From: a virus
Lineage: Duplodnaviria > Heunggongvirae > Uroviricota > Caudoviricetes
Reading direction: 5' to 3' (one strand)
Length of the DNA stretch: 7,478 nucleotides
Virus record (IMG/VR): IMGVR_UViG_2548876938_000002
Span: 1-7,478 of that record
Position numbers and translations under genes: made by a program. Every line of letters begins with the position of its first letter. Positions within the stretch are counted from its first letter, which is position 1. Shown here one piece after another: positions 1 to 7,478 of the stretch. Below the pieces are notes generated by a model. That model searched no databases and was not told the DNA's origin. It was given only the letters and a program-made list of their open reading frames with translations.

Positions 1-720
1 ATAAACGAGCTGGTGATGTCGGTGGCGCTGACGTCATATTCCAGACAGCCACGGCGAATAACGTCTTTTGCCTTGAGCACCATTGCGGTTTTCATTTCCG
101 GCGTGTAGCGGATATCGCGCGCGGCGGGATAGAACGAGCGCACGAGCTGGAACACGCCGACACCGAGGCCGGTGGCATCAATACCGATGTATTCGACGTT
201 GTATTTTTCGGTGAGTTTGCGGATGGATTCCGCCTGGGTGGCAAAGTCCATGCCTTTCCACTGATGGCGCTCAAGTATTCTGAATTTGCCACCGGCCACC
301 ACCGGCGGTGCCAGCACCACGCATCCGGCGCTGTCGCCACGGTGTGACGGGTCGTAACCAATCCATACCGGGCGGGAGCCGAACGGATTGGTGGCAAACG
401 GCGCGTAGTCTTCCCATTCTTCCAGCGTGTCGACCATGCAGCGTTGCAGCTCCTCGAACGGGAACACTGACGCCTTGTCGTCAACAAATTCACACATGAA
501 CAGGTTTTTAAAATCGTCGGCGCTGTTTTCGCGTTTGAGCTGCTCAATGTCGAACAGCGTGCAGCCGCCTTTCAGCGCGTCCTCAATGGTGACAATCTGC
601 CGCCACTGGCCGTCCGCACAGAGAAGACCTCCGGCAAGTGCGTTATGACTGACGTCGATTTCCACGCGTTCAGCGGCGCTGGCGCGTCCCCGGTTAAACA
701 GTTCACCGGACCAGAACGGG
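1..720 (-). pseudogene. Phage terminase large subunit, C-terminal (nuclease-domain) fragment; 5'-truncated, 3' end runs off the window start
   Basis: Hand translation of the minus strand (codons aligned to plus positions 3-5, 6-8 ...) gives an open frame from 821 down to position 1 with no stop. It reads ...WIGYDPSHRGDSAGCVVLAPP...KFRILERHQWKGMDFATQAESIRKLTEKYNVEYIGIDATGLGVGVFQLVRSFYPAARDIRYTPEMKTAMVLKAKDVIRRGCLEYDVS..., which resembles terminase large-subunit nuclease-domain motifs. No ATPase (Walker) region lies upstream; the first ATG is at 779 and the residues before ~720 are antisense to the gpI fragment. The ORF track omitted it because no stop lies in the window. Confidence 0.55.
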
Positions 721-732
721 TATCTGATTGAG

Positions 733-1047
733 GTGAGGGAGTGGTGGCAACTCAATGAGGAGCCGGGGACGTTCCGCATCGTTGTTGGCGTGCTTGAGCA
801 GGGTATTACCGAGGAAATGTATCAGGAGCTGGAGCGCCTCGTTGCTGATGCAAAACCGGCGAGCCGCCATCTGACGGGACTGGCTATCAGTTTAAGTACA
901 ACCGGCAACATTTTTGCCGGTGCGGGATGCTATCACGGTGACGCCCTGACGGTTTATCCCTACACCCCGGAGGCCATTATTGTCGGAGGGGATTATTTCC
1001 CGGCCTCGGCCATTCATTTAATTGATAACCTGAGAGTAAACGCATGA
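733..1047 (+). pseudogene. I: Baseplate assembly protein gpI-like, C-terminal fragment (N-terminally truncated)
   Basis: The 104-aa ORF (VREWWQLNEEPGTFRIVVGVLEQGITEEMYQELERLVADAKPASRHLTGL...) matches my memory of the C-terminal half of P2 gpI. It starts at GTG with no ATG; its frame opens only at 649 and the in-frame residues before ~718 look unrelated. Its stop overlaps the tail-fibre start (ATGA at 1044..1047), as at the I-H junction of P2-like phages. Confidence 0.5.
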
Positions 1048-2222
1048 CAGTGAAATACTACGCCATTCTGACTAATCAGGGCGCAGCACGGCTGGCTAAC
1101 GCGACGATGCTCGGCAGTAAGCTGAATCTGACGCAAATGGCCGTTGGTGATGCGAATGGTGTCTTGCCGACACCAGACCCGGCACAGACAAAACTGATTA
1201 ACCAGAAACGCATCGCGCCGCTGAATCTTCTGAGTGTTGACCCGAACAACCAGAGCCAGATTATTGCGGAGCAAATCATCCCTGAGAACGAGGGCGGATT
1301 CTGGATCCGTGAGATTGGGCTTTATGATGATGAAGGCGTACTCATTGCGGTGGCGAACTGCCCGGAAACGTACAAACCGCAGTTGCAGGAAGGCAGTGGT
1401 CGTACCCAGACTATCCGCATGATTCTGGTTGTCACGAATACCGAAGCCATCACGCTGAAAATCGACCCGTCGGTGGTACTGGCGACCCGTAAATACGTGG
1501 ATGATGAAGTCCTGGAATTAAGGCTGTATGTGGATGACCAGATGAGAAACCACATTGTCGCACAGGATCCTCATACCCAGTATGCGCAGAAACATAATCC
1601 GACATTTACCGGAGAACCAAAAGCGCCGACGCCTGCCGCAGGAAATAACACCACGCGGATTGCGACCACTGCGTTTGTACAGGCCGCTATTACCGCTCTG
1701 ATTAACGGCGCGCCAGCCACGCTGGACACACTGAAAGAAATTGCCGCAGCCATTAACAATGACCCGAAATTCAGTACCACCATTAACAATGCGCTGTCAG
1801 GTAAGCAGCCACTGGATGAGACGCTGACTCATTTGAGTGGAAAGGATGTTGCCGGTCTTCTCGCATACCTTGGTTTGGGAGAAGCGGCTAAAAGGAATGT
1901 AGGGACAGGGGCGAATCAGATACCTGATATGGGTAGCTTCACGCTTTCTGTTTCAGGTACTGGATATCAAAAATTACCATCAGGTTTTATTCTTCAGTGG
2001 GGCTCAATCGGCGCTCCAGGCATTGCACAGGATGTAGTAACCCATTTCCCGATTGCATTTCCAAACAGATGTCTGCGTGTTTTGGTCTCACAAGACTACA
2101 CACCAGATAGCGGGGCTGTTGGTTATATTGCCTGTGCAGGTTTTAGTCCCGACCCGGTTAAATTTATATCCAGAGCCAGTACTCCTGGCCTCGGCGCTTC
2201 ATTTTTAGCGTTAGGCTGTTAA
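1044..2222 (+). CDS. H: Tail fibre protein (P2 gpH-like); constant N-terminal part 1044..~1871 fused to the currently expressed variable C-terminal tip 1884..2222
   Basis: The N-terminus ([20 protein letters not shown]...[18 protein letters not shown]...[23 protein letters not shown]...[23 protein letters not shown]) resembles the conserved N-terminal domain of P2 H. The conserved ...[24 protein letters not shown]...YLGLGE motif sits just before the crossover site, and an unrelated tip follows. Confidence 0.85.
1858..1883. other. Left crossover site of the invertible segment (gix/cix/pix/hix-like 26-bp site): TTCTCGCATACC-TT-GGTTTGGGAGAA
   Basis: Read directly from the sequence. It is a 26-bp imperfect dyad with a central TT at 1870..1871, and its right half-site GGTTTGGGAGAA is identical to the inverted half-site at 3693..3704. 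It lies inside the fibre gene at the YLGLGE codons and resembles the hix/gix pattern TTCT..AAACC..GGTTT..A.AA as I recall it. Confidence 0.8.
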
Positions 2223-2243
2223 TTTAGCTATATGGAGTGAAAA

Positions 2244-2684
2244 ATGAATTACATATATTCCGCGACTACAAACTCTTTCTATCCGCTGGAGATGAAAGAG
2301 GATTACACTCAAGCTGACTCATGGCCAGATGATGCTGTTGAAGTTGATGAGCAAGTGTATATTGAGTTTTCCGGATTACCGCCGAAAGGAAAAATCCGTA
2401 TCGCTGGAGAAAATGGTTTTCCTGCATGGTCTGAAATTCCACCACCAACACATGAGGAACAGATTGCTGCAGCCGAACTGGAAAAGCAGCAACTGATTAA
2501 TCAGGCCAACGATTATATGAACAGTAAACAATGGGCTGGTAAAGCGGCTATTGGTCGTCTGAAAGGTGAGGAACTGGCGCAATATAATTTGTGGCTGGAT
2601 TATCTGGACGCACTGGAGCTGGTCGATACTTCCGGTGCGCCAGATATTGAATGGCCTACGCCTCCGGCAGTTCAGGCCAGATGA
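2244..2684 (+). CDS. Tail fibre assembly protein (Tfa, gpG/U-like) paired with the plus-strand tip
   Basis: 146 aa, with GGAG at 2234..2237 ten nt upstream of the ATG. The C-terminus ...QYNLWLDYLDALELVDTSGAPDIEWPTPP is the typical conserved Tfa C-terminal motif. It lies directly downstream of the fibre gene. Confidence 0.85.
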   Translation: MNYIYSATTNSFYPLEMKEDYTQADSWPDDAVEVDEQVYIEFSGLPPKGKIRIAGENGFPAWSEIPPPTHEEQIAAAELEKQQLINQANDYMNSKQWAGKAAIGRLKGEELAQYNLWLDYLDALELVDTSGAPDIEWPTPPAVQAR

Positions 2685-3249
2685 CATCCGGCGCGGTGCT
2701 GGTATCTGTTGCCGTCACCGCGTCAATGTAATCCAGCACAGCGTTAAGCCGGGTTGTTTCTGCCTGCGTCAGTTTCCGCCCGGCCTGTAATTTCAGCTGA
2801 ATCAGACTAATGGAAGCCATTGCTGCATCAATCAGTGACTGGCGCTGTGCTTCTGCCGCTTCTACTGCGGCACTGTGTTGTGCCTCAGTATCTGTCACCC
2901 ATTTCTCACCATCCCATTTATCATATGGCGTTAACGGTGAAAGCGTGACATAACCGTTTTTGATGGCACCGATATAATCCACTGTAACAGCTGCGCCATT
3001 TTCGATTGAGTAAACAGTCTCATTGCGATGGTCCTCTTCATGGCTCCATCCCTTACCTGTAAATACAGCCACTTTTCCCGGAATGTTTTCGCCAGGGTCA
3101 ATACCAGTGGAACAGGCGGGCATACTTACACCAGTATTAATATATTCATCAGACCAGCCCGTATATTCATACGTTACTGCATCATAATAAAAACAACGCA
3201 TATCACCCGGCACTGTAGCCAGTCCATTTTCATCAAAAACAGGTTTCAT
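2656..3249 (-). CDS. Alternative tail fibre assembly protein (Tfa-prime), paired with the minus-strand tip
   Basis: 197 aa ending ...LNAVLDYIDAVTATDTSTAPDVIWPELPEA (Tfa C-terminal motif), with an N-terminal part resembling E. coli prophage TfaE-type chaperones. Its ATG (3249..3247) overlaps the stop of the upstream tip ORF as TAATG, indicating translational coupling. Confidence 0.85.
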   Translation of the reverse strand: MKPVFDENGLATVPGDMRCFYYDAVTYEYTGWSDEYINTGVSMPACSTGIDPGENIPGKVAVFTGKGWSHEEDHRNETVYSIENGAAVTVDYIGAIKNGYVTLSPLTPYDKWDGEKWVTDTEAQHSAAVEAAEAQRQSLIDAAMASISLIQLKLQAGRKLTQAETTRLNAVLDYIDAVTATDTSTAPDVIWPELPEA

Positions 3250-3705
3250 TATTTAGCCCTCACCAGAAAGTTAAATGCAATGTTACGTGGTCTGACGGCA
3301 ATAAAATTAACACCATCTCCTACTGAGTTACTGGTGTACTGAAATCGAGAGAAACCTGGTTGGTGTGCTGATATTCCATCGTAATCAGCAATCGCATGGC
3401 CGGACCCTTCTGGATAATTACCGCCAAATTGCGATAAAGCTGTTGCTGCCTGCCAGCTTAATAATGCTCGCCCACTGTCCGCCCCTCGCCCATCATCCCA
3501 GATACGAATGAAATCACCGCGGGCTTCAGGTAATACCAGCGAAGGAAACACTTTTGCCAGCACAGGGTAATCAGAGGCAGAAAATTTCGCCCCGTTGAAC
3601 TTCAAAAACACCATACTGGACCAGCTATCGATTACAGTATTTGGCATTGCAGCGGACGGCCAGAAGAACGGAACGCCAATAGCTGGAGCACCTTCTCCCA
3701 AACCA
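3249..3705 (-). CDS. Alternative (currently silent) tail fibre C-terminal tip, promoterless and startless, expressed only after inversion as a fusion to the constant part of the fibre gene
   Basis: The minus-strand frame reads ...IFINVGLGEGAPAIGVPFFWPS...FNGAKFSASDYPVLAKVFPSLVLPEARGDFIRIWDDGRGADSGRALLSWQAATALSQFGG...GSGHA...FNFLVRAK. The GLGE codons lie in the crossover site in the same phase as in the plus-strand fibre gene. The C-terminal part resembles the phage tail-collar fibre domain. The ORF-track Met at 3746 lies outside the invertible segment and is probably artefactual. Confidence 0.75.
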
Positions 3706-3718
3706 ACGTTTATGAAAA
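3693..3718. other. Right crossover site of the invertible segment: TTCTCCCAAACC-AA-CGTTTATGAAAA (inverted relative to the left site)
   Basis: Read directly. It is 26 bp with a central AA at 3705..3706 (TT on the other strand), and its half-site TTCTCCCAAACC is the exact reverse complement of GGTTTGGGAGAA in the left site. It lies ~55 bp upstream of the invertase start. Confidence 0.8.
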
Positions 3719-3773
3719 TGCAGAGATAACGGGCAACTGGCATCATCTCCGGTTTTTATTCAGGGGGATGCTC

Positions 3774-4367
3774 ATGCTTATTGGCTATGTACGCGTGTCA
3801 ACAAATGACCAGAACACGGAATTGCAGCGTAACGCGCTGGAGTGCGCAGGATGCGAGCGGATTTTTGAGGATAAAATCAGCGGCACGAAGTCCGACCGAC
3901 CGGGACTGAAAAAACTGCTCAGAACATTATCAGCATGTGACACTCTGGTAGTCTGGAAGCTGGACAGGCTGGGGCGTAGTATGCGGCATCTGGTCATTCT
4001 GGTTGAGGAACTGCGCGAACGCGGCGTTAATTTTCGCAGTCTGACGGATGCTATTGATACCAGCACGCCGATGGGGCGTTTTTTCTTTCATGTGATGGGG
4101 GCCCTGGCTGAAATGGAGCGAGAACTCATTGTCGAGCGGACTCGGGCCGGGCTGGAAGCGGCCAGAGCCAAAGGTCGTATTGGTGGCAGACGTCCTAAAC
4201 TCTCCACGAGTGAGTGGGAGCAGGCCGGGCGTTTGCTGGCTGCAGGGGAGTCACGTCAACGCGTGGCACTGATTTTTGATATTGGTCTGTCCACGCTCTA
4301 TAAAAAATTTCCCTCATCAGCGACAAAGAATAAATTGTGTCATCCCTTAGCCAACCGGGACAAATAG
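3774..4367 (+). CDS. Site-specific DNA invertase, serine recombinase of the Gin/Cin/Pin/Hin family
   Basis: The product MLIGYVRVSTNDQNTELQRNAL...DTLVVWKLDRLGRSMRHLV...RSLTDAIDTSTPMGRFFFHVMGALAEMERELIVERTRAGLEAARAKGRIGGRRPKL...GLSTLYKKF has the catalytic-serine motif (YVRVS), the resolvase/invertase catalytic domain and a C-terminal helix-turn-helix. It is close to the Pin/Gin sequences as I recall them. I prefer the ATG at 3774 (AGGGGGA at 3762..3768, 5-nt spacer) to the ORF-track start at 3768. Confidence 0.9.
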   Translation: MLIGYVRVSTNDQNTELQRNALECAGCERIFEDKISGTKSDRPGLKKLLRTLSACDTLVVWKLDRLGRSMRHLVILVEELRERGVNFRSLTDAIDTSTPMGRFFFHVMGALAEMERELIVERTRAGLEAARAKGRIGGRRPKLSTSEWEQAGRLLAAGESRQRVALIFDIGLSTLYKKFPSSATKNKLCHPLANRDK

Positions 4368-4426
4368 CCTGACATCTCCGGCACAACTGAAAATATCACT
4401 CACCCATTAACCACGGAGTTAAACGG

Positions 4427-5298
4427 ATGAGTGACTATCATCACGGCGTGCAGGTGCTGGAGATTAACGACGGCACCCGCGTCATTTCCACCGTATCCAC
4501 TGCCATTGTCGGCATGGTCTGCACGGCCAGCGATGCGGATGCGGAAACCTTCCCCCTCAATAAACCGGTGCTGATTACCAATGTGCAGAGCGCAATTGCA
4601 AAGGCCGGTAAAAAAGGCACGCTGGCGGCATCGTTGCAGGCCATCGCCGACCAGTCAAAACCGGTCACCGTTGTTGTGCGTGTGGAAGACGGCACCGGCG
4701 ACGACGAGGAAACGAAACTTGCGCAGACCGTTTCCAATATCATCGGCACCACCGACGAAAACGGTCAGTACACCGGACTGAAAGCCCTGCTGGCGGCAGA
4801 GTCGGTACCGGCATCAGCGCCTCTGTATTCTGGGATTTGCAGGAGTCCGGCACCGATGCTGACCTGCTTAACGAGTCAGGCGTCACTACGCTGATTCGCC
4901 GCGACGGTTTCCGCTTCTGGGGTAACCGTACCTGCTCCGATGACCCGCTGTTCCTCTTTGAAAACTACACCCGCACCGCGCAGGTGCTGGCCGACACGAT
5001 GGCTGAGGCGCACATGTGGGCAGTGGACAAGCCCATCACCGCAACGCTGATTCGCGACATCGTTGACGGCATTAATGCCAAATTCCGTGAGCTGAAAACA
5101 AACGGCTATATCGTGGATGCGACCTGCTGGTTCAGCGAAGAATCCAACGATGCGGAAACCCTCAAGGCCGGAAAACTGTATATCGACTACGACTATACAC
5201 CGGTGACCGAGCAGGAAGTCGCCGCGCTGGAACTGCCTGACCTTGTGGCGCTGGCCGGTAAGGTGGTCGGTTTTTTGTCGCCGAACTCGGTGCAGTGA
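4427..5298 (+). pseudogene. FI: Tail sheath gene (P2 FI-like) remnant: frame change near 4808 and 3' end fused near 5206 to the C-terminal codons of a tail-chaperone (gpE-like) frame
   Basis: Two overlapping ORFs in different frames (4427..4894 frame 2; 4837..5298 frame 1) both read as sheath protein ([54 protein letters not shown]... and ...[40 protein letters not shown]...[11 protein letters not shown]). Together they span ~290 codons, whereas P2-type sheaths are ~390 aa. GGAG at 4415..4418 precedes the ATG. The last ~30 codons ([30 protein letters not shown]) match my memory of the gpE C-terminus and contain the slippery heptamer. Confidence 0.65.
5271..5277 (+). promoter_or_regulatory. 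Programmed -1 frameshift slippery heptamer T_TTT_TTG of the tail-chaperone E/E' module (relic)
   Basis: TTTTTTG sits in X_XXY_YYZ phase relative to the frame ending at 5298 (codons ttt ttg = F L), about 7 codons before that stop. The -1 frame is open from 5241 to 5573 and reads [29 protein letters not shown]... This is the classic position for the tail assembly chaperone frameshift (lambda G/GT, P2 E/E+E'). Confidence 0.5.
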
Positions 5299-5326
5299 CG
5301 TTTCCGAAAAATCTCTCGGTCGATGA

Positions 5327-7177
5327 CCTGATGGCGGATGTGGCAGTGATATTTCACTGCCCGGTTATGAGTTTGCGCAGAAAAACTCAGAATTGCAGGC
5401 TGTGCTCGGTGTGGCAAAAGACTCCGCCGAAATGGCTGCACTACGCAAGCAGGCGCGCCAGCTCGGCGACAATACCGCCGCCTCGGCAGATGATGCAGCC
5501 GGTGCGCAGATTATTATTGCGAAAGCCGGTGGGGATGTTGATGCCATTCAGGCGGCAACGCCGGTCACGCTGAATATGGCGCTGGCGAACCGCCGCACGA
5601 TGGAAGAAAACGCCGCCCTGCTGATGGGGATGAAATCCGCCTTTCAGCTTTCAAACGATAAGGTCGCTCATATCGGGGATGTTCTCTCCATGACGATGAA
5701 CAAAACCGCCGCCGATTTTGACGGCATGAGCGATGCGCTGACCTATGCCGCACCTGTGGCAAAAAATGCCGGTGTCAGCATTGAAGAAACTGCCGCAATG
5801 GTCGGGGTACTGCATGATGCAAAAATTACCGGTTCAATGGCGGGGACGGGAAGCCGTGCCGTGTTAAGCCGCCTGCAGGCACCGACGGGAAAAGCATGGG
5901 ATGCACTCAAAGAGCTTGGTGTGAAAACCTCAGACAGTAAGGGAAACACCCGACCAGTATTTACCATTCTGAAAGAAATGCAGGCCAGTTTTGAGAAAAA
6001 CCGGCTCGGTACTGCCCAGCAGGCTGAATACATGAAAACCATTTTCGGGGAGGAGGCCAGTTCAGCCGCCGCCGTGCTGATGACTGCCGCCTCAACCGGA
6101 AAGCTGGACAAACTGACCGCTGCGTTTAAAGCCTCAGACGGAAAGACCGCAGAGCTGGTAAATATCATGCAGGACAACCTCGGCGGTGACTTTAAGGAGT
6201 TTCAGTCCGCTTATGAGGCGGTGGGGACTGACCTGTTTGACCAGCAGGAAGGCGCACTGCGTAAGCTCACGCAGACGGCCACAAAGTATGTGTTAAAACT
6301 CGACGGCTGGATCCAGAAAAACAAATCACTGGCGTCAACCATCGGCATCATTGCCGGTGGCGCACTGGCGCTTACTGGCATCATCGGTGCCATTGGTCTT
6401 GTAGCCTGGCCGGTTATCACCGGCATCAATGCCATCATCGCGGCAGCAGGCGCAATGGGGGCAATCTTCACGACGGTTGGCAGTGCTGTTATGACCGCCA
6501 TCGGGGCGATTAGCTGGCCGGTTGTGGCTGTGGTGGCCGCCATTGTCGCCGGGGTGTTGCTTATCCGTAAATACTGGGAGCCTGTCAGCGCATTCTTTAG
6601 CGGTGTGGTTGAAGGGCTGAAAACGGCATTTGCGCCGGTGGGAGAACTGTTCACGCCACTGAAACCGGTGTTCGACTGGCTGGGTGAAAAGTTACAGGCC
6701 GCGTGGCAGTGGTTTAAAAACCTGATTGCCCCGGTCAAAGCCACCCAGGACACCCTGAACCGTTGCCGTGACACGGGCGTCATTTTCGGGCAGGCACTGG
6801 CTGACGCGCTGATGTTGCCGCTTAATGCGTTCAACAAACTGCGCAGCGGCATTGACTGGGTACTGGAAAAGCTCGGGGTCATCAACAAAGAGTCAGACAC
6901 ACTTGACCAGACCGCCGCCAGAACTCATGCCGCCACGTATGGCACCGGTGGTTATATTCCGGCGACCAGCTCTTATGCAGGCTATCAGGCTTATCAGCCG
7001 GTCACGGCACCGGCTGGCCGCTCTTATGTGGACCAGAGTAAAAACGAATATCACATCAGTCTGACGGGCGGTACTGCACCGGGGACTCAGCTCGACCGCC
7101 AGTTACAGGATGCGCTCGAAAAATACGAGCGGGATAAACGTGCGCGCGCCCGTGCCAGCATGATGCATGACGGTTAA
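5327..7177 (+). pseudogene. T: Tail tape-measure protein (gpT-like), missing its start and N-terminal region
   Basis: The frame is open from 5327 to the TAA at 7175..7177. The product has tape-measure features: the core motif region ...DALTYAAPVAKNAGVSIEETAAMVGVLHDAKITGSMAGTGSRAVLSRL..., a long Gly/Ala/Ile-rich hydrophobic segment (IGIIAGGALALTGIIGAIGLVAWPVITG...) and a C-terminal domain. No ATG with a ribosome-binding site exists: the ORF track started at TTG 5393 and the first in-frame ATG at 5432 has no Shine-Dalgarno. The upstream E-prime frame is a different frame. Confidence 0.65.
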
Positions 7178-7191
7178 GGAGGTGACTAAAA

Positions 7192-7478
7192 ATGATGCTC
7201 GCGTTAGGTATGTTTGTTTTTATGCGCCAGACGCTGCCACACCAGACCATGCAGCGTGAATCAGATTATCGCTGGCCGTCAAATTCCCGTATCGGTAAAC
7301 GGGATGCCTTTCAGTTTCTCGGTGTGGGTGAGGAAAACATTACGCTTGCCGGTGTGCTTTATCCCGAACTGACCGGCGGCAAGCTGACGATGACCACGCT
7401 CAGGCTGATGGCAGAGGAAGGTCGGGCGTGGCCGTTGCTGGATGGCACCGGCATGATTTACGGCATGTATGTCATCAG
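7192..7478 (+). CDS. U: Tail protein gpU-like (5' part; continues beyond the window end)
   Basis: AAGGAGGTGA at 7176..7185 precedes ATGATG at 7192. Hand translation gives MMLALGMFVFMRQTLPHQTMQRESDYRWPSNSRIGKRDAFQFLGVGEENITLAGVLYPELTGGKLTMTTLRLMAEEGRAWPLLDGTGMIYGMYVI..., open to the window edge, which resembles P2 gpU. It follows T as in the P2 F-E-T-U-D operon. It is not in the ORF track because no stop lies in the window. Confidence 0.8.
   Translation, partial: MMLALGMFVFMRQTLPHQTMQRESDYRWPSNSRIGKRDAFQFLGVGEENITLAGVLYPELTGGKLTMTTLRLMAEEGRAWPLLDGTGMIYGMYVI

Follow-up and report, generated by a model that had tools for sequence, protein, structure and literature searches.

A probable deletion scar joining terminase gene P to baseplate gene I in a P2-type E. 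coli prophage undergoing decay

How did a fragment of the terminase gene of a P2-like phage come to lie directly against a fragment of the baseplate gene I, and what kind of element carries this joint? Both fragments are found at the left end of the window, that is, the whole 7,478-bp stretch of DNA analysed here, which is the entire contig AIAO01000156.1 of the draft assembly GCA_000446325.2. An initial annotation of this sequence had proposed that a single deletion, running from inside P to inside I, brought the minus-strand terminase fragment and the plus-strand gpI fragment together with no intergenic DNA between them. At either end the contig stops within a phage gene, in P at P2 position 1396 and in U at P2 position 22598, suggesting that a second P2-like element or another repeat is present in the same genome.

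The P/I joint and its parental sequences

Comparison by BLAST with phage P2 (AF063097) places window positions 1-722 at P2 1396-2117 with 97.6% identity, inside gene P for the terminase large subunit (1221-2993, minus strand), and window positions 717-872 at P2 12474-12629, inside baseplate gene I (12193-12723, plus strand). The two blocks lie on one strand of P2 and in increasing map order, which indicates a plain deletion and neither an inversion nor a transposition. The terminase gene of E. coli DCE7 (L003) shows 100% identity to positions 1-722, and an intact P2-like (Peduovirus) prophage, L011, located on contig JAVGNM010000008.1 of GCA_036294505.1 beside a U32 peptidase gene, shows 100% identity to positions 723-4807. 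This prophage was chosen via its shared H protein and is, among the prophages compared, the closest one in every block of the window, P included.

A six-frame reading reveals a long minus-strand frame that is still open at the left edge of the window, and a plus-strand frame that ends at 1047. The former holds a 3' fragment of gene P (1-720, minus strand) that is identical or near-identical in protein alignment to residues 293-532 of the 590 residues of gpP, after which the contig ends. Residues 1-292 are missing, and the fragment is without the HTH, the Walker part and most of the ATPase domain of gpP; in a Pfam search only profile positions 143-215 of Terminase_6N are matched, corresponding to the last third of the ATPase domain, while the RNaseH-like nuclease domain is kept (Terminase_6C, E=6e-33) and is cut by the contig end only. 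This agrees with the earlier description of a terminase lacking its ATPase-bearing N-terminal half, and leaves no room for a complete protein with its own start.

The plus-strand frame holds a 3' fragment of gene I (723-1047, plus strand) that matches the I protein of a close relative from residue 95 to its last residue, 203, with 109/109 residues identical, and that also aligns with residues 95-175 of P2 gpI. Pfam matches it to positions 94-139 of the 139 positions of Tail_P2_I only, and residues 1-94 of 203 are missing. The N-terminal truncation of gpI had thus been recognized correctly, with its extent put too low (about 70 residues instead of 94). The longest ORF with a start codon in this fragment spans 733-1047 (GTG, 104 aa), the version reported by gene callers spans 817-1047 (76 aa), and the former is likewise part of a truncated I protein and not a short intact baseplate protein.

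Across the joint a chimeric ORF can be read on the minus strand (3-779), consisting of 19 residues antisense to I followed by gpP from residue 293 onward. In protein alignment the 33 residues that precede gpP residue 293 in the minus-strand frame are unrelated to gpP, since they are read from the antisense strand of I. A consensus scan of window positions 400-1200 did not find a sigma-70-like promoter, so the P and I pieces are promoterless on present evidence, and the chimeric ORF is, lacking a promoter-like site nearby, most likely a pseudogene. For annotation, this means that the minus-strand ORF at 3-779 and the plus-strand ORF called as either 817-1047 or 733-1047 are gene fragments to be marked as pseudogenes.

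The joint itself, termed J1, can be placed on the dinucleotide TA at 721-722, which is present in both parental sequences and is flanked by a P-type G at 720 and an I-type T at 723. The sequence confirms it as first described, with its position corrected from about 700-720 to 721-722. The P parent reads ...CCAGAACGGGTA up to the joint and ggcgtc beyond it, the I parent reads ...gctCGGcTA up to the joint and TCTGATTGAGG beyond it, and the window reads ...CCAGAACGGGTATCTGATTGAGG; in a side-by-side alignment the parents agree at 5 of the 6 bases in CGGnTA and filler DNA is absent, so that the two fragments do meet without intergenic DNA. In terms of L011, positions 185 and 9678 are joined at the TA. 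L011 carries both parental sites together with the intervening 9,494 bp and differs at the joint only by these extra bases, in line with the proposed single deletion from P to I.

According to the gene table of L011, the missing 9,494 bp comprise P codons 1-292, the genes O, N, M, L, X, holin, endolysin, LysA/B/C, R, S, V, W and J, and I codons 1-94. The divergent late promoters pP/pO as well as pV, placed from the annotated P2 map, are lost with them. The capsid, lysis, tail-completion and most baseplate genes and the late promoter that had been listed as removed are accordingly all contained in the lost interval. Collinear flanks in an intact relative, the absence of filler and a short overlap are what a simple illegitimate deletion would leave, and the sequence comparison, which directly shows where each flank came from, at which base the breaks lie, how long the overlaps are and which genes were lost, supports one collinear deletion from inside P to inside I. 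J1 has the look of a true deletion scar in an E. coli prophage of the P2 type that is falling apart, and thus of ordinary prophage decay.

Three further deletions and the state of the element

Downstream of J1 there are three deletions of the same style, missed in the initial annotation, that affect FI, FI-FII-E and E'-T and remove 328, 854 and 713 bp, respectively. J2 (4806-4807) lies in the interior of the tail sheath gene FI and has a TA overlap; its length of 328 bp causes a frameshift, and the 5' fragment of FI (4427-4894, plus strand) is out of frame past this point. J3 (5204) removes the 3' end of FI, all of the tube gene FII and E codons 1-60, with an overlap of 1 bp relative to L011 and of 2 bp (TG) relative to P2, and creates a fusion ORF (4837-5298, plus strand) of the C-terminal part of FI and the last 31 codons of E, with which the Pfam matches are consistent. 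J4 (5358-5359) runs from E' into the tape-measure gene T with a TG overlap and takes away about 209 codons of T, of which a truncated version remains (5411-7177, plus strand; 588 of 815 codons). It is followed by tail gene U (7192-7478, plus strand), which is cut by the contig end. A separate 1-bp indel near 4807 was dismissed as mere stretching of the BLAST alignment, and a circular contig with its ends joined by a fifth deletion was rejected since a terminal overlap was not found.

Relative to L011, the window shows no differences in 538-720 and 723-4807, three in 4810-5203, none in 5206-5359 and one in 5362-7478. Outside the four junctions this amounts to 4 substitutions over about 7.3 kb, with indels entirely absent (99.95% identity). 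Together with L011 being the best match for every block, this indicates a single prophage lineage for the whole contig as well as a clean consensus. Three of the four substitutions (4914, 4938 and 5022) lie close together in the stretch of FI, 400 bp long, that separates J2 from J3, with none in the 4.1 kb upstream, which may reflect relaxed constraint, a small recombination patch or chance.

The retained DNA has the genes, order and orientation of the P2 family (Peduovirus), with five collinear blocks at 96-100% identity to AF063097, a range that holds for P, FI, E and T-U. L011 has the same orientation of the invertible segment and differs by the 9,494 + 328 + 854 + 713 bp that the window lacks. 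A complete head, lysis, baseplate and tail gene set is not found in the window, where P, O-S, V, W, J, I, FI, FII, E/E' and T are hit; compared with P2 and L011 it is without the terminase ATPase, the capsid, lysis and tail-completion genes, V/W/J and the tube gene, and without an intact sheath gene, E/E' or T. Because of J2-J4 the tail genes are dead too. Judged by its gene content, the element is a dead P2-like remnant in which the tail-fibre/invertase module alone is intact, and it should be scored as such, as neither an inducible prophage nor a tailocin.

The module begins with the tail fibre gene H (1044-2222, plus strand), which is intact, encodes 392 aa and has an identical protein in many intact prophages, followed by a tail fibre assembly gene (2244-2684, plus strand, 146 aa). 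In silent orientation lie the alternative tail fibre assembly gene (2656-3249, minus strand, 197 aa) and the alternative C-terminal tail-fibre segment (3249-3746, minus strand), and next to them the serine DNA invertase (3774-4367, plus strand, 197 aa), which has Resolvase and HTH_7 domains. The left crossover site is located inside H (1858-1883, TTCTCGCATACC-TT-GGTTTGGGAGAA) and the right one at 3693-3718 (TTCTCCCAAACC-AA-CGTTTATGAAAA). The invertible tail-fibre segment of about 1.8 kb is thus of the Hin/Gin/Cin/Pin type and has the orientation seen in L011, and the segment, the invertase and both alternative sets of fibre-end and assembly genes are intact. An Rfam search of the window gave zero matches.

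Origin of the junctions

The overlaps at J1, J2, J3 and J4 measure 2, 2, 1 and 2 bp, and none of the joints has filler. Of breakpoint pairs drawn at random in L011, 56% show no overlap at all and 16% overlap by at least 2 bp. A single 2-bp overlap is consequently weak evidence, as 16% of random joints reach that, while the pattern of all four overlaps has a P of about 0.002 against random pairs and speaks for ends being joined with the help of very short homology. Replication slippage usually requires longer direct repeats, and end-joining fits the four overlaps better. In E. coli, RecA-independent and RecBCD-dependent end-joining reportedly involves 1-9 nt of microhomology (Chayot et al., 2010, as cited), and for native end-joining after Cas9 cuts 1-3 nt of microhomology are reported (bioRxiv 10.1101/605246).

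J1 is probably the scar of one illegitimate (homology-independent) deletion that struck a P2-family prophage residing in E. coli, and the best mechanism to propose is a RecA-independent, microhomology-associated illegitimate joining. A break or a replication accident inside the resident prophage would have led to a point in P (about codon 293, in minus-strand reading) being joined to codon 95 of I at the common TA, either by RecBCD/LigA-type RecA-independent end-joining or by replication slippage. About 9.5 kb would have been lost in this way, with the terminase ATPase half, pP/pO, the capsid, lysis and tail-completion genes, pV, V, W and J, leaving the P and I pieces as promoterless pseudogenes and the junction itself functionless. 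Three small deletions of the same style disable the sheath, tube, E/E' and tape-measure genes. The event at J1 presumably took place in one step, and on the chromosome of the bacterium, not during assembly.

The distribution of the junctions bears on the last point. With a 401-bp query, J1 was absent from 5,426 complete E. coli genomes, where no place covered both of its sides, and was not found in plasmids, and no phage record spanned it. Searches with exact J1 strings gave no true match in species-representative genomes, IMG/VR or JGI metagenomes; a single 21-mer match in an Anaerolineales MAG (L004) has no other similarity and was set aside as chance. J2-J4 are absent from the complete genomes, where the best matches all have an intact 2.8-kb interval, and among about 15 billion proteins the three proteins spanning these junctions occur in this contig alone. 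Knowledge of all four junctions from one 7,478-bp draft contig is a counterweight to a real deletion, as is the count of four deletions against only 4 substitutions relative to L011, an unusually deletion-rich history.

Both observations would be accommodated if the contig were mis-joined and the source strain truly carried an intact prophage, for which chimeric reads, an assembler error or the manual removal of spans in an assembly revision (the assembly is at version.2) could be responsible. The window is a whole short contig with both ends inside phage genes, its four junctions are unique to it and its remaining sequence is almost identical to that of intact L011, all of which would be expected of such an artefact. 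However, assemblers join at shared k-mers and not at 1-2 bp, and it is unlikely that four independent chimeras would all be collinear, in the same orientation and winners of the consensus. Moreover, the zero indels in about 7.3 kb against L011 point to a well-covered consensus, and arbitrary excision would leave 56% of the joints without overlap, yet four of four have some, so that an artefact has to be regarded as unlikely, though it deserves to be kept in mind. Unequal exchange between two P2-like prophages in one genome, in place of an internal deletion, could draw on the frequent presence of more than one P2-like element in an E. coli genome (median of 2 places per genome) and on the breaking off of the contig within P and within U, which repeats would bring about if there were a second copy; it is very improbable, given that the P and I breakpoints have no homology beyond 2 bp (5 of 6 bases) and that L011 is the best match for every block, including P.

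Another candidate is the serine invertase of the prophage itself, acting at secondary (quasi) crossover sites. The intact Hin/Gin/Cin/Pin-type enzyme and its two crossover sites are only 1-3 kb away, and three of the four junctions have exactly the 2-bp overlap of the staggered cut made by this enzyme family. The enzymes of this family normally invert rather than delete DNA. The eight parental breakpoints match 2-6 of 20 positions of the crossover-site consensus, compared with a mean of 4.9 for the background and with 18-19 for the true sites, and none of the four junctions involves a true crossover site; deletion at quasi-sites was therefore rejected, as the breakpoints do not resemble the 26-bp crossover site, and its probability is close to negligible. 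A further, speculative and improbable possibility is that the four deletions arose together in one burst of double-strand breaks that was repaired by the RecBCD/LigA end-joining of the host, with an attack by a restriction or CRISPR-type nuclease or an abortive induction as possible causes. If true, such a burst would amount to a small-scale "shattering" in which a live prophage was killed in one step and not by slow stepwise decay.

An illegitimate deletion at J1 remains the preferred explanation. The one mildly useful aspect of the locus is that L011 allows a base-exact reconstruction of four deletions with overlaps of 1-2 bp. It thereby provides a clean data point on the speed and the joining pathway of prophage disabling in E. 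coli, and otherwise matters little beyond annotation.

Related remnants and tailocins

The degeneration of prophages by deletion is established textbook material (PMC6379469), and the P/I scar is an already known kind of feature that belongs to ordinary prophage decay and not to a new system. Among E. coli remnants of the same phage type, L018 has a deletion joining capsid gene N to I and L020 has one joining J to I, while L019 carries an integrase/I joint next to yegR. In L017 (5845-5847 and 10934-11263) an inversion that spans the tail-fibre/invertase/sheath region has one end in FII, the tube gene, and the other in I, with a 3-bp overlap at the joint examined. Given these independent rearrangements ending inside I, such scars are common. 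They share with the window, and with cryptic "grounded" prophages (PMC6379469), the loss of morphogenetic genes by internal deletion or inversion with overlaps of a few bases, but their partners are N, integrase, J and FII with other breakpoints, whereas a P/I joint is found in the window alone. In L002 coordinates their breakpoints in I lie at 11768-11975 and that of the window at 12005, and a breakpoint hot spot in gene I was dismissed as a search effect, since the remnants were found through one shared ORF of 114 aa and the cluster follows from this.

The window also resembles R-type tailocins derived from P2-like tails, such as pyocin R2 and as discussed for E. coli ST131 (PMC9205054), in having a P2-type tail cluster without capsid and packaging genes. 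An R-type tailocin, however, requires intact baseplate, sheath, tube, tape-measure and lysis genes, while the window has lost V, W, J, FII and the lysis genes and retains I, FI, E and T as truncated versions. In contrast to the P2-like tail clusters treated in PMC9205054 it is therefore not a tailocin, with damage or loss affecting sheath, tube, baseplate, tape measure and lysis alike.

Two side observations concern related prophages. The intact relatives L010 and L012 (5899-7425) carry a cargo gene of 508 aa that lies where P2 has orf30, with S on one side and V on the other; it has a weak AAA and a faint TIR match and probably serves in anti-phage defence, while in L011 this place is without any gene. 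In L016 (11360-13625) an IS66-family element is inserted just upstream of the invertase gene, of which a 75-aa fragment is left, and several late genes have frameshifts, so that a similar state of decay has been reached in another way.

Follow-up and report, generated by a model that had tools for sequence, protein, structure and literature searches.

In phage Mu, the G segment carries two alternative fibre C-termini, each with its chaperone, on opposite strands, and is inverted between two 26-bp inverted sites with matching 2-bp cores by Gin, a small serine invertase of the Din family (Hin, Gin, Cin, Pin). Mu gin carries a Fis-dependent recombinational enhancer in its 5' region. Prophages are also known to decay by deletion, with microhomology-dependent illegitimate recombination or end joining taking place in E. 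coli. For EPEC P2-like prophages, phase variation of the fibre by inversion was shown by sequencing (PMC4272514), and invertible fibre loci of this kind are present in E. coli E2348/69 and phage pro483. In E. coli K-12, PinQ of the cryptic prophage Qin inverts the P segment of the defective prophage e14 to give StfE2, which blocks T2 adsorption, a case in which both host benefit and action in trans have been shown (PMC12529663).

The window described here is one entire draft contig of 7478 bp (AIAO01000156.1), by which alone the source genome is represented (7.5 kb), and it derives from an E. coli P2-like (Peduovirus) prophage. What survives in its middle is an invertible fibre cassette of the Mu G type, consisting of a fibre gene, two chaperones, a silent tip, two 26-bp sites and a Gin-like invertase. 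It shares with the Mu system the arrangement outlined above, an invertase about 80% identical to Gin and, as in Mu gixR-gin, a right site 55-56 bp upstream of the invertase start. Unlike the G segment, it lies in a P2-type tail cluster between gpI and the sheath gene, measures 1.8 kb as compared to 3 kb in Mu and has TT/AA cores. Phage type and switch position agree with the loci of E2348/69 and pro483, the latter of which aligns to 74% of the window and has a DNA invertase plus two fibre assembly genes in its annotation, whereas the prophage in the window is short of 11.4 kb. Like e14 with its P segment and PinE, and like the PinQ/StfE2 case, it represents an invertase and fibre cassette surviving in a defective prophage, with 87% DNA identity to pinE and its crossover site and 95% to part of the tfa genes, but tips and parent phage differ and sister remnants of the window lose the cassette. 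The unexpected result of our analysis is that at least six independent deletions reuse nt 286 of gpI to the nucleotide.

Composition of the remnant and its fibre switch

We used a near-identical intact prophage (L008) as the reference for lesion mapping. The window keeps the P2 gene order, P ... I H tfa ... FI FII E T U, in co-linear alignment with two intact prophages, L001 and L008, to which it is 97-100% identical; its features are collected in Table 1. The truncations of the terminase gene on the left and of gpU on the right are assembly ends and not lesions. The terminase fragment is 100% identical to genes annotated as 'terminase ATPase subunit' in E. coli genomes and maps to positions 1402-2123 of the sister remnant L022 and 1-185 of L008, while gene callers start the remaining part of gpI at GTG 733 or ATG 817. 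The full morphogenetic gene set is absent, since the deletions have removed O through J, FII and most of E along with parts of P, I, FI and T, and with this gene content the surrounding prophage cannot make particles.

Table 1. Coordinates of genes, recombination sites and deletion junctions in the 7478-bp window.
Feature	Position	Strand	Remarks
gpP large terminase, internal fragment (~gene nt 877-1598)	1..722	-	left cut is the contig end, right cut is J1
J1 junction (shared TA)	721..722		P nt 185 joined to gpI nt 286; 9494 bp lost: O through J and 5' parts of P and I
gpI 3' part (baseplate/fibre-adaptor), last 107 codons and stop	724..1047	+	TIGR01634 tail_P2_I; identical to L008
Tail fibre H, 392 aa	1044..2222	+	constant part to ~1870, expressed variable tip 1872-2222; Pfam Phage_tail_fib and Gp53-like_C
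Left 26-bp crossover site, TTCTCGCATACC TT GGTTTGGGAGAA, inside H	1858..1883	+	inverted repeat
Invertible segment, 1835 bp between core dinucleotides	1871..3705		in-silico inversion
tfa, fibre assembly chaperone for the expressed tip, 146 aa	2244..2684	+	Pfam Caudo_TAP; identical to L008
tfa', alternative chaperone, 197 aa	2656..3249	-	Pfam Caudo_TAP_N and Caudo_TAP; identical to L008
Silent alternative tip, 147 codons and stop, without own start codon	3249..3692	-	open frame, predicted to fuse to the H constant part upon inversion
Right 26-bp crossover site, TTCTCCCAAACC AA CGTTTATGAAAA	3693..3718	+	inverted repeat; 56 bp upstream of invertase start
Din-family serine DNA invertase, 197 aa	3774..4367	+	catalytic Ser9; Pfam Resolvase and HTH_7
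Right mosaic boundary of cassette	4335..4347		canonical P2-type phages match only from here on
Sheath FI nt 1-381	4427..4807	+	ends at J2
J2 junction (shared TA)	4806..4807		328 bp lost within FI; frame shifted
Sheath FI nt 710-1106	4808..5204	+	3 differences from L008, all synonymous in the sheath frame
J3 junction (shared T)	5204..5204		854 bp lost: FI 3' end, entire tube gene FII, gpE 5' part
Tail chaperone E/E' fragment (E nt 183 to E' nt 65)	5205..5359	+	L008 mapping
J4 junction (shared TG)	5358..5359		713 bp lost: E' 3' end and tape-measure nt 1-628
Tape-measure T, 3' three quarters (from nt 631)	5360..7177	+	TIGR01760; 0 differences from L008 within the gene
Tail gene U, 5' part, cut by contig end	7192..7478	+	Pfam Phage_P2_GpU; aligned with L008 to the last base

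A preliminary description of this DNA had reported the fibre gene, both chaperones, the silent tip, both crossover sites and the invertase to be intact, which holds; all of them are identical to L008. The exact H protein occurs in 43 contig blocks, with full P2-like prophages at all places listed. The invertase matches the Mu Gin structures 3uj3 and 4m6f with E = 6.5e-93 over residues 1-182, contains the motif YVRVSTNDQ and aligns with Mu gin in its 5' coding part. The core dinucleotides of the two crossover sites are identical in inverted orientation, and a search of the window with a pattern derived from these two sites returned no third site at up to 3 mismatches (0.01 expected by chance). 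Inversion in silico yields an alternative fibre with an open frame of 427 aa and tfa' downstream of it, and complete E. coli genomes contain both the predicted inverted junction (55 genomes) and the native one (52 genomes). The open simulated fibre, the occurrence of both orientations in nature and the Gin-like invertase with its catalytic serine indicate that the switch works in relatives. The predicted Gin/Pin-type serine invertase would flip the 1.8-kb segment and thereby fuse one of two tips, each served by its own chaperone, to the constant part of H, and the cassette is, by its predicted products, the host-range switch of the phage. On its right side, the hits to P2-type phages (H37-H50) begin at window position 4335 or 4347 and extend to 7478 at 97% identity with internal breaks at J2-J4, and another prophage (L015) aligns with L008 from invertase nt 562 onwards.

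Four deletions relative to the intact prophage

Compared to L008, the 11.4 kb were lost via four co-linear deletions of 9494, 328, 854 and 713 bp (J1 to J4), which hit head, lysis, baseplate and tail genes and share 1-2 nt at their junctions. This mapping bears out the damage or absence described previously for the terminase, gpI, sheath, tube, chaperone and tape-measure genes, while the sheath 'frameshift' turns out to be the product of J2 itself and no separate lesion. Of the 'at least four independent lesions' counted at that time, the four deletions stand, but their independence is doubtful, three of them falling inside 2.4 kb of ancestral sequence, clustered downstream of the cassette from the sheath to the tape measure.

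The contig is short and both of its ends lie inside phage genes, so some or all of the lesions might be assembly artefacts of a fragmented draft, in which co-resident P2-like prophages, for instance, were joined into chimeras. In line with this, J2-J4 were found in 0 of 1722 matching complete genomes, and the ORFs across J2 and J3 as well as the truncated tape-measure ORF just downstream of J4 have no other occurrence among 153 billion gene positions. A 4216-bp contig from an independent run and assembler (Logan SRR21142975, L017) is, however, 100% identical over window positions 642-4857 and spans J1 and J2, so that at least these two junctions are real. J1 is furthermore present in metagenome contigs, for example L025, and several deletions per prophage are seen in finished genomes as well (L015, strain E2) and in many contigs. 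As only 1-2 nt are shared at the junctions, a k-mer assembler cannot bridge them in the absence of spanning reads, which further weakens the case for an artefact, and we consider it highly improbable. J3 and J4 were seen in this contig only.

Tests for selection on the cassette

The observed pattern is explicable without selection on the invertase or the fibre. We assign a probability of roughly 65% to the reading that this is a recently deleted E. coli P2-like prophage, the switch of which is intact for non-selective reasons, namely youth and the placement of the deletions. No difference from L008 is found in 4083 bp comprising the cassette and its flanks (window 723-4805) and none in 185 bp of the terminase, compared to one in 2115 bp of T-U and three synonymous ones in the 392-bp sheath piece between J2 and J3. 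The retained DNA is thus essentially identical to that of a living phage, and point-mutational decay has had no time to set in anywhere. The large deletion stops exactly at the cassette edge, presumably for mechanistic reasons connected to the break point at gpI nt 286, and the small ones fall downstream of the cassette. The fact that J3 and J4 depend on a single draft contig counts against this reading, as does the narrowest null model, which places the deletions inside the contig's own span and gives a chance of 0.0125 that the module is missed; depending on the framing of the null model, this chance ranges from 0.0125 to 0.34. With 7.5 kb of the source genome covered, the invertase may also have a role in trans.

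The selective survival originally suggested for the module amounts to host selection preserving a phage switch, with the invertase acting in trans on other Din-type segments, the fibre protein blocking adsorption in the manner of PinQ/StfE2, or the cassette serving as a recombination donor for incoming phages. PinQ/StfE2 provides a precedent (PMC12529663), the narrowest null model speaks for it, and three evaluable classes of sister remnants retain the cassette, with the module intact in L022 and L026. Of 5426 complete E. coli genomes, moreover, about 3665 contain cassette sequences, compared to about 1700 with P2 tail genes, although these matches include e14- and CPS-53-type remnants and the wide distribution is confounded by exchange among unrelated phage families. 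As there is not a single difference over 4083 bp, synonymous or not, the intact frames of the cassette are uninformative with respect to selection, and any selective signal is absent. The dN/dS-type comparison proposed in the preliminary description gave a pN/pS of 0.08 for the invertase, as compared to 0.07 in T and 0.01-0.03 in the sheath gene; the invertase thus appears to be under no special constraint, its value being on a par with and no lower than those of the tail genes. Inactivation of the module in related loci, which at a frequency similar to that of the structural genes was named there as speaking against purifying selection, was found in four other remnant classes: the module is deleted in L019 (H53/T2285), L020 (H258/U453) and L135, and in L021 the invertase is split into 61 and 128 aa while sheath, tube and T are intact. 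Retention or constraint of the cassette in related loci therefore does not appear to exceed neutral expectation. In addition, the late promoter PV of the fibre operon lies, as we assume from P2 biology, within the deleted 9.5 kb, and no sigma-70-like site was found upstream of H. We consequently regard purifying selection on the invertase or fibre module as improbable, and since the data do not show host selection of the switch, the locus stays outside the category of domesticated prophages.

A recurrent break point at gpI nt 286

The right end of J1 is gpI nt 286 (window 721-723, ...GGCTA/TCTGATTGAGG). Six left partners, namely P, N, lysA, lysB, V and J, are joined to gpI at this one identical nucleotide and represent six deletion classes, and six of the nine classes ending in the 5' half of gpI do so at nt 286 (P < 1e-6 under uniform ends). 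The same nucleotide is the sharp border between two types of gpI, with about 96% identity to its left and about 65-70% to its right, and it coincides with the left mosaic boundary of the fibre cassette. Because of this sixfold reuse and its coincidence with the mosaic boundary, the left edge of the cassette looks as if it were set by a recurrent break point. The alternative offered in the preliminary description, chance in a young remnant, comes close to the data, except that the largest deletion ends at this break point on the cassette boundary and not at a random place. Decay by illegitimate recombination likewise accounts for deletions that are co-linear, share 1-8 nt at their junctions and occur several to a prophage, whereas a random process does not predict that six classes reuse gpI nt 286 to the nucleotide.

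The identical P/I junction also occurs in a second background that is 3% apart and differs from the first as close as 13 nt on the left side and 29 nt on the right side, which implies that the junction may be old and not young, or that it arose twice. Together with an identical lysB/I junction in backgrounds 9% apart and terminase SNP patterns that are reticulate among loci, this would fit an old remnant, in which circulating L008-like phages replaced the blocks between the junctions one by one through homologous recombination, exchange halting at each junction since homology ends there. The 392-bp piece between J2 and J3, which holds three of the four differences from L008 (Fisher P = 7e-4), is the shortest block, and short blocks are expected to be least converted. 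Its differences are, however, all synonymous, two of the three are private among 1664 genomes, and they also fit a slightly different intact ancestor. Such a history further needs four or five separate conversions from one donor type, and any exchange across two blocks would have repaired the intervening deletion. We therefore consider an old, overwritten remnant unlikely, if somewhat less so than host selection, and retain a recent deletion of the prophage as the preferred reading. A simple history of recent deletion does not predict the difference-rich piece between J2 and J3.

It is conceivable, and we put it forward only tentatively, that gpI nt 286, which in E. coli P2-like phages falls precisely on the left border of the tail fibre cassette, acts as a site-specific break-and-join point. 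At this nucleotide, DNA ends would arise repeatedly and would then be joined by homologies of 2-4 nt. Such ends could form when intermediates of homologous exchange stall at the heterology boundary and are processed or, alternatively, be made by a homing-type endonuclease of a rival phage.

The potential importance of the locus could lie in this by-product of the analysis, the break point, and not in selective survival. Whether module boundaries arise from targeted recombination or from random joins followed by selection is an old question, on which it bears: the deletion ends of non-functional remnants, in which no selection for a functional protein is to be expected, accumulate on the very nucleotide of the cassette's mosaic boundary, and gpI nt 286 offers a concrete place for an experimental test of how such a boundary originates. 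If the proposed break point is real, a phage module boundary would be set by a targeted mutational mechanism and not solely by random illegitimate recombination filtered by selection, and the same site-specific mechanism would also shape the decay of prophages.

Deletions in the remnant and their authenticity

The window is one entire draft contig (AIAO01000156.1, assembly GCA_000446325.2), so both of its ends are assembly breaks, and these ends also truncate the terminase and gpU genes. Its DNA shares 97–100 % identity with E. coli P2-like prophages, and the 100 % matches point to E. coli as the species. Set against strain GPEC1031, whose intact prophage (L001) is annotated, the window's genes keep the P2 order, and Pfam and NCBIfam assignments are consistent with P2-type gene content. 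The best reference was L008, a prophage in GCA_036294505.1 with all late genes at full length. Relative to L008 the window carries four co-linear deletions, J1–J4, with junction homologies of 2, 2, 1 and 2 nt (TA, TA, T and TG), respectively. This mapping confirmed the damaged genes listed in the preliminary description, although the "frameshift" reported there for the sheath gene results from the J2 deletion alone. Half of the window's eight deletion ends have a CCGG within 5 bp (post hoc P=0.017; L008 13764, 14091, 14489 and 16210), a proximity that is partly due to junction homology, as ACCGG is shared at J2.

Features of the remnant (window positions unless indicated otherwise; terminase nt 185 is numbered from the L008 locus start)
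Feature	Position	Strand	Description
J1	721–722		terminase nt 185 fused to gpI nt 286; 9494 bp lost
J2	4806–4807		within sheath gene; 328 bp lost
J3	5204		854 bp lost: sheath 3′ end, tube gene, gpE 5′ part
J4	5358–5359		713 bp lost: E′ 3′ end and first 628 nt of tape measure
Recurrent break point	721–723 (L008 9677–9679)		junctions in related loci L019–L028 and L133
Left partners at break point			terminase nt 185; capsid N nt 607; lysA nt 185; lysB nt 110; V nt 447; J nt 27
H (fibre)			392 aa; open, identical to L008
tfa			146 aa; open, identical to L008
tfa′		minus	197 aa; open, identical to L008
Alternative tip	3249–3692	minus	promoterless; open, identical to L008
Invertase			197 aa; open, identical to L008
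Left crossover site	1858–1883		TTCTCGCATACC-TT-GGTTTGGGAGAA
Right crossover site	3693–3718		TTCTCCCAAACC-AA-CGTTTATGAAAA

A search of 153 billion gene positions located the ORFs spanning J2 and J3, as well as the shortened tape-measure ORF, on no contig but this one, and J2–J4 are absent from all 1722 matching complete genomes. The 30-mer across J1 had no match in one-genome-per-species contigs, a pattern excluding the intact upstream base returned only point variants from GTDB representatives, JGI metagenomes and IMG/VR, and gpI is intact at the break point in all 80 IMG/VR loci examined out of 93 matching stretches. A Logan contig from run SRR21142975, which we reached via the exact invertase protein, is 100 % identical to window 642–4857 and crosses both J1 and J2, while J1 was also present in metagenome contigs (L025). 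As these independent sequences carry them, J1 and J2 are real and an assembly artefact is ruled out for both; J3 and J4, known from a single source, are probably genuine as well. Comparable multi-deletion P2 remnants occur in finished genomes, for example in strain E2 (L015).

A recurrent break point in gpI

In related P2-like remnants, six independent deletion classes, each with a different left partner, join gpI at one identical place, directly before TCTGATTGAGG, with the TA at these junctions being either shared or contributed by the partner. Apart from this site, the 5′ half of gpI yielded just three deletion ends: one at nt 240, where gpO is fused, one at nt 275, where an IS21 ends, and one at approximately nt 110. 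Under uniform ends, having six of the nine fall on a single nucleotide has P<1e-6; the ORF-based search by itself could confine ends no tighter than to a stretch of ~24 nt. Two backgrounds that differ by 3 % carry the identical terminase–gpI junction, and two that differ by 9 % carry the identical lysB–gpI junction. Since selection cannot yield nucleotide-precise ends, we infer that either a DNA end forms here repeatedly or the joining reaction prefers this site.

The break point represents a sharp mosaic boundary between the window-type (invertase-type) gpI and the canonical P2-type gpI, the two types sharing ~96 % identity up to ...GGCTATCT and ~65–70 % thereafter. In complete genomes, prophages of the canonical type align with the V-to-D reference region as two pieces covering ~72 % of it, and the match of canonical P2-type phages to the window begins only at 4335–4347, from where it continues rightward. 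On the partner side, terminase and N have 9 of 14 nt in common with the gpI flank, as judged by eye, and no mosaic boundary was seen at terminase nt 185. This terminase position (window 720–722) serves again as the right end of an unrelated deletion inside the terminase gene (L021 ~7173–7180), which in the sister remnants L021 and L024 removes 615 bp in frame with a shared GTAG. Three of ten junctions without the gpI site also share TA, although this dinucleotide makes up only 3 % of those in the region, so the joining reaction may favour TA.

Several candidate causes of the break point were rejected. Hairpins at the gpI and terminase sites were not significant (z of −1.7 at best), and the gpI site had no convincing match within gene A that would make it a pseudo-origin of the P2 A nickase, whose nick sequence was not found by literature search. 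Inspection by eye showed that the gpI site fits the half-site consensus of the invertase poorly and has a TA core in place of TT or AA, while only two-mismatch Chi-like heptamers in the wrong orientation were present. Two further cases were also set aside: P0076, which at "GITEEMY" had suggested another hot spot, proved to be a mosaic gpI with no deletion, and P0046 is the IS21 end at gpI nt 275, a different mechanism. This IS21 copy adjoins gpI 11 nt from the break point (contigs L137 1531–4036 and L138 1–133) and neighbours plasmid-type genes (PsiA) in L137, where a fragment of the fibre cassette may have moved onto a plasmid. At the place of the invertase, canonical P2-type prophages carry an HNH endonuclease gene and a small ORF (L131 5675–7008), the former being a candidate source of site-specific breaks.

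The inversion module and its fate in sister remnants

The open frames noted earlier for the fibre gene, both tfa genes, the alternative tip and the invertase were all confirmed. When the segment was cut at the core dinucleotides and inverted in silico, an open fibre frame of 427 aa resulted, with tfa′ downstream of it. Among complete E. coli genomes, 55 carry the predicted inverted junction and 52 the native junction; as both forms occur, the switch is operational in relatives. The invertase retains its catalytic serine and matches Mu Gin structures with E=6.5e-93; the spacing from the right site to the invertase start equals that of Mu gixR–gin, and the e14 P segment with pinE shows 87–95 % identity to part of the module. 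P2-like prophages with such invertible switches have already been described (PMC4272514), and a database match identified pro483 as another P2-like phage of this kind.

Sister remnants were collected by following the truncated gpI ORF and ORFs related to it, a sample seeded from gpI-containing ORFs that does not amount to a census. They carry two to five co-linear deletions apiece. L022 and L026 retain an intact cassette. Deletion has removed it from L019 (H nt 53 fused to tape-measure nt 2285) and from L020, L023 and L028 (H nt 258 fused to U nt 453), and in L135 it is cut off after H. In L021 (13648–14281) and L024, a short insertion or duplication divides the invertase into pieces of 61 and 128 aa; sheath, tube, gpE and an 815-aa tape measure are intact there, the reverse of the window pattern. 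L030 contains many split genes, H and invertase among them. Sisters that lost the cassette or broke the invertase are the type of outcome that, according to the preliminary description, would speak against its proposal of selective survival, if in a small sample.

Related P2-like prophages also carry cargo at known variable spots (L007/L009 5899–7425; L021/L024/L133; L027; L025 5238–7715; L019 6644–8851). It comprises a 508-aa AAA/TIR-like gene between S and V, pairs of reverse transcriptase and AAA ATPase, a retron Ec48-type set, a SacI-like restriction–modification pair and a 735-aa AAA_13 protein, which look like anti-phage defence.

Age, selection and potential use of the cassette

Across the 4083 bp from 723 to 4805, which include the entire module, the window does not differ from L008 at a single position, and neither do the comparable 185 bp of terminase or the gpE piece. 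The region from tape measure to gpU holds one difference (7187), and the other three of four in total (4914, 4938 and 5022) lie in a 392-bp sheath piece (4812–5203) that has no 100 % match among 1664 E. coli genomes. All three are synonymous in the sheath frame, ruling out a mutation shower or sequencing errors, and two of them are unseen in 11 loci and absent from the 1664 genomes. The sheath piece may be either an ancestral small recombination patch or a sign of blocks with separate histories. The remnant may be young or, less probably, old with homogenised blocks.

Because the module has no substitutions of any kind, its intact frames are uninformative on the purifying selection suggested for it. 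The dN/dS analysis proposed at that time finds no changes to evaluate on the remnant branch; run instead among 5–11 related loci, it gave pN/pS values of 0.08 for the invertase, 0.07 for the tape measure and 0.01–0.03 for the sheath. Such values mirror existence as a functional phage, and that of the invertase does not stand out. The chance of four deletions all sparing the 3.3-kb module is 0.0125 if they are confined to the contig span, 0.25–0.34 if placed in a 33-kb prophage and 0.10–0.31 if only junction positions in retained DNA are considered, all under simple placement models and uncorrected for the post hoc choice of the pattern.

Survival of the cassette can probably be accounted for without selection. 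Its left edge was spared because the 9.5-kb deletion halts at the recurrent break point, the cassette's own boundary, its interior because the DNA is probably too young for decay, and its right side because the nearest deletion happens to begin 440 bp past the invertase stop.

The P2 late promoter of the fibre operon lies upstream of V and, going by this position, is missing from the remnant. As no sigma-70-like site was found upstream of H either, expression of the fibre appears doubtful from the sequence. The invertase retains its own upstream region. Members of the Din family are known to complement one another. Together with the action of PinQ on e14 (PMC12529663), this complementation makes it biochemically plausible, by analogy, that the invertase may act in trans on other Din-type segments.

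Follow-up and report, generated by a model that had tools for sequence, protein, structure and literature searches.

Whether a tail-fibre switch whose parts all look intact is a working switch, and what it can still do within a prophage marked by deletions, is the question raised by the locus described here. The window, that is, the whole stretch of DNA analysed (7,478 nucleotides), corresponds to an entire 7.5-kb draft contig, identified through an exact match to the frameshifted sheath fragment as AIAO01000156.1 of GCA_000446325.2, within which the original prediction had delineated, at positions 1044-4367, a switch of the Gin/Cin/Pin/Hin type with all of its parts intact. All of these parts were found at these positions, and the locus almost certainly represents a two-state, site-specific inversion switch driven by a serine invertase of this type and carried by a P2-like (Peduoviridae) prophage. 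The features on which this assignment rests are, in order of position:

1044..2222, plus strand: tail-fibre gene (P2 gpH-like) in the given orientation, 392 aa; open reading frame with PF12571 over residues 1-150 (E 2e-62) and PF21882 over residues 310-392
1044..1871, plus strand: constant part of the fibre, residues 1-276, outside the invertible segment; 99.3% identical to residues 1-276 of the phage pro483 fibre
1858..1883, no strand: left crossover site, TTCTCGCATACC-TT-GGTTTGGGAGAA, with the core TT at 1870-1871
1872..3704, no strand: invertible segment, about 1.83 kb from core to core; reversed in other genomes
1884..2222, plus strand: variable tip 1, 112 aa, Gp53-like_C, fused here to the constant part; PF21882 and PHROG tail-fibre C-termini
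2244..2684, plus strand: tfa, chaperone of tip 1, 146 aa; PF02413 (Caudo_TAP), E 7e-38
2656..3249, minus strand: tfa', chaperone of tip 2, 197 aa; PF02413 (Caudo_TAP), E 1e-27
3249..3692 (coding to about 3704), minus strand: variable tip 2, 147 aa, silent in the given orientation; PHROG 3100/523 tail (collar) fibre C-termini, 6e-49 and 2e-43
3693..3718, no strand: right crossover site, TTCTCCCAAACC-AA-CGTTTATGAAAA, with the core AA at 3705-3706; inverted with respect to the left site
3738..3746, plus strand: candidate extended -10 element of the invertase gene, TGGCATCAT, inferred from the conservation of TGGCAT(C/G)AT
3774..4367, plus strand: serine DNA invertase (Gin/Pin family), 197 aa; PF00239 8e-52, PF02796 5e-13, PHROG 125 DNA invertase 6e-99
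3796..3858, no strand: candidate recombinational enhancer within the 5' end of the invertase gene, suggested by synonymous-site invariance
3796-3810: candidate Fis site I, TGTCAACAAATGACC, about 98 bp from the centre of the right crossover site
3844-3858: candidate Fis site II, GCGCAGGATGCGAGC, its centre 48 bp from that of site I

The tail-fibre cassette has the predicted layout, with a constant N-terminal part outside the segment and two unrelated alternative C-termini inside it, each accompanied by its own chaperone and encoded on opposite strands. Comparison of tip 1 with tip 2 revealed no similarity (E 1.9); in Pfam, tip 2 yields a weak Collar match. The exact 392-aa fibre protein is encoded by at least 24 contigs of intact P2-like prophages, and the constant part is collinear with both orientation states in other genomes. 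The tfa ATG is preceded by a GGAG motif, tfa and tfa' are convergent and overlap by 29 nt, and the start of tfa' overlaps the stop codon of tip 2 (TAATG). The two chaperone genes also share an inverted 18-nt similarity (I10, 2594-2611 and 2720-2737), and the minus-strand ORF at 3249-3743 possesses its own ATG beyond the segment boundary.

Both crossover sites consist of 12-bp half-sites flanking a 2-bp core. The proposal of two inverted 26-bp sites holds with respect to the sites themselves and to the inversion, but they are imperfect repeats rather than perfect 26-mers, with 21/26 identical positions overall, 14/14 in the inner half-site plus core and 7/12 in the outer half-sites; the TT and AA cores are identical once the sites are aligned for inversion. 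When a degenerate site pattern (up to three mismatches) was run over the whole window, it matched at two places only, compared with 0.00 expected from 200 shuffles, and the third site that would signify a shufflon was absent from the window in this search. The exchange point lies in fibre codon L276, and the variable sequence begins at 1884 and 3692. The constant region had been described as ending at a YLGLGE motif; its extent (1044..1871) stands, but GLGE is encoded by the inner half-site and thus lies inside the segment, yet remains unchanged in both orientations. The right site begins 81 nt upstream of the invertase ATG, a distance shared by nearly all related loci, and the same switch architecture, with the right site fixed at this distance, recurs in 66 of the 73 loci compared.

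The invertase displays the expected catalytic serine and helix-turn-helix: residues R7, S9, D64, R65 and R68 are all present, the Hin DNA-binding domain matches it at E 9e-9, and M114 is wild type, Ser9 being catalytic in Gin and M114V rendering Gin independent of Fis (PMC3575834). Alignment with known invertases, suggested along with the original prediction, showed full-length identities of 78% to Gin and 85% to PinE, the identity to the pro483 invertase being 97%, and the Mu Gin structures 3UJ3/4M6F were matched over residues 1-182 (E 6.5e-93). Translation most likely starts at the second ATG (3774), because many relatives are devoid of the first. Upstream, TGGCAT(C/G)AT is kept at an equal distance in Mu, e14 and related loci, consistent with a role as part of a putative invertase promoter. 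A simple sigma-70 scan called no consensus promoter either for the invertase gene or ahead of the fibre gene, the counts of the sigma-70 and terminator scans being at or close to the shuffle expectation and hence uninformative, and a search of Rfam at gathering thresholds found no RNA family within the window.

A recombinational enhancer is a required part of Gin/Cin/Pin/Hin-type switches. It was missing from the parts originally listed, and a candidate is present inside the invertase gene. The three 6-codon windows with the lowest synonymous diversity in this gene begin at codons 9, 8 and 26, and a 17-nt block (3798-3814) is invariant among 39 representatives with DNA identity down to 67%, including Mu gin. 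Mean synonymous diversity of the 12 codons of the candidate enhancer is 0.150 versus 0.324 for the gene as a whole, with 252 of 20000 random block pairs being as low. The placement of the Fis sites at 3796-3810 and 3844-3858 is modelled in part on the arrangement of the hin and gin enhancers. In Hin, two Fis sites are located about 100 bp from a hix site, and the enhancer occupies the 5' end of the recombinase gene (PMC3798978), a geometry with which the candidate in the window agrees. By analogy with Hin and Gin, the switch described here would depend on Fis and the enhancer; for a dependence on Fis, the wild-type M114 is indirect evidence.

Evidence that the segment inverts comes from comparison with other genomes. 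In-silico inversion joins 1044..1871 to the reverse complement of 3249..3704, as anticipated, and stays in frame, giving rise to a 427-aa fibre; the predicted fusion protein is present verbatim in GenBank (MBN6452212.1). In complete E. coli genomes, the inverted junction was found in one piece in 53 cases and the given junction in 39. One related locus, L002, follows the window as inverted in silico without a break for 4096 bp (97.2% identity), with the orientation breakpoints falling within 1867-1884 and 3692-3709, and the segment is reversed in L002, L099 and L100 at 96.9-99.95% identity. Moreover, the segment is flipped between L099/L103 and L104, which do not differ at a single position in 3229 bp of flanking sequence or in the 1837 bp of the segment. 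Both orientations, for which the original prediction had suggested a check by reads or PCR, are found among genomes, including isolates with 100% identical DNA. Because such isolates differ in orientation and complete E. coli genomes contain either junction, this allele, judged from sequence comparison, switches. The statement holds for the allele, not for this individual copy, whose contig was assembled straight through both sites with no sign of a mixed population.

We propose the following mechanism. Invertase dimers would bind the 26-bp site within the fibre gene (1858-1883) and its inverted counterpart just upstream of the invertase's own gene (3693-3718), and, by analogy with Hin and Gin, the site-bound dimers would meet at the Fis-bound enhancer (3796-3858) on supercoiled DNA. 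Ser9 would then cut at the 2-bp TT/AA cores, one pair of subunits would turn by 180 degrees, and religation would leave 1872-3704 flipped. The constant part (residues 1-276) would then continue in frame into tip 1, with tfa next, yielding the 392-aa fibre of the state seen in the window, or into tip 2, with tfa' next, yielding the 427-aa fibre, so that the progeny of an intact prophage would carry two putative receptor specificities.

Several known systems share parts of this organization. The e14 P segment with its invertase PinE has the same layout (constant part, tip plus tfa, convergent tfa' plus tip', a site about 80 nt before the invertase ATG, TT/AA cores), the same 29-nt overlap of the tfa pair and a similar residence in a defective prophage; the invertase is 85% identical to PinE, tfa 60% to TfaP, tfa' 63% to TfaE and tip 2 40% to the variable part of StfE. 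By contrast, tip 1 is merely 27% identical to StfP, the C-terminus of the invertase is 13 residues longer in the window (197 versus 184 aa), and e14 is a lambdoid remnant, whereas the element in the window is built on a P2-type backbone (gpI, gpH N-terminal domain, sheath, tube, tape measure). The Mu G segment and Gin show the same logic of two fibre C-termini with two chaperones, two inverted 26-bp sites of which the right one precedes the invertase start by 80 nt, Ser9 and M114 in an invertase 78% identical over its full length, and an identical 17-nt block at candidate Fis site I in gin. However, the G segment spans about 3 kb and has TC/GA cores, S/S' and U/U' are essentially unrelated to the tips of the window (only tfa is 32% identical to U', over 73 aa), and Mu is a transposable phage rather than a P2-like element. 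The Salmonella Hin system likewise combines a serine invertase, 26-bp hix-like sites and a Fis enhancer in the 5' end of the recombinase gene (PMC3798978; a candidate in the window), but the H segment carries a flagellin-gene promoter instead of fibre exons and contains hin, whereas the invertase of the window lies outside the segment.

Closer in context are switches of other P2-like elements. Escherichia phage pro483 and other Peduovirus records with an annotated DNA invertase have the same gene order as the window (I, fibre, tfa, tfa' and tip' on the minus strand, invertase, sheath). In pro483, the constant fibre part (99.3%) and the invertase (97%) are nearly identical to those of the window, but the cassettes diverge (tip 1 53% over 68 aa, tfa 70%, tfa' 63%, tip 2 39%), and the genome of phage pro483 is complete, in contrast to the deleted copy in the window. 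By description rather than by sequence, an element of this kind, likewise in a P2-like prophage, is found in EPEC E2348/69 (Goldberg et al. 2014, PMC4272514), whose P2-like prophages were shown in 2014, by sequencing and PCR, to undergo inversion: at one locus with two variants, both orientations coexist in culture, whereas a second EPEC locus is a shufflon with three repeats and four variants, compared with two sites only in the window.

The prophage surrounding the switch is defective. Judged against the annotated intact prophages L001, L013 and L105, the contig carries four internal deletions, affecting the terminase-to-gpI region, the sheath, the tube and the 5' part of the tape measure; the first of these, of about 9.5 kb, runs from inside the terminase gene to inside gpI. 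The sheath is both frameshifted and deleted, the tube is absent, the tape measure is truncated, and there are no baseplate or head genes upstream. Despite these losses, the P2 (Peduoviridae) gene order is kept, from the leftward terminase to I, H, G, sheath, tube, E/E', tape measure and U, and the Pfam matches in the window comprise Tail_P2_I, sheath, PhageMin_Tail and Phage_P2_GpU. A tailocin was considered and rejected in view of the frameshifted, deleted sheath and the missing tube. Sequences flanking the deletions match an intact relative at 99-100% identity, which makes the deletions look recent. Since an intact prophage is 100% identical over positions 721-4807, the intactness of the switch says nothing on selection. 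The deletions might be draft-assembly errors, in which case the caveat of a defective prophage would fall, whereas the switch would still be identified as such. No exact match to the 716/717 deletion junction turned up when one genome per species was searched. By analogy with P2, the lost terminase-gpI region presumably carried the V-W-J-I-H-G late promoter. Fibre expression from this copy is not supported: contrary to the claim that tip 1 and tfa are expressed, the region of the P2 late promoter is deleted and the sheath, tube and tape-measure genes are broken. Because of the four deletions, there is no virion from this copy whose host range could be altered, although the segment may still flip.

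This context invites the reading that the locus is a frozen relic of very recent prophage decay, in which the invertase is not, or only weakly, made, the segment is locked and nothing is expressed. Such a state would fit the four deletions and the frameshift, the loss of the region with the fibre-operon late promoter in P2, the absence of a promoter call in the simple sigma-70 scan and a contig assembled unbroken across both sites, and the identity of 721-4807 to an intact prophage deprives intactness of weight on selection. We nevertheless consider it unlikely, given that intact prophages have the same invertase gene, upstream region and candidate enhancer down to the last base, that near-identical alleles (99.1-99.95%) are found in both orientations and that in K-12 cultures the P segment of e14, likewise defective, continues to invert (PMC4272514).

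Distinctly less probable is a switch domesticated by the host and kept for the benefit of the cell, which, if true, would provide a phase-variable, fibre-derived receptor-blocking protein or a spare invertase acting in trans to flip other segments of the genome. This reading starts from the unaltered state of the switch in a copy stripped of head, baseplate, tube and sheath functions. The identities to TfaE (63%), StfE (40%) and PinE (85%) speak in its favour, as do the ATG of the minus-strand ORF 3249-3743 outside the segment and the reports on e14, where PinQ-driven inversion of the P segment blocks T2 adsorption and fibre-derived receptor blocking is described for PinQ and StfE2 (PMC12529663). 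Yet there is no sign of selection in a switch identical to that of intact prophages, the deletions look recent with flanks 99-100% identical to the intact relative, and the simple scan called no promoter for the fibre gene. Finally, RecA-mediated general recombination through short inverted homologies, rather than the invertase, as the source of both orientations was considered and rejected as highly implausible: the segment ends do have an identical 14-bp stretch and the tfa genes their inverted 18-nt similarity, but 14 bp is far under the length that RecA uses efficiently, the breakpoints fall inside the 26-bp sites in every case examined, and a dedicated invertase with a conserved candidate enhancer adjoins the segment.

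The serine invertase switch favoured here is an ordinary, already known one, as the original prediction had also recognized in assigning it to a well-known family; since the mechanism is in the textbooks and is already shown to operate in this prophage family (PMC4272514), the finding carries little weight as a discovery. Its practical implications concern the handling of such loci. The deleted context illustrates that a working phage cannot be deduced from a switch that looks intact, and host-range prediction for P2-like prophages must weigh both tips. Annotation pipelines call the silent tip an ‘incomplete’ pseudogene; where the segment is flipped, they break the 427-aa fibre up into pieces. 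In assemblies, contigs can stop exactly at the 2-bp core.

We consider the region at 1044-4367 to be an inversion switch of an already known kind, the allele of which is present in public annotated genomes; the original prediction, which named a Gin/Cin/Pin/Hin-type switch and claimed no novelty for it, is confirmed and supported in its parts and in its reading. The gene content, taken from the ORF listing and Pfam scans, is set out below with the recombination sites and the defects discussed further on. Among annotated records, the window is best matched by P2-like prophages and Peduovirus phages that share its gene order and have a 'recombinase family protein' or 'DNA invertase' placed after the fibre cassette and before the sheath gene.

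Features of the window
1-716, minus strand: fragment of the terminase ATPase gene, 100% identical to annotated terminase genes
716/717-720: junction of a deletion of ~9.5 kb, starting within the terminase gene and ending within gpI
to 1047: last third of a P2 gpI-type gene
1044-2222, plus strand: fibre gene, 392 aa, with an N-terminal P2-type fibre domain (PF12571, 2e-62) and a C-terminal Gp53-like tip (PF21882)
1858-1883: left crossover site, 26 bp, TTCTCGCATACC-TT-GGTTTGGGAGAA
2244-2684, plus strand: Caudo_TAP chaperone (tfa)
2656-3249, minus strand: second Caudo_TAP chaperone (tfa')
3249-~3704, minus strand: second fibre C-terminus (tip 2)
3693-3718: right crossover site, 26 bp, TTCTCCCAAACC-AA-CGTTTATGAAAA in plus-strand reading
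3768/3774-4367: resolvase-family recombinase with an HTH_7 domain
3796-3810 and 3844-3858: candidate Fis 15-mers, centres 48 bp apart
right of the recombinase: pieces of the sheath, tape-measure and gpU genes
~4806-4811: 1-nt loss at 4808 and 327-bp deletion in the sheath gene
5204/5205: deletion of 852 bp; sheath 3' end, tube gene and start of the next gene gone
5358-5363: deletion of 707 bp into the tape-measure gene

The top-scoring inverted repeat of the window, 1858-1889 with 3687-3718, contains the two inverted 26-bp sites, which exist as predicted, although imperfectly: they are identical at 21 of 26 positions in inverted alignment, the inner half-sites and 2-bp cores agreeing at all 14 positions and the outer half-sites at 7 of 12. 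A degenerate site pattern, allowing up to three mismatches, occurs at two places in the window, both of them the crossover sites, and at none in 200 shuffles. A third copy of the inner half-site was sought in the window and not found; since the inner half-site has no further copy, a shufflon was rejected in favour of a two-state switch. A small correction to the predicted end of the fibre constant region at GLGE is that these residues are coded by the inner half-site. The two tips are unrelated (E 1.9) and lie on opposite strands, each with its own chaperone, as had been proposed; each hits tail-fibre PHROG families at their C-terminal end, and the likeness between tfa and tfa' is confined to the last ~72 residues (38% identity).

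Five lines of public data show, at the sequence level, that inversion of the segment happens. In silico, inversion of 1872-3704 preserves the frame and yields a 427-aa fibre, so that the predicted join of 1044..1871 to the reverse complement of 3249..3704 holds and has natural examples, the exact protein being present in GenBank (MBN6452212.1). With a 600-nt query, the inverted junction is unbroken in 53 complete Escherichia coli genomes and the given junction in 39. Over 4096 bp the in-silico inverted window runs collinear with one inverted-state genome (L002, CP058574) at 97.2%, whereas the uninverted window splits into three alignment pieces against it, the middle one reversed, with overlaps at the two crossover sites (1867-1884 and 3692-3709). 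The segment of another locus (L100) lies in the opposite orientation and differs from the window's by one mismatch in 1840 nt. Finally, among three assemblies with neighbouring accession numbers, two loci (L099 and L103) have one orientation and one (L104) the other, with no differences across 3229 bp of left flank and the 1837-bp segment, and therefore the flip occurred without accompanying substitution. Inversion in a P2-like prophage has been demonstrated directly by paired-end sequencing and PCR in EPEC E2348/69 (PMC4272514).

In the draft assemblies of L103 and L104 (GCA_021080205.1 and GCA_021081865.1), the 2-bp core of the right site (window 3705/3706) is precisely where one contig ends and another begins. 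Such a break would be expected from an assembly-graph branch in a mixed-orientation culture; alternatively, it may mark the boundary of a repeat common to a second prophage.

The layout was checked in the 73 related loci for which 2.5 kb or more of upstream sequence is available. In 66 of them there are two sites and no more, with cores TT and AA; the distance from the start of the right site to the invertase ATG is 81 nt, rarely 80, and the segment measures about 1.4 to 2.6 kb. Similarity between loci stops exactly at the inner half-site. The cassette is, judging by these alignments, a module bounded by the crossover sites that moves between P2-like backbones, because the segment of one locus (L097, 3532-5380 against window 1870-3718) is 99.7% identical between flanks of 79-84%; in that backbone the fibre has 501 aa and is about 79% identical in its constant part, and the 188-aa invertase region is about 84% identical. 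The GC content of 0.43-0.47 in the cassette (1900-2400 and 3000-3450, the tips and chaperone 5' parts), against 0.53-0.59 in the flanks, is consistent with horizontal exchange. The closest cassette by sequence is the e14 P segment, with identities of 60% (tfa to TfaP), 63% (tfa' to TfaE) and 40% (tip 2 to StfE).

The invertase (197 aa) aligns with serine invertases, and the failure to align that was to count against the switch is clearly absent: residues 1-182 match crystallised Mu Gin (3UJ3, 4M6F; E 6.5e-93), with 78% identity to Gin and 85% to PinE of e14. Its start is probably at 3774, because the first ATG is missing in many relatives. Both Ser9, the phosphoserine-link residue of Gin, and the wild-type Met114, the M114V change of which frees Gin from Fis, are kept (PMC3575834).

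The sites, tips, chaperones and invertase of the predicted parts list all stand, and what the list missed is the enhancer, a candidate for which is seen at 3796-3858. Gin/Hin-family invertases require a Fis-bound enhancer. From 94 related invertase genes (80 viral contigs together with the annotated loci and those of Mu and e14) we chose 39 representatives, 67-98% identical to one another in DNA, and computed synonymous diversity per codon. The three lowest 6-codon windows of the whole gene begin at codons 9, 8 and 26, and the 17 nt TCAACAAATGACCAGAA (3798-3814) are invariant in 39/39 representatives, Mu gin among them. The 12 codons beneath the two predicted Fis sites have a mean synonymous diversity of 0.150, the gene mean being 0.324; a value as low was reached by 252 of 20000 random block pairs. 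This conservation supports a putative enhancer within the invertase gene, the 15-mers being candidate Fis sites placed partly after the hin and gin enhancers. The right crossover site has its centre ~98 bp away from the first 15-mer; the Hin enhancer comprises two Fis sites, about 100 bp from one hix site (PMC3798978).

By homology, invertase dimers would bind both crossover sites and synapse on the Fis-bound enhancer, conserved here in sequence, on supercoiled DNA; Ser9 would cut at the 2-bp cores, with subunit rotation and religation to follow, as in Gin and Hin. The outcome would be an in-frame exchange of the fibre C-terminus and downstream chaperone, the frame, products and both natural states of which are observed, and receptor specificity may then change, as in Mu, P1 and related systems.

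The window is an entire 7478-bp draft contig (AIAO01000156.1, GCA_000446325.2), identical to an intact prophage (L013, GCA_036294505.1) over 721-4807 and 99-100% identical to it between the deletions. Called against this and other intact prophages, the four deletions, with 5-7 nt microhomologies at their junctions, could be either very recent decay or a draft-assembly artefact. In P2, the late promoter that drives the fibre genes lies upstream of V, and the equivalent region is deleted in the window. Because this region is lost and the scan called no consensus promoter ahead of 1044, the assertion that tip 1 and tfa are expressed is unsupported for the window copy, for the virions of which a host-range effect is impossible. 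As intact prophages carry an identical switch, its intact state here is no evidence of selection. We regard it as unlikely that the switch is a frozen relic that no longer flips in the source strain. A domesticated role, either trans-action on other segments or a receptor-blocking defence like that reported for e14 PinQ/StfE2 (PMC12529663), is improbable, and inversion mediated by RecA, rather than by the invertase at its two sites, has a nearly negligible chance of being correct.

The chaperone genes are convergent with a 29-nt overlap (2656-2684), both C-termini being coded by the same bases on opposite strands, and tfaP/tfaE of e14 overlap likewise by 29 nt (L006 3518-3546); an inverted similarity (I10, 2594-2611/2720-2737) corresponds to the LDY(L/I)DA motif shared by both chaperones. 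The silent-tip ORF (3249-3746, minus strand) starts at its own ATG (3743/3746) outside the segment, crosses the right crossover site and is called as a 164-aa CDS by gene callers; translation from this ATG looks unlikely, because GGAG abuts it with almost no spacing. In the opposite orientation, tip 1 occupies the silent position and is annotated 'gp53-like domain-containing protein'. In two inverted-state genomes (L002 and L003, both 3473-4756), the NCBI pipeline splits the fibre into two 'incomplete' pseudogene fragments, and in L099 and L100 other gene callers annotate one uninterrupted fibre of 427 aa at this position. Synonymous diversity is low again at invertase codons 104-113 (~4083-4112), in the helix-E region around Met114 (about 0.10 in 6-codon windows 108-110); the enhancer does not explain this, and recombination history or some other constraint could be the cause. 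The motif TGGCAT(C/G)AT (3738-3746), which lies immediately outside the right crossover site and keeps its spacing from the invertase ATG in about 70 related loci as well as in Mu and e14, is a possible candidate for the extended -10 element of the invertase promoter.

Follow-up and report, generated by a model that had tools for sequence, protein, structure and literature searches.

A deletion scar in the tail sheath gene of a defective P2-like prophage remnant

Introduction

Cryptic remnants of P2-like prophages occur in Escherichia coli, as exemplified by ogrK-yegZ, which adjoins yegQ in strain K-12. In phage P2 itself the tail sheath protein gpFI (NP_046778.1), which matches the Pfam entries PF22671, PF04984 and PF17482, is encoded downstream of the tail-fibre region and upstream of the FII-E-T-U genes. 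Inactivation of bacterial genes by deletion has been described more generally: among bacterial pseudogenes, 43% of small deletions were found to lie between microhomologies of 2-11 nt (PMC6054270), and in a passage of the same paper the authors compare these microhomology deletions to the alternative end-joining of E. coli, citing Chayot et al. 2010. A preprint also describes hotspots of immune systems in P2-like prophages (bioRxiv 10.1101/2021.01.21.427644).

Here we describe a stretch of DNA of 7,478 nt, hereafter the window. It is a defective P2-like prophage remnant, a well-known kind of element, and its sheath gene is a deletion scar, a pseudogenised homologue of P2 FI. Like the known P2-like remnants, it is a P2-family prophage reduced by deletion in which fragments of late genes are left. 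It differs from them in that its junctions are unique, none being present in 5,426 complete E. coli genomes, among them K-12 derivatives such as DH5alpha. The four junctions are private to this record, and nothing about them is new in kind.

The contig and its intact relatives

An exact-protein match identifies the window as the entire draft contig AIAO01000156.1 (7,478 nt) of assembly GCA_000446325.2. All parts of it share 96-100% DNA identity with P2-like (Peduovirus) phages and E. coli prophages. The gene order (P / ... I-H-tfa / FI-FII-E-T-U), together with the high identity to P2-family genomes, places it in the P2-like (Peduovirus) group. Four intact references were used for the analysis of junctions, namely P2 (L001), phage S164 (L002/L006) and two E. 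coli prophages, L007 and L014. The segments that have been kept are collinear with all four at 96-100% identity, and their order is held across all four deletions discussed below.

The window opens with an internal fragment of the P2-like gene P for the terminase large subunit (1-722, minus strand), which runs off the start of the contig. This fragment is 97-98% identical to Peduovirus terminase ATPase genes, aligning with positions 923-1644 of L007 and 1398-2119 of S164. It is followed by a 3' fragment of the baseplate gene I (723-1047, plus strand), which aligns to the end of gene I in L007 (11720-12331), S164 and L014. Residue-identical copies of the tail-fibre protein (1044-2222) are found on other contigs, with sources given as E. 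coli or Enterobacteriaceae, and at all ten of the ten loci encoding the identical protein the 396-aa sheath, the tube, E and the 815-aa T genes are intact. At both ends (window 1 and 7478) the contig breaks off within a phage gene, terminase P on one side and tail gene U on the other; a second related prophage or a repeat may have broken the assembly at these points.

The full set of morphogenesis genes expected of a functional phage is lacking. All genes between P and I, which in intact relatives comprise the head, lysis and most baseplate genes, are absent, as is the tube gene FII, and each of FI, E/E' and T is truncated. The reading frames of H, tfa, the invertase and T are kept open. We infer that the remnant is unable to make a tail or a particle and that the sheath fragments are functionless.

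The closest relative is L014, an intact P2-like prophage on contig JAVGNM010000008.1 of assembly GCA_036294505.1 that is about 99.9% identical to the window apart from the deletions. Over the approximately 6.5 kb that are shared it shows only 0-1 mismatches per stretch outside the sheath piece considered later, and it has an identical tail-fibre protein and the same invertible segment and invertase. It differs from the window in retaining all of the 11,389 nt that are missing there, so that its sheath, tube, E/E' and tape-measure genes are intact. In detail, the window has 0 mismatches to L014 over 538-4807 and over 5204-5359, and 1 mismatch over 5358-7478, while across the 6.9 kb compared indels are seen at the junctions only. 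This near-perfect, indel-free match indicates that the consensus of the window is accurate, and hence that a stray homopolymer error falling exactly at the sheath junction is unlikely. The same comparison suggests that the deletions are recent, since the kept DNA has scarcely diverged from that of an intact relative and shows no inactivating change besides them. The single difference beyond 5358 is a G-to-T change at 7187, in the T-U spacer, and is absent from all ten references compared there.

The sheath gene lesion

The original prediction placed a frame switch at about 4808 within the sheath gene and proposed that some 100 codons were missing there. Protein and DNA alignments agree with both statements. 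Codons 1-127 of FI, with an intact start codon, occupy 4427-4807 (plus strand, frame 2); they align in BLASTP with residues 1-127 of P2 FI and have 0 mismatches to L014. The sequence then continues in frame 1 of the same strand with FI nt 710-1107 (4808-5205), encoding residues 237-369 at 97% identity (133/137 identical in BLASTP to P2 FI 237-373). The frame-2 ORF (4427-4894, 155 aa) therefore consists of FI 1-127, ending ...LLAAESV, and an out-of-frame tail of 28 unrelated codons and a stop at 4808-4894 (plus strand). The frame-1 piece is without a proper start codon, the only candidate in the ORF list being an internal TTG at 4837.

At the junction between the two pieces, here called J1 (4806-4807), FI nt 381 is joined to FI nt 710. 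The loss of nt 382-709 amounts to 328 nt, that is 109 codons (residues 128-236) plus one base, and for this reason the remainder of the gene, 237-369, lies in another frame. The same breakpoints are obtained from DNA alignments to P2, S164, L007 and L014. The prediction had also allowed for the opposite outcome, in which the two ORFs would prove collinear with an intact sheath gene apart from a single-base indel; on alignment to the intact sheath they did not.

Each half of the sheath gene is 96-100% identical in DNA to intact sheath genes, and in ten relatives the gene is an uninterrupted one of 396 aa, which together exclude a chance pattern of ORFs. A programmed translational frameshift was considered and rejected, given that 109 codons are absent between the two frames. 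Compared with P2 gpFI, the regions 1-127 and 237-369 are collinear and 91-97% identical, and the gene keeps the place that it has in P2, between the tail-fibre region and the FII-E-T-U position. In contrast to P2 gpFI, however, the remnant has no counterpart of residues 128-236 and 370-396, its two halves are read in different frames, and the second of them runs on into the tail of gpE.

The damage is equally visible at the level of domains. The PF22671 (Gp18_domIII_N) region is present at residues 26-86 of the 155-aa ORF (E = 3.7e-14). Of PF04984, the central sheath domain (residues 113-279 of P2 FI), about two thirds is lost; what is left corresponds to profile positions 135-168 in the other frame and scores 21.6 bits against a gathering cut-off of 31.4. 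Instead of a single ORF of approximately 396 aa that includes the C-terminal PF17482, there are the 155-aa ORF and the frame-1 remnant. In the latter the PF17482 match is partial, covering profile positions 1-95 of 104, and the final 27 residues of FI are gone. For annotation this means that the ORFs 4427-4894 and 4837-5298 are fragments of one sheath pseudogene, the second of them fused to the gpE tail, and that the contig should be labelled a defective P2-like remnant.

Three further deletions

Relative to intact prophages, the window contains four collinear deletions in the same orientation, with no inserted DNA at any of the junctions. The largest is at J0 (721-722), where gene P is joined to the 3' part of gene I with TA shared between the two sides; the loss is 9,494 nt in comparison with L014 and 10,362 nt in comparison with L007.

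The two remaining junctions lie downstream of J1. At J2 (5204-5205) FI nt 1107 is joined to E nt 184 with the loss of 854 nt and with TG shared. This removes the last 27 codons of FI, the whole tube gene FII and codons 1-61 of E. The G that gives the 2-nt match is present in 10 of 12 references; with the L014 allele at FI nt 1107 in the parent, only T, 1 nt, would be shared. By chance, J2 fuses FI in frame to residues 62-91 of gpE. These codons and their stop occupy 5206-5298 (plus strand) and are 30/31 identical to P2 gpE 61-91. The 153-aa ORF at 4837-5298 reported by the gene caller is thus a sheath-gpE chimera starting at the internal TTG, and it owes its existence as an ORF to the in-frame fusion at J2.

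Downstream of the E stop, a short piece of the E' extension (5299-5359, plus strand) aligns with positions 8135-8195 of P2, within the E+E' CDS at 7859-8286. It ends at J3 (5358-5359), where the E' region is joined to T nt 631, again with TG shared and with 713 nt lost. This takes away the end of E' and, from T, codons 1-210, among them the start. The remainder of the tape-measure gene, codons 211-815 and the stop (5360-7177, plus strand; Pfam PF10145), corresponds to positions 16212-18029 of L014 with no mismatch within the gene. This T remnant is out of frame with E'.

Origin of the deletions

The junction matches are TA, TA, TG and TG at J0 to J3, exactly 2 nt at each when compared with L007, and in every case one copy is kept. 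When 200,000 deletions matching these in size were simulated in the intact prophage, the probability that a junction would share 2 nt or more was 0.164, which for all four junctions gives 7e-4. The pattern found is that of microhomology deletion: a short identity at both breakpoints, one copy left and no inserted bases. Probably these are recent microhomology-mediated illegitimate deletions in a decaying prophage. They could have arisen by illegitimate recombination at microhomology, either through template switching during replication or through the joining of resected broken ends, the latter by RecA-independent alternative end-joining of the type seen in E. coli, which would be expected to depend on RecBCD and LigA. 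The events would be recent, with point decay not yet accumulated in the remnant. Little can be concluded about a particular pathway from a match of 2 nt, and the pathway we infer is read back from the scar it left. The 2-nt matches, the single copy kept and the lack of filler DNA resemble the deletions described in bacterial pseudogenes and those of E. coli alternative end-joining (PMC6054270), but that study dealt with small indels, and the deletions here, at 0.3-9.5 kb, exceed them in size.

The sequence around J1 deserves closer attention, for the original prediction had attributed this junction to a deletion between short direct repeats accompanied by the loss of one base. The junction string that it quoted, gagtcggtaccggcatcagc, is indeed present at 4798-4817. 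In intact genes the left breakpoint falls between GAGTCGGTA and ACCGGTGTT and the right one between AACGGTGTTA and CCGGCATC, while the window reads GAGTCGGTACCGGCATC across J1; the only bases that can be assigned to either side are TA (4806-4807). The repeat was nearly right: the intact gene has an imperfect one, GTAACCGG(T) on the left and GTTACCGG(C) on the right, matching at 7 of 8 positions, and what remains in the window, GTACCGGC, falls one base short of both copies. Clean deletion between the repeats would remove 327 nt and leave the gene in frame. On a two-step account, a 327-bp in-frame slippage between GTAACCGG and GTTACCGG, with GTAACCGGC or GTTACCGGC as the intermediate, would have been followed by the loss of one base from an AA/TT run, whether by real mutation or by homopolymer miscall. 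That the 7/8 repeat occurs at both breakpoints in every intact reference, and that the product is exactly one base short of the repeat-mediated one, fit this sequence of events. It nevertheless requires two events where one is enough, no further indel is found in 6.9 kb compared with L014, and J0, J2 and J3 show the same simple 2-nt pattern. With that pattern recurring elsewhere in the contig, J1 can be accounted for without a base lost on its own, and one deletion of 328 nt across TA describes it more economically. The two-step account is improbable.

The constancy of the 2-nt match also brings to mind the serine invertase encoded by the prophage (3768-4367). Serine recombinases exchange strands at a 2-bp core, and if the enzyme had recombined pseudo crossover sites the overlap of exactly 2 nt common to each of the four junctions would be explained; both the intact gene, with Resolvase and HTH_7 domains, and its native 26-bp sites are present in the window. 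To the breakpoints themselves, however, this idea fits poorly. All eight are unlike the native half-sites, with 0-4/10 consensus matches per half-site, and when scored with a matrix built from the four native half-sites they fall between the 36th and the 90th percentile of prophage positions, which is background. The native core, moreover, is TT/AA rather than TA or TG. Pseudo-site recombination by the invertase is therefore rejected for want of similarity to the half-sites, and we regard it as scarcely credible.

If microhomology-mediated deletion is accepted, it may still be asked whether the four deletions were separate steps of decay or one multi-breakpoint event in a freshly acquired prophage. 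A single event is hinted at by the collinearity and shared orientation of the deletions, by the same 2-nt, T-purine junction at each, by the clustering of three of them within 2.4 kb of intact phage and by the near absence of point divergence. A further hint is given by the piece between J1 and J2, the polymorphisms of which differ in pattern and might have been copied in from another template (see below). Such an event might have taken the form of serial template switching in one episode of replication or repair, of the MMBIR/FoSTeS kind, or of nuclease fragmentation of the prophage followed by end-joining. We consider a single origin conceivable, if doubtful. In either case, a near mutation-free prophage with four microhomology deletions offers a clean case of fast inactivation by deletion rather than by point mutation, in which an intact and near-identical relative allows direct comparison; the case would gain weight if all four deletions arose together.

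A polymorphic patch between two junctions

Of the four positions at which the window mismatches L014, three (4914, 4938 and 5022) lie in the piece between J1 and J2 (4808-5205, 396 nt). At least three would fall inside this piece with a probability of 7e-4. An additional difference from L014 lies at 5205, inside the J2 match. All of the differences in 4808-5205 are synonymous third-position changes in the FI frame. The alleles 4914C and 5205G are common in other phages and 4938C is found in E. coli strain 4/1-1, while 5022A is absent from all 14 of the other references. Among complete E. coli genomes, identity to the segment does not exceed 99.2%.

Their synonymous nature and the occurrence of 4914C, 4938C and 5205G in other phages argue that the differences were inherited and are not errors. 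On the same grounds, error-prone synthesis, repair mutation and sequencing error were each rejected as their source. They are thus best seen as inherited polymorphism from a time when the sheath gene still functioned, most simply a mosaic patch carried by the parent. Alternatively, the piece could possibly have been copied from a second P2-like prophage.

Real DNA or assembly artefact

The four junctions were sought widely beyond the contig. Neither the 5,426 complete E. coli genomes nor a set of 50,697 phage records contained the 60-nt sequences that span them. A 22-mer across J1 was not found in IMG/VR or in the JGI metagenomes (where J1 alone was tried), nor were the J0, J2 and J3 patterns found in IMG/VR. 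A 20-mer across J1 had one match among the GTDB species genomes, in an unrelated hot-spring bin (Bacterium HR29), where about one match is expected by chance (596 Gb, two strands). In an exact-protein search, the three ORF products that depend on the junctions matched no contig but this one. As the junctions occur in one draft contig only, their presence in the cell is without independent confirmation; we nevertheless consider it probable that the deletions are real.

The competing explanation is an assembly or library artefact, in which the strain would contain an intact P2-like prophage, or perhaps two, and the junctions would have been created by chimeric reads or when contigs were wrongly joined or their gaps closed. 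The contig, with its short length of 7,478 nt, forms the whole record and ends inside phage genes; its junction sequences and junction-dependent proteins are unique to it; and the polymorphism of 4808-5205 in comparison with L014 is unlike that of its neighbours, as if another copy had contributed. Each of these would be in keeping with an artefact. Graph and overlap assemblers, however, mis-join at long shared sequences and not at 2-nt matches, and four random joins with a match of at least 2 nt would be rare (7e-4). Furthermore, the remaining consensus is essentially error-free, with no indels, and a skip of 9.5 kb within a contig requires reads that span it. An artefact is on balance unlikely.

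The invertible segment and other features of the relatives

Upstream of the sheath gene, the window contains an invertible tail-fibre segment of the Cin/Pin/Gin type (1884-3692) between two inverted 26-bp crossover sites. The first of these, at 1858-1883, reads TTCTCGCATACC-TT-GGTTTGGGAGAA and the second, at 3693-3718, reads TTCTCCCAAACC-AA-CGTTTATGAAAA; the intact invertase gene adjoins the segment. The segment carries the variable 3' end of H, two tail-fibre assembly genes and, on the minus strand, an alternative 3' end of H (3249-3746). Its arrangement and orientation are the same in the intact relatives L012-L016.

Two observations concern the relatives themselves. Between genes S and V, in the region lost from the window by J0, L013 and L015 each have a gene of 508 aa (5899-7425 in both) with weak or faint Pfam hits to AAA and TIR domains; the same slot holds a 261-aa gene in other relatives and Orf30 in P2. 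In the homologous prophage of E. coli FDAARGOS_1058 (L018), the invertase gene (1640-2232) is annotated as frameshifted, an instance of unrelated decay in the same phage family.

Follow-up and report, generated by a model that had tools for sequence, protein, structure and literature searches.

At positions 5190-5300 of the DNA analyzed here (the window, i.e. the whole stretch of 7,478 bp, which is the entire draft contig AIAO01000156.1 of assembly GCA_000446325.2), the reading frame of a phage tail sheath gene runs on into the end of a tail assembly chaperone gene, in which a slippery heptamer is still in phase. The question raised by this locus is whether it represents a new fused gene with programmed frameshifting, or what was left behind when part of a tail operon was lost. 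Judging from alignments and homology searches, we consider it very probable that the segment is a deletion scar, with 854 bp lost, in a defective E. coli P2-like (Peduovirus) prophage. Apart from a breakpoint in gene E that recurs in other remnants, the FI-E junction is ordinary decay of a prophage. Defective P2-like prophage remnants are a well-known kind of object and the finding is therefore already known, the recurrent E breakpoint being the only part of the analysis with wider value.

Identity and gene map of the element

By nucleotide comparison, the window was found to be 96-99% identical to P2 and to approximately 1,700 E. coli prophages, always in the form of several collinear pieces. 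Against P2 and the related prophages L002, L003 and L011, this collinear, high-identity homology is interrupted by internal deletions of essential genes (Table 1). The contig starts within gene P and finishes within gene U, with no host flank on it; the prophages of the relatives adjoin fieF, pflB or yegQ. All 722 nt of the P fragment are 100% identical to genes annotated as 'terminase ATPase subunit' in E. coli P2-like prophages, with a fully open frame, and the fragment of gene I is collinear with L002, L003 and L011. Positions 4300-4430, surrounding the late promoter, are identical base for base to the intact relative L002. The gene E fragment shows zero differences to either L002 or L011, and the T fragment has no internal stops and no native start. 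Scanning the window with Rfam yielded zero RNA family matches.

Between I and FI, an intact tail-fibre gene, two tail-fibre assembly genes and an inverted alternative fibre end were found, together with an inverted pair of crossover sites and a serine invertase, a layout which is the same in intact relatives. The crossover sites are 26 bp long (TTCTCGCATACC TT GGTTTGGGAGAA and its partner), located at 1858-1883 and 3693-3718 (within 1858-1889 and 3687-3718), and border a 1.8-kb invertible tail-fibre segment with the alternative fibre ends and assembly genes. The adjoining invertase (3768-4367) is of the Hin/Gin/Cin/Pin type. All ORFs of the invertible segment and the invertase are intact despite the decay in the rest of the window.

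Table 1. Retained features of the window, its four deletion junctions (J0-J3), and junctions at the same site of gene E in other prophage remnants.
Feature	Position	Strand	Deleted	Overlap	Evidence and remarks
Terminase ATPase gene P, fragment, ~codons 293-532	1..722	-			cut by contig end and J0
Baseplate gene I, C-terminal fragment, codons ~96-203	723..1047	+			tblastn with P2 gpI residues 95-175
Late promoter (pF) and leader, 5' of sheath gene	4330..4426	+			matches the annotated Ogr-activated pF region of P2
Sheath gene FI, codons 1-127	4427..4808	+			tblastn FI 1-137, frame 2; Pfam Gp18_domIII_N
Sheath gene FI, codons 238-369	4810..5205	+			tblastn FI 225-373, frame 1; Pfam Phage_sheath_1C, 1e-19
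Gene E, codons 62-91 and stop (tail assembly chaperone C-terminus)	5206..5298	+			30/30 identical to P2 gpE
Slippery heptamer T_TTT_TTG	5271..5277	+			homologue of the P2 E/E+E' -1 frameshift site
E', first ~27 codons, -1 frame	5277..5359	+			tblastn E+E' 84-114
Tape-measure gene T, codons 211-815 and stop	5360..7177	+			tblastn T 204-815, 97% identity; Pfam PhageMin_Tail
Gene U, first 95 codons	7192..7478	+			cut by contig end; PF06995; compared with L002
J0	721/722		9,489 bp	TA	P codons 1-292 through I codons 1-95 lost
J1	4807/4808		328 bp	TA	FI codons 128-237 lost; frameshifting (gapped alignment to P2 and L002)
J2	5204/5205		854 bp	TG	FI codons 370-396, all of FII and E codons 1-61 lost; in frame
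J3	5358/5359		713 bp	TG	3' part of E' and T codons 1-210 lost; out of frame
B::E (replication protein B)	L015:10116-10118				385-kb E. coli contig; E part starts at T62
gpS::E	L016:1025-1027				read-archive assembly; E part starts at T62
Portal gene Q-E	L025:3816-3817 = NC_009801.1 about 1010094				finished E. coli E24377A genome

Four collinear deletions

Alignment to P2 and to intact relatives identified four collinear deletions in the window (J0-J3, Table 1). At J0, as aligned to L003 and L011, the C-terminal part of the minus-strand P gene is joined to codon 96 of gene I, and head, lysis and most baseplate genes are taken out. The J2 deletion, which created the fusion, is bounded by FI codon V369 and E codon T62, and removed 84 nt from the 3' end of FI, a 12-nt spacer, the 519 nt of FII, a 56-nt spacer and 183 nt of E, i.e. 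two thirds of the last gene. J3 follows 81 nt beyond the heptamer. An earlier interpretation of this DNA, made by eye from the letters and their ORFs (the sequence-only reading), held that one deletion had taken the 3' end of the sheath gene, the whole tube gene and most of E while sparing the recoding signal, and the alignment bears this out. It overlooked J0, J1 and J3, on account of which the J2 fusion is without functional significance.

Random deletions show an overlap of at least 2 nt in 16% of cases only, and the presence of such overlaps at four out of four junctions therefore has p ~7e-4. The deletions probably arose by illegitimate (microhomology-associated) recombination, and not by homologous or site-specific recombination. 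An exact Chi site was not found near any junction. Octamers with at most one mismatch to Chi (GCTGGTGG) numbered 17 in the whole window vs 7.2 expected, a count reached in 0 of 200 shuffles, and one of them (GCTGGCGG, 4789-4796) is situated 11 nt upstream of J1; the enrichment leaves the breakpoints unexplained.

The fusion frame and the slippery heptamer

The ORF at 4837..5298 (frame 1) follows FI through V369 and then continues, in frame, with codons 62-91 of E. In the sequence-only reading its end had been taken for the C-terminus of P2 gpE, and this holds: the last 30 residues are 30/30 identical to gpE 62-91 and therefore derive from gpE and not from the sheath. P2 gpFI continues with PPLENLTL at that point, whereas in P2 gpE the 30 residues are preceded by APML, and no match of the 30 residues to the sheath C-terminus was found. 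In tblastn searches, P2 E 61-91 matched window positions 5203-5295 (E 6e-17), and P2 E+E' 84-114 matched 5271-5363 in the -1 frame. The proposed check for the tube gene, i.e. tblastn with P2 FII against the window, gave a best match of 16 aa (E 9.8), in agreement with the claimed absence of this gene.

In P2, a -1 shift at TTTTTTG gives rise to E (91 aa) and E+E' (142 aa) from a single start, and the frameshift requires no downstream structure (PMC3091744). The heptamer of the window maps onto what is labelled 'site of -1 translational frameshift' in the P2 record. Read in the ORF frame it is GG[T TTT TTG], and the -1 frame is open from 5277 to a stop at 5571-5573 (98 codons). The site, the phase and the open -1 frame, all three of which had been put forward as evidence of a chaperone origin, are thereby upheld; the heptamer sequence taken by itself is not such evidence, with TTTTTTG found twice in the window vs 1.75 times expected. 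Because this count is no more than chance, the identity of the heptamer rests on homology together with position.

Of what constitutes an E/E+E' pair, the window retains gpE homology for the C-terminal third (a fragment too short for Pfam, which gave no match to the E tail) and an in-phase T_TTT_TTG at the homologous position. A complete 91-codon E with its own ATG and an N-terminus shared by both products is missing, as codons 1-61 fall in the J2 deletion. Likewise, of a -1 extension (E', ~57 codons) ending at the start of T, ~27 codons are kept, and instead of a tube gene upstream and a complete T downstream, FII is absent and T is short of 210 codons. On the evidence of this gene content, the heptamer is a passive relic and not a working recoding signal, and it is still there only by virtue of falling within the 156 bp left between the deletions on either side. 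A ribosome slipping at the heptamer would add ~27 E' residues, followed by ~70 out-of-frame T residues.

Translation and expression of the remnant

Translation from the FI ATG (4427) leaves the sheath frame after codon 127 at J1, continues for 28 out-of-frame codons and stops at 4892-4894. This frameshift, lying upstream of the fusion ORF, cuts it off from the FI start; the first possible start of the ORF is the TTG at 4837, by eye without usable Shine-Dalgarno spacing. As there is no start before this TTG and no usable ribosome-binding site, we infer that the fusion ORF is a mechanical ORF, i.e. a pseudogene fragment, and not a gene. The domain content shows the same fragmentation: the three domains of a single continuous sheath ORF (PF22671, PF04984 and PF17482) are spread over two fragments in different frames, with PF22671 in the first and PF17482 (profile positions 1-95 of 104) in the second, and PF04984 reaching 19.9 bits vs a cut-off of 31.4. 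Annotation should consequently be treated with caution here, as the 153-aa 'sheath C-terminal' and 588-aa 'tape measure' proteins of gene callers are neither of them real genes.

From the identity to the intact relative, transcription from the pF region would appear plausible if an Ogr-type activator were supplied. Weak internal initiation (e.g. at ATG 4999) and some frameshifting at the heptamer are possible, and would count against the pseudogene reading.

Intact relatives and the age of the deletions

Via an exact match to the H protein we reached L011 (GCA_036294505.1, contig JAVGNM010000008.1), an intact P2-like E. coli prophage with full-length FI (396 aa), FII (172 aa), E (91 aa) and T (815 aa). 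Its H protein is identical to that of the window, and outside the junctions the two share 99.95% identity, with four SNPs over ~6.9 kb; the difference is that L011 has E' and all head, lysis and baseplate genes from P to I. On these alignments, L011 is effectively the undeleted form of the element in the window. The four SNPs are found at window positions 4914, 4938, 5022 and 7187, the first three of which belong to the 399-nt piece of the sheath gene bounded by J1 and J2. The window alleles at 4938 and 5022 are absent in 13 out of 13 relatives examined, and in the FI frame both are third codon positions, consistent with the count of zero non-synonymous differences between this fragment and L002. 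Altogether, the retained fragments show 86 synonymous and 16 non-synonymous codon differences to L002, and the retained gene fragments contain no internal stops and no frameshifts.

Since L011 differs at four positions only and the retained fragments are free of stops and frameshifts, the deletions are probably recent relative to the point divergence. Four deletions at near-zero point divergence would amount to unusually fast decay, and they could instead be one complex event.

The intact relatives also carry variable cargo between genes S and V. In some, this is a protein of 508 aa whose Pfam matches are weak (AAA) or faint (TIR-like) (L010:5899-7425 and L012:5899-7425), and an alternative is an unannotated 261-aa protein on the opposite strand (L005/L006:6639-7424). 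The S-V interval may be a cargo hotspot of P2-like prophages.

Recurrent breakpoints in gene E and elsewhere

The junction peptide and the 30-residue E tail were used as queries against protein collections, and DNA was scanned for copies of the E site in which the base in front is not the native one. At the nucleotide level, three other independent remnants (Table 1) turned out to break exactly where the window does, at E codon 61/62 (…GATGC^TGACCGAG, window 5204-5206). All four events have an overlap of TG or TGA; on the left, each ends in a different gene, at distances between 0.85 and ~25 kb. Control scans at three other positions in E returned SNP variants only and zero junctions, and a 16-nt scan for events in which the E site would form the left-hand end returned random matches only.

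A second common endpoint is E codon 8 (L017:870-872, L018, L019 and L020:474-475; corresponding to L011:15181-15184). Its partner is FII in one multi-deletion remnant recovered from three metagenome assemblies; a fourth contig has the holin gene instead. Upstream of lysA, two finished genomes (L022:3001-3009 and L024:3001-3010) have a third endpoint in common. Over the 15 mapped junctions, i.e. the four of the window and 11 at related loci, overlaps range from 0 to 4 nt and the retained right side starts with TA or TG in 11. Several left flanks end in CGG(G)T(R) and several right flanks read (R)ACC, giving GGT(N)ACC-like junctions, from which two hold-outs deviate. A T-purine rule for the junction overlaps was tried and rejected; because two hold-out junctions fail it (11/15 fit), the pattern is a tendency only.

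Some apparent fusion proteins with an E tail were discarded, as they were IS21-family insertions or contig-end fragments and not deletions. The IS21-family insertions in E are situated at ~codon 37 (L147:173-2560) and ~codon 43 (L146:1-32). In addition, a metagenome contig (L152:1-1007) contains an inverted junction inside E, near L011:15294-15300, with minus-strand FII/E placed head-to-head with plus-strand E/T. It reflects a snap-back rearrangement or else an artefact of assembly.

Alternative explanations

The scar could be denied in two ways, i.e. by regarding the junctions as unreal or by regarding the fusion as a gene. In the former case, the junctions would be draft assembly or sequencing artefacts, arising from a chimeric contig or from gaps that were collapsed or stripped, and the real F operon would be intact. 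The contig is indeed a singleton of an old short-read draft, both of its ends fall within phage genes, and the exact junctions occur in no other assembly: the arrangement was found in none of 5,426 complete E. coli genomes, zero matches were obtained with the junction words of J2 (genome, viral and metagenome collections), J0 (genome collection) and J3 (metagenome collection), and the proteins spanning J1 and J2 are found on this contig only, among ~15 billion proteins. The near-isogenic intact L011 moreover means that no independent point decay backs the age of the deletions. However, De Bruijn and overlap assemblers mis-join on long shared words, and only 2 nt are common to the two sides of each junction; with stripped gaps the overlaps would be random, which the p value above argues against. 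Finished genomes hold similar multi-deletion P2 remnants, and the E breakpoint recurs both in a finished genome (E24377A) and in other remnants, on k127/k141 metagenome contigs. Because the overlaps are short and non-random, and finished genomes contain both such remnants and this very breakpoint, we regard an artefact as very unlikely. The idea that the sheath-C::E fusion is a functional new gene, with programmed -1 frameshifting and two products, is harder still to believe and borders on the implausible. It draws on the in-frame junction, the phased heptamer identical to that of P2, where no downstream structure is needed (PMC3091744), the 98 open codons of the -1 frame and the intact pF promoter region. 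Against this, J1 cuts off the FI start and leaves the poorly spaced TTG as the first start, the -1 product would consist of ~27 E' residues and then out-of-frame T without a Pfam family match, the E/E' partners, FII and 210 codons of T are lost, and the protein is confined to one contig among ~15 billion proteins.

The third alternative concerns the origin of the scar and is compatible with it, namely that a site-directed process acted at E codon 61/62, joining it to variable upstream sites. The codon might be a place where a topoisomerase (gyrase) cleaves strongly, or one targeted by a nuclease. That four independent remnants end at one nucleotide of E, with FI, B, S and portal gene Q as left partners and TG/TGA overlaps, speaks for such a process, as do the junction-free control positions in E, the further common endpoints at E codon 8 and upstream of lysA, and the TA/TG starts of 11 out of 15 right sides. 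Furthermore, the E site reads T^GACC, and quinolone-stabilised gyrase cuts before G (PMC6379681), so that a topoisomerase origin may fit the T^G cut preference of the quinolone-trapped enzyme. The numbers are small, however, and come in part from searches centred on E, and two hold-out junctions have no T-purine start. A hairpin or cruciform at the recurrent breakpoint was considered and rejected, as structure there did not exceed shuffled controls (z -0.71). The same applies to the serine invertase of the prophage itself acting at quasi-crossover sites in the manner of Cin/Pin: a 2-nt core is shared, and the half-sites match at 5-9 out of 24 positions vs a background mean of 7.5. This origin was rejected because the breakpoints do not resemble crossover sites. 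Taken together, we hold a site-directed process to be a tentative possibility, somewhat short of an even chance.

The common endpoints suggest breakpoint hotspots for illegitimate recombination, a lead and not a result, since the sample is small and was partly ascertained through E. More specifically, E codon 61/62 might be a genuine hotspot, from which deletions extend 0.85 to ~25 kb leftward to T-purine microhomologies, with a strong gyrase or nuclease site as a possible cause, although we consider this rather unlikely. If true, the decay of a widespread P2-like prophage family would be partly channelled by sequence and not random, and the four deletions of the window might represent a single burst of breakage and end joining. 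Should the hotspot hold in a systematic survey, it would offer a concrete, testable site for how illegitimate recombination dismantles prophages.

Comparison with known systems

A close known counterpart of the scar is the P2 F operon, encoding the FI sheath, the FII tube, the E and E+E' chaperones and the T tape measure (AF063097 / NC_001895). Gene order and orientation in the window match those of P2, and gpE residues 62-91 and TTTTTTG are identical, whereas FI 128-237 and 370-396, FII, E 1-61, the distal half of E' and T 1-210 are gone. A further difference is located upstream, where the window has the invertible tail-fibre segment and serine invertase in the place of Z/fun in P2.

Remnants in finished genomes (E24377A NC_009801.1, SRY157, 1344_LBHALD, LR-28 and PEC301) likewise have truncated sheath, tube, E or T genes and collinear internal deletions with 0-4 nt overlaps. 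Their left partners and deletion sizes differ, and none of them has the FI::E junction.

Lastly, the chaperone frameshifting of lambda G/GT (Xu, Hendrix and Duda 2004; Christie et al. 2002, cited in PMC3091744) belongs to the same signal class, with a slippery heptamer near the end of a chaperone gene, upstream of the tape-measure gene. In contrast to this arrangement, the window retains the signal and 30 upstream codons only, the N-terminus, the -1 extension and the neighboring partners having been deleted.
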